Source: Dictyostelium discoideum
Lineage: Eukaryota
Length of the DNA stretch: 64,000 bases
Reading direction: 5' to 3'
NCBI GenBank assembly: GCA_000004695.1
Contig: CM000153.2
Span: 576,001 to 640,000, forward strand
The notes under the pieces are model-generated. The model was not told where the DNA came from and did no database searches. It worked only from the letters and a program-made list of their open reading frames with translations. The stretch's first letter is position 1, and each line of letters starts with the position of its first letter. Positions 1 through 64,000 of this stretch are shown here, piece after piece. A program made the position numbers and the translations under genes.

Positions 1-993
1 AATGCTGGTTCTTTAGTTTATCAACAACAACAACAACAACAACAACACCATCATCATTTAAATCATCATCATCATCATAACTCATTATCATCATCACAAT
101 TACAATCATCAAATAAAGATATAATGGATATTTCTGACCTTTTACCTACAAATACAACAAACAATACAACAATTAATACATCACTATCATCATCATCATC
201 ATCAAATAATAACTCACCATTAAATATTGGTACTAATAATAATAATAACAGTGTAAATACATTAATAAGATCATCAAATGAATCATTTTCAAATTCACCT
301 CAACAAGTTGGTGCTGGTAATATTGTACAATCAAAAGATGACAAAATGTTAGATATTGTAATAAGTCAACGTGATAGATTTAAAACAAAGATTGTAGAAT
401 TAGAGAGTGATAAAAGTAAACTTGAAAAACAACTAGATTCATGTCGTCAAGAATTATCATCATTAAAAACTGATAATATTAAATTATATGAAAAAATTAG
501 ATTTTTACAAAGTTATGATAAAAATAAATCAGGTGGTGGTGGCATCAACAATGCCAATAAAGAAATTCATAGTAAAAGAAATAATAGTGGTTTTGAAAAA
601 TCATATGATGTTGAAAGAGGTTTAGATATTCCTTCCTCTTCCTCATCATCATCATCTCAAGGTGGACCTGAAACTGAAGAGAAATATGGTAAACTTTATG
701 AAGAATCAATAAATCCATTTTTATCATTCAATAAAAAAGAGAAATATCGAAGATATAGAGAGATGAATACAGCTGAAAGGGTGATTTTAAATGGTTCAAG
801 ATTTTTCCTATCAAATAAATACAGTCGTCTATTCCTTTTCATATATTCTGTCCTACTTCATCTTATGGTATTTCTTACACTCTATAGATTAGCAACAATC
901 ACAACTGAACAACACGAAATGGGTTTTGGTAATATACATCAAACTCCTCCACTACCTCAAAAAGATATTGTTGATAGTATAATAGAACAATAA
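1..993 (+). CDS. Golgin CASP (CASP_C domain protein with C-terminal transmembrane anchor); 5' end lies upstream of the window
   Basis: The reading frame is open from base 1 (poly-Gln/His run) to the TAA at 991-993. The track ORF 124..993 is only the part after the first ATG. The segment SQRDRFKTKIVELE...NIKLYEKIRFLQSY...INPFLSFNKKEKYRRYREMNTAERVILNGSRFFLSNKYSRLFLFIYSVLLHLMVFLTLYRL matches the conserved CASP C-terminal coiled-coil plus hydrophobic tail anchor (plant CASP, yeast Coy1). Confidence 0.6.
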   Translation, partial: NAGSLVYQQQQQQQQHHHHLNHHHHHNSLSSSQLQSSNKDIMDISDLLPTNTTNNTTINTSLSSSSSSNNNSPLNIGTNNNNNSVNTLIRSSNESFSNSPQQVGAGNIVQSKDDKMLDIVISQRDRFKTKIVELESDKSKLEKQLDSCRQELSSLKTDNIKLYEKIRFLQSYDKNKSGGGGINNANKEIHSKRNNSGFEKSYDVERGLDIPSSSSSSSSQGGPETEEKYGKLYEESINPFLSFNKKEKYRRYREMNTAERVILNGSRFFLSNKYSRLFLFIYSVLLHLMVFLTLYRLATITTEQHEMGFGNIHQTPPLPQKDIVDSIIEQ

Positions 994-1173
994 TAATTTT
1001 TTTAAAAAAAAAAAAAAAATTTTAATATAAAATATAATTTATAATAAATACAAATAAAAAAAAATAAAAATAAAAAATAAATAAATAATTTTAATTTTTA
1101 ATTTTAAAGAAAAAAGGATTTTGATTGATCACTCAAAAAAAAAAAAAAATAAATAAAAAAAATAAAAAATAAA

Positions 1174-1176
<3 letters not shown>

Positions 1177-1258
<82 letters not shown>

Positions 1259-1405
1259 TTAATTATAATAATAATAAAATAATAAAACTTTTTAATCATT
1301 TTCCAGACTTTATTTTAATTTATTTTAATTAATTTTTTTTTTTTTTATTTTATTTTATTTTATTTTATTTTATTTTATTTTATTTTATTTTATTTTATTT
1401 TATTT

Positions 1406-1440
<35 letters not shown>
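1177..1440. repeat. Intergenic simple repeats: (AAT)n 1177..1257, (TATTT)n ~1345..1410 and poly-T 1410..1440, downstream of the CASP gene
   Basis: Direct reading. Confidence 0.85.
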
Positions 1441-1441
<1 letters not shown>

Positions 1442-2427
1442 CCGGACACAATTTGCCAAAAAATATTTTTAATAAAAAAAAAAAAAATAATAACAAATTG
1501 AAAAAAAAAAAAAAAATAATAATAAATAGAAAAATAATTAAATAAAAATTGTTGATTTCTTTTTTTATTTTTTTTTTTTTTTGTTTTTTTTTTTTTATTA
1601 TTATTAACCCCAAAATGATGTTTAAATTTAAAAAAAAATTCAAAAAACGATTTTGAAGTGGTTTGAAAATTATTATAAAAAAAATTTAAAAAACGATTTT
1701 TTTTTTATTTTTTTATTTGATATTTTTTTTAAATAAATTAATCAAAATCCCAGTTACGCCATATAATTATTTGGTAGGTATGACAGGCTTGCACAAAAAA
1801 ATGTTTTGGAAAAAAAAAATGTAAAAAAAAAATTAAAAAAAATTAAAAATAAATATATTTTTTTTTTTTTTCGATTTTTATAAAAAAAAAATTTTTTAAA
1901 CTTTTTTTTTTTTTTTTTTTTTAAACCATAAAAAACACACAAAAAAAAAACAAGTAAAGTATGACTACTACTACTATTTATTCATTTATTTTTGACACGT
2001 TTCAAAAAATAAAAATAAAAAAAAAAAATTTTTTTATTTTTTTTTTTTCTTCTTTTAAAATTTTTTTTCCACATACAATACTGTTTTTTTTTTTTTTTGT
2101 TTTTTTTATTTTATTTTATTTTATTTTTAGGAAATACAACACACTGTTGGTAATTTTATTGTGGTGTTTTAAATTTTAATTTTAAAATATTTTTTTTCTA
2201 ATCATAATTTTTTTTTTTTTATTTTTTTTTTATTTATTTTAAAAAATTAAAATTTTTATTTATTTAGGTTTTTACTATAATAATTATAATAATAATATAT
2301 AACAAGAATATCAAATTTATTGTTATAATTAATTTTATTTTATTTTGTCAAATTTTCAATTTATTTTAAAAAGCAATTCACTTTTTTAGACCAACAATTA
2401 CAAACAATCATTAATCAAGTCATTACG

Positions 2428-2834
2428 ATGGCAGCCCTCATATTGAGAACCCTTTTAGATAACAACGTTTTTAGTAGTAGTGACTACATACATACGATAA
2501 AAGACCCACTTTCAACTAGTATGGTCGAAGTTTCAGGAAATCCACAATCTTGTGGTGTTTCAGAAGCATTTTCTTCACCATCATTGAAGAAAGCTGATGT
2601 TTCACTTACTTTTGGCTCCAGTCAAGAAATCTCCTATGCCGCAATGTCGGCCCCATTAAATGCCGAGTTCGTAAGATTTGCTATCAAGCACAAGTCGTAT
2701 TCCTGATGAAATTGCCCCCACTGATGTCAACAAAACCGAACTGGATTTATCCACCAACAACTTTGGAGTACCATTGGCTGATGTTGTTCTTCCTTCTTCC
2801 TCCTCAACAACATTATCACCATCAATCGTTTCAG

Positions 2835-2878
<44 letters not shown>

Positions 2879-3892
2879 GCCATCAGTTCTGAAGAAATCA
2901 TAACTTCAAAGGGTGGAATAAAATCCGGAGCAGGAGAGTTACCTTTCTCTATAGTTTATGGTTCAGCTTTTTCAAAGACACCAGAAATTGTATCCTTCCA
3001 ACAACCAACTCAAAAACAAATCAATGATTTCCTTCAAATGAAATCTGATGCCACTAGAGTTGTTACATCTGATGGATACATCTTTAGAGAAATTTTCAAT
3101 CCTGATCATGATGATGGTTTCAAACAAGCCCTCGAAATGTATGGTTCAAGTTTCTTTGAACCAACAGAGCCAGGTAAAAATCACCTTCATACTTTATGCA
3201 ATAGAGGTCTTTATCGTATGATGGTAATGGAAGATGATAAAGGTTTAGTTTTAGCTTGTGCTTTTGTAAGTAAAAAAAAAAAAAAAAAAACTAACAACAA
3301 TAATAATAATTATATTCTCTATAATCTTCCAATCAATTTAAATATTAACATATTTTTATTTATTATTTATTATTTTTATTAGATTGTCGAAGTACATGCT
3401 TATAAATCCTACCATATGGATTATCTTGCAGTTAGACCAGGTATTAGAGGTGGTGGTTTAGGTGGAAAATTCTTTAAACAATTAACCACACACTTACGTA
3501 ATGAACAAAAGTATTTAATCATTACATTCGAAAGTGAACCAAAATTGGTGCCATGGTATCTCAGAATGTCTTGTCTTCATCTTAATGTAGTTAGTGATCA
3601 AGTAACCTATGAAAATGGTGAAACCTTTTTCTGGTGGTTATTAGTCGTTCCATTGGGTAAAATCATTGACGATGGCTCTGATGCTGACACTGATTCAGAT
3701 TCTGAACATCCTACTAGCGCTCCATCAACTACTGCACCCAACTATGCATTACCATTATCATTAACAGAAAAACAAAGAAATAGATCCTACATCCTCTACA
3801 ACGAAAGTGGTGTTTCATATGAATTCAATCAACAAACCATTAATGAAATCGCTCAATATTTACTTACTTTTATGTCTGATGCTAAAAAATAA
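2428..3892 (+). CDS. GNAT-family N-acetyltransferase-like protein. Model is 2428..~2700 (frame 1), then 2675..3265 (frame 2), then 3383..3892. Intron 3266..3382 (GTAAGT...TTATTAG). An apparent frameshift lies between 2675 and 2706
   Basis: ATG at 2428 sits in good context (acgATGg) and coding-like composition runs through three track ORFs. Exon 2 ends in a canonical GTAAGT donor, the 117-bp intron is AT-rich, and the acceptor restores frame into ORF 3416..3892. HMDYLAVRPGIRGGGLGGKFFKQL is a GNAT motif A (R/Q-x-x-G-x-G/A acetyl-CoA binding). The frame-1 stop at 2704-2706 overlaps the open frame-2 that begins at 2675. Confidence 0.5.
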
Positions 3893-3955
3893 TCATTTAA
3901 ACTGTAAATAAATAAATAAAAAAAAATAAAAAAAAAATATATGTTTACTTTATTA

Positions 3956-7549
<3,594 letters not shown>

Positions 7550-7558
7550 TATCTGAAT

Positions 7559-7594
<36 letters not shown>

Positions 7595-7737
7595 CTGAAA
7601 TAAATTTTTATTTTTAAATTGCGGAAAGTGATCAAATAAAAAAAAATTCAATAATAATTTTTATCTTTTAGAACTTTGGGTTTATCAAAAAAATAAAAAA
7701 AATAAAAAAAAAACTTAAATAATAATTTTTTTTATTT

Positions 7738-7775
<38 letters not shown>

Positions 7776-8358
7776 TTTTTTTTTTTGATTTAGATTGAGA
7801 AATTCTTTGTGTTGAAATAAAATTAAAAAAAAATAAAAAAAATAAAAAAATCTAATTTTAATTAGATGAAAAAAAACTATAAAAAAGCAAAAGTACTTTT
7901 TTTTCACAAATTCAAAGCAAAAAACAATTGTCACATAAAATTGGAAAACCAATAAACCAAAGGTTTGGATTGTTGTTTAAAACAATTCTTCCTGGCAACG
8001 TCAACTCTTGATAACTAAAAAAAAAAAAAATATAAAAAAAAAATAAAAAAATAAAAAAAAAACAAAAACTTTTTTTTTTTTTTTTTTTTATTTTTTTTAT
8101 ATTTTTTTCAATTTAATTTTGTATGACCAACCAAACCCTTTTTTTTAAAAAAAATTTTTATTTATTATTCATTTATTTATAAAAAAAAAAAAAAAAAAAA
8201 AAAAAACTAAGAGTGTTTAATAAACAACTAAAAAAAAAAAAAGAAAGAGGTAAAATAAAAAGTGAAAAGAATAATAAAATAATAAGAAAAATAATAATAA
8301 TAATTAAACAATACAATACATAAAAAAAAATAAATATATATATTAAAACACCCAGAGA

Positions 8359-8557
8359 ATGGTAAGTTTGTCAAACAACAACAACAACAACAACTAAAAT
8401 AAATATTACTATTGTATTCCTAATTTTATTATTATTTTTTACAAATGTTTAGAGTTTATTTGAATCATATGAAGAGGAAATTAAAGTATCCTTTAAACAA
8501 TTTGAACAAATTGCAGCAGGATTTCCAAAATTATTACCAGGTATGCACATTAAAAAG

Positions 8558-8588
<31 letters not shown>

Positions 8589-9348
8589 ATTTATAAACAA
8601 TAACTAATTAATTAATTTATAATTTAAAGAACAAAAACAACCAGAATTAGATAAATTAGAAAATTTATTATCAACGATTGAAGGTAATTTATCAAGTTTA
8701 AATTTAGAATCAAATCGAACAGGTAAATCGACACAACAATATTTTACACAATTTTATGGGGCAAAGAGAACCTATCAACAATTTAGAGATAAATATCAAG
8801 ATGAAAAGAATTATGCAGATTTAATACCTTCACAATATCACGATTTTAATACAACAGGATCACAAAATCAACGTGATCGTGTAGTTAGAGGCAATAAAAC
8901 ATTAGAGAATGGCATTCAAATGATTAGAATGGCAAACGATCAAGTTAGAGAGGATAAGAAAACAGCAGAATCCACATTGGAACAATTGGCAACTCAAAAA
9001 GAGCGTTTAATAGGTTTCGAAAAGAAATTCGATTCAATCGATGGTTATTTAGATAAAGCAAAGAAAACAATTGGTCAAATGTCAAGAAGGGCAATGGCAA
9101 ATAAATTCATTATGGCTGGTATAATTTTCATCTTATTAATTGCAATTGGTTTAATCATTTGGTTGAAATTCGTTAGAACTGGTGATTCAAATAATAATAG
9201 TAGTAGTAGTAGTAGTTTTGAAACTACTACCACTACCTCCACCACTGGTACTACTTCAACAACTTCTTCTACTTCCACTACTACTGGTACTACTACTTCA
9301 GATCCTGCAACTGGTTCATCAACTACTACCAGTGATACAAAAATATAA
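8359..9348 (+). CDS. Vti1-like Qb-SNARE (N-terminal Vti1 helical domain, SNARE motif, C-terminal TM); join(8359..8361,8453..8540,8630..9348)
   Basis: ATG is immediately followed by a GTAAGT intron (8362..8452, acceptor GTTTAG). Exon 2 ends at GTATGC (intron 8541..8629, acceptor TTTAAAG). The spliced protein begins MSLFESYEEEIKVSFKQFEQI..., like the Vti1 N-terminus. The C-terminus LEQLATQKERLIGFEKKFDSIDGYLDKAKKTIGQMSRRAMANKFIMAGIIFILLIAIGLIIW is a Qb-SNARE heptad motif plus TM helix, followed by a Thr/Ser-rich luminal tail. Confidence 0.65.
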
Positions 9349-9705
9349 ATAATAAAAAAAAAAAAAAAGAAAAGAAAAGGAAAAAAAAAAAAAAAATGAA
9401 AAAAAAGAAAATTAAAAAGGAAAAAAAAAAAAAAAAGAGTATTTTTTTATTTATTTATTTTTACATAACTTGGAATTGTTATTTATTTTATTTTTAATTT
9501 AATAAAATCAATTTTTTTTTTTTTTATTTTTTTTTTATTTAAATTATATCTATTTGTATGTGGGGAATTAATTGTAGATATTTATAATTATTATTATTAT
9601 TAATTAATTAACTATTATACTATTATTATAAAAGACTTGATAGATGAATGAATTACAATTTTCCAGATTTAATATCGCAATTTGGAAATATGAAAAATTG
9701 GGAAG

Positions 9706-9755
<50 letters not shown>

Positions 9756-9873
9756 TTTTTTTTCGTTTTTAATTTTTTTTTTTTTTTTTCATTTTATTTT
9801 TTTTTTTTTAAATTTTTTTTTAATTTTCAAATCCCTTTACTCGGTTTAAACTAATAATAATAATTTAAATAAA

Positions 9874-10210
9874 ATGCCTTGTTTATATATCTGTGGTGGT
9901 AAGTAATACATACTTATATTTTTGATATAATCATTTGAAAAATAATGATATATATATTTATTAATATTTTCATTTATAATAAGAATGTGGTGCTGAGCAC
10001 GAAATCAAACCAAAAGAACCAGTAAAATGCAAAGATTGCACTCATCGTATTATGTACAAAAAGAGAACCGATAAAAGTATATATCTATTTACTTAAACAC
10101 ACACACACATATATATATATATATATTTATATATATATGCAATATTTGTATTAAATTCTATACTAACACTTAACCTTCCATTTACAGTGATTCAATTCGA
10201 AGCAAGATAA
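9874..10210 (+). CDS. DNA-directed RNA polymerases I/II/III subunit RPABC4 (Rpb12/POLR2K homolog), 46 aa; join(9874..9898,9984..10076,10188..10210)
   Basis: Spliced product is [46 protein letters not shown]. The CxxC...CxxC zinc ribbon and the RIMYKKRT...FEAR tail align with human POLR2K (...[44 protein letters not shown]). Donors GTAAGT and GTATAT, acceptors ATAATAAG and TTTACAG, phases consistent. Confidence 0.7.
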
Positions 10211-10630
10211 AAAAAAGAAAAAAAGAGAAAAAAGAAAAAAAAAAAAAACAAAACAAAATCAAATCAATTAAAATATACCAAAACACAACAATATACATAA
10301 AAAAAACTAAAAAAAAACTAAAAAAAGAAAAGAAAAAAAAAAAATAGCTTAAAACAGCAACAACTTGTACACAGACCTTTAAATAAACAATTACCTTTTT
10401 TTTAAGTTAAAAATACAACAATGAACTTTAATATTAAAAGAAATAATAGAAAAAGATATTAAAAAATTTTTTTTATTCTTTTTTTTAAAATTGTTTTTGT
10501 CACACAAAATTTTGAATATTTAAAAAATAATAATATATATATATATATTATTAAAATTAAAAACATTGTATAATTAAACTAAAATTAATTTTATGTAACT
10601 TGAAATTATTTATTAATTTATTTTTATTTT

Positions 10631-11125
10631 TTATTTACATCTTTCTTCAACCAATGATTGTGAAATTTCAGTGTTGTCAGTTGCTTTGATTATTGCATCT
10701 ATTCCAACTAATTTTTTATAAATTGACTGTTCTGTGGCTGTGTGAACGATTTTATTTTTGATTTTTGTTTCCACTGGACACCAAGAAATGAAAAAGATTT
10801 TATTTTTTTTATTTTCTATACAATTTTTTAAAAGAGGGTATAAATTTACATATATTTTTTTTTAGTTTTTTAAGAGGAGGAGAGGGGATTAATAACACAA
10901 ACCTTTATTGTCCATATATGAGAAATCATAAACACCATATCTACAATCATCTTGGGGAAATTTATTTATATAGTCTTCAAATGATTCTCCATTGAAAGAA
11001 TCTTCAAAAACTACTTCTTTAAAATCATCTGAAAATTTAATGATAATTCCTTTACTTATGTGTCCCAATATTAGTTCATTGTATTTGGTAATAACTTCAT
11101 CATTAATCGAAGCACAACTATTCAT
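10631..11125 (-). CDS. ADF/cofilin family actin-depolymerising protein (135 aa); complement(join(10631..10815,10903..11125))
   Basis: Exon 1 is MNSCASINDEVITKYNELILGHISKGIIIKFSDDFKEVVFEDSFNGESFEDYINKFPQDDCRYGVYDFSYMDNKG. Donor GTTTGT, 87-bp intron, acceptor TTGTATAG. Exon 2 is ENKKNKIFFISWCPVETKIKNKIVHTATEQSIYKKLVGIDAIIKATDNTEISQSLVEERCK. It is collinear with Dictyostelium cofilin (...RNKITFILWAPDSAPIKSKMMYTSTKDSIKKKLVGIQVEVQATDAAEIS...). Confidence 0.6.
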
Positions 11126-11177
11126 ATTTTATTATTCTATTATTCTATAAACTTTGAATATATGATAAATATATTGG

Positions 11178-11218
<41 letters not shown>

Positions 11219-11428
11219 TCTTGGATATTTAATAAAAATGATTGGCCAAAAAAAATAAATAAATAAAAAAAAAAAAAAAATAATTGAAAAAATAAATAAA
11301 TAATAATATTTAGTTTTTAAATAAAAAATAACACTATGGTAAAAATAAATAATTTATTTGTTATATATTTTTTTTTAATATTTTTTTTTTTTTTATTATT
11401 ATTAATATTATTGTTATTATTATTATTT

Positions 11429-18000
<6,572 letters not shown>

Positions 18001-18364
18001 TATTATATCTATTATTATTATTAAACCCGATGTTTCTTTTTATGTTTAAACAAAAAAATAAAATACAAATTTTAAACAAAAAAAAAAAAAAAAAAAAAAA
18101 ACTATACGGTTTCTTTTATTTTTTTTTTTTTTTTTTTTCCTATATTTTTTTTTATTGTTTTATAAACACGCACAATGAATAAATTAAAAAAAAAATAAAA
18201 AATAAAAAAATAAAAACAAAAATAAAAAAAACAAAAATAAAAAAAAAAATAAAAAAAAAAATATAAAATTTTTTAAAAATATAAAAATTTTTCTTTTGAC
18301 TTTTCCTGTTTGTTTTTTAAATTTACATTTATATGATATTTTTTATAATAATTATAAAATATAT

Positions 18365-18407
<43 letters not shown>

Positions 18408-18664
18408 GCAATAAAATAACAATAAACTATTTATATTAAAATAAATAAAATAAAAAATAAAATAAAATAATGAAAAATGGATTTTTTTGAAAAAAAAAAA
18501 AAAAAAAAAAAAATCACCCCTCTTTTTTTTAATTGAAAGCGCGCCTTTTTTTTTTTTTTTAAAAAAAAATAAAAATTGGAAAATTTTTTTTTTTTAATAA
18601 ATATAATATTTTTTTGAACACAAAAAAACAAATAAATTGTATATATATATAAATAAGAACCAAA
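18001..18664. promoter_or_regulatory. Divergent intergenic (putative bidirectional promoter) region between the RCC1 gene (-) and the KNL1-like gene (+)
   Basis: Pure A/T sequence with long poly-A/T runs between two divergently oriented ATG codons (18000 and 18665). Confidence 0.3.
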
Positions 18665-18727
18665 ATGAGTAACAATAACTTATTCTCCAATGTATCAAAA
18701 CAACTAAGTTCAAACAATGGAACTACA

Positions 18728-18759
<32 letters not shown>

Positions 18760-19083
18760 AGGATATAGTTCAAGATTTTCAATAGCGTCCACACTTCCAA
18801 CCAATAAAAATTATAATCAAACCGAGAATTTAGATTTTCTCTCAAAAATGAGTAATACAAATAATAATAATAATAACAATAATAATAATGGTAATAATAA
18901 TAATAATAACAATAATAATGTAAATAATATCAATGAAAATAATACAGTTAATATAAATCAAATTATTGATAATTCAAGTAGTGCTAGGTAAGACATCTTA
19001 TATATACATATACATATATATATATACATATACATACATATATATATATATATATATATTTATGTATATATATATATATATAT

Positions 19084-19123
<40 letters not shown>

Positions 19124-20001
19124 GTATTTATTAAATAACTATTTTATTATGTTATCTAACTCACACACACATTCAATTACAGAAAAAGAAAGAATGTTAG
19201 AATGTCAATGGGAGGTAGAGTTAGTTTTGCAAATACAGTGGAAGTTAGATTATTTGAAAAGACACAACAAAATAATAGAAGGCCAAGTTTAAGAAATCCT
19301 TTTCCTTCTAATTTATCAAATACTGACTCTCAATCTTTAGAAACACCATCAAATACAACAACACCAAATCAAAATATAGTGGGAGTAGAAAATGAAAATG
19401 AAAATGAAAATAAAACAACTGATAGTATTGGTGCTTATACATTTAGTAGCATTAGTAGTATAAATAGTACAAATACATTATTTAGTAGTAATAGTGATAG
19501 TGGTAGTAGTGGTAATAATGATGATAAATTCTTTTTCAATAGAGATGACGATGAAAATGATAATAGCAATAATAGTAATAATAGTAATAATAATGAAGAA
19601 CAAGATCAAAAAACAATGGATTTCACACAAACCTATGGTAAAATATTTGTACCTTTTATAAAGGATGAAACTCAACCACTTAGAATTCATGATGCATCAA
19701 ATGATAGTGGTTTCACTGATGATGATAGTAATAGTAGTGGTAATAGTAGTGGAGGATCATTAGAACTAACGGAAAATGATGAACAAAGTTATTTAGATAG
19801 TTTACAAAATGATGATTCAAGAATCATTCAAACTCCATCATTACAAGCCATTTTAGAAGAAGCTGAATTCTTATTTTCAATTAAAAGTAAATCACCTTCA
19901 AAATCAAAAATTACTGAAATTAATAATAATAATAATAATAACAATAATGATGATGGAAATGAAAATAGTAATAAAAAAGAAGATAATGATATCATTGTAA
20001 C

Positions 20002-20059
<58 letters not shown>

Positions 20060-22407
20060 AATGATGATGATAATAATAAAAGTAACTATAATAATAAATC
20101 AATTGCAGATATGGATATTTCAAGATACCAATCAACTATAAATTCACCAATTCATAAGAAATCACGTCAATTATTAGATAGTTCAGTCGTTGGTGATGGT
20201 AAATTAACATCACTTGAAGATCTTTTGAAAGAGGATACTGAAGTTTTAGATTTTGATGGTGCTAATGATTATAAACCACCACCACCATCAACAACAACAC
20301 CAACAACAACACCAATGAAATCTTTATCAACACCACCATCTTCTTCTAAAATATTCCCAAGAATTTCAAATATTTTCCCAAATTCACCATTACCAAGTTT
20401 ACAAAATCTAAGAAAGAAAAATAGTAATAGTGGTGGTAATAGTAGTGAAGATGAAATTTTAACAAATGGAGATTTAGGTGAAATCATTAAAAACTTTTCA
20501 ACTCCAAAACTTAATCAACTTTATTCTGATGATCATAGTTTTGATGATCAAGATTTTAATATTGTAAATAATAATTATGATAAAACTGATGATGAAACTG
20601 ATGATAATAATATTAAAAAATTAAACAATAATAATAATAATAATAATAATAAAGACAATCAGAAAGAAAGTGAAGAAGAAGAAGATAATGAAGAAGAAGA
20701 TGAAGAAGAAGATGATGAAGAAGAAGAAGAAGAAGAAAATTATAATAATACAACAGTTGATAGATCAAGAATTTATCATCATAAGAATGGTACAGCAGGT
20801 ATTGGTGGTAGATTAAAAGAATTAGTAGAAGATGATGAAGATGGTGATATTTATGATGCCGAACAAAGAGATATGACATTAACTTTAGCTTTTGATAAAA
20901 TTATTGCAATGGCTAATAATAAAAATGATAATAATAATAATAATATTGAAAATAATAATCAATTATTTTCAAATAGTTTAACGACAACAACAACAACAAC
21001 CAATGAAAATGATTATTTTATTGATGAGAATAATCAAGATCAAAAAGATATGACAATTACAAAATCATTTGGTAAAATATTAGAAATGTATAATCAAACA
21101 CTTACTGATATGAAAGAAATGTCAATTTCAACTCAAAATATTGATAAACTTTTAGAGAATAATAATAATCATAATAATAATCATCATAAAGGTATTTGGG
21201 ATAATGATAATATGATAGCAGATCCGAATATTACAAATAATCTTAGAGATTTATATGAAAATACTACAGTAACTCGTAATTTAAAAACTTTAGTACAAGG
21301 TAGAAAATCTATGATACCAATACCATCTTATTCAAAGGATAGGGATAATAATAATAATAATAATACTGGTACATTTAGATTCTCTGTTGCAAGAAATCCA
21401 ATGACACCATCACATGGTGGTGCTGGTGGTCAAATGATACCAACCAATAGTGGTGGTAGTAATACAATGAATTTAAATAAAAAGCTATGGAATCCTCAAG
21501 CTGATGTAACTCATAATTTAAAGAGTCTATACACAAATAACACAACCACAATGAATTTTGGTAGATATTCAATTGCAAATCCATCAAATTATTATAATAA
21601 CACAGCACCAATTAGCACTATTAAAAAGGATCAAGTTTTGGACATGTCATTCACTCAATCCTATGGAGTATTTTCAAAATATCAACCATTCTCAACTACT
21701 AAATCACCATTTGTTAATCCAAAATCTCATCAAAAACAACAACAACCACAACAACCACAACTTCCACAACCACAACAACAATTATTATTAGAATCAAGTG
21801 TTACTAGTATTAAAACTAATGAATCACATTATCCAAGTTCAAATGAAGATAGTTTAGATAATCCATTAATTGAATCAACTGCTTCAAACGTAACAATGGA
21901 ACAACGTAACCTTTTATCAAATTTCATTCTACAACAACCACAACCACAACCACAATCAATACAACAACCACAACTACAACAACCACAACCACAACCACAA
22001 CCACAATCAATACAACCACAACAACAATCACAACTTCAACAATCCCAATCAATACAAAAGCAACAACAATCTAATACTAACAAACAAGTTACACAAGAAT
22101 TTAATTTAACATCAAGTCAAATTCAACAATCACAATATCAATCTACAATTGCCAATAATAATAATAATAATACTACAAATATATTAAGCACTAACAATAA
22201 TTTTAATCAAACCACAAATACTAATAATTTTGGAACATCAATGGTTACTCGAATTCAAGAGATATCAACATCAACAAGAAAACAATATACACATTCACCT
22301 TCTTTAATTGAAAGCGATATTGGTTTTGACTATGGAAGAATTAATTTTGAACAAAAAGAAAAACAAATCAACACCATCACTAATAATAATAATAATAATA
22401 ATATTAA

Positions 22408-22500
<93 letters not shown>

Positions 22501-24163
22501 CACTACAACTAACACTACTACAAGCAATAATAATACAAACAACAATATCAACAATACTGATAATATTCTTGCCAATGTTTTTGATAATAAAAAATTACCA
22601 CAAAAGCAACAACAACAACAACAACACCAACAAAAACAACAACAACAACAACAAAATACAACTATAAATACACAAAAAATTACAATTCCAAATCATAGTA
22701 GTAATAATACACATACTACTAATATGCAACTTTATATTAATCATCCAATGGGTGAAATATCAGAGAATATTTATAATAGAGTTGGTGTTGAATATAATTC
22801 TTCATTTAAAGAGAGTCATATTAATTATCATCATCAACCAATATCTTCAATGGATTTAGAAGATCTTCAAGAGAAAATTGTTAATAATAATAATAATAAT
22901 AGTCAAAATAGTATTAATCAAAATAATTCAATAATTGCAACTAATATACCAATTGTTGGATGTGGAATAATTAAAAAGATAACATTGCATGAATTCCTCA
23001 GTTTGGCACATTGTCAATTTTTAGAAGATAAAGCATCTAGACGTGATTCAATGATTGGTATGCAATTTACAAATGTATTAGACGATCAAGATGATAATAC
23101 CAACAACAATAATAATAATAACAATGATATTGAATTTAAAAAGAGAATTAATAGTATTTATAATAATCAACGTCATTTAGTTATTTTAAAGAAAGGTTAT
23201 GAAGAATTAAAAACTATGGTATCAAATATAAAAGAGAGTAATCGTATGGAAGAGGAGAAAATCAATCAAAAGAATCCACCAATCTTTTCAAATATTCAAT
23301 TGAGTAGTGAAGAACTTTATGCAAAACAACGTCTATTAAAGAATATTAAATCATTTGCAAAACAAAAAGCACAATTGGCCTATAATGAATGGAGAAATCA
23401 ATTGGAAATTAAAATTTATGATGAAATTTTAAATTCAACTCATGAATTAATTAGTAGTGAAACTATATTAAATGAAAGTAAAAAATGGATTGAAAGAAGT
23501 ATTAAAACAATTGATGAAAATATAAATTATTTAATTGATATTGAAAAAGTTATAAAATTACAAAATCATCAATTAAATTCACCAATTTTATTATCATCAA
23601 ATAGTAATGCTAGTGGTAATAATAATAAACAACAACAACCAAATAAAGAAGAACAAGAACGTGAATTATTATCAATTTCTGAATTTACTAAACAATTTTC
23701 ATTATTTTTCAATTGGACACCGATTCAAATTTCAGAGAAATTAATATTATTAGAATTTAATGGTAAATTTTCAATCTCTTTAATTTTAAATCAAAATGAA
23801 ATTCAATCTTCAAATTTAATATTATTTTCAAATATTTCAAAGGTAAGTAATTATAAATATATATTAATTAAACTTAACTTACAATTTATTAACATTTTAA
23901 TTTTTTTTTTTTAAAAAAATAGTTTGAAATTGATTTAATAAATAAATCAAATATTAATAAAATGGTGAAAAGTATAAAAAATATTAAACAATTAAGTATT
24001 ATAATACAAGAGATTAGTTTTAGAATGTCAAGATTAAATACTTTAATTAAAGAAATTCAACAATTAGAAAGACTTTATAATATTAATAAAAATCAAGAAT
24101 CAATTTCAACAAATGTTAAAAATAAATATTCATTTAAATCAAATAATTTTAATGAAATATCAA

Positions 24164-24195
<32 letters not shown>

Positions 24196-24480
24196 GTAGG
24201 AGAAGAAGGAAAAGAAGAAAATCAATATGTTGATATTAAAGTTCAAATTTCAAATGTTGAAAGTTTAAAGAAAATTGTATTAAATCTTCAAATACCATTA
24301 TTATATCCAAAAGGTAAAATTGAATATGCTTTCACTACAATCATTGGATTTAATAATGGTAATACTCAAGGTTTCATTAATCAAATTAATCAAATTATTA
24401 CAAGTGAATTAAAAAGTAATCAAAGTAAATCAAAATTAACAAAAGTTTTACAATCATTAGAAATTTTAATTTCTTATTAA
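18665..24480 (+). CDS. KNL1/Spc105-like kinetochore scaffold protein candidate (~1850 aa); join(18665..18987,19183..23842,23923..24480)
   Basis: Exon 1 (Asn-rich) ends AG|GTAAGA. The intron is (TA)n-rich with acceptor CAATTACAG at 19182. Exon 2 begins [27 protein letters not shown], with RVSF at 19217..19228. It carries repeated [DE]M[ST][FLI]T..[FY] motifs ([12 protein letters not shown] ~19612, [12 protein letters not shown] ~20869, [13 protein letters not shown] ~21044, [12 protein letters not shown] ~21640), poly-Asp/Glu tracts, Q/P-rich repeats and a C-terminal coiled coil. A final exon after the GTAAGT intron 23843..23922 encodes a ~185-aa globular tail. Confidence 0.5.
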
Positions 24481-24576
24481 TAATAAAAAAAAACAATAAA
24501 AAAAACAATAACAAAAACAATTATTAATAATTGGGTATTACACATATTTTTATATATTTTTTATTTTCTTTTTAAT

Positions 24577-26174
24577 TTATAATTTTGAATTAATGAAATT
24601 TGAAAGTGATAAATTATTATTATTATTATTATTATTGTTATTATTAATAGTATTATTATTATTAATACCACCAATTGGTAAAGTTGTTACAGTTGAATTA
24701 TCAGATAATGATTTTTTATATTTATCTTGATATAATTCAATATAAGATTTTTGAAGATAATTATTTTCCAAACCTAATTTTTTACCAGCTTCTTGAACAG
24801 AGGTTGCATCGAAACCTTTGATTTGAACAAATGTTTGACCCAATTCTTCAAGTTCATCATAAGAGATAATGATTTTACCATCTTTAAAGATTGTTGATTT
24901 TCTATGAATGATTGCAACCATTTGATAGCCCAAGGACATTAGACCACCCAACATATTGACACCAACGACGAAATCGACACGTGGTGAAATGATGAAAGGA
25001 CCTTCTTTAATCTCCTCACTAAACATAATGCTATATTGACCATCGGCATTACGAACACGAATCCAATCACATGATGATGAGTTTGCAAAAGTAGTATTTG
25101 GTGGAATTAAATAGATGTCATAGTAACGTGCTGTGTTCTCTTGAATGGTGGATTTATTTAATACTGAATGAATCATGTCCACTGTAACACCTTGTTTAAC
25201 AGATTTTAAAATATAGATTGGATTTAATAGACCACCGAATGGGTTAAACTTATTGACCACTTGAATCTCGGCCAATTGTAAATCAGGCTCAATGAATGCT
25301 TTATACATTGGGTAAACGGTATCGGTGATTTGTTGTAGTGATTCGTGTGGTTGTTGACCAGTTCTATGAACATCTCTAAAAATACGTTTAATCAAATCGA
25401 AATGAACACCACCAGAGATCGATACTCTTAAATCCAATAAATGACGAATCTCTTCATGTAATGCATAGATACCTTCAATTAATAATACTTTGGATTCTGG
25501 TGGTTGTACTCTCTTGTATGCGTATCTACCACTCTTTGTAAAATCATATAATGGTAAATCAGTTGGTTTATTGCTAATTAAATCACTAATATTCTTTTTT
25601 AATAATTCAAAATCAACTAATCTATAATCATCATAATTCTCTTCAATAATTTGTCTTGAACTATCTAAATAATTATCTAATGAAATTAAACTAAAAAATT
25701 TTATAATTATAATTATTAGAAATTTTATTATCTCTTTCAAAAAATATATATTTTGTACATACATTGATTTTGGTAAAACAGAAACGATTTTTTGAGCAAT
25801 TGAAGTTTTACCAGCTCCTGATGGTCCAGCAATACCAACTACGATTACACTACCTTGACTCTTTTTTCTTATTGATTGAATTGCTCTAACTGCTAAAAAG
25901 AAACCTTTATCAAATGACTAGTAAATAAAGTAAATGAAAAAAAAATTAGATAAACTTTATTTATTTTCACACTATTATCAAAATAAAATAAAAAAAAAAA
26001 AAATAATAAAAAAATTATTTCTTCTTTTTTTATTTTTTTATTTTTCATAATAAAATAAATAATAATAATAATAAAAGTTTTTAATATACTTACAAGTGTA
26101 TCTTTTAATGGTTTAATTGTATATCTATCATCTTTATCAGGTCTTGGAATAACCTCAATCTCTAAACTGTCCAT
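24577..26174 (-). CDS. Uridine kinase/phosphoribulokinase-family P-loop kinase fused to a C-terminal CYTH-like domain (449 aa); complement(join(24577..25690,25763..25917,26094..26174))
   Basis: Exon 1 is MDSLEIEVIPRPDKDDRYTIKPLKDTL, donor GTAAGT. Exon 2 is SFDKGFFLAVRAIQSIRKKSQGSVIVVGIAGPSGAGKTSIAQKIVSVLPKS (Walker A), donor AT|GTATGT. Exon 3 is ILISLDNYLDSS...DYRLVDFELL...LLIEGIYALHEEIRHLLDLRVSISGGVHFDLIKRI, uridine-kinase-like. The C-terminal ~200 aa is beta-rich with EIK/IRVR motifs. Confidence 0.6.
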
Positions 26175-26250
26175 GATTGCTTTGGTTTATTTTTTTATTT
26201 TTTTTTTTTGTTTTTTTGTAAACTTTGGAAATTGATCGTTTTTTTATTTC

Positions 26251-26295
<45 letters not shown>

Positions 26296-26318
26296 AAAAT
26301 GAAAGAAATTTAAAAAAA

Positions 26319-26364
<46 letters not shown>

Positions 26365-26403
26365 AAATAAATAATAATAAAAAAAAATAATATTTTAAAT
26401 AAT

Positions 26404-26614
26404 TTATTCGAATTTTATATAACTATGTAATAATCTAATATCTTTCCAAATATGAATTGTATAATCAAATTTATGGGTCGACGATGTTTTATTTGGTACT
26501 AATACTTCGATCGGTTTAGGATTACTTTCATTATTATCTGTATTGATACAATTGCATTGACCAGAAATAGAAGGTGAACTAACTAATGTTTCTGTTGTTT
26601 TTTTTTTTTTTCAT
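26404..26614 (-). CDS. Possible small ORF or terminal exon (~69 aa, ...TETLVSSPSISGQCNCINTDNNESNPKPIEVLVPNKTSSTHKFDYTIHIWKDIRLLHSYIKFE). Initiation depends on the length of a 14-A homopolymer
   Basis: A GC-enriched island of ~200 bp in otherwise pure A/T DNA. The open frame ends at TAA 26404-26406. ATG at 26614-26612 is followed by A14 and is out of frame by one base. Confidence 0.2.
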
Positions 26615-27664
26615 AAAAAAATTGAAAAAAAAAAAAAATATGGACAAAAAAAATTAATTAATTAATTAAATGAAAAAAAAAAAAAAAAAAAAAAGGTAAA
26701 AAGAAGAGTAAAGTAAAAAAAAAAAAAAATGATAAAAAAAAAAAAAAAAATAATAAAAAAAAAGTTTTACTAGTTAGTTCTTGCTCCCAGCATTAATCAT
26801 TTTATCACATGGATTTAGATTTTTTATTTTTTTTTATTTTTATTTCCATTTTTAAAAAAATAAAAATAAAAATAAAAATAAAAATAAAAAAGACATCATA
26901 CTCATAATCATTTTTTATTTTTTTTTTTTTTTTTTTTTATATTATATTATATTATTATTGTTTTTTTAAGCTAGGTTTGGATTAAATATAAATATTGAGA
27001 ACAATATGGTTATTATTTTTGGTTATTAAATTAATGGTAAAGAAATTTTTTTTTTTCTTTTTTTTTTTAAACCTCTATTTATTTCTTCTTTTTTTTATAT
27101 TATTTTGTTTTTTTTTATTTATTTATTTTCTTTTTATTTATTTTTTGTCCGTTTTTTTTTTTAAAAATATTCTTTTAAATCTAAAAATCTTATATTAAAC
27201 GATAAAATTACTATTTTTTTTTTTTTTTTTTAAATTTGATCATTTTATAGATAATCTTTTGAAAAAAAAAAAAATAATAAAAACAAAAAATTTAAAATTA
27301 AAAAATAAAAAAATTAAAATTTAAATTAAAATTATAAAATAATGGAAAAAAAAAAACTAATTCCACCGCTCTATTATTATAATAATCAATGCATCATTTA
27401 CCATAGATTTTTTTATTTTAAAATAAAGAACCACAACTAAAAATAAAATTTTAAAAAATTGTATAAAATAATTGTCATTTTTTTTAACCATTTTTTATAT
27501 TTTATTGTCTTTTGATTAAAAGTTTATTTTATAATTTATTTAATTTTTTTTAATTTTAATATTTTTTTTTTTTTTTTTGCTCATCAAATTATTTTAAAAT
27601 TATTTTGTTTTTGTTGTTGTAAAATTATGATTTATCTTATTTGTTGTAAAATTATTTTTTTCCC

Positions 27665-27710
<46 letters not shown>

Positions 27711-27789
27711 ATTATTTTTATTATTTTTTTATTATTTTTTTATTTTTTATTATTTTTTTTTATTTTATTATTTTAAAATCTAAATAAAT

Positions 27790-27964
27790 TTAAATATGTG
27801 CTTTTGCTCTAGCTCTAATGGATCTAGCCAAAACATCTAACCAACCATAAGTATTTAAAATATTTGAAACATAATTATGATCTGTATAATTTTGGTTAGT
27901 TTTTATATTATTTGTTATAAAATCTTTTTTTGAATTTGATCCGACACCTTTTATTGATTGTATT
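27790..27964 (-). CDS. 3' terminal fragment of an unknown gene (...IQSIKGVGSNSKKDFITNNIKTNQNYTDHNYVSNILNTYGWLDVLARSIRARAKAHI*) interrupted by the assembly gap. A candidate ATG lies at 28073-28071 on the far side of the gap
   Basis: Coding-like open frame runs directly into the N run. Across the gap the minus strand reads AAAAAATGTGGGTT|NNN, a typical A-rich start context. Confidence 0.3.
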
Positions 27965-28064
27965 NNNNNNNNNNNNNNNNNNNNNNNNNNNNNNNNNNNN
28001 NNNNNNNNNNNNNNNNNNNNNNNNNNNNNNNNNNNNNNNNNNNNNNNNNNNNNNNNNNNNNNNN
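27965..28064. other. Assembly gap (100 N)
   Basis: Run of exactly 100 N characters. Confidence 0.99.
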
Positions 28065-28070
28065 AACCCA

Positions 28071-28120
<50 letters not shown>

Positions 28121-28273
28121 GATATTAAAAAAAAAATAAAAAAGAAATATAAGTTCATTCTCGTTGGAAACTGTTGTTGGAAAAAAATAATGAAATAATC
28201 AAAGAAAAAAGGGGTTTATAAATAATAATAATTTTTATCATTTGATTCATTAATGATTAAATTAAATTATTTT

Positions 28274-28322
<49 letters not shown>

Positions 28323-28562
28323 GAAAAGAAAATAATTTTTTCTTAAATTATTTGTTGGTGAAAAAATAAATCCTTTTTTTTTTTTTTTTTTTTTTTTAAG
28401 GGAAAATTTGCCCCCCCTGATTAATTTGTTTTTCAAAAAAAAATTTGGGGTTTTTTCGGCCTTCCCCCTGGGTAGGGTTAACCTTAAACCCCTGGGTTTG
28501 GGTTTTCCAATTTTAAAAAATTTTGGAATTTAAAAAATTAAAAAATAAATAATGAAAAGTGA

Positions 28563-28600
<38 letters not shown>

Positions 28601-29067
28601 TAAAAATAGAGAGTGGGGTCATGTTGTTGGAAATTAATTTTTTTAGTATAGACATCCAATAAATTAAATTATTAAAGATATAAAACAATGGTATTTTTTG
28701 GATTTTATTAATCTTTAAATAAATTATAAATATAAATAATTATTTTAGATAAGAATATTTTAATACTATTTTTTTTTTTCTTTTTAATTTTAAAAAATTG
28801 GAACCATTATAGTTCAATTTTAATTAATCAAAATGTTGGTAACTATCCATTTATTTATTTTTTATATTTATATATCCATTAAATAAAATATAAATGAAAA
28901 ATTTTGAAAACATTTTAAAACAATTTTTTTTTTTTTTTTTTTTATTTAAAAAATAAAATAATTTTATTTAATTGTAATGGTACTATGCTTTTTATTATTA
29001 AATATAATCAATTATAAATATTTGAAAATAAAATTCAAAATAATTTAAAATTAATTATTAATTTTTT

Positions 29068-29358
29068 TTAAAGGCTAATGTCAGCATCAACATGAACAGA
29101 TAATAATGGAGCAAGGTTTAAATCAATGCATGCAGCAACATCTAAAAGTTGATTAGAGTTTGAACCAAATTGTGATGAGCTTATTGTGTTTTTTAATTGA
29201 CTCTTTTGGGAAACTGATTTAATGGAGCTGATTGATTGTAATGATTCTATATAATTTAAAATAAATAATAATAAAAAAGGAATTAGAATGGATCTAAATC
29301 TCACAAATTGAATTATTATTTTTGGGGAAATATTTTGATGATAATTACTAAATAACAT
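29068..29358 (-). CDS. Small Ser-rich protein, tandem paralog 1 (~61 aa, MLFKSLQSISSIKSVSQKSQLKNTISSSQFGSNSNQLLDVAACIDLNLAPLLSVHVDADISL); complement(join(29068..29246,29349..29358))
   Basis: 10-nt first exon ATGTTATTTA, donor GTAATT, 102-bp AT-rich intron, acceptor TTATATAG. The same exon 1 and acceptor context are conserved in the paralog ~970 bp downstream. Confidence 0.45.
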   Translation of the reverse strand: MLFSNYHQNISPKIIIQFVRFRSILIPFLLLFILNYIESLQSISSIKSVSQKSQLKNTISSSQFGSNSNQLLDVAACIDLNLAPLLSVHVDADISL

Positions 29359-29462
29359 TTTGGAATTTTATGTTTATTTTTTTTTAAAAAAAAAAAAGGT
29401 AATGATACAAAAATATGTTTATTTGATTTGAAATAAAAAAAGAGTTTCTTTTTTGGTTTTTA

Positions 29463-29503
<41 letters not shown>

Positions 29504-29666
29504 GGAATTAATTAGAAAAAAAAATATAAAAAATAAAATTTAATATTTATTACAAAATTCATTAGATCTTTTTTATTAAAATAAAATAATACCTATTTTT
29601 GTAAAAAATTTATTATTTATAAAAAAAAACTGATCTATTAAAAATTTATATTATACAAATGGTGTA

Positions 29667-29706
<40 letters not shown>

Positions 29707-30033
29707 ATAAATTTAAATTTTATACAAATTACCAAATAAAGAAACAACCTATTTTATAATTTTGTGGTTTTCAAAATAAATTTAGATCCCAATTCTATTT
29801 TTAGAACCACCACTAAAAAAAAAAAAAAATAAAAAAAAATAAAAAAAAAAATAAAACATATAAAAATAATTAAAAAAATAAAAAGGTGTTAACGGAATAA
29901 TTAATTTATGTATCAATTAATTAATTTTTATAGTAACGATATTATAATGTATTAAAATTTTTTAAAAAATAAATAATTATTTTTATTTATGCACACAATT
30001 GTAATGATACTGATTTATATGATTTTTTTTCCT

Positions 30034-30316
30034 TTAAAGGCTAATGAAAGCATCAATATGAGCAGATAATAATGGAGCAAGATTTAAATCAATGCATGCA
30101 GCAACGGCTAATAGTTGATTAGAATTTGAACCAAATTGAGTTGAATTAATTGTGTTTGTTAATTGACTCTTTTGGGAAACTGATTTAACAGAACTGATTG
30201 ATTGTAATGATTCTATATAATTTAAAATAAAATAAAATTAAAAAAAGAATTAATAAAGGATTAATTTTAAAATAAAAATTAAAATTTTAAAAAAAAACAT
30301 ATTTACTGAATAACAT
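30034..30316 (-). CDS. Small Ser-rich protein, tandem paralog 2 (~61 aa, MLFKSLQSISSVKSVSQKSQLTNTINSTQFGSNSNQLLAVAACIDLNLAPLLSAHIDAFISL); complement(join(30034..30212,30307..30316))
   Basis: Exon 2 is ~88% identical to paralog 1. Read without splicing, the frame has an in-frame TAA and no ATG, so the 10-nt exon 1 (ATGTTATTCA|GTAAAT) plus a 94-bp intron is required. Same phase-1 junction as paralog 1. Confidence 0.45.
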
Positions 30317-30732
30317 TTTTAGTTTTTAAAGTAATGATACAAAAAAAGATATTTAGGATTGAAAAATAAAAAAAAAAAATCTTTCTTTTTATAGCAAAAA
30401 AAATTATTATTTTAAAAATTTAAGTTATTGGGTTTTAATAGCTTTTTAAATTTAAAACAATAATTTTAATTTTGTTTAGATTCAATAGATTGATTATAAT
30501 TTAAAATTACTTTTTTGTAAAAAAAGTTAAAATATTGTTTGGATTGATTAAAAAAAAAAAAAAAAAATTAAAAAACAAATAAAAATAATAATGGTAATTA
30601 ATATGTATTTTATGGGTTAATTTAAATTAAATTAATTAATCTGTACTATTTTTCAAAAATAGGTTAAAAAAAATAAAAATACATTTTTTTATTTACAAAA
30701 TATAAAATTATTGGAAAAAACAATTAGATAAC

Positions 30733-30776
<44 letters not shown>

Positions 30777-30938
30777 TAACACTTTTTTTTTAAGATTTGT
30801 TAAATAAATTAAAGTAAGGGGTTTTAGAAAAAATTAAAAAAAATAAGGAATAAATAAAGTTTTTTTTTGAAATTAAATAAATTATTTCTATTTATTTATT
30901 ATCGATATTATATTATTTTTATTATTTTATAATTTTAA

Positions 30939-32048
30939 TTAAGCTATAATTGAATAAAATTTATTTTTAGAAGAGAAAATGATTCGATTTTTTGAAATTA
31001 TTTGAGCAGATTGTAAAGGTTCATTCGACATCATACTATTTACATTTAATACCTTTGAAAATTCTACAGAATCGTTATCGTTACCACAATCATTATTATT
31101 ATTTTGATTATTTTGATTATTAATATTATTACCGCTATTAAAGAGTGAAATGGTTCCTTCAGAAGACCATGTTATCATTTGTTGAGAAGATTGATTTCTA
31201 TGAATACCTAATAAATCTTTATTATGAGATTGAAATGAATTTAAACAGGTTGAACTATACATATTCCAAACTTTAAATTTACAATCTTTTGATGAGCCTG
31301 TTAATATTATTGGATCTCTAACAGCATGTGGCGATCTAAATAAAACTGAATCAACACCTATACTACCACCACTGCTGGAAGATGGTGGTGAATGAGTTAA
31401 TGTACGAAAACAATGAGAATTTCTAATATCCCATAATTTGACTTTACCATCTGAATCACCAGAAATCATTAATGGTTGATGAGATTGTGAATCAATTGAC
31501 AAGATACCAACTCCACCATTATCCATTTTTGAGATTGGGTAAAGTGATTTCTCAAGATCCCAAATTTGAATTGAAGAATCTTTAAATGAACTTGTAATTA
31601 CATGAGTACCATTCCAAGTGATATCTTTAATCGTATGTCGTTGTTCATCACATTTAATAACTTTAATTGGTAATAGTGTTGTTGGGCTATTAGCACTACC
31701 ACTAAAATCTGTCTTTTTCAATTCAAATAATGATATATTATTATTTGACATTGCAACAACTAAAAATACCTTTTCATTTATAATTTGATATTTCATACAA
31801 ACTACTGATTGTTCCATTTGTAATGTACTTGTTAATGATTCATTATCTAAACTAAAATATTTAACAATATTACTATCTTGATATGATACTAAAAATGAAT
31901 TTTGTTCTGAAATATGATTTAAACTTTTAATTATTAAATTATCATTTAAATTATTCGTATTATTATTTTTATTATTTATATTATTATTATTATTATTATA
32001 ATTATTATTTGATAAAAATGATTTTTTGGTGAAAGATGATTTAAAAAA

Positions 32049-32093
<45 letters not shown>

Positions 32094-33695
32094 TACATTA
32101 TCACTAACATTATTATATATACAATTTTTAGTTTCAACTTGCATTGATAAAGAATAATCATTTATATCTTGTGCATAGTAACCATTTTTTGAAGAATTTT
32201 TATTTGATTTTATTTGATTATTTATATTACTTTCTCTTAAATTATTATTTGATTCTGATGATTTGGTTAAATTATTGTCACTACTACTGCTACTGCCACT
32301 GCTAGTGCTAGTGCTACCACTACTGGTATTATTTGATGAACAATTTAAATTTAAATTTAAAAATAATGGATCAGATTCAATTTGATTTAAAATTTGCAAA
32401 ATCTCTTTAAATGAAGGTCTTAGTGATGGTGTAATATTCCAACATTTTGAGATTAATTCAACCCAATAAGGTGGGAAACCATTTAATGGTAATCTATAAT
32501 CTTCAACCGAAGCTAAAAATGCCAATCTTAAAGGTTCCATACCATTATATGGGTCACGACAAGTTACAATCTCCCAAAGAATGATTGCAAATGAGTAGAC
32601 GTCAACTTTTTCAGTGTAATTCTCTGCTTTGAAGCATTCTGGTGCCATCCAAGCCAAAGATCCCATGGCAGCGGTCATTTCGGTTGGACCTGGTTTCATC
32701 TCTTTCGATAGGCCGAAATCATTGATTTTGGCAACGGTGTAACTACTATTTAGAAGGATATTACTACTTGTTAAATCTCTGTGAACTATCGGACCCTCTT
32801 TAAAATTTGTATGTAAATAATTCATACCCTCTGCTATATCTCTTGCAATGGATAATTGAAGTGATGGTGGTAAATGGTAGCTTGACTTCTCGTCCAAGAG
32901 TCTTCTTAAACTGCCGCCTTCCATATACTCCATAATGATCGACCTGTCATTTGATGGGCCATCGAGTGAACATGCTCCTATAAACATCACACATGTAGGA
33001 TGGCATAGTTTGCTCATTATCGATACCTCCTTATCGAAAATCTCAGTCTCTGTTAAATCTCTAAACTTTATCAATGTTATCTTTTTCAAAGCAACACTTT
33101 TACCCCTCCACCTCGCCTTATAAACTTTACCAAAGAAACCTTGACCTATCTCTTTCTCCACTGTTAATTCTCTCGATGGGATTTCATGCTTCTTTAATGT
33201 TGATTTCAATTTAACCAATTGCTTAAAGTTGATTTTATTCTCTCCATTATTTAAAAATGATGAATTTAAACTACTACCACCTCTACTAAATATTTGATTA
33301 ATTTTATCATTAAAACTATTTGATGTAATTAATGTTGGTGATGTTGATGAAATATCTTCATTACCACCACCACCACCACCACCATTATTATTATTATAAA
33401 AATCATCACTGTCATCTACTATAATTTGTGTTGGTGCAAGATCAGAATCTGAATCTAAATCAGACTCCTTTTCTTCTTCAGTACTAGCAATTTCATCGTC
33501 ATCATCATCATCGTCATCATCATATTCAACATCTTCACTTTTATCATTGTTTCTATTACTACCACTACCAAAACTTTCAACTAATGAAGATGAATTTATA
33601 TAATTACCCATATCAATCGATGTTTTTATATTTATTTTATTATTTTCATTGTTTTCATTTCCTTGATTGTTATCATCTTTATCGTTATTAAACAT
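30939..33695 (-). CDS. TKL-group serine/threonine protein kinase with C-terminal WD40 repeats (918 aa)
   Basis: Single ORF from ATG at 33695. Kinase subdomains are present ([40 protein letters not shown]). WD40-like blades follow ([49 protein letters not shown]). N-terminal acidic and poly-Asp tract. Confidence 0.7.
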
Positions 33696-33992
33696 TGATG
33701 ACTATGAAATGTTATTTAAGACAAAATAAAAAAAATTTAAAAAAATAAAAAAAAAATAAAAAATAAAAAATTATTTAGTGGAGTGCACTATGAAAATAAT
33801 TGGAATAATAAAAAAAAATAAAAAAATAAAAATAAAAATTATTTTTTCTAGTAAAAACTAAAAAATTTGGAAAAAATTAAAACCAAAAAATTAAAAAAAT
33901 AAAAAAATAAAAAAAAAAAAATAAAAATTAAAATTTTTTTTTTTTTTTTTTTTAAAAATATGCTAAAATGGATATTTTTTTATTTTTTTTAT

Positions 33993-34496
33993 TTATTGAT
34001 TATTATTAATTAAATTTTTAATATTTTTAAGTTCTAATTTTGCAGATTTATTTTTTGGATCAAGTTCAATTAATCTTTCTAAATCTAAGATTGATTCATC
34101 ATAATCTTTTAAATGTTTATAAGATTTTGCTCTTTGTTGATAAGCTTTTAGATTATTTGGATCCAATTCTAAAAGTTTTGTACAAGATTCTAATGATGTT
34201 TTCCAATCATTTGTTAATAAACAACATTGAATTTGAGTTTGTAAATTTTCAATCATTTGTTCTTTACTTATAATTTCATTTGAAATTTGTTTATTTGATA
34301 ATATTAAATTATTTAATTGTTTAAATCTTTGATTTGCTTTTTCAAATTCTTTAACTTTAAATAATTGATTACCTTCAACTTTTAATCTTAAAAATTCTGA
34401 TAAAAATTTCTTTTCATTATTATTAATATTATTTTGATTTCCATTTATTAATTTAGAATTTAAATTTTGAGAAGCTTGTTCAATATTAACAGGCAT
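33993..34496 (-). CDS. Small TPR-repeat protein (167 aa)
   Basis: ATG at 34496. Three TPR-like helix pairs (EGNQLFKVKEFEKANQRF...; ...NLKAYQQRAKSYKHLKDYDESILDLERLIELDPKN). Confidence 0.55.
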   Translation of the reverse strand: MPVNIEQASQNLNSKLINGNQNNINNNEKKFLSEFLRLKVEGNQLFKVKEFEKANQRFKQLNNLILSNKQISNEIISKEQMIENLQTQIQCCLLTNDWKTSLESCTKLLELDPNNLKAYQQRAKSYKHLKDYDESILDLERLIELDPKNKSAKLELKNIKNLINNNQ

Positions 34497-34538
34497 TTTT
34501 GAAATTATATATTAAAAAAAAAAAAGAAGAATTAATTT

Positions 34539-34580
<42 letters not shown>

Positions 34581-35002
34581 ATAAATAGTTTTTTGGAAAA
34601 AAAAAATAAAAAAAAAAAAAAAAATAAAAAAATTACCACACCATATCGAATTTATTTAATAAAAAATTTAAATGTATTTTTAAATTAAATGTAGTGATAT
34701 TGATTTGGGAAAAAAAAAATAATAATAATAATTAAAAAAAAAAAAAAAATAAAAAGATAATTTTCATAAATTTAATTATTGCATGTTATTATATTAATAT
34801 TATTTATACAGAAATAATTATTTCTCCTTTATTTTATTTTGTTTTATTTTTTATTATCATTATTTTTATTTTTATTTTGTTTTTTCTTTATTATTATTTT
34901 TAATTTTATTTTATTTTTTTTTTTTTTTTATTTTTTTTCATTTTTTTTTTTTTTTTATTTTTTTTTTTTTTTTTTTATTTTTTAAAAAATTTCAAAAGAT
35001 AA

Positions 35003-35225
35003 ATGAATTCAACAAATAACAGTCAAAAAAGAGAAAGAGAAGATAATGAAGATATCAATAATATAGATAGTGTAAGTTTTATTATTTTTATTATTATTAT
35101 TTTTATTATTTTATTATTTTTTTTTTTTTATTTTTTTTTTTTAAACTTATTTTTTTTTTTTATGTATTAATAAAATTCTATTTAAATTTTAGTATTTCTC
35201 ATCCCTAACATTTTAAATATTTATT

Positions 35226-35258
<33 letters not shown>

Positions 35259-37564
35259 ATATAATGAACAAATTAATTAATTTATTGGGAATATATTTAT
35301 TTATTTTTCTCTAGAAATTAAAAAAAACAGAAACAGAAGCAGATAAAGAATTTAAACCACCATCTTTATTTTCAAAGAATGAAGATAACGATAATATAGC
35401 TTTTAAATCAAATTTTAAACCACCCTCAAAACCATCAGCAAAACCATCATTTGGTGGTATTTCATTTAATATAACCACTAAAGTATTACCACCACAACAA
35501 CAACAACAACAACCAACCATTATTAATAACAATAATGACAATGAAAGCCATGAAGAAAAAGAATCTATAAATAATAGCAATAATGTTAACAATGATAATA
35601 ATAACAATAACAACAGCAGCAGCAGCAAAACAGCCACAACCGGACCAATAAAACCAACTACAACAACAAACACAGTTGGACCTCAAAAACCGACAAATAC
35701 TGTTGGTCCAACAAGACCAACAAAAATGGATGATGATGATAGTAGTGATAGTAGTGATAGTAGTGACGATGAAAATGATGATAAAAATAAAATCCAACAA
35801 GTATCAACAACAACAAAAAACAATATTGGGCCACAGAAACCAACAACAACAACCACTAATGTTGGACCACAAAAACCAACAACAACCACTAATGTTGGAC
35901 CACAGAAACCAACAACAAATAATGTTGGACCACAAAAACCATCAACCACTAATGTTGGACCACAAAAACCAACAACAAATACAATTGGTCCTCAAAGACC
36001 TACAATAAAAGATGACGACGATAGTGATTCAGATTCAGATTCAGATTCAGATGATGATAATTCAAATAAAATTAAAAATGAACAACAAGGAATTGTTGGT
36101 CCAACAAGACCAATAATGAAAAAAGATGATAGTAGTGATTCAGATGATGATGATGATTCAGATGATGATTCAGATGATGATGAAAAAGAAGAAATTGAAA
36201 GATGGAGACAATTAGCAATATCATTACCAATATCACATGAAGTTACAATTAAAGGTCATGCAAGAACTGTATCAAGTATATCAATTGATCCAAGTGGTAG
36301 TAGAATGTTAAGTGGTTCTTATGATTGTAAAGTGAAATTTTGGGATTTCAATGGTATGGATTCATCTTTTAGATCATTTAGAGAGATTGAACCATCAGAG
36401 GGTACACAAGTTAGATCCATTCAATTTAGTAATTTAGGTGATATATTCTCGGCATTACCATACACAACTCAAATTAGAATCTATGATAGGGATGGTCATT
36501 TCAAGAATGAATCGGTTAGTGGTGATAGATTCATTCAGGATCTCTACCATACGAAAGGCCATGTTTCAACATTGACCGCTCAGTGTTGGCATCCCACAGA
36601 AAGGGATGAATTGATTTCGTCATCCATAGATGGTACTATTAGAGTTTGGGATGTGAATCAGTTGAGCAAGAATAAGTCTGTCATAAAATCAAAGAATCAA
36701 AAGGGTAGTAGAGTGGGTGTTTCCAATTGTTGTTTTGACCAACGTGGTGATTTAGTCACTGGTGGTATGTCTGATGGTACTATCGCCCAATGGGACAAAC
36801 GTTCGACTTTGTTGAAACCAAAATTCACTTTTCAAGATGCCCACGAGTTTGGCACCCAAGTTACCTCGATTCAATACAATCGTGATTGCTACTCTATGAT
36901 TTCCCGTGGCATGGATTCAACATTACGAGTTTGGGACCTTAGAAATCCTTTGAAACCCTTGGTGGTTTGGGATGACCTACTATGTGATTACATTGAAACC
37001 AACACTATATTCGGCTCCTATGATAGAGTGATTGTAACTGGTACATCAGCGCCTAAAGGAGGCTTTGGCTCAATTGTTATCTACGATCTATCAAGTTTAA
37101 CCAAAATGAGACAAATTAGAGTGGACAATGATGTTAGTGTAGTCAATTGTCATTGGTCAACCAAATTGAATCAAATCTTTTTCGGTTGTTCAGATTCATC
37201 AATTCGTGGTTTCTACGATCCAACTCAAAGTGTAAATGGTTTGAAACTTTGTGCTTCAAAAGCACCAAGAGTTAAAAATGTGGCCGATTTCGAACCTGAT
37301 AGACCAATCATCACACCAAATACTCTTCCTCTATTCAGACAAACTAATTCTAAAAAAGAAAAGAAATCTCAAAAAATTAATCCTTCAAAAGAACAACTTA
37401 AAAGTACAACATACACTTCAAATAGTACTATGAAACATTTAGTTTCAAAAATTGGTATTATTAATAATACTTCTTGGAAAGAAGATGCAAGAGAATCTTT
37501 CCTTAGAGTAGCAAATAAAAAAGAACAACAACAACAAGAACAACAAAAAGAGGAAAAAAAATAA
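35003..37564 (+). CDS. wdr70: WDR70 (Gad-1-like WD-repeat protein) homolog (~772 aa); join(35003..35071,35315..37564)
   Basis: Exon 1 is MNSTNNSQKREREDNEDINNIDS|GTAAGT, acceptor TTCTCTAG at 35314. The central region ITIKGHARTVSSISIDPSGSRMLSGSYDCKVKFWDFNGMDSSFRSFREIEPSE aligns with human WDR70 (ITLKHGTKTVSALGLDPSGARLVTGGYDYDVKFWDFAGMDASFKAFRSLQPCE). N-terminal [NT][NIV]GPQ[KR]P repeats and acidic Ser/Asp tracts parallel the WDR70 IGPPLPP motifs. Confidence 0.7.
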
Positions 37565-37896
37565 ACAATTAATTAAATAAATAATTTTAAAAAAACATAA
37601 TAATAATAATTATAATACTTTATAAATAATTCTTTTAGAAAAAAAAAGAAAAAAAAAAAAAAAAATTTAGAAATTTCAAAATCAATTTCTGATTCATTCC
37701 ATTCAAAACATTTTGAACAAAAATTTTTCAATTTTTATTTTTATTTTTTTTTAATTTTTATTTTATTTTTATTTTTTTTTTTTTTTTTTTTGACAGATTT
37801 TTATTTTTTTTATTTTTTTTATTTTTTTATTTTTTTTATATTTTTTTTTTTATTTTTTGAAAGGATTGTAATAATAATAATAAATAAATAAATAAA

Positions 37897-38845
37897 ATGA
37901 ATATACTTAAAGCTTTAGTAGTTTTATGTTTTGTTTACGTTTCAATGGGTATCAAAGTTGATACTCAAACTGGTTTGAGATATACCAGAGAATCATGTTA
38001 TAAAAAGAGTGATAATCAACAAAGAGAACTCATTTTATCAACTCAACCAAAAGATATGAATCTTGAAGTTCCACAATCATGGGATTGGAGAAATGTAAGT
38101 GGTGTCAATTATCTCACAATGAATCGTAATCAACATATTCCACAATATTGTGGTGGTTGTTGGGCTTTCGCTTCAACAAGTTCTATCTCTGATAGAATTA
38201 AAATTCAACGTAAAGCTGCTTTCCCAGATGTCAACGTTGCTCCACAACATCTTATTGATTGTAATGGTGGTGGTACATGTGGTAAGTTGTTTTATATATC
38301 ATAAAAAAAAAAAAAAAAAAAAAAAAATTAATTAATTTATAAATATATGTGTTTAAATGATAATTAATAATTAATAACAATTATAAAGATGGTGGTGACC
38401 CAGGTGATGCTTTCGCTTTTATCAATGAAAATGGTATTGTTGATGAAACTTGCAAAGTAAGTAATTAGTTAATTAGTTAAAATATTGGAAAATGAAAATG
38501 ACGATGATGACCATGATGAAAATATTAACTAATAATTTTTTATAATAGCCATACCAAGCTAAAAATTTACCAGACGAATGTTCACCAGCTTGCAAAACCT
38601 GTAATCCAGATGGTGTATGTACCTTTTTTTTTTTATTTTTTTTTTTTTATTTTCAAATATACAATAATAAATATTAATTTTTTTTTTTTTTTGTTTTCAA
38701 ATATATGAATAGACTTGTCAAGCTATTCCAGTTCATACCAATATCACTGTAACTGAATATGGTTCAGTTAGAGGTGCTAAAGATATGATGGCTGAAATTT
38801 ATGCTCGTGGTCCAATCGCTTGTTCAATTGGTATGTATTTATTTT

Positions 38846-38897
<52 letters not shown>

Positions 38898-39290
38898 CTT
38901 TCTATTTTAATAATAACTAATATTAACAAATAAATTATTTTATCTATAATTAATAGATGCTACCTCTAAATTAGAAGCCTATACCTCAGGTATCTTCAAG
39001 GAATTCAAACTCGACCCACTGTAAGTTTTATTTTATTTCATTTTTTACCAAAATAACCTTTATTCTAACTATAACTATTATTATTATTTTTTTTAATTAG
39101 TCCAAATCACATCATCAGTGTTATTGGTTGGGGTGTACAAGACTCAACTCCATATTGGATCGTTCGTAATTCTTGGGGTAGTTATTATGGTGAAGGTGGT
39201 TTCTTCAACATTGTCCAAGGTTCTCTTTTCGAAAATTTAGGTATTGAGTTAGACTGTAACTGGGCTGTTCCATCTGTATCTTTTGCTTAA
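37897..39290 (+). CDS. Cathepsin Z/X-like papain-family cysteine protease (296 aa); join(37897..38281,38389..38456,38541..38606,38713..38830,38957..39020,39101..39290)
   Basis: Signal peptide MNILKALVVLCFVYVSMG. Active-site HIPQYCGGCWAFASTSSISDRIKI (cathepsin X: [24 protein letters not shown]). Five introns with GTAAGT or GTATGT donors and AG acceptors, all phases consistent. C-terminus NHIISVIGWGVQDSTPYWIVRNSWG is collinear with cathepsin X. Confidence 0.75.
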
Positions 39291-39511
39291 ACTAAATAAA
39301 TAATAATTATCATCATCGATTTATTTTAATTTTAATTTTGATTTATTTTTATTTTTATTATTTTTTTATTGGTAAATATATAAAAATTATCATTATTTAA
39401 ATTGGTGATAAAAATAGAAATAATAATAATTTTATTATGTTTAGAAAAAAAAAAAAAAAAAATTAATTGGATTTTGAAAATAATAAGAAATATAATAATT
39501 AATAATAATAA

Positions 39512-39542
<31 letters not shown>

Positions 39543-39657
39543 TAAAAATATAAAAAATCTTTAAATAGAACCATGCTAAATTATTTTTTTTTATTTTTTT
39601 TTTTAATTTTTAAAATTATTTTAATTTCAAAGGGATTGCTCTTTTTTTTTCACTTTT

Positions 39658-39715
<58 letters not shown>

Positions 39716-39745
39716 ATTATTTTAATTTCAAAGTTTAAAACAAAA

Positions 39746-39790
<45 letters not shown>

Positions 39791-39803
39791 GTAGAAATTC
39801 AAT

Positions 39804-40597
39804 ATGATATTAAAATATGATACATCATTTAGTTTATCATTTCCAGTTGGTAAGAAATATGTTATTGGACAATTTCATCTTAAATGTGGTGAAGAGGTAT
39901 CATCAGCAGTTGATCAATTTATGAATGAATATGATATACCATGTTATTTTAGAATTAGTTTATTAAATACAATTGAAAATTTAATAAAACAAGATAAAAT
40001 ATTAACAAAAGATAATGACGATATTGAAATTATATTAAACATTAAAGATGGTGAAATCATTTTTGACCATAATGAAAATACCAATACCAATACCAATATC
40101 AATAATAATTGTTATATTAGTACATCAACAATAATTAATCAATTGTCAAATCAATATAGTGAAAAAATACAATATTGGAATAAATTAGCTGGTAGTAAAG
40201 AAAGTGAAGAACAAAAACAACAAGAAGAAAGAATTTCAACATTTTTATATTTAGTAGATAAGAATTCAGATACAAGAGAGAGAATTATAAATCAAGAGGA
40301 ACTATTTGCAACAGAGACATCAATATTATTAGTAAAGAAACAAGATGATCTTAAACAATTGAATGAAAAACATTCACGTGAAATGGAGGATGCATTTAGA
40401 AATTCATTACAACCTGATCAAGTTGAATTGATTGTTGCTCAAAATATGAAACAAGTCGATGAATTCGACCAATATTATGATCATGAAATTAATATTTTAA
40501 AACAAAAACAAAAATTTGAATTTTCAAAGTTTTTAAATGATCTTTATTGGTTAGAAAAAACAAAAGATGATTTAGATGAAATTGAATCATTTAATTC

Positions 40598-40637
<40 letters not shown>

Positions 40638-40878
40638 ACACCACAAAAACAACAACCACCACCACCACAACAAACACCACAACAATCGCAACAATCTCAA
40701 CCACAAAGCAGTGGTGGTATTATAGATTCTATTGGTCAAAATTTAGATAAAGGTGTAGCTAGAGCATCCTCATTTTTTTCATTTGGTTTTAATAAAAAGA
40801 ATAATCAAACACCTCCAATAAATTCACCACCTTCAACTCCACAACTTTCATCTGATGATCCAAATAATGTAAATAATA

Positions 40879-40921
<43 letters not shown>

Positions 40922-41073
40922 ACAATCTAAACCGATAGGAATTAATAATAATAATAATAATAATAGTAGTAATAATAGACAAAGAACCGATTCACAAGTA
41001 TCACCACCAAACTCATTAAATTCATCATCTCCAAATAAACCGCCACAACCAACAACACCATTAAATAATAATA

Positions 41074-41114
<41 letters not shown>

Positions 41115-42044
41115 TCAATACAAAGAAAATCAAGTACAGGTTCAAGTAGTACAAATTTACAACCAACATTACAAAGAAAACAAAGTGGTGGTGCAGGAAA
41201 TATACCAATTATTAATAGTGGTAGTAGTAGTAGTAAATTTGAAGATTTTACAATTGGAGTTGGTGTTCAAAAGAAAAAAATATTTAATTTTAAATTAATT
41301 GAAGAATCACCATTACAATTATGTAGACCAATAACATCATTAACTGGTGATTATAAAAAATCGAAAAGAGTTGATTATATAAAAACATTATATTCAGATT
41401 CATTATCTGCTGTTATATTAATCATTGATCCATCATTACAATTCAATACAGAGAATGAAAAGAAATTTATAAAATATTGTAATATGTCAACTGAATTACA
41501 TTTTGATTCAATTGATTCTCAAATTCATACATTTAAACAATCATTATTAAAAGAAGAAGAAAGAGAAAAAGAAGAAAATAATAATAATAATAATAATATA
41601 AAATTAAGTAATGGTGACTTTTTTATTACAAAACATTCAAATTTATCAGATGTTCAAGTTGTATTTCATTTAGTTATTGATAGTAAAAATAGAACACCAT
41701 TGGGTGGTGATAATCAGTTATCAACAACATCTGATATTGCAAAAGGGTTAAGAAATATTTTATTAACAGCTTCAAAGTATGGTATTGGTAATATAACAAT
41801 ACCAATTTGTTTAACTGAATCTGAATTAGATTTAAATGTAACAAATAGTAATCTTTTATCGCGTTGTGTATCAGTTTTAAGTGTAACAAGAGCTTCATTA
41901 ACAAGTTTACAAGAAATGACTTCAATTAAAACTGTTCAATTCTCTTTACCTTCACAATTAGATTCTGGTAATACAATATTTAAAGGTCCAATCGCTCAAA
42001 AATGGAAATCTGCTATTAATCCATTTTTATATTTATCAAATTAA
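39804..42044 (+). CDS. Hypothetical protein (746 aa) with structured N- and C-terminal regions flanking a long Gln/Asn/Ser/Pro-rich linker
   Basis: Single ORF from ATG 39804 to TAA 42042-42044. No confidently recognised domain. The N-terminus (MILKYDTSFSLSFPVGKKYVIGQFHLKCGEEV...) and C-terminus (~250 aa, ...FITKHSNLSDVQVVFHLVIDSKNRTPLGGDNQ...) look globular. Confidence 0.5.
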
Positions 42045-42241
42045 ATAATATAAATAATATAAATAATTAAAATAAATAAATAAATAATAATATATTAAAT
42101 AACTAAAATATATTTCAATTTTAATTTTTTTATTTTATTTTTAATTTTATACAAATAAATTTTAAAAAAAGAAAAAAAAGAGGAAAAAAAAAAAAAAAAA
42201 AAAGATATTAATTAAAAAAAAAAAAAAGGAAAATAAATAAA

Positions 42242-42242
<1 letters not shown>

Positions 42243-42302
<60 letters not shown>
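42243..42302. repeat. (GATT)15 tetranucleotide microsatellite immediately 3' of the Bdp1-like gene
   Basis: Perfect GATT x15 read directly. Confidence 0.9.
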
Positions 42303-42303
<1 letters not shown>

Positions 42304-42311
42304 AAAAAATA

Positions 42312-43784
42312 TTAATATTCATAATCATTTGTATTATAATTATCATTTTCCATTGCATAAGGATCATAATTTTGAGTATTTTGTTGTTGTTGTTGAGCTT
42401 GTTGTGATTCATAAGTTTGAGAGTCCATAACAACTTCTTTTTGATATTTACCAACTGCAGGACGATAAGCACCACTAATACCACCATTGAAAGATGAATC
42501 AACACCTTTATTAATTGAATCCCTATAATCATCATCTTCATCATCTTCATTGAGTTCACCAGTTGCATCTCCACCCATCTTGAGTATATCATCAATCTTT
42601 TTCTTTTGGTCTTCTCTATCTTTTTGTTGTTTAGCAACATGATCTCTTTGTTTTTTAAAATCTTCAATATTATAATCTATTCTACCTTTTAATATATCAT
42701 CCAATAAATTTGGATTATCATTTTGTTCTCTCTTAAATTTAGATTTTAATTGACGTCTTGTTCTATGTGGAAATACTTTTTCTAATACTGAAAAATCTGT
42801 ACCATATCTTTTTAATTGCTAAAATAAATAAAAAAAAAAAATAAAAAAAAAAAAAGTGAAATTAATATTTATAATTATTTTAATATATATAAATATATAA
42901 TTATATATTAAACTTACAATAAAAAAGTCTTGAGTTTCAGCTTCAGACCATCTTTTTGAAGCTATTCTTTTTGAGAAACTATTATTAGTTATATGATCTT
43001 GACCATCTTCTAATACGGGTGCATCACCATATGGATTATCATCTTCTTGATTTTGTTTAATTACTAATTGACCATTAACAAATTCGATTGCGGGTGCATT
43101 AATATCTTCACCATTAAAGGATGGTGGCTCTTCGCCATTTAATCTTGCAGAAGCAGTTGCAGCTTTTTGTTGTGCCAATGAACGACGATGATGATTTAAA
43201 ATTTGTTGTTGATTGTCTTTAAGTGCTTTCTCTCTTTCCAATGTTGATTTCATTGTATCACCAATGATTCTCTTTTTAATTAAATCACCCAATGTATAAT
43301 TATTAACTTCAGTTGGTTCAATCTCTTCATAATTATCCTCAATATTTTTTTTAACTCTTTTCTTTTTAACTTTTTTTTCTTTTTTAATTTTTTTTATACT
43401 TAAAGTATTTTTATTTGAAGTTGAAGTTGTAGTTGTAGTAGTAGTAGTTGTAGAAGTAGGAGTAGTTAATTCTTTATTTTCTTTTTCTTTTTCATTTTCA
43501 TTTTCTTTTTCATTTTCATTTAATCCATCATCTTTTTCTTCTTGGTTTTTATTGTTATCGTCATCATCATCATCTAATATTGATGTTGTATATTTTCTTT
43601 TTTTTTTTAATTCTGGTATAAAAGGTTGGTATGGTGTTTCATTTTCTTTATCTTTATCTTGGTTCTCTTTTTCTATTTCTTTTTCTATCTCTCTTTCTAT
43701 CTCTTTTCCTATATCTAGTCCTATCTCTATTCCTATCTCTTTTTCTTTATCATTAACTTCATTATCTGATTTTTCTTTATCCAT
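42312..43784 (-). CDS. bdp1: TFIIIB subunit B'' (Bdp1) homolog with extended SANT domain (457 aa); complement(join(42312..42818,42918..43784))
   Basis: Spliced across a 99-bp GTAAGT...TTTTAG intron. It yields ...SKRWSEAETQDFFIQLKRYGTDFSVLEKVFPHRTRRQLKSKFKREQNDNPNLLDDILK, matching the Bdp1 SANT domain (human ...[52 protein letters not shown]). Acidic, Lys-rich N-terminal region and Thr tract. Confidence 0.6.
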
Positions 43785-44086
43785 TTAAATTTTGAATTTT
43801 TTATTTTAAATAAAAAAAATGTAATAAAAAAATTTTTTACAAAAATAGCGGGAATTAGTGACAAAAAAAAAAAAAAAAAAAAAATTAAAAAAAATTAAAA
43901 AAAAAAAGAATAAAAATAAAAATAAAATTCTTTTTTCCAAATTAAAAAAAAATAATATATTTAGTAAAAAGAAATTATTTTCATACAATCTATTAATCAA
44001 ATAAAACTCTAATAAATAAATATATATATATAAATAATAAATAATAAATAATAATAAATAAATTATCTCTAGAGGATAAAAAAAGA
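43785..44086. promoter_or_regulatory. Divergent intergenic (putative bidirectional promoter) region between Bdp1 (-) and the ABC transporter (+)
   Basis: ~300 bp of pure A/T between two divergent ATGs. Confidence 0.3.
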
Positions 44087-45681
44087 ATGACCAATAATTG
44101 TAAAATTACATTTAAAAATCAATTAAAAGCATTACTTGGTAAAGCTATATTATTAAAAAAGAAAAAAAGAAAAGAAACAATAACTGAATTTACACAAGGT
44201 ATACAATACATAATTGTTTTAGTGATTTTACATTATACAATACCAAATGTGATTACATTGAATACCTATAGTCCGGTAGGATTAGGTTATCCAACATCTG
44301 GTTTCCCATTATGTTATGTATCAAATGTGCCATTCAATCAAACATCAAATTTGCATCTACTATTAAACTCGACACAGTTACCAATATCACAAATAGTTCA
44401 ATTCCCAAATGAACAATCATTAATTGATTCCTATAAATCCAATCCCCAATCAATTACCTATGGTATAAGTTTTAATAATATAGATTATCAAAATAATATT
44501 CTAGATTATAATATACTCTTAAATAGTACTTTTCAAAATACACAATTAATTTCAATAGTTCAAAATTTATTTCTATCAACATTTGCTGAAATTAAAGGTA
44601 TCACCACCACCACCACCACCACATTGTCAAGTATTGAAGAATTTCCAAATTTAACGAGTTCAGTTAGTGTTAGTTCTTATTTATATGTTATTTATTTACC
44701 ATTGTTATTTTTATTCAGTTTGCAACAATTATTGGTCACATCTGTTACAGAGAGGAAGAATCATATTAAGGAGGTAATGAAAGTGATGGGTTTAAAAGAA
44801 TTGGTTTATTGGGTTACAATTATTATAGTTCAAACAATTACAAATGTGATAAACATTTTATTAGTGATGGTTGTATTATATTTCACTAAAACTCTGACCA
44901 CATCATTGAATCCGGTGATGCTGTTTTTACAATTTCTATTATACTCTTTCAGTATGGTTGCAATTGGTATTATATTATCAAACCTTGTAGATACCCCAAA
45001 GACTGCATCGGCAATCAGTAGTTTCTTATTACTGATATTGGTTGGTGTATCATGTTTCTATCAATTCTATTTAAAGTCAAAAACTTCATCATCATGGCTA
45101 CGTTCAATTCTGTTCCTATTTTCACCATGTGCATTTGGTGAATTTCTTTATAAAATGGGTAATGATCAACAAATGATGTTAACAACCAATTGGTCAGATC
45201 CACAAGTTAAAATATCATTCCTTTTCTTAATAATCGATATTTTCTTATATTTTACAATTGCATGGTATATAACTGAACTTTATAAAGATAATACTGATGA
45301 AAATTCAATTACAAAATCATTTACTTTCTTTTTATCATTATCATATTGGAAATCAATATTTAATTTAAGATCATCATCATCTTCTTCTTCCCTTCCTCTT
45401 CTAAATAATAATAATAATTGTAATAATAATAATACATCACCTTCTTCATCATCTTCTTCTCAATCATCACCATTAAATAAACCATTACTTAGTGGTGATA
45501 GTGATGATGATGAGAATGATATTGGTATAAGATTAGTAAATTTAAAGAAAACTTATAAAAATCCAATAACAAAAGAAACTGTTAATGCTGTAAATGATGT
45601 ATCCTATACTATTAAAAAAGGTACAATCCTTGCTTTATTAGGTCAAAATGGTAGTGGCAAAACTTCAACAATTGGGTAACT

Positions 45682-45729
<48 letters not shown>

Positions 45730-46845
45730 TTTTATAATATTATTATTTTATTAATTATTTATTATTATAGAATGTTAAATGGTATGCGTAGTCCAAGTAG
45801 TGGTGATGCATTTATAAATGGTTTATCAATAAAATATGATATGGATAAAATTAGAGAGAATGGTATTGGATTATGCCATCAATCTAATATTCTTTATGAT
45901 GAATTTACATGTGCTGAACATATTGCACTTTATTCAAGATTAAAAGGTTTGTTTGTAGACGGTGGTGGTGCCAATGGGGATAATAAGAGAATCATGATGG
46001 ATAATTTCATAATGGAATCATTGGGTGAAGTTAATTTGGTGGATAAAAAAGACACACAATCAATTAAATTAAGTGGTGGTATGAAGAGAAGATTATGTTT
46101 AGCAATTTCATTGATTGGTAATCCATCGATTCTATTATTGGATGAACCATCATCTGGTTTGGATAGTTTATCTCAACATATGATTTGTGAATTGTTACAA
46201 AGAAAGAAACCAAATAAAACAATCATTCTAACAACTCATAATTTAGATTCCGCTGAATTGTTAGGTGATAAAATTTGTATTATGACAAGTGGTAAAGTTA
46301 AAGCAATGGGTTCATCATTGGAACTAAAAAATCAATTCAATTTAGGCTATATCCTTACCATTGTCTATGATAAATCACTTTCATTATTACAACCACCAAA
46401 TATAAATCAACAATTTGAATCTTTCTTTTTTAATAAATTTAATGATTCAACTCAAAGTAAACAAAATTTAAAAAATATTCAATCATTTTATAATATATTT
46501 AATAATAATAATAATGAAAATAATAGTAATAATAGTGATGGTAGTAGTAGTAGTAGTGATAGTAGTAGTAGTAAAGATGTATTATTAAATATAAAAAATA
46601 ATAATAATAATAATAATAATAATGAAGAAAGAGGATTTAGTAGTGGTCAAAGAGATTTAGAATTAGAATATTCTTTAACACATCAATCAACTGATGTTAT
46701 AACTGAATTTTTGGAAGAATTGGAATCGAGACAAGATGAATTTAAAATTAAAAGAATTTCAATGTCAATGACCACACTTGATGAAGTGTTTTTAAAAGTT
46801 TCAGAGGAGGAAACTATCAATAAAAATAAGCAACCGACAAGTTAA
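44087..46845 (+). CDS. ABC transporter, ABCA-like half transporter (TMD-NBD, ~887 aa); join(44087..45675,45771..46845)
   Basis: N-terminal membrane domain with multiple TM helices. Walker A GQNGSGKTSTIG is split by an intron 45676..45770 (donor GG|GTAACT; the intron contains an (ATTT)n repeat; acceptor TTATTATAG). Exon 2 carries the ABC signature LSGGMKRRL and Walker B LLLDEPSSGLD. The motif order HQSNILYDEFTCAEHIALYSRLKG is ABCA-like. Confidence 0.7.
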
Positions 46846-47264
46846 ATAATCTTTGAAAAAGAGGAAAAAAAAAAAATTAAAAAATTAAAAAAAAAAAAAA
46901 AAAAAAAAAAGTTATTTTTAGAATAATAATTTATAATAAAAGTGGTTTTAATTTAAATGAAAATAATAAAAACACATTAATAAAGATAAAAATTTATTTA
47001 TTTATTAAAAAAATAAGTTAATGATTAGATTAAGTAACCATCATCTAAAAAAAAAAAAAAAAAATAATAATAATAAAAAAAAAAAAAGGTTCTCCAATGA
47101 ACTGTAAGAATATATATATGCTGAATAGTCGTATCTGAAACATTGAAATAAGTATCAATATCTGATTTGTTACATTATAACCTGTATTTTTAACTCGTCT
47201 GGACATTAAAACATTTTTTTTTTTTTTTTTTTATTATTATTTTGTGTTTGTTGATTTTGGAAAA

Positions 47265-47299
<35 letters not shown>

Positions 47300-47762
47300 C
47301 CTTTCCAAATAAAATTTTAATAATAATAATAAAAAATTTAATTAAGTGATTAAATTAATCAATAAATTTTTGGTAAAAAAAAAAAAAAAAAACACTTTTA
47401 TTTTTTATTTTATTTTATTTTTTTTTTTTTGTATTTTTTTTCAAATAAAAAACTTATTTGGTCTGAAACTTTAGTGGTGCATTAAGAAAAAAAAAAAAAA
47501 AAAAAAAAACTTTTTTTTTTTTTTTTTTTTGTTTTGTTTTTTTTTTTTTTTTAAAATTAAAAAAATAATAATAAAAAAAAAAACAAAAACAAAAAACAAA
47601 ACTATTTATTTTACCTATATATAAATAAAGCAAAGAACGATCGTAAATAATTCGCAGTTTTTGAAATAATTCAAGAGTATTACCACCATCAATTATTATA
47701 ATTGTTTTATTTTTATTATCATCAGTTTTTATTGGTTTTTTTTTTTTTTTTTACAATTATTA

Positions 47763-47769
47763 TTATTAT

Positions 47770-47863
<94 letters not shown>

Positions 47864-47870
47864 TTTATAT
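47763..47870. repeat. (AAT)n microsatellite (~36 units), intergenic
   Basis: Direct reading. Source of the spurious poly-Ile ORF 47702..47899. Confidence 0.9.
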
Positions 47871-48018
47871 TATTGTTGTTTCATTATTTATTTTTATAAT
47901 TATATTATTTATTTTTATAAATATTATTATATTGTTATCACTATTATTAGTATAATCAATATTATAATAATTTTATTATTTATTAATCACACATATCCAC
48001 ATATATCCGTCGTTTTAT

Positions 48019-48064
<46 letters not shown>

Positions 48065-48686
48065 TTTTTTTTTAATTTTTAATTTTTTTTTTTTTTTCAA
48101 TTTTTTTTTCCTTTCAATTTTTTTTTAATTTTTTTTTTTTTTTTTTAAGTGGCACAATAAAAAAACAAAAAAAAAAAATTTAATTAAATTATAATAGTAA
48201 CACTAAATATCAATAACATCACCAAAAAAAAAATTAATAATAAAAATAATAAAAATAATAAAATATATTAATATACTCTCACACACACACAAAACACACA
48301 CAAAACACACAAAAAAAAACACATTTTTTTATTTTTTTTTATTTTATTTATATTTTTTTTTGTATTTAATTTTTTTTATTTTTGTATTTTTTTATTTTTT
48401 CTCTTTCAATATTTTATATTATTAACAAAAAAAAAAAAAAAAATTAATAAAATAATAAAAAAATAAAAATAAAAAAAAAAAAAGAGATTTACATAGTATC
48501 ACATTAAATTTTCATCTCATTATATTAATAATATATATATATATATAAATATATTTTTTTTTTTTAAAATTTTTTTTTTTTATATTCTTTATTTTTTCCT
48601 TTTTTTTTTTTAATTATATTATTTTTTATAACCCACCCCCTAACATATAACAAGTTTTTTTAATAATTTTTTCTTTAAAAAATTAG

Positions 48687-49995
48687 ATTATTGGACTGGA
48701 TCCTCAACAGAACCACCCTTCTTTAAAAATCCCACCTCCGCCATCTCCTACATCACCGTACGTTAGAAGACACGCGAGACAACATTCAAGGTCTAATTCT
48801 TCAAATAGTCCAGGTGAATTAACAGGTGGAGTTGAAATAATACAACAACAAAATAGTATAAATACACAAACATCACCACCAACTTCAACATCCCCAAATA
48901 CAGTACCACCACCACCACCAACTAATACAACAACATCATCGACGACAATAACAAGAAATAGTAATAATATAAATAATAGTAACGGCGGAATTATAAATAG
49001 TAGTAGTGGAAGTAATATAAATAATAGTAGTAGCAGTGGGGTAATTAACACAAATATAAATAATAGTGGTGGAAACATTTCACCAACTAGTAATTCATTA
49101 CCTTCATCAAATAATAATATACTTTATACTAGTAGTGGTAGTAATAGTGGAAATAATAACAACAACAATAATACAATAAATATAAGTAGTGGTAGTAGTG
49201 GAATTAATAATAGTAGTAATAGTAATATAAACAACAATAATAATAATAATAGTAGTAGTAGTAGTGGTATTCACGCTTCAGGTAGTTTAACAGCAATACC
49301 AACAAACACCAATAGTAATAGTAGTATATTTCACTCAAGCAACAGTGTAAATAGAATAAATAAATCAAATTATAGTGCCGACAGTTTAGTATTACCACCA
49401 AATCGTATTTCTCAAGTACCTCAATCACAAACACAACCTCAATTACAAATTTCCCCATCAACATCTTTTTCATCACAACAGCAACAACAGCAACAATTGC
49501 AACAACAATTACAATTACAACAACAATTACAACAACAAATACAGCAACAACAACAAATACAGCAACAACAAAATTTACATTTTACCTACTCTAAAACATT
49601 TACGAGTGGACAACCAAATACATTAGTAAATTTATCATCACCACCACCTCAATCCAAGCACCTTCATGTTTCATCGGATCATTCATTTTTCAACGAAGTC
49701 CTTACACCTACTCCAGTAATTCATAATAGTACAAATCAAAATAATCAATTACTTTTTGGCGACAGCGATCCACTTTCATTTTTAGAATATAATAATTTTA
49801 TCAATAGGTATCAACCAGCTTTAAAAAATAATCAACCAGTTTCATCATATAGACAACAACAGCAAATACAACATCAAATTCAATTACAACAAATACAACA
49901 ACAACAACAACAACAACAACAAATCCAACAACAACAACTACAACAACAACAACAAATTCAACAACAACAAATTCAACAACAACAACAACAAATTC

Positions 49996-50042
<47 letters not shown>

Positions 50043-50849
50043 CTACAACAAATTCAACCACCACCAACTATTCAACCACCACCACAACAAACAACACCAA
50101 CATTACGTGGAAATAGAAGTAGTGGTAATCTTTCTGGTTTAAATAGTTTTTCATTAAAGCAATCAACAGATTCATTAACACCACCACCAAATTCACAACA
50201 ATCAACTGTATCATCAAATTCAACACCAATTGCAGCCACACCAATCTCACCACTAACTGCACCAACATCACCACCCCCACCACCACCTCCACCAACAAAT
50301 TTTAATAGTAAATTTAATAATAATAATAATAATAATATAAATAATTCATCAAATAACAACACAACTGTACCACCATCACCACCACCAATAATTGTATTGC
50401 CAAAATCACCATCTTCAAGATCACCAAGACCAGCAAGTGCACCAGTTCCAAGTGCACCATTTTTAGTAAATAATCGAGTAATAAATACATCATCGAGTAG
50501 TAATATTAGTACAAATAATACAGATTTAAATTTATCATCATCGTCTTCATCATCACCCCCATTAAATATTTCGACTGCTTCACCATCAAAATCTGAAGAT
50601 TCCCCACCAACAGTATCCCCTTCATATAAGCAGCAGCAACAACAACAACAACAGCAACAACAACAACAACAACAATTAAATAATTCATCAAATTCTTCAT
50701 ATTCACCAAAACCAAGATCACCATCTGTATCATCACCACCACCTTCATCAATTTCACCAAATTCATCTCCTATTGGTTCACCAAATATATCATTTCATCA
50801 TCACCAACAACATCAAATCCCACCACCACCTCCTGTATTATCAAACACC

Positions 50850-50909
<60 letters not shown>

Positions 50910-52366
50910 AACAACAATAATAATAACAATAACAACAACAACAACAACACCAACCATACCAACAAAAAAGAAGGAGATTCTAGTTGGTTTAATATGAGCT
51001 TTAAATTCTTTAAAAAGAAATTGGTCCCATCCAATGAATATAGATGGGATTTAAGAAAATCAAATTCACTTACATTAAATATTGAAGATAAAAGTAGATG
51101 TTCTTACAGACTACCAACATCTGGTTCAAAAGGTGTAAGTATTTTTCTTTTTTTAAAATTTTATTTTCTTTTTTTATAAAAATAATATTAATTTTTATTT
51201 TATTTTAAAAAAAAGATTGCAAAATCAACACAACCATTTTCAAGTTCTTTTACTTATTTTGAATTATTCATTACAAATGGTAATGGAGAGTAAGTTTTTT
51301 TCTATTTTTTTTTTTTAAAATTTTAATAGATTTACTAATTTTTATTATTAAAAAAGTAAAATATGTTTTGGTTTAACAACAAATGATCATCCAATTGAAG
51401 TATATCCAGGTAATTATCAAGGATCATATGGATATAGTGGAGATGGTAAATGTTATTTTGGAACCAATGAAGGTAGAGTTTATGGACCAAGTTTTAGCAG
51501 CGGAGACGTTGTAGGATGTGGTTATGATTCAAGTTCAAAAACATTATATTTTACAAAGAATGGTGTATATTTAGGAGTTGCAGCACAAAAAGTGAATCTA
51601 ATTGGATTGTATCCAACCGTTGGTTTACAAAATCCCGGTGAATCAGTGGTAATCAATTTCTTTGGACCATTCTCTTATCGTGGTGCACCCGAAAAACCAA
51701 GTAAACAAAGTACCATCAAAGATAGTGGTGGTAGTTCAATTATACCATCAGAGGATTTAATACCGAAGGAAGAGTTTGAAGTATGTCGTTGGAGCGAAAA
51801 GAAAAACTATCATGGTAAGCATGTAGTGGTTCGAAATAGAACAGCATTCTTACCTTTGGACTCACCAAAGGATACAATCGGTGGAGTTCGTGCCACTCAA
51901 CCATTTGGAGAGGGATTTTGTTATTTCGAAGTAATCATCGATCAATTAGACAAAGGTCAACTTTCAATTGGTTTAGCAAATCTTGAATATCCAACATTTT
52001 ATCATGTTGGATGGATGCCAAGATCCTATGGTTATCACAATGACGATGGTAGAAAATTTAGATGGAGAGAAGAACCTGGCGTTAACGAAGGTGAGTCTTA
52101 TGGTTCCTCCTATAAAAAAGGTGATATTATTGGTTGTGGTCTATCTTTTACGAGTAGAGAAATTTTTTTCACAAAAAATGGTATGTACTTGGGTACTGCC
52201 TTTTCAAATGTATATGGTGTTTTCTATCCATCTGTAGCTTTTAATGAGCCTGGAATCTCTATAACAGGAGTTTTTGGACCTCCATTTAAATTCTCTCAAG
52301 TTACTTTAATGCTTAAAAATGTAAATTCAACTTCAATTTTAGTACCTAATGGTAATAATAATAATA

Positions 52367-52402
<36 letters not shown>

Positions 52403-52485
52403 TAATAGGTAATGGTAAAATAACCACTACCACAACAACATCAACATCACCTTCATCAATAAATAATAATGAAGATATTTCATCA

Positions 52486-52576
<91 letters not shown>

Positions 52577-54736
52577 GTAATAGTAGTAATACTAATAATA
52601 ACAATATTAATAATACTACTAATAATAATAATAGTAATAGTAATAATAATAATAATAATAATAATAGTAACAGCAATAGCAACAGCAATAATAATAATAT
52701 TAATAACAACAATAATAATAATAATAATAACAATAATATATATTTAACAAAAAAACCATCAATAGGGTCGACAGATGAATCATCAACAGGTAGTTTAGGT
52801 GGTAATAATAGCAGCGGCAATAATAATAGTAGTAGTGGTAGTATAGGTAATAATAGTAGTATAATTAAACAAAGATCACCTCCTCACTCTATAAATGGAC
52901 CATTAATGTTACCTCCATCTTCAACCAATAATAATAATAATATTTATTCTTCATATAATTCAACAACAGCAGGCTCATCGACAACTATCCTGCCAACATT
53001 AAATCATCCAATATTTGGTAACACCACTTCAAACAACAACTCATCATCAACTCTTTCAGTAGGTGGTAATAATAATCTATTAGGTAGACATTGTCAATCA
53101 TTACCAATTACAGCTTCAACCAATCATACTTTATCATCATCATTGGGTGTATCATTTTCATCACCATCAAGTTCACCAAAAACATCACCACGTAAAATTG
53201 TCAATAGTAGTGAAGATTTAGGTTTTGTTCAAACATTCCAAGATCAAGATGGTCAACCACCATCAGCTTGGAGACGTTGTGGTAAATCAATAAAGACCAA
53301 AGATGATATCACTCTCACCATCATAAAGAAAAAGACATCGGTTGCAATGGCCGATCGTCCATTCTCATCCAATTCAAGCTCAACCATTTGTTACTTTGAA
53401 GTTTATTTAGAGGGTCATGATAAAAAAGGTTCAATCACTGTGGGTTTAAGTCATTCAACATATCCATTTATTAAACATATTGGACGTGAACCAAAATCCT
53501 ACGGTTTCTCAAGTGAAGGAGAAAAGTATGGTGGAAGTGAAATTGGTGAACCTTATGGTCCTTTCTTTTTCTTTGATGGTGATTCAATCGCAAGTAGTTG
53601 TGTAATTGGTTGTGGTATCAATACCTCCACCAGAGACATATTCTTTACAAAGAATGGTCACTATTTAGGCGTTGCTTTCTCTAGAGTTACCTCTGATCCA
53701 CTCTATCCTTCCATCTCATTCAGAGGTGTTGTGGGTGGACTTTGTGTTGCAACTTTCCCAGGTGGTCATTTCAGATTCAATATCGAAGATTTACCTGGTA
53801 TTTCTCCATCAGTTTGGACTGAAGCCTTGGGACCAGATCGTCAAGGTTCAGGTTTCAAAAATTGGGCACCAAACGACGTTGCAATTTGGTTGGAATCTTT
53901 CAACTATGGTCAATATAGAAAGAATTTCCGTGATAACAATATCTCTGGTCGTCATTTAGAAGGAATCACTCATGCAATGTTAAAGAATGATTTAGGTATT
54001 GAACCCTATGGACATCGTGAGGATATTATCAATCGTCTCAATAGAATGATTCAAATTTGGAATGACAAGAGTCCAGATTCTTATCCAAAGATTGCTATCG
54101 ATAGTAGTGATAAGATTAGATGGCCAGCCAGTGGCGGCAGTAGTGGTGGAATCAATATTAGCGGAGGAGTTGTCATTGGTAGTAGTAGTGGTAGTGATGA
54201 TGGTATTACAGAGATCTCAAGCTCATCAAAGAATATAAGACCCTACAAAAGTTATACACAAAAGGAAATTGAAGATAGAAATCGCAGAAGTACAATTAGT
54301 GGAGGTGAAAAGAAAAATAAATATTATATCGATAACCAAATGGATCCACATCAAATTGGTTCAATGGATTCCGATGGTTTACTTCCAGATTTTGGTCAAG
54401 GTCCACCCGATGAAAAGAATTCTTCAAAAACCTTATCCAATGAACAAATTAGATATCTACAACAAAGAAAAGACGAGCCACCTATTGCTATCAGTAGTAC
54501 CGGAAATGGTGGTAGTGTAAGTAGTACTGGTGGTAGTAGTGGTTTCTTAACTTTTCCTTCTTCAAATTCTTTAACTCATCCACCTCAAAGAGATAAACCA
54601 ACTCAAGAATTCACTCATTTACCTCCAATCACTTCAAATTATAAAGGTATAACTAATACAGGTCAACCACATAAATCATTTGATCAACCATTAGAATTAT
54701 TTCCAAGACATTCAGCATTTTCTAATAATGGTAATA

Positions 54737-54772
<36 letters not shown>

Positions 54773-55896
54773 TTAAAGCAAATCAACAACAACAACAACA
54801 ATCATCATATCAACAATCTCAAACACAACAACAACAACAACATATTACATCAACATCAACATCAACAACTAATAAATGGATTGACCCATTTGGTGGTTGG
54901 GAAACTCAATCATCATTATCACATCCACCATCACGTCCACCACCACCTCCACCACCACCACCACAACTACCAGTTAGATCAGAATACGAGATTGATTTCA
55001 ATGAATTAGAATTTGGTCAAACCATTGGTAAAGGTTTCTTTGGTGAAGTAAAGAGAGGTTATTGGAGAGAGACTGATGTTGCCATAAAAATCATCTATCG
55101 TGATCAATTCAAAACCAAATCATCATTGGTTATGTTTCAAAATGAAGTTGGAATACTAAGTAAATTAAGACATCCAAATGTAGTTCAATTTTTGGGTGCA
55201 TGTACTGCAGGAGGTGAAGATCATCATTGTATAGTAACAGAATGGATGGGTGGAGGTAGTTTAAGACAGTTCTTGACTGATCATTTCAATTTACTCGAAC
55301 AAAATCCACATATTCGTTTGAAGTTGGCTTTGGATATTGCAAAAGGAATGAATTATCTACATGGTTGGACTCCACCCATTCTTCATCGTGATTTATCCTC
55401 AAGAAACATTTTATTGGATCACAACATCGATCCAAAGAATCCTGTAGTTTCCTCAAGACAAGATATTAAATGTAAGATCTCTGATTTTGGTCTAAGTAGA
55501 TTAAAGATGGAACAAGCCTCTCAAATGACTCAATCGGTTGGTTGTATTCCCTACATGGCACCAGAGGTTTTCAAAGGCGATAGTAATAGTGAAAAGAGTG
55601 ATGTTTACTCCTATGGCATGGTTTTGTTTGAACTATTAACCTCTGATGAACCTCAACAAGATATGAAACCAATGAAAATGGCTCACTTGGCTGCTTATGA
55701 ATCTTATCGTCCTCCAATTCCATTAACTACCTCTTCCAAGTGGAAAGAAATTCTAACTCAATGTTGGGATTCTAATCCTGATAGTCGTCCAACCTTTAAA
55801 CAAATCATTGTTCATCTCAAAGAAATGGAAGATCAAGGTGTATCTTCTTTTGCATCTGTACCTGTTCAAACTATTGATACTGGTGTTTATGCTTAA
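48687..55896 (+). CDS. splA: SplA-like dual-specificity (TKL) protein kinase with three SPRY/B30.2 domains and a SAM domain (~2350 aa in the exons found); join(48687..51134,51216..51289,51357..55896). 5' exon with the start codon not identified
   Basis: Coding starts abruptly at an acceptor (AAAAAATTAG|ATT) with no in-frame ATG. Long Ser/Asn/Gln/Pro-rich N-terminal region. Introns at 51135..51215 and 51290..51356 (GTAAGT donors) lead into SPRY domains (~51216-51700, ~51780-52280, ~53330-53790). A SAM domain follows (WAPNDVAIWLESFNYGQYRKNFRDNNISGRHLEGITHAMLKNDLGI..., ~53860-54060). A C-terminal kinase domain closes the protein (GKGFFGEVKRG...HRDLSSRNILL...DFGLS...APEVF, ~54990-55860). Size and architecture match Dictyostelium SplA (~2410 aa). 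Confidence 0.6.
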
Positions 55897-56067
55897 TTTT
55901 TTTTTTATAATTAAAAAAAAAAAAAAACAAAACAAAAAAAAAAAATAATAATAAATATAATCACTTCAACTTGTAAACAATTTAAATTAATAATAATAAT
56001 TAATAAATAATGATAATTATTGATAAAAAAAAAAAAAATATTACTGTCGTATATTTAAATCGAACCT

Positions 56068-56098
<31 letters not shown>

Positions 56099-56259
56099 AC
56101 TACAAATGTAAATTAAAATAATCATAATATATATATATTCGAATAAAAAATTAAAAATAAAATTTTAAATCCAAATATTGGTTTTTAAAAAAAAAAAAAA
56201 AAAATATAACTTTATTTCTTTTTTAAAATTAAAAATAAATATTTTAAAGCCAAATATTA

Positions 56260-56290
<31 letters not shown>

Positions 56291-56297
56291 CATTTTT

Positions 56298-57662
56298 TTA
56301 TTCACTGAAATTAAAAATATCAGATAAATCGGAGGTAGAGTAGAATGATTCTTTTAAATCTTGAACAAATGAAGGGTTGAGAAATTTTTTTTTTTTTGTT
56401 GATTCAATTCTATATTGTAGACAAAAATGAGAATTACCTCCTTGGTCATAGTACGAAAATAATTTATCAGCATTTGATAGTAGTATATTAAATGGTAAGA
56501 TACTTGAATCTGAAATTATTATTTTACTAAATTGATAATATTTTTGAAGAATTGATTCAATTATTAATTGTAAATTGAAAAAATTATGAGAAATATCCAA
56601 TTTTGATAATGAGTTATGATTTTTTAAAATTAAATTTGAGAATAAATTATCTTTATCTTCAATTGAACAACCTCTGATTGATAATTGTTTTAATGATTGA
56701 TTATTTTGACAATATGAAATGAAATTTGGCCAATTACCATCTAGACCAATTACATCGACAAGTTTTAATTTTTTAATTTTTTCAGTTGAAAGATAATCAA
56801 ATATTGAATATTCATTTGGTAATGCAAAACCATATAAACAAAATTTGGAAATATTTGAAAATGGTGAACTTAATATTGATGGAATTGACTGATTCATGAA
56901 AATTTTATAATTTGGTTTTAAGTATGAATGCCATCTGTGTGCGAAATAAAGTTCTCTTAATGATAGGGTTTTTAAAATTGGATTGGATGAAGCCAATTCT
57001 TGGAATTCTTCAATTGAATTTTTAATTTCTAATTCTACTGCTTCAATTTCATCTTCATCATCACCATCCAACCAATTACTAGGAAGATAGAAAATAGTTG
57101 AAAGTGGAATATCAATTGATTCTAAATATGGCTTTTTAAATAAATTTTTTACATTATTGATTGACAATGGATCGCAACTTATTAATTTGATTTTTTTTAA
57201 TTTATCAAAAATTGACTTTGAAAACATAATTTCCTCAGTGTATAACCTTGGTGTTGAAGCTTTTGATTTAATTTTTAATAGTAGGTGGTCATTTGTTTTT
57301 GGTAAATTGTTAAGTTTAGAATAATTTTCTGGTTTACAATCTATTTGTATAATTTCCAATAATTTAAAACAATCTTTATTATTATTATTACTATTATGGT
57401 TGGAATCAAAAAATTGATTTTCTAAATGTTTTACAAATTCATTTTTAATTTTAATTTCTGTAATTTGACTTTTGATTTCATTTTTTGAATCCTTTTTAAA
57501 TTGTTCAAATGATTTAATATCTTTAAAACTTAAAATTTCAATTTGTTTAATAATAAATGTTTGAATTGATTTTGATAAAAAAAAGAATTTTAAAATATTT
57601 TTATTTTTATATCTAATTAAATGTAAAATAATTTTTTTTATTACAATTAATGGTAAATCATT

Positions 57663-57665
<3 letters not shown>
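56298..57665 (-). CDS. F-box-like/leucine-rich-repeat-like hypothetical protein (455 aa)
   Basis: ATG at 57665. The N-terminal LPLIVIKKIILHLIRY is F-box-like. The remainder is Leu/Ile/Asn-rich with repeated L..L.L.. patterns, as in the expanded Dictyostelium FNIP/F-box-LRR-like families. Confidence 0.5.
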
Positions 57666-57696
<31 letters not shown>

Positions 57697-57897
57697 TTTG
57701 AAAAATAATAAGAGTGAAAAAAAAAAAAAAAATTGGAAAAAAAAAAAAAAAAATTTCTTGATATTTTCTGATTTTTCTTTTTAAAAAAAAAAATTAAAAT
57801 TGATTTTGATACAAAAGATATTTATTAATTTTAAAATTATACATTTTTTGGTAAAAAGAAAAAAAAAAATTGTGTAATATTTATTTATTTATTTATT

Positions 57898-57939
<42 letters not shown>

Positions 57940-58022
57940 GATAAAATGATTTATTTTTATTTATTTGTATTAAAATGAGTTTAATTAAAAAAAAGATAAA
58001 AATCTCCATCCAAACAACCAGA

Positions 58023-58062
<40 letters not shown>

Positions 58063-58251
58063 GTTTTGAACACCATATGGAAATTTAATTAAAAAGGATT
58101 TTGAAAGATATTATCCAAAATCCATAGATATAGGGAAGATAGATAATTTTGAAAACCATTTTTTTAAAAATTTATATTTTTTTATTATTTTTAATTTTTT
58201 TTTTTTTTTTTTTTTTTACAATATTATTTAAATCTTTTTTAATAAATAATT

Positions 58252-59927
58252 TTAAATTGGTTCTTGTTTAAATTCATCTTCTTCTTCATCATCACTTGGA
58301 AGTTGTTTATGATATTTATTATCTTGTTTTGGTTGAACGATTCTATTGTGTTTGCCCATTTCAACAGCACCATGTTCTTTGCCAACACCTTCTTCTTCAT
58401 CGTCGCCACCAGCAGTATCTTCTGAGGTAGCAGCATTATTTAAAGCAACAACGGTTGCAACATCTTTTGGATAATCGATTGGTAAAATCCAGAAAGCACT
58501 ATCTTGGTAGTATTCTTTTGATTTAAGACCTTTAATTTTCTTAAGTTGTAATAAAATAACACCAACGAGTAAACCACCAACAATACCTAAACCAATTGAA
58601 ACCATAGTTGCAATGAGATTTGCAGAGGCTTGGCTATCACCTGCACGGAAAATTTGTTCAAATTCAACTTTGCTATACATATTTGGATTGTTAAGACCTT
58701 TGATTGCGGCAAAGATTGCAGCGATTGAGCCAAGGAAACCTGGAATACAATGAAGATTTAAAATACCACATGTATCTTGAATGTGGAGTTTACGTTGAAC
58801 TTTTGGTGTAATAAAGAGGTAACCACAAACTGAAATTGTACCAGCAATGAAACCCATAGCAATAGCACCACCTGGATTAATGTTCATGTGTGCAATACAA
58901 CCTTGAACGACACCACCAGCCAATGAACTGTTTTGAACATGAACCATATCGAGTTTATTACCTAAATGACTGAATAATCTAGAGACAATAAATGTTGCAA
59001 CGGTTGAACCAGTCAATGAAAGGAAAGTATTTGCAATGGCTCTGAATTGTGGTTCACCTAATGGGGCAATAGCTGCGTTAAATGATGGCCACATCATCCA
59101 AAGGAATAAAGTACCAGCCATAGCAAAATTATCACCACTATATGATGGAGCATTATCAGTGCATTCTTTGGATTTTCTATCGGTTAAAAACCATGCAACT
59201 GTTAAACCAAATACTGAACCAAACAAGTGAATGTACATACCACCACCAACATCAATAGCTTCTAAATTCATTTCACCAATGAAAACATTTAAAAAGAAAA
59301 ATATTGGTTCAATAATACCCATAATTAACATATGTAATGGTGTAACCCTACCAAGAATTGCACCATAACTAATCATAACTGAACCAGAGCAAAAGAAACC
59401 TTGTAATAATGAATCCATACTAAACTATAATTTTTAAAATAAAATAAAAAAATTATTGTTGTTAAAATAAAATTATAAAAATTTTAAAAATTTTAAAATT
59501 AAATAAATTAACTTACCTCCCAAGTACTTGGGAATTCACCATGCTTATTACTATGACTCCAAGCTTCAAAGAAACCATTAAGTAAAACTGACCATTGGGA
59601 AACCAATGCTGAAATAATAAAAGTATAACCTAAAGCTGAATAACCATATCTTCTTAAAAAGGTCATTAAAAAACCAAAACCAAAGAAAATCATAATATTA
59701 ATATCTCTAAAGTATCCATAGAAATTATTAACTCTTTCTTGAACTTCACCACCTTTAAATTCATCTGGATTCTCTGAACCTGTGTAATTCTTATTTGTAT
59801 CATATCCTGTTAATGCAGCAAAACATATTATCATAAATATTTGAAAAATAAATAATATAACTGTAAAAAAAATTGGTTCTTTTCTTTTGGTGGTTACCCA
59901 TTTATGGTCATCATCATTATGGGTCAT
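58252..59927 (-). CDS. Rh-type (Rhesus-like) ammonium transporter (527 aa); complement(join(58252..59424,59517..59927))
   Basis: Exon 1 is MTHNDDDHKW...[43 protein letters not shown]...STWE|GTAAGT. 92-bp intron, acceptor ATTATAG. Exon 2 is FSMDSLLQGFFCSGSVMISYGAILGRVTPLHMLIMGIIEP...DNFAMAGTLFLWMMWPSFNAAI...MVHVQNSSLAGGV...HDTCGILNLHCIPG. It is collinear with human RhAG ([20 protein letters not shown]...LISFGAVLGK...[20 protein letters not shown]...HDTCGVHNLHGLPG). Confidence 0.75.
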
Positions 59928-61740
59928 TTTTTAAAAATTTATTATTTAATTATTATTATTTTATTATTAATTTTTTTAATTTTTTATTTTTATTATTATT
60001 TGAGTATTATTTTTATTTTTATTTTATTTTTTTTTTTTTCTTTAAACAAGAATTAAAATCTATTAACAATGATCAATAATAATTTATTTTTACACACATT
60101 TTAAACGAGTTTTTTTTTTTTTTGTTTTTTTTTTTTTTTATTTAAAAAAAGAAAAGTAAAAAATTTACCAGTGTCTTCCTCAAAATAAATCATTTATTTT
60201 TATCCTGTTTCTTTTCAATTTTCTCATATAAAAAAATCAACAACAAAATGATGTTTTTTTTTTTGTTTTTTTTTTATTTTTTTTTTGTTTAATTGTCAAA
60301 AAACCTAAAACTGGGACAAACCAGAACAAAAAAAAAAAAGTTTAATTTCGAAAAAAAAAAAAAAAAATTAATAAAAATAAAAATATCTAAAAAAAAAAAA
60401 CTGATTTTTTAATTGTTTCTAAATTTATTAATGTCTTTTTAATTTAAAAATGACAAAAGTTTTTTTTAAACCAAATTTACAATTTAATTTAATGATATTC
60501 TGACATCAGCCACAAATAATAAACCTGGAACACCTACAACAGCATCTGCTACTATTGCCAAAGCAAAATTATTTTTTGATCGTAATTTATTTAAAAATTA
60601 AACACTTGATATACCACTTTTTTTGTTATTTCTGGGATATTTGAAATTGTTTGTAATAATTCTAAAATAACATTAATTTATTTGTGATAAAATTAAAATA
60701 AATGGAAAATATTGATTAGAAAAAATAAAAAAAAATAAAAAAAAAAATAATATTTTTAATTTATACATAGTTTAATAATTCGTCCTACTTTTTTCTCTTT
60801 ATATATAAAAATATTAATAATAATGATTATAATTTTAAAAAATATATGTATTTTTTTTTTTTTTTTTTTCAATTAAAATAAAAATAAAATTAATAAACAT
60901 ATTGTTTAAAAATTATTATTATTATTTTTTTATTTTTTTCAGTAGTTTGCAAAATTTCATTGTGCTTCCGAACGCATACAATTCATTTTGCGTTTTAATT
61001 CTAAAATATCAAAGTTACTATTTTTTTAAATTGTTTTTTTTTTTTTTTAAAATGAAAAATAAATTAAAAAATTATTATTCTTTTATTCATTTATTTTTTA
61101 TTAAAAAAAAAAAAAAATTTAAAATTAAAAGTAAAACAAAATCGAATGATTTATAGTTTTACACGTCTTTGTAATCTTAATTAATTATGACAAATAAAAA
61201 AAAAAAGAAATTTATTAAAAGGATTGGTTTAGGAGTGGGGTTTATTTTATGAAAAACTTAATTTCATTTTTAGTAAATCTGCTTTAAAGTTTTTATTTTT
61301 TTTATATTTTTTTTTTTTGTCGTGGCACGACATGGTTGTTTAAAATTAATTAAAACATGTTACTATTATATTTTTAATAATAATAATAAATAAAAATAAA
61401 AATAATAATAAAAACAATTTTATGGATTTTTAAAAAAATAAAACACTCTTTTGATAATAAAATTTGTTTTGTAAAAGTTTTAATTTATTTTATACAAGGA
61501 TGTCGTTTAAAACAACAATAAATCATTTAATTTTTTTTTTTTTTTTCCATTTTCCTTTTTTTTTTCTTTTAATAAAAAAAATAAAATAAAATAAAATTAA
61601 AAATAAAAAAAAAAAAAGTAAATAACTTTATAATTGGTGATGTTAAAGTGAGTGAGTGTTTAGGTGAATTGGTTTTAGAAGGGGGAGGTTATTAAATAAG
61701 TTTTTTTTTTTTTTTTTAGGATGAGATATGATAAAATTCT

Positions 61741-61808
<68 letters not shown>

Positions 61809-61843
61809 AATTATTATTATTATTATTATAAATTATTTATAAT

Positions 61844-62134
61844 CTATATTTTTTGCCATGGTTTTGCAGTATTTGGAATTAAACTTCCTAAAGTTGTAGT
61901 TGTAGTTGGGGTTGAAGATGATGATTGTTTAGTTTCTTTGGATTGTTCTTGTGGTTGTTGTGGTTGTTTTGAAGATTTAATTTGTTCTTGTTTTAATTCG
62001 TCGTATTGTGGTTTTAATTCTTTTAAAATTGAAATTTTACCGCTTGTAAGGTTTGGTTGTGCTGTTTTCTCCTCTATAAGTACAACAGTTTCTAAATTAT
62101 ATAATTTTTCAGAAGTTAATAATATGATAATCAT
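61844..62134 (-). CDS. Small hypothetical protein (96 aa, MIIILLTSEKLYNLETVVLIEEKTAQPNLTSGKISILKELKPQYDELKQEQIKSSKQPQQPQEQSKETKQSSSSTPTTTTTLGSLIPNTAKPWQKI)
   Basis: Single ORF from ATG to TAG with coding-like composition in an otherwise AT-only region. The first ~18 residues loosely resemble an SRP14 N-terminus but the rest does not. Overlaps a spurious plus-strand poly-Ile ORF. Confidence 0.35.
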   Translation of the reverse strand: MIIILLTSEKLYNLETVVLIEEKTAQPNLTSGKISILKELKPQYDELKQEQIKSSKQPQQPQEQSKETKQSSSSTPTTTTTLGSLIPNTAKPWQKI

Positions 62135-62483
62135 TTTAATATATGATAATAAATCTACTAAAAAAAAAAAAAAAAAAAAAAAAAAAGTGATCTATATTTT
62201 AATATTATATATGTGGTGTGTTTGTATTTTATTACTCTTGTTATCGTGGTTTGCTTTGTCCCATGCTAAAAAAAAAAAAAAAAAAAAATTAAATGTTAGA
62301 ACATTCAAAATTGGAAAATAAAATAAAATTATATTACTTTAACAATAAAATACAAACATTCTTGTAAATATTTATTGGATTCGTGTGATTTAAACCTCAT
62401 TTTCTTTGTCGAAAAATATTTAATTTTAAAAATAAATTGTTGAAGAGAAAAAAAAAAAATAAAAATGAAAAATTAATTTTTTG

Positions 62484-62526
<43 letters not shown>

Positions 62527-62799
62527 CAAAAAAAAAAGACAAAAAGCATTTTTTTGAAAAAAAAAAAAAAAGCAAATTGTCATATGAACTGTTTGAAAAA
62601 ATAAACAAAGTTACAAGATTGTAATAAAATTTTGATTTCTTTTTTTTTATTTTATTTTTTTTTTTGCTTTTTTTAACACTTGATATTACTCTTTTTTTCT
62701 TTTTAATTTTATAATTTATTTATTATACCAATAAAACAATTGTTTTTTTTTTAAAATTTTTTTTTTTTTTATTATTACTATTATTTTTTATTTTTTTAT

Positions 62800-64000
62800 T
62801 TAAAATGATGGAATACCAGTAATAGCTCTACCAAGAATAAGAGCATGAATATCATGAGTACCTTCATAAGTGTTTACAGTTTCTAAATTTGCAGCATGAC
62901 GAATTACATGATATTCATCAGCGATACCATTACCACCCAACATATCACGAGATTGACGAGCGATATCTAAAGATTTACCACAAGAGTTACGTTTAATTAA
63001 AGAGATTCTTTCTGGGGTAGCTTTACCAGCATCAATTAAACGACCTACTTGATAACAAGCTTGAAGACCCAAAGAGATTTCAGTGGCCATATCAGCTAAT
63101 TTCTTTTGATATAATTGATTTGCAGCCAATGGTTTACCAAATTGTTTACGATCTAAACCATATTGACGAGCGGTAGAATAACAAAATTCGGCAGCACCCA
63201 ATGAACCCCAACCAATACCATAACGTGCTTTATTCAAACAAGAGAAAGGACCTCTTAAACCTTTAACCTCTGGGAACATTGCAGTTGGTGGTACTTCGAC
63301 ATCCTCCATAACGATCATACCAGTGATGGATGCACGTAATGATAACTTACCCTCGATCTTTGGTGCGCTCAAACCCTTCATACCCTTCTCCAAAACGAAA
63401 CCACGAATATCACCATTCTCCACCTTTGCCCAAACCACAAACACATCGGCAATTGGTGAATTGGTAATCCAAGTTTTAGTTCCATTCAATACGTAATTAC
63501 CTGCACTGTTTTTAACGGCACGAGTTTGCATACCTGCTGGATCTGAACCTGCATTTGGTTCGGTTAACCCGAAACATCCCACCAAATCACCACTTGCAAG
63601 ACCGTCTAAATACTTTGATTTTTGTGCATCGGTACCAAAGGTATTGATTGGATGCATTACCAATGAAGATTGAACACTCATTGCAGAACGATAACCACTG
63701 TCAACCTTCTCTACTGCGTTTGCCATCAAACCATAGGCGACATGTGAAACACCACCATAGGCTGGAATGGTTGCACCCAACATACCCATCTTACCATACT
63801 CTCTCATAATCTCTCTATCGAATTTCTCATCTCTATAGGCCATTTGAATACGTGGCATTAATTCATCTTGACAAAATTTATTAACTTGATCTCTAATCAT
63901 AACTTCCTCTTCTGTCAATAATGATTCCAATGATAATGGATCGTTCCATTCAAATTTATCACCTGGTACAATTGTACCAAAACTTCTTTTATTTTTTAAT
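62800..64000 (-). CDS. gcdh: Glutaryl-CoA dehydrogenase (mitochondrial acyl-CoA dehydrogenase family); 5' end beyond the window
   Basis: Near-collinear identity with human GCDH throughout ([24 protein letters not shown]...[20 protein letters not shown]...[21 protein letters not shown]...[21 protein letters not shown]...[19 protein letters not shown]). The open frame extends upstream of the track ORF's Met (63930) to the window edge, covering the FDWxDPL region that precedes the mature-enzyme core. Confidence 0.8.

Follow-up and report, generated by a model that had tools for sequence, protein, structure and literature searches.

The D. discoideum DNA analysed here (64,000 nucleotides, hereafter the window) carries a three-exon gene on the + strand (18665-18987, 19183-23842, and 23923-24480), whose spliced coding sequence of 5541 nt encodes 1846 amino acids and contains a single stop codon at its end. 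The original prediction of a three-exon gene with a low-complexity product of ~1850 residues was thus accurate, and the exons keep the reading frame when joined. Both introns have GT..AG boundaries (AG/GTAAGA...ACAG/A for intron 1 and AAG/GTAAGT...ATAG/T for intron 2), and exon 1 is an ATG-initiated ORF that runs to the GTAAGA donor. Splicing was deduced from the sequence and from collinearity with orthologues, not from transcripts. Scanning the window for tRNAs gave no hits. The features of the gene are as follows.

18665..18987, +, exon 1: aa 1-107 and two bases of codon 108; Asn-rich N-terminus
aa 53-59, in exon 1: conserved TENLDFL motif
18988..19182, +, intron 1: 195 bp, (TA)n-rich, GT..AG, with a TRF array at 18999-19131
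19183..23842, +, exon 2: aa 108-1660, with RVSF, MELT-like units, low-complexity tracts, Spc7 domain, and the RWD-N beta-strands
19217..19261, +, PP1-docking-type motif: aa 120-134, by direct reading
19607..19657, +, MELT-like unit 1: aa 250-266, MDFT at aa 253
20000-20071, poly-D tract: aa 381-404, read from the translation
20111..20122, +, degenerate MELT-like MDIS: aa 418-421
aa 603-626, E-rich tract: read from the translation
20864..20914, +, MELT-like unit 2: aa 669-685, MTLT at aa 672
21041..21091, +, MELT-like unit 3: aa 728-744, MTIT at aa 731
21119..21130, +, degenerate MELT-like MSIS: aa 754-757
21197..21256, +, lineage-specific second repeat, copy 1: aa 780-799
21488..21532, +, lineage-specific second repeat, copy 2: aa 877-891
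21635..21685, +, MELT-like unit 4: aa 926-942, MSFT at aa 929
22280..22354, +, conserved block: aa 1141-1165
22976..23527, +, Spc7 domain/coiled-coil stalk: aa 1373-1556, containing a near-invariant NPPIF motif
23687..23842, +, N-terminal half (beta-strands) of RWD-N: about aa 1610-1660, from alignment, 4NF9 profile match, and orthologue model
23843..23922, +, intron 2: 80 bp, GT..AG, phase 0
23923..24480, +, exon 3: aa 1661-1846 and stop, with the RWD-N helices, a Ser-rich linker, and the complete RWD-C

A HMMER search against 1.84 billion representatives gave only 7 homologues, all with the order RVSF, MELT-like units, Spc7, and RWD. Word-index searches with the C-terminal 490 aa, either raw or stripped of low-complexity sequence, found no match at E<=0.01 among 8000 candidates each, and the 1846-aa protein, looked up by its exact sequence, had no cluster entry in that collection. 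The sequences compared were those of seven other dictyostelids (P0001-P0006 and Polysphondylium pallidum, PPAL006832) and of a more distant amoebozoan, P0007. The seven dictyostelid proteins are collinear with that of D. discoideum: all have a motif of the RVSF type, between 3 and 5 MELT-like units, Spc7, and the tandem RWD. Sequence identity is 24-45% across the RWDs and 27-34% across Spc7. In length they fall short of the D. discoideum protein by 370-840 residues, a difference due almost wholly to homopolymer or low-complexity insertions in the latter. Over half of the D. discoideum protein is low-complexity N/Q/D/E/S sequence, in which the acidic poly-D/E tracts that had been described are present.

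The RVSF motif (aa 120-123; window 19217-19228) lies three residues past the Met pair of the second exon, essentially where the original prediction had placed it, and occurs once in the whole protein. All 7 of the other dictyostelid orthologues retain this region in the form [RKG]V[SQ]F[AS].T[VI].VR.FEK, and P0007 also keeps the RVSF core. In D. discoideum the motif is preceded by GG, not by basic residues; its human KNL1 counterpart is RRVSFADTIKVFQTE. We regard it as a putative PP1-docking motif of the RVSF type, a feature that counts toward KNL1 membership. No SILK motif ([SG]ILK) was found upstream of RVSF by a regular-expression scan of the protein. To our knowledge, the SILK motif is not universal among KNL1 orthologues, so its absence does not exclude KNL1 membership.

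At least four MELT-like motifs had been claimed; all four that were quoted are present, together with two degenerate copies. A scan with the strict pattern [DET]M[DST][FLI]T..[FY] gave 4 matches, far above chance: 20,000 shuffled versions of the protein averaged 0.00085, and none reached 4. Each of the four strict motifs is followed by a ..[FY][GD].[IF] tail. Unit 1 is kept in position in all seven other dictyostelid orthologues, the 11-residue core of unit 3 is identical in P. pallidum, and every other amoebozoan orthologue has 2-5 homologous units. The number of MELT repeats across eukaryotes ranges from 0 to about 35-40 (Tromer et al., 2015). The four strict and two degenerate copies, which are scattered over the disordered, low-complexity middle of the protein, form a MELT-like array of the type used to recognize KNL1. 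The strings EMDISK and DMDISK, akin to the degenerate MDIS, are readable in P0003 and P0001.

Other short motifs are particular to this lineage. The second repeat, W..[DN][IV]T[NH]NL[KRN].L, occurs in most dictyostelid orthologues, with F for W in P0005 and P0006. When scanned for, the block KQY.CTPSF...DSF.YGK[IL]NF matched 7 of the 8 dictyostelid sequences, all except P0003. TENLxYL upstream of RVSF and NGTxGxGGRL are also conserved.

A Pfam scan of the full-length protein returned 0 families because the low-complexity sequence hid the Spc7 match. The C-terminal 475 aa alone matched Spc7 (PF08317) with 44.5 bits, above the gathering score of 34.5 (E=1.5e-11), and the homologues scored 1e-27 to 4e-17. 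An Spc7 domain above the curated cut-off is a further sequence feature indicative of KNL1, and the label "highly divergent" given to this protein was thus an overstatement. A profile of the amoebozoan Spc7 region gave as its best PDB match S. cerevisiae Spc105 (9S4Q_Kl), weakly (E=0.0064), and also matched generic coiled coils. Approximately 95 residues (roughly aa 1478-1573) read directly from the translation contain neither Pro nor Gly. The proposed C-terminal coiled coil is thus backed indirectly, by the Spc7 match, the Pro/Gly-free segment, and the generic coiled-coil matches.

The C-terminus was analyzed with profiles and with two structure models, one of exon 3 alone and one of the closest orthologue's entire RWD region. 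Among PDB sequences, a profile made solely of amoebozoan C-termini matched both RWDs of human KNL1 (4NF9_A, E=4.2e-10); it also matched 8Q5H_K (E=1.2e-09) and 4NFA (E=2.9e-09). In the AF2 model of exon 3 (ma0a922633da5; pLDDT 68, a moderate value), strands at 102-141 and helices at 148-184 form a block with pLDDT 61-84; its 12 best Foldseek matches were all RWD domains, although with weak E values of 0.008-0.2, and its PDB neighbours include KNL1 4NF9/4NFA/8PPR_K. The AF2 model of the orthologue was better (pLDDT 80, pTM 0.69), and its 5 top PDB matches were all human KNL1 (E=1.7e-07 to 5.6e-05, TM 0.51-0.65). Pfam Knl1_RWD_C matched 7 of the 9 amoebozoan sequences (best E=1.9e-07), while the D. 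discoideum sequence alone stayed below threshold (17.5 vs 27.8 bits), and a phmmer search of the PDB with the single sequence retrieved nothing but a spurious match of poly-N to an MBP fusion tag. A Med15_C match to the last 80 aa (Pfam, E=1.4e-4, below the cut-off) was rejected as chance alpha-helical similarity, the region belonging to RWD-C. From these profiles and models, the predicted tandem RWD is homologous to that of human KNL1, and is specifically KNL1-like, not a generic RWD. The last exon had been likened to the RWD tail. The RWD assignment stands, but the module is not confined to exon 3: it straddles intron 2, exon 2 ending with the beta-strands of RWD-N (strands E24-63 in the orthologue model) and exon 3 holding the helices of RWD-N and the entire RWD-C (beta-beta-beta-alpha-alpha with an invariant YP motif).

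The spliced protein is identical at 1846 of 1846 residues, exon junctions included, to Dictyostelium_discoideum_DDIS000748_Knl1, the D. discoideum Knl1 in Dataset EV1 of van Hooff et al. (2017, EMBO Rep), which has a single Dictyostelium Knl1 entry. By this sequence identity it belongs to the curated KNL1 orthologous group. A 2026 review lists DDB_G0283381 as the Dictyostelium KNL-1/Spc7/Spc105 orthologue, "uncharacterised" and with localisation "ND". From that review, and because the window contains matches to both primers of pyk1 (DDB_G0283385), one at 55321 and the other at 55540, the present locus is almost certainly dictyBase DDB_G0283381. The main text of Tromer et al. (2015) mentions neither Dictyostelium nor Amoebozoa. 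With Spc7 above threshold, a KNL1-like tandem RWD, and conserved RVSF and MELT-like units, the KNL1/Spc105-type identification holds, and sequence and models together make it very probable that the locus is the single D. discoideum orthologue of the outer-kinetochore scaffold KNL1/Spc105/Spc7. The further idea that no Dictyostelium homologue was known, and that this might be the missing hub, fails, because the same 1846-aa sequence was published as Knl1 in 2017. The gene is already known and has been catalogued since then; it is not a missing kinetochore piece, and our result mostly confirms the existing annotation.

Could the KNL1-like appearance be misleading? A coiled-coil, low-complexity protein with an Spc7 domain might have drifted into a function away from the kinetochore, in which case RVSF and the MELT-like strings would be artefacts of composition. 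The predominance of N/Q/D/E/S sequence, the lack of a Pfam match for the full-length sequence, and the "ND" localisation would fit such a history. However, composition would be expected to yield 0.00085 strict MELT-like copies, not four; RVSF and the units are conserved in position across the eight other amoebozoan orthologues at only ~30-45% identity; the tandem RWD is specifically KNL1-like; and the genome has no other Knl1 candidate according to van Hooff et al. (2017). We therefore consider this explanation highly improbable. Nearly as improbable is an error in the gene model, by which exon 1 would be a separate small gene or UTR with translation starting at the Met pair (19202), or exon 3 a gene of its own. 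The in-frame ATG at 19202 alone opens a 1570-aa ORF and exon 3 contains an ATG-initiated ORF of 172 aa, as such a model would have it, but both junctions are consensus GT..AG and keep the frame. The N-terminus of P0002, with which exon 1 is collinear, continues uninterrupted into the part matching exon 2 (NIFSNVSKQ...SIATSL...YNQTENLSYL...KKRKKDARMSLGGGKVSF). Moreover, the RWD-N fold requires the exon 2 strands as well as the exon 3 helices, and the published D. discoideum Knl1 has exactly these junctions, including SNISK/FEIDL between exons 2 and 3.

For the single KNL1 orthologue, a mode of action can be proposed by analogy with family biology established in yeasts and animals. At the kinetochore, KNL1 would be held to the Mis12 complex by its tandem RWD, and the coiled coil would pair with a Zwint-1/Kre28-type partner. 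At unattached kinetochores, Mps1 would phosphorylate the Thr of the MELT-like units, and the phosphorylated units would dock Bub3-Bub1 to start spindle-checkpoint signalling; after microtubule attachment, RVSF-bound PP1 would undo this phosphorylation. The dataset of van Hooff et al. (2017) has D. discoideum entries for Bub3, Bub1 (MadBub), Mps1, Mis12, Dsn1, Nnf1, Nsl1, and Zwint-1. In conflict with it, the 2026 review finds no Mis12-complex orthologue identifiable in Dictyostelium, which makes the receptor of the RWD uncertain. That the tandem RWD, which is of the Mis12-binding type, is intact speaks for the existence of a Mis12-complex receptor in Dictyostelium despite the review. The lineage-specific motifs might dock partners peculiar to Dictyostelium, a speculative and rather unlikely reading of their conservation. 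One possibility would be a KI-motif-like contact with the Bub1/Mad3 TPR; another, a connection to the permanent centromere-cluster/centrosome tether (Cenp68, Sun1) that has been discussed for Dictyostelium. The RVSF, the six MELT-like units, Spc7, the tandem RWD straddling intron 2, and the conserved motifs provide a map for Dictyostelium kinetochore work.

In comparison with known systems, human KNL1 (CASC5; 4NF9/4NFA, tandem RWD with Nsl1; 8Q5H/8PPR, KMN network) carries its coiled coil ahead of a C-terminal tandem RWD, as does the Dictyostelium protein, and the RWD folds agree with a TM of about 0.6 at a sequence identity of only about 14%. The human RRVSFADTIKVF resembles the D. discoideum RVSF flank, RVSF being followed in both by A[DN]T[IV].V. 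Human repeats of the M-[DE]-[IL]-T type (MDLTSSHT) are similar to the 4-6 MELT-like units of Dictyostelium, whose tail is ..[FY]G.I in place of SHT. Unlike human KNL1, the Dictyostelium protein has no SILK found and no KI1/KI2 recognised, and carries long poly-N/Q/D/E tracts and dictyostelid-specific motifs (W..ITNNL, KQYxCTPSF). The order RVSF, MELT, coiled coil, and RWD is common to Dictyostelium KNL1 and fungal Spc7 (S. pombe)/Spc105 (S. cerevisiae), whereas repeat number and flanking low-complexity tracts differ. In the weak alignment with S. cerevisiae Spc105 (9S4Q chain Kl, E=0.0064), HPPLL is aligned to the amoebozoan NPPIF and a W is also conserved. The dictyostelid RWD fold matches the yeast chain (E=0.064, TM about 0.4) more poorly than it matches human KNL1.

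Joining three exons gave a 5541-nt frame with one terminal stop that encodes 1846 amino acids, which bears out the three-exon, low-complexity gene of the original prediction, and both introns have GT..AG ends.

Structure of the KNL1 gene (from the reading frame)
18665-18987, + strand: exon 1
between 18987 and 19183, + strand: intron 1, 195 bp, (TA)n-rich, AG/GTAAGA...ACAG/A
19183-23842, + strand: exon 2
between 23842 and 23923, + strand: intron 2, 80 bp, AAG/GTAAGT...ATAG/T
23923-24480, + strand: exon 3

The spliced translation was identical (1846 vs 1846 residues) to Dictyostelium_discoideum_DDIS000748_Knl1, the only Dictyostelium entry in Knl1.fa of Dataset EV1 (van Hooff et al., 2017, EMBO Rep 18:1559, PMC5579357), and this identity also confirms the two splice junctions as they stand in the reference annotation. 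In a 2026 review of the Dictyostelium centromere (PMC13510849), KNL-1/Spc7/Spc105 (DDB_G0283381) likewise appears as a candidate orthologue, with its localisation given as 'ND' and the protein as 'so far uncharacterized'. With both entries on record, the locus is not a missing kinetochore hub, and the proposal that no Dictyostelium homologue was known fails. Novelty is thus refuted; this is a catalogued orthologue for which experimental work alone is outstanding.

The window is typical Dictyostelium DNA, with very AT-rich intergenic regions and open reading frames that carry (AAT)n, (CAA)n and (GAT)n tracts. Both qPCR primers reported for pyk1/splA (DDB_G0283385; PMC3934975) match exactly at 55321-55340 (+) and 55540-55559 (-), 239 bp apart, which places the window in the DDB_G0283385 numbering neighbourhood and puts the pyk1 tyrosine-kinase-like gene downstream of KNL1, at a distance of about 31 kb. 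In the convergent downstream neighbour, 24577-25764 (-), a uridine kinase/PRK-family domain is combined with a CYTH domain in one protein (Pfam E=2.5e-18 and 2.6e-08, respectively); because the PRK match begins at profile position 61, this gene likely has at least one further upstream exon. On the other side lies a 1759-aa RCC1-repeat protein, 11782-17061 (-), which is possibly continued by an upstream 215-aa N/S/Q-rich ORF at 17353-18000 (-). Further large ORFs encode a protein kinase that carries WD40 repeats at its C-terminus, 30939-33695 (-), and a WD40-repeat protein, 35726-37564 (+).

A Pfam search with the full-length 1846-aa protein returned no family, because the low-complexity bias correction masks the Spc7 domain. 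When the last 475 residues were searched alone, Spc7 (PF08317) was matched at aa 1373-1556 with E=1.5e-11 and 44.5 bits, exceeding its gathering score of 34.5 bits. The same composition probably lies behind the failure of a word-index protein search, which found no match in two attempts. When the portion of the C-terminal region encoded by exon 2 was run with HMMER against 1.84 billion representative proteins, only seven homologues emerged, six dictyostelid (P0001-P0006, E=1e-27 to 4e-17) and one more distant (P0007, 3.5e-05). All seven share the same order of parts, namely an N-terminal RVSF-type motif, two to five MELT-like units that fit [DE]..[DT]M[DSTE][FILM]T[QKA][ST][LFY]G[KR]I[LFI], an Spc7 region that opens with I[ST]F.[DE]FL and contains NPPIF, and a conserved C-terminal stretch of about 230 residues. 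The best PDB match of the Spc7-region profile was S. cerevisiae Spc105 (9S4Q chain Kl, E=0.0064); the remaining matches were generic coiled coils such as Lpp, which fits a coiled-coil stalk.

For the C-terminus, we built an amoebozoan-only profile from the window's protein, P. pallidum Knl1 (PPAL006832) and the seven homologues. Against all PDB sequences, its significant matches were only to the human KNL1 C-terminal tandem RWD: 4NF9_A (E=4.2e-10; profile 10-219 on chain 5-212, spanning both RWD domains), 8Q5H_K (1.2e-09) and 4NFA (2.9e-09). Pfam Knl1_RWD_C matched seven of the nine sequences (best E 1.9e-07), with the D. discoideum sequence alone scoring 17.5 bits, under the 27.8 cut-off. Structure prediction past the coiled coil also gave an RWD-like fold. 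The model of exon 3 alone (aa 1661-1845), with the homologues as alignment (mean pLDDT 68, pTM 0.61), has a long helix followed by a disordered linker rich in Ser and then by a beta-beta-beta-alpha-alpha part (pLDDT 61-84 in 10-residue blocks), and its best 12 PDB neighbours by Foldseek were all RWD domains, including RNF25, GCN2, RWDD1 and KNL1 (4NF9/4NFA/8PPR_K), with probabilities of 0.75-1.00 and weak E-values of 0.008-0.4. The whole region of the closest orthologue, P0002 (45-50% identity there), was modeled as two consecutive RWD-like units (mean pLDDT 80, pTM 0.69), whose best five PDB matches were all human KNL1 (4NF9_B, 8PPR_K, 4NF9_A, 4NFA and 8Q5H_K; E=1.7e-07 to 5.6e-05, TM 0.51-0.65, ~235 columns); kinetochore and Fanconi proteins that also have a double RWD matched far lower. 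By alignment, the four strands of the first RWD are encoded by the last part of exon 2, starting near aa 1610, and exon 3 supplies its helices and the entire second RWD. Exon 3 thus accounts for just two thirds or so of the module, so that the RWD tail foreseen for the last exon stands as a fold but not in its confinement to that exon.

The short motifs foreseen from the sequence, that is, an RVSF after the second-exon Met, at least four MELT-like motifs and acidic poly-D/E tracts, were all present, with two degenerate MELT-like copies besides.

Short motifs and acidic tracts in the KNL1 protein
aa 120-123, + strand: RVSF (sequence reading)
aa 253, 672, 731 and 929, + strand: strict MELT-like motifs MDFT, MTLT, MTIT and MSFT (motif scan)
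aa 418 and 754, + strand: degenerate MELT-like copies MDIS and MSIS (motif scan)
aa 381-404, + strand: poly-D tract (translation)
aa 603-626, + strand: E-rich tract (translation)

The protein carries the strict pattern [DET]M[DST][FLI]T..[FY] four times; 20,000 shuffled versions of it averaged 0.00085 occurrences, and none attained four. A looser pattern is present six times in the protein, where 0.59 would be expected. This confirms that the motifs are not a composition artefact. A scan of the whole protein for a SILK motif found none.

These results contradict the view that the gene encodes a non-kinetochore coiled-coil protein with chance motifs: the motif counts exceed those in shuffles, motif positions are conserved among orthologues of only ~30-45% identity, and the double RWD is KNL1-specific. 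Likewise contradicted is an error in the gene model that would set exon 1 or exon 3 apart from the rest, since the N-terminus of P0002 is collinear with exons 1 and 2, the first RWD fold runs across intron 2, and the published gene model is identical. Taken together, the domain, profile and fold tests indicate that assignment to KNL1/Spc105/Spc7 orthologues is correct, and the Spc7 domain, the amoebozoan profile and the fold matches bear out the type of protein originally proposed.

Given how KNL1/Spc105/Spc7 is known to act in animals and yeasts, we infer that the tandem RWD would dock on the Mis12 complex and the Spc7 coiled coil would pair with a Zwint-1/Kre28-type partner. Mps1 would phosphorylate the Thr that never varies in the M-x-hydrophobic-T units, the phosphorylated units would recruit Bub3-Bub1, and RVSF-bound PP1 would undo this phosphorylation upon attachment. 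The 2017 dataset contains D. discoideum entries for the partners that this would require, namely Bub3, Bub1/MadBub, Mps1, Mis12, Dsn1, Nnf1 (DDIS009803), Nsl1 (DDIS004481 and DDIS011137) and Zwint-1. The literature is at odds on the Mis12 complex, as PMC13510849 states that no subunit orthologue is identifiable in Dictyostelium whereas PMC5579357 lists Mis12, Dsn1, Nnf1 and Nsl1; the intact KNL1-type RWD argues for a Mis12-complex receptor in Dictyostelium.

The sole part of the locus without an existing account is a set of extra motifs common to dictyostelids: TENLxYL, W..[DN][IV]T[NH]NL[KR].L (two copies), NGTxGxGGRL and KQYxCTPSF..YGK[IL]NF.

Dictyostelid-conserved motifs in the KNL1 gene
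18821-18841 (aa 53-59), + strand: TENLxYL
aa 643-652, + strand: NGTxGxGGRL
21197-21256 (aa 780-799) and 21488-21532 (aa 877-891), + strand: second repeat, W..[DN][IV]T[NH]NL[KRN].L (conservation among orthologues)
22280-22354 (aa 1141-1165), + strand: KQYxCTPSF...DSFxYGK[IL]NF

KEN often stands before TENLxYL in orthologues but is absent there in D. discoideum. In a comparison with P0001-P0006 and P. pallidum Knl1, the second repeat sits between MELT-like units and occurs once or twice in most of the dictyostelid orthologues; it may be an analogue of the '2nd repeats' of other lineages (Tromer et al., 2015).

The other dictyostelid orthologues are 370-840 residues shorter than D. discoideum KNL1 because of homopolymer insertions in the latter. 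An (AAT)39 array (22381-22497, 96% pure, ~40 Asn) and a (GAT)23 array (20002-20071, poly-Asp) in the coding sequence likely explain most of this excess, and are likely to vary in length between strains. Compared with human KNL1, the RVSF flank (RRVSFADTIKVF in human) is similar. The MELT-like units are followed by ..[FY]G.I in D. discoideum and by SHT in vertebrates.

Follow-up and report, generated by a model that had tools for sequence, protein, structure and literature searches.

Two short reading frames on the minus strand of Dictyostelium discoideum contig CM000153.2 (GCA_000004695.1, positions 576,001 to 640,000; we refer to this whole stretch of 64,000 nt as the window) raise the question of whether a coding exon of just 10 nt, ATGTTATTYA, is spliced to each of them, and to which kind of protein family the products would then belong. 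The original prediction placed two copies at 29068..29358 and 30034..30316, and both are present in the sequence as described, each with its 10-nt exon. They are very probably tandem paralogues on chromosome 4 of D. discoideum AX4, both annotated, with a third, divergent 62-aa paralogue downstream that is cut by an assembly gap.

Two annotated genes with a 10-nt coding first exon

The spliced product of copy 1 (29358..29068, minus strand) matches DDB_G0283493 (XP_639031.2, Q54R60) at all residues, and that of copy 2 (30316..30034, minus strand) likewise matches DDB_G0283395, which is sigN176 (XP_639032.1, Q54R59; UniRef label 'Protein sigN176'). Both proteins have 62 aa (about 61 had been predicted), and copy 1 is 87% identical to copy 2. 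Their second exons agree at 161/179 positions (89.9%; the first estimate was about 88%), and the copies are 958 bp apart from start to start, or 966 bp if measured as the offset of the ungapped duplicated core of 217 nt (29062-29278 / 30028-30244), as compared to the approximately 970 bp given initially. The layout itself is in print since 2008: the sigN176 entry of Vicente et al. (PMC2257962, Additional file 1) lists an exon 1 of 10, an exon 2 of 178, an intron of 93, 62 aa and chromosome 4, and it differs from the 94-nt intron and 179-nt exon 2 found here because that table counts end minus start. Since both genes are annotated and the layout was printed, the two-exon model is correct, yet not new; the expectation that annotation would easily miss such a tiny exon did not hold, both genes being annotated as 62-aa spliced products. 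The overall significance is modest, and lies in that raw sequence read without tools gave the correct model, 10-nt coding exon included, for two genes of the AX4 annotation, one of them published in 2008. In a full-text search, DDB_G0283395, DDB_G0283493 and sigN176 were absent from the text of papers, with mentions confined to supplementary tables.

The features of the two copies are listed below.

30386..30393, minus strand: copy 2 TATAAAAA box, then an oligo-T run (putative promoter element, from position and conservation)
30331..30340, minus strand: copy 2 motif GTATCATTAC of the 5'UTR/initiator region, 14 nt before the start codon (conservation extends to D. firmibasis and D. cf. discoideum)
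30307..30316, minus strand: copy 2 coding part of exon 1, ATGTTATTCA (Met-Leu-Phe and the first base of Lys4)
30213..30306, minus strand: copy 2 GT-AG intron with donor GTAAATAT, phase 1, 94 nt, 6% G+C
30034..30212, minus strand: copy 2 exon 2 CDS, 179 nt with the TAA stop (spliced product Q54R59)
30010..30001, minus strand: copy 2 3'UTR motif GTATCATTAC(AAT), within 29982..30010
29987..29982, minus strand: copy 2 AATAAA (putative poly(A) signal)
29457..29464, minus strand: copy 1 TATAAAAA box, then an oligo-T run (from the 5-gene alignment)
29399..29408, minus strand: copy 1 5'UTR motif GTATCATTAC, 40 nt before the start codon, conserved
29349..29358, minus strand: copy 1 coding part of exon 1, ATGTTATTTA
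29247..29348, minus strand: copy 1 GT-AG intron with donor GTAATTAT, phase 1, 102 nt, 18% G+C
29068..29246, minus strand: copy 1 exon 2 CDS, 179 nt with the TAA stop (spliced product Q54R60 / XP_639031.2)
28983..28974, minus strand: copy 1 3'UTR motif variant GTACCATTAC(AAT), within 28963..28983
28968..28963, minus strand: copy 1 AATAAA

Each compact unit begins with a TATA box and an oligo-T run, followed by a short 5'UTR with GTATCATTAC and by AAAATG, whose ATG opens the 10 coding bases; next come a phase-1 GT-AG intron of about 100 nt, extremely A+T-rich, and the 179-nt second exon. Splicing would join Met-Leu-Phe-(A/AA = Lys; the slash marks the junction here and below) to exon 2 to give a 62-residue polar protein. 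Copy 2 does need splicing, as had been claimed: its exon-2 frame has no ATG and a stop upstream, and the frame of the ATG runs into TAA after 9 codons. Exon 1, donor and acceptor are shared by both copies (the acceptor junction is TTATATAG/AATCATTACAATCAATCAG in each), again in agreement with the prediction, and the same elements are kept in three D. firmibasis orthologues.

The two-copy pattern exceeds chance: ATGTTATTYAGTAA has only two sites in the 64 kb, which are the two copies, and conservation between them is sharply confined to the TATA box, the 5'UTR block, the ATG with exon 1 and donor, the final ~20 intronic nt, and exon 2. Intron interiors and flanks contain many indels, and the 5'UTR of copy 1 has an extra stretch of ~26 nt as compared to copy 2. 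A TATAAAA block is invariant across the alignment of five genes (D. discoideum and D. firmibasis copies). Screening the window for further hssA- or sigN-type genes or candidates for 13-nt exons found none; a scan for sigma-70 promoters and intrinsic terminators, irrelevant to a eukaryote, gave fewer matches than shuffled sequences.

Relation to the hssA/2C/7E and sigN families

The products had been likened to the hssA/2C/7E small proteins, which is right in kind (the N-terminal ~35 residues, and the codon and phase of the intron) but weak, under the Pfam threshold; the link appears to be real, with similarity that spans the N-terminal ~35 residues only. The HMM check proposed with the prediction gave a match of residues 2-35 to positions 3-35 of PF05710 ('Coiled'), with copy 1 scoring 14.1 bits (E = 0.089) and copy 2 scoring 13.6 bits (E = 0.12), as compared to the gathering threshold of 21.4 bits. 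Using hhalign against six hssA/B-like PF05710 proteins, 2-35 aligned to 3-35 with 42% identity over 33 columns (E = 8.7e-4, probability 23%). The N-terminal module MTLFSSISSIS...SSKSS...FGSGTSMGSNSI is weakly recognisable beyond composition: with the full HMM, shuffling at matched composition attained the score of the real sequences in 0-6 of 2000 trials, and 186 of 2000 shuffles outscore copy 1 if the HMM covers the N-terminus only. Among 1692 six-frame fragments of the window, the two exon-2 ORFs rank as the top two with an hssA/B-like HMM.

The gene structure points in the same direction. An hssA-like gene of D. firmibasis has the exon 1 ATGACTCTTTTTT/GTAAGA, with a phase-1 intron directly after the Phe codon, and both copies likewise have a micro first exon and a phase-1 intron after Leu-Phe; lacking the Thr codon (Thr2), their exon 1 measures 10 nt and not 13. 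The 10-nt exon would accordingly correspond to the family's usual 13-nt exon (Met-Thr-Leu-Phe+1; PMC2257962, PMC6198379) minus this codon. Other features in common with hssA/2C/7E include the N-terminal pattern M-(T)-L-F-x-S-[IL]-x-S-I-S ... S-x-K-S ... [FM]-G-S-N-S, a gene size of ~200 nt and high expression late in development. The difference lies in the rest of the protein, as the Gly/Cys-rich C-terminal two-thirds are replaced here by LL(D/A)VAACIDLNLAPLLS(V/A)H(V/I)DA. In both 62-aa proteins the N-terminal half is Ser/Gln-rich and hssA/sigN-like, and the C-terminal half combines acidic with hydrophobic character and has one conserved Cys. Glycine is absent from residues 36-62, for which the hssA/B-like profile gives no alignment, and neither protein has a hydrophobic signal peptide or the Gly/Ser/Cys-rich C-terminal body. 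AlphaFold2 on the four-sequence alignment gave an uninformative model (pLDDT 50.7, pTM 0.21, all-helix filler).

The sigN family was defined as 96 genes similar to sigN1, among them sigN176 (DDB0185480), and 89 of the 96 have a 13-nt exon-1 ORF, whereas exon 1 here has 10 nt; DDB_G0283493 is outside the 96-gene list (PMC2257962). Other short members, from chromosomes 4 and 3, include sigN172, sigN173, sigN175, sigN178, sigN181 and sigN183; of these, sigN172, sigN173, sigN181 and sigN183 (63-64 and 56 aa, with a 10-nt exon 1 in sigN183 too) would be candidate intermediates between the sigN176 type and core hssA genes. Likenesses to this family are the two-exon micro-gene, a product of <120 aa, tandem clustering, developmental induction, and prestalk enrichment for copy 1. 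On the other hand, SigN1 has 17% identity to sigN176, near the bottom of the authors' table (PMC2257962); the lengths are 62 aa here and 87-89 aa there, and the Ser/Gly/Cys-rich body and 'four-cysteine knot' discussed for SigN1 are missing here; and sigN genes are induced at 10-12 h, as compared to 14-16 h for these genes. Group 1/2 sigN proteins, proposed to be extracellular or adhesion proteins, are characterised by secretion, a cysteine-knot-like four-Cys pattern and disaggregation induced by antibodies, whereas ours have one Cys and no hydrophobic N-terminus.

Published tables show developmental induction, a feature of the sigN/hssA family, for both genes, and prestalk enrichment for DDB_G0283493. 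Both are in the 'UP_Hr14_rapid' column (sharp switch-on at 14 h of development), which also contains hssA-related and other small prestalk genes (PMC4403905, supplement 7). RNA-seq values of DDB_G0283493 over 0-24 h are 0, 0, 3.4, 1.3, 542, 327 and 327, i.e. the gene is silent in growing cells (0 at 0-4 h) and climbs to 542 at 16 h, and it reaches 410 in prestalk vs 26 in prespore cells (~16-fold prestalk-enriched; PMC6198379, supplement 5).

We suggest that the two genes would be an outlying, lineage-restricted branch of the hssA/2C/7E (sigN) family, i.e. a sigN176 sub-family that has kept an hssA-like 5' module (promoter, micro-exon, intron position and the first ~10-35 codons) and replaced the body. 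A reading that we consider unlikely, though it accounts for part of the data, is that they form an independent lineage-specific orphan family whose likeness to hssA/2C/7E comes from Ser-rich composition and from short first exons being common in Dictyostelium. Members of this sub-family, which combines the 10-nt exon with a length of 62 aa and the lack of a Gly/Cys body, came up here in three species only, D. discoideum, D. cf. discoideum and D. firmibasis: whether queried with a single protein or with the alignment, word-indexed searches gave the same five proteins, all from these species, and a profile HMM of four sigN176-type proteins run against 1.8 billion representatives retrieved its own cluster only, with no bridge to other families. 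An orphan origin would agree with these searches, with the sub-threshold Pfam score and low hhalign probability, with the distance to SigN1 and with the shuffles that outscore copy 1 in the narrow N-terminal HMM. It is harder to reconcile with how rarely composition-matched shuffles reach the full-HMM score, and with Pfam and hhalign giving one register (2-35 vs 3-35), which puts the phase-1 intron after the Leu-Phe codons as in the bona fide hssA-like gene; the two-exon micro-gene architecture and the 14-h induction list are also held in common with hssA-type genes.

Orthologues, selection and a third gene behind an assembly gap

D. firmibasis contains three orthologous 62-aa genes (locus L001, at 6001-6260, 6907-7172 and 7876-8138) with exon 1 ATGTTATTYA/GTAAATAT, acceptor ATAG/AATCATTACAATCAAT, and introns of 71, 77 and 74 nt whose sequences are unalignable. 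With exon 1 and the splice sites kept and the introns diverged, the cross-species comparison supports the predicted splice, and it is in the spliced frame only that every D. discoideum and D. firmibasis gene compared has 62 codons. Values of dN/dS are 0.22-0.43 in 10 of 10 pairs; copies 1 and 2 differ by 10 synonymous changes over 41 sites vs 9 non-synonymous over 145 (Fisher p = 0.002), and differences between species number 59/39/106 at codon positions 1/2/3. Among the copies compared, exon 2 is free of indels, and introns and UTRs are full of them. Judging from these substitution patterns, the spliced frame is under purifying selection.

In D. cf. discoideum (GCA_054859205.1), both orthologues carry frame-breaking insertions (+2 and +1, at codons 16-17), known from one assembly, and the neighbouring 2.8-kb ORF (933 aa) is intact beside them, so that coding capacity may be dispensable or lost in that lineage. 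A 107-aa protein of D. cf. discoideum was considered as a longer homologue and rejected, as it is a fused mis-prediction across the two frame-shifted orthologues.

The third member of the AX4 cluster lies next to a gap in the assembly.

27790..27964, minus strand: exon-2 3' part (175 nt) of the third member, a 62-aa paralogue (tblastn with D. firmibasis gene 4: 72% identity, E = 1.7e-24)
27965..28064, no strand: assembly gap of 100 N, hiding exon 1, the intron and the first exon-2 bases of the third member

It shares MLFKS(I/L)QSI with the other two, diverges afterwards and ends in ...GWLDVLARSIRARAKAHI followed by the stop. The gap in the AX4 reference conceals the 5' end of this gene, which the sibling strain allows to be reconstructed: the gene is complete in the ungapped D. 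cf. discoideum locus (L003, 10672-11035), with exon 1 ATGCTATTCA/GTAAATAT and acceptor ATAG/AATCAATACAATCAAT, and the same arrangement, with an intron of about 170 nt, is predicted for AX4. Three candidate products of the AX4 gene, one of them the ORF running across the gap, had no exact match in the protein collection. RB653_001572 of D. firmibasis and the D. discoideum orthologue (27790..27964) resemble the sigN176-type genes in cluster, strand, 10-nt exon 1, donor and acceptor, in the identical MLFKSLQSI start and in having exactly 62 codons. They differ in that from about residue 10 they are unrelated to the sigN176 type at the BLASTP level, with a basic tail GWLD(I/V)LA(K/R)SIRA(K/R)xKAHI, and in that they lack the GTAWCATTAC UTR motif and have a longer intron (146 to about 174 nt).

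Protein, transcript and the unspliced frame

The products of both genes would work as proteins in the prestalk cells of slugs and culminants, where other small prestalk proteins may be redundant with them. Peptides predicted within the spliced products are SLQSISSIK, SLQSISSVK and NTISSSQFGSNSNQLLDVAACIDLNLAPLLSVHVDADISL; neither 62-aa protein is mentioned in the supplements of the 2026 life-cycle proteome.

The UTR motif introduces a second reading, in which the transcripts and not the 62-aa peptides would be functional. Every sigN176-type copy in AX4, D. cf. discoideum and D. firmibasis has a conserved GTAWCATTAC(AAT) box in each of its two UTRs and, in the form ATCATTACAAT, where exon 2 begins, and GTATCATTAC has three exact matches in the 64-kb window vs 0.33 expected, all within this locus. 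That these UTR elements and ATCATTACAAT are functional RNA or DNA elements, and the transcript the active product, we regard as quite improbable. Such a product would fit the conservation of the motif across species at both ends of each gene, its confinement to the locus within the window, the two frame-shifted D. cf. discoideum orthologues next to an intact 933-aa ORF, and the silence of the proteome supplements on both proteins; the frameshifts, however, rest on a single assembly, and a dN/dS of 0.2-0.4 with changes concentrated at third codon positions, a length of exactly 62 codons in each AX4 and D. firmibasis copy, even in the divergent third and fourth genes, and the absence of indels from exon 2 beside many in non-coding parts all argue for a translated frame. 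An Rfam scan of the entire window at the gathering threshold gave 0 matches. The broader version, that sigN176-type genes might work at least partly through RNA or a shared cis-element, is very unlikely in our judgement; if true, some members of the large hssA/sigN 'small-protein' family would act through their transcripts. For hssA, such a role of the transcript has been argued, and a statement in PMC6198379 has it that a frame-shifted construct reportedly was still active.

It is highly improbable that copy 1 (DDB_G0283493) is translated unspliced and that the 10-nt exon applies to copy 2 only: at 102 nt, the intron of copy 1 is divisible by three and stop-free, so that an intact ATG-initiated ORF of 96 aa (29358..29068) is also present, but this segment has 18% G+C vs 32% in exon 2, its interior lacks conservation, its ends are canonical (GTAA...TATAG) and identical in copy 2, the other introns (94, 71, 77 and 74 nt) either have lengths not divisible by three or include stops, the D. 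cf. discoideum orthologue read without splicing meets TAA after 14 codons, and XP_639031.2, as annotated at present, is the spliced protein of 62 aa.

Gene model of the sigN176 pair

Reading of the minus strand over 28800–30600 and in-silico splicing confirmed the predicted coordinates and gene model of two tandem copies in the window (G+C content 14–34%), in each of which a 10-nt first exon is joined to a longer second exon:

29358..29349, minus: copy 1 (DDB_G0283493) exon 1, ATGTTATTTA, by in-silico splicing
29348..29247, minus: copy 1 intron, 102 nt, donor GTAATTAT, acceptor TTATATAG followed by AATCATTACAATCAATCAG
29246..29068, minus: copy 1 exon 2, by in-silico splicing
30316..30307, minus: copy 2 (sigN176, DDB_G0283395) exon 1, ATGTTATTCA, by in-silico splicing
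30306..30213, minus: copy 2 intron, 94 nt, donor GTAAATAT, acceptor as in copy 1
30212..30034, minus: copy 2 exon 2, by in-silico splicing

In both copies the spliced CDS is 189 nt long and encodes 62 aa (~61 aa had been predicted). The second exons are identical at 161/179 positions (89.9% instead of ~88%), and the copies, estimated to lie ~970 bp apart, share an ungapped repeat core of 217 nt (29062–29278 vs 30028–30244, 89% identity) with a spacing of 966 bp. The ATGTTATTYAGTAA pattern has two sites in 64 kb, which are the two copies only. Without splicing, the ATG frame of copy 2 runs for nine codons before it stops, and the exon-2 frame lacks an ATG and has a stop upstream, so a coding gene there needs the splice, as had been argued. 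The copy 1 intron is open and in frame (102 nt stop-free, 29247..29348, minus), giving a mechanical unspliced ORF of 96 aa.

Both spliced products match annotated proteins over their full length with 100% identity: copy 1 is DDB_G0283493 (EAL65731.2, XP_639031.2, Q54R60; version 2 of the protein accession might reflect an earlier, different gene model), and copy 2 is DDB_G0283395 (XP_639032.1, Q54R59, 'Protein sigN176'). Vicente et al. 2008 (PMC2257962) described a family of 96 sigN-related genes, with an exon-1 ORF of 13 nt in 89/96; their Additional file 1 lists sigN176 as DDB0185480, chromosome 4, '1 - 10 // 2 - 178', intron 93, 62 aa. The off-by-one in exon 2 and intron is a table convention (the 257-nt exon of sigN1 is likewise entered as 256). 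Copy 1 is annotated, yet lies outside the 96-gene list (PMC2257962). The 10-nt exon, expected to be easily missed in annotation, is thus already in the AX4 annotation and in the literature; the observation and gene model are correct, and there is nothing new in them.

Conservation and the third cluster member

The D. firmibasis cluster locus (L001) contains four tandem 62-aa genes flanked by a kinase/WD40 gene, whose window counterpart is at 30939..33695, and a PRK/CYTH gene. Genes 1–3 are orthologues of the window pair (73–76% protein identity), and the exon 1, donor and acceptor conservation noted between the two copies extends to them (exon 1 ATGTTATTYA, donor GTAAATAT, acceptor ATAG followed by AATCATTACAATCAAT; introns of 71, 77 and 74 nt). 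The five-gene alignment of both species is invariant at TATAAAA, TTTGTATCAYTAC, AAAATGTTATTYAGTAAWTAT, the intron's final bases and exon 2, and its UTRs and intron interiors are unalignable and indel-rich. In the window pair, introns have 6–18% G+C vs 30–32% for exon 2. An intact 62-codon ORF is found in all five copies in the spliced frame only, and with introns of 102, 94, 71, 77 and 74 nt, read-through is possible in copy 1 alone.

The dN/dS ratio is 0.22–0.43 in 10/10 pairs (Nei-Gojobori), the window copies differ at 10/41 synonymous vs 9/145 non-synonymous sites (Fisher p = 0.002), and between-species differences at codon positions 1/2/3 number 59/39/106; these substitution patterns show moderate purifying selection on the spliced-frame protein. 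There are three sigN176-type copies in D. firmibasis (L001 6001..8138) vs two in D. discoideum. Nucleotide identity is higher among within-species paralogues (89–93%) than between-species orthologues (80–85%), a pattern suggesting that, once the species had separated, the genes were duplicated independently or underwent gene conversion.

Neighboring features of the pair are as follows.

27790..27964, minus: exon 2 part of a third 62-aa member, orthologous to gene 4 of D. firmibasis (P0012, RB653_001572; 72% identity, E = 1.7e-24)
27965..28064: 100-N assembly gap covering exon 1 and the intron of the third member, together with the first bases of its exon 2
30939..33695, minus: protein kinase with C-terminal WD40 repeats, 918 aa, single ORF, directly upstream of the pair

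The third member (window 27790..28064, minus, gap included; D. firmibasis counterpart at L001 9183..9517) is complete in D. cf. discoideum, whose locus (L003, 10672..11035) has no gap, with ATGCTATTCA followed by GTAAATAT, an intron of ~174 nt and 62 aa; the expected AX4 product is absent from the protein collection. It has in common with the sigN176-type genes the 10-nt exon 1, the splice sites and the MLFKS(L/I)QSI start, but diverges completely past that start, with a basic C-terminus (...GWLDVLARSIRARAKAHI). A or T homopolymer runs of 30–55 nt lie in the intergenic spacers of the cluster (28066..28125, 28270..28320, 29466..29500, 29660..29700 and 30736..30775), and the run abutting the gap may be its cause.

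In D. cf. discoideum (assembly GCA_054859205.1) both pair orthologues carry frame-breaking insertions at codons 16–17 (L003 8100..8160 and 9095..9135): +TT creating CAT TAA in one, and +1 changing TTTCCC to TTACCCC in the other. They reflect genuine pseudogenisation or else an error of the assembly at this place; the adjacent kinase/WD40 ORF (933 aa, 2.8 kb) is intact, with all differences in-frame. The annotated 107-aa protein P0001 (ACTFIY_004777) was rejected as a fused mis-prediction, an artefact of the frame-shifted orthologues. The kinase/WD40 gene keeps its syntenic place in both D. firmibasis and D. cf. discoideum, and its proteins differ across species mainly by in-frame length changes in Asn/Ser/Gly/Asp homopolymer tracts.

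Relation to hssA/2C/7E

The N-terminal pattern had been likened to the hssA/2C/7E family, a hint that was reasonable but weak. Residues 2–35 align with Pfam PF05710 ('Coiled', the hssA/2C/7E family) at 14.1 bits (copy 1) and 13.6 bits (copy 2), below the cut-off of 21.4 bits, so by the Pfam criterion the pair falls outside PF05710. With the full HMM, shuffles of the N-terminal 35 residues reached the real score in 0–6/2000 cases, so that this score does not reflect composition alone; a narrow N-terminal HMM separated less well (186/2000 shuffles beat copy 1). For profile-profile comparison we aligned six genuine PF05710 proteins (HssA/B-like 49, 50, 52 and relatives), recovered via word search with a family-like sequence as seed; residues 2–35 aligned to 3–35 with 42% identity (E = 8.7e-4, probability 23%). 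Among 1692 six-frame window fragments, the two exon-2 ORFs rank 1 and 2 with the hssA/B-like HMM. An exhaustive HMM search found no relatives outside the pair's own cluster, the proteins are without the Gly/Cys-rich hssA/2C/7E body, and sigN176 shares just 17% identity with SigN1, as given in Additional file 1 (PMC2257962).

Exon 1 of a D. firmibasis hssA-like gene (L002) is ATGACTCTTTTTT followed by GTAAGA, encoding Met-Thr-Leu-Phe plus one base. Since its phase-1 intron and aligned Leu-Phe coincide with those of the window pair, the 10-nt exon corresponds to the 13-nt one with its Thr codon left out. In our reading of these sequences, the pair would be an outlying, group-restricted offshoot keeping the 5' module and gene architecture of the hssA family.

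Expression, function and a UTR motif

Expression evidence was taken from published tables, not reads. DDB_G0283493 has values of 0, 0, 3.4, 1.3, 542, 327 and 327 over 0–24 h, 26 in prespore vs 410 in prestalk, and 1.5, 24.6, 2.1 and 0 in cup, spore, stalk and vegetative cells, respectively (Kin et al. 2018 suppl. 5, PMC6198379). Both genes are in 'UP_Hr14_rapid' (24th column, sheet filter_UP; Rosengarten et al. 2015 suppl. 7, PMC4403905), beside hssA-related genes (G0281191, G0281013, G0277741) and the 57–59-aa prestalk genes G0283501–G0283517 of Galardi-Castilla et al. 2013. According to these tables, both genes are transcribed, and they are induced together at the finger/slug transition. Neither protein is mentioned in the searched supplements of a 2026 life-cycle proteome.

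Deletion of 13 sigN Group 1/2 genes gave no phenotype, and an antibody effect alone hinted at adhesion or matrix roles; for hssA, a frame-shifted construct was reported to be active, which pointed to the RNA (PMC6198379). The window-pair proteins have a single Cys and no hydrophobic N-terminus and thus fit the secreted cysteine-knot idea poorly, and AlphaFold2 gave no confident fold for them. We consider them small, prestalk-enriched and probably redundant proteins from a spliced two-exon mRNA, with high confidence in gene model and regulation and low confidence in any biochemical role.

The GTAWCATTAC motif is found at:

29408..29399: copy 1 5'UTR, exact
28983..28974: copy 1 3'UTR, variant GTACCATTAC
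30340..30331: copy 2 5'UTR, exact
30010..30001: copy 2 3'UTR, exact

The three exact matches in the window (0.33 expected) are all inside the sigN176 locus. The motif is absent from the GWLD-type third gene and from an hssA-like gene. GTAWCATTAC(AAT) is kept in the 5'UTR and 3'UTR of every sigN176-type gene (AX4, D. firmibasis genes 1–3 and D. cf. discoideum), and its core ATCATTACAAT also opens exon 2.
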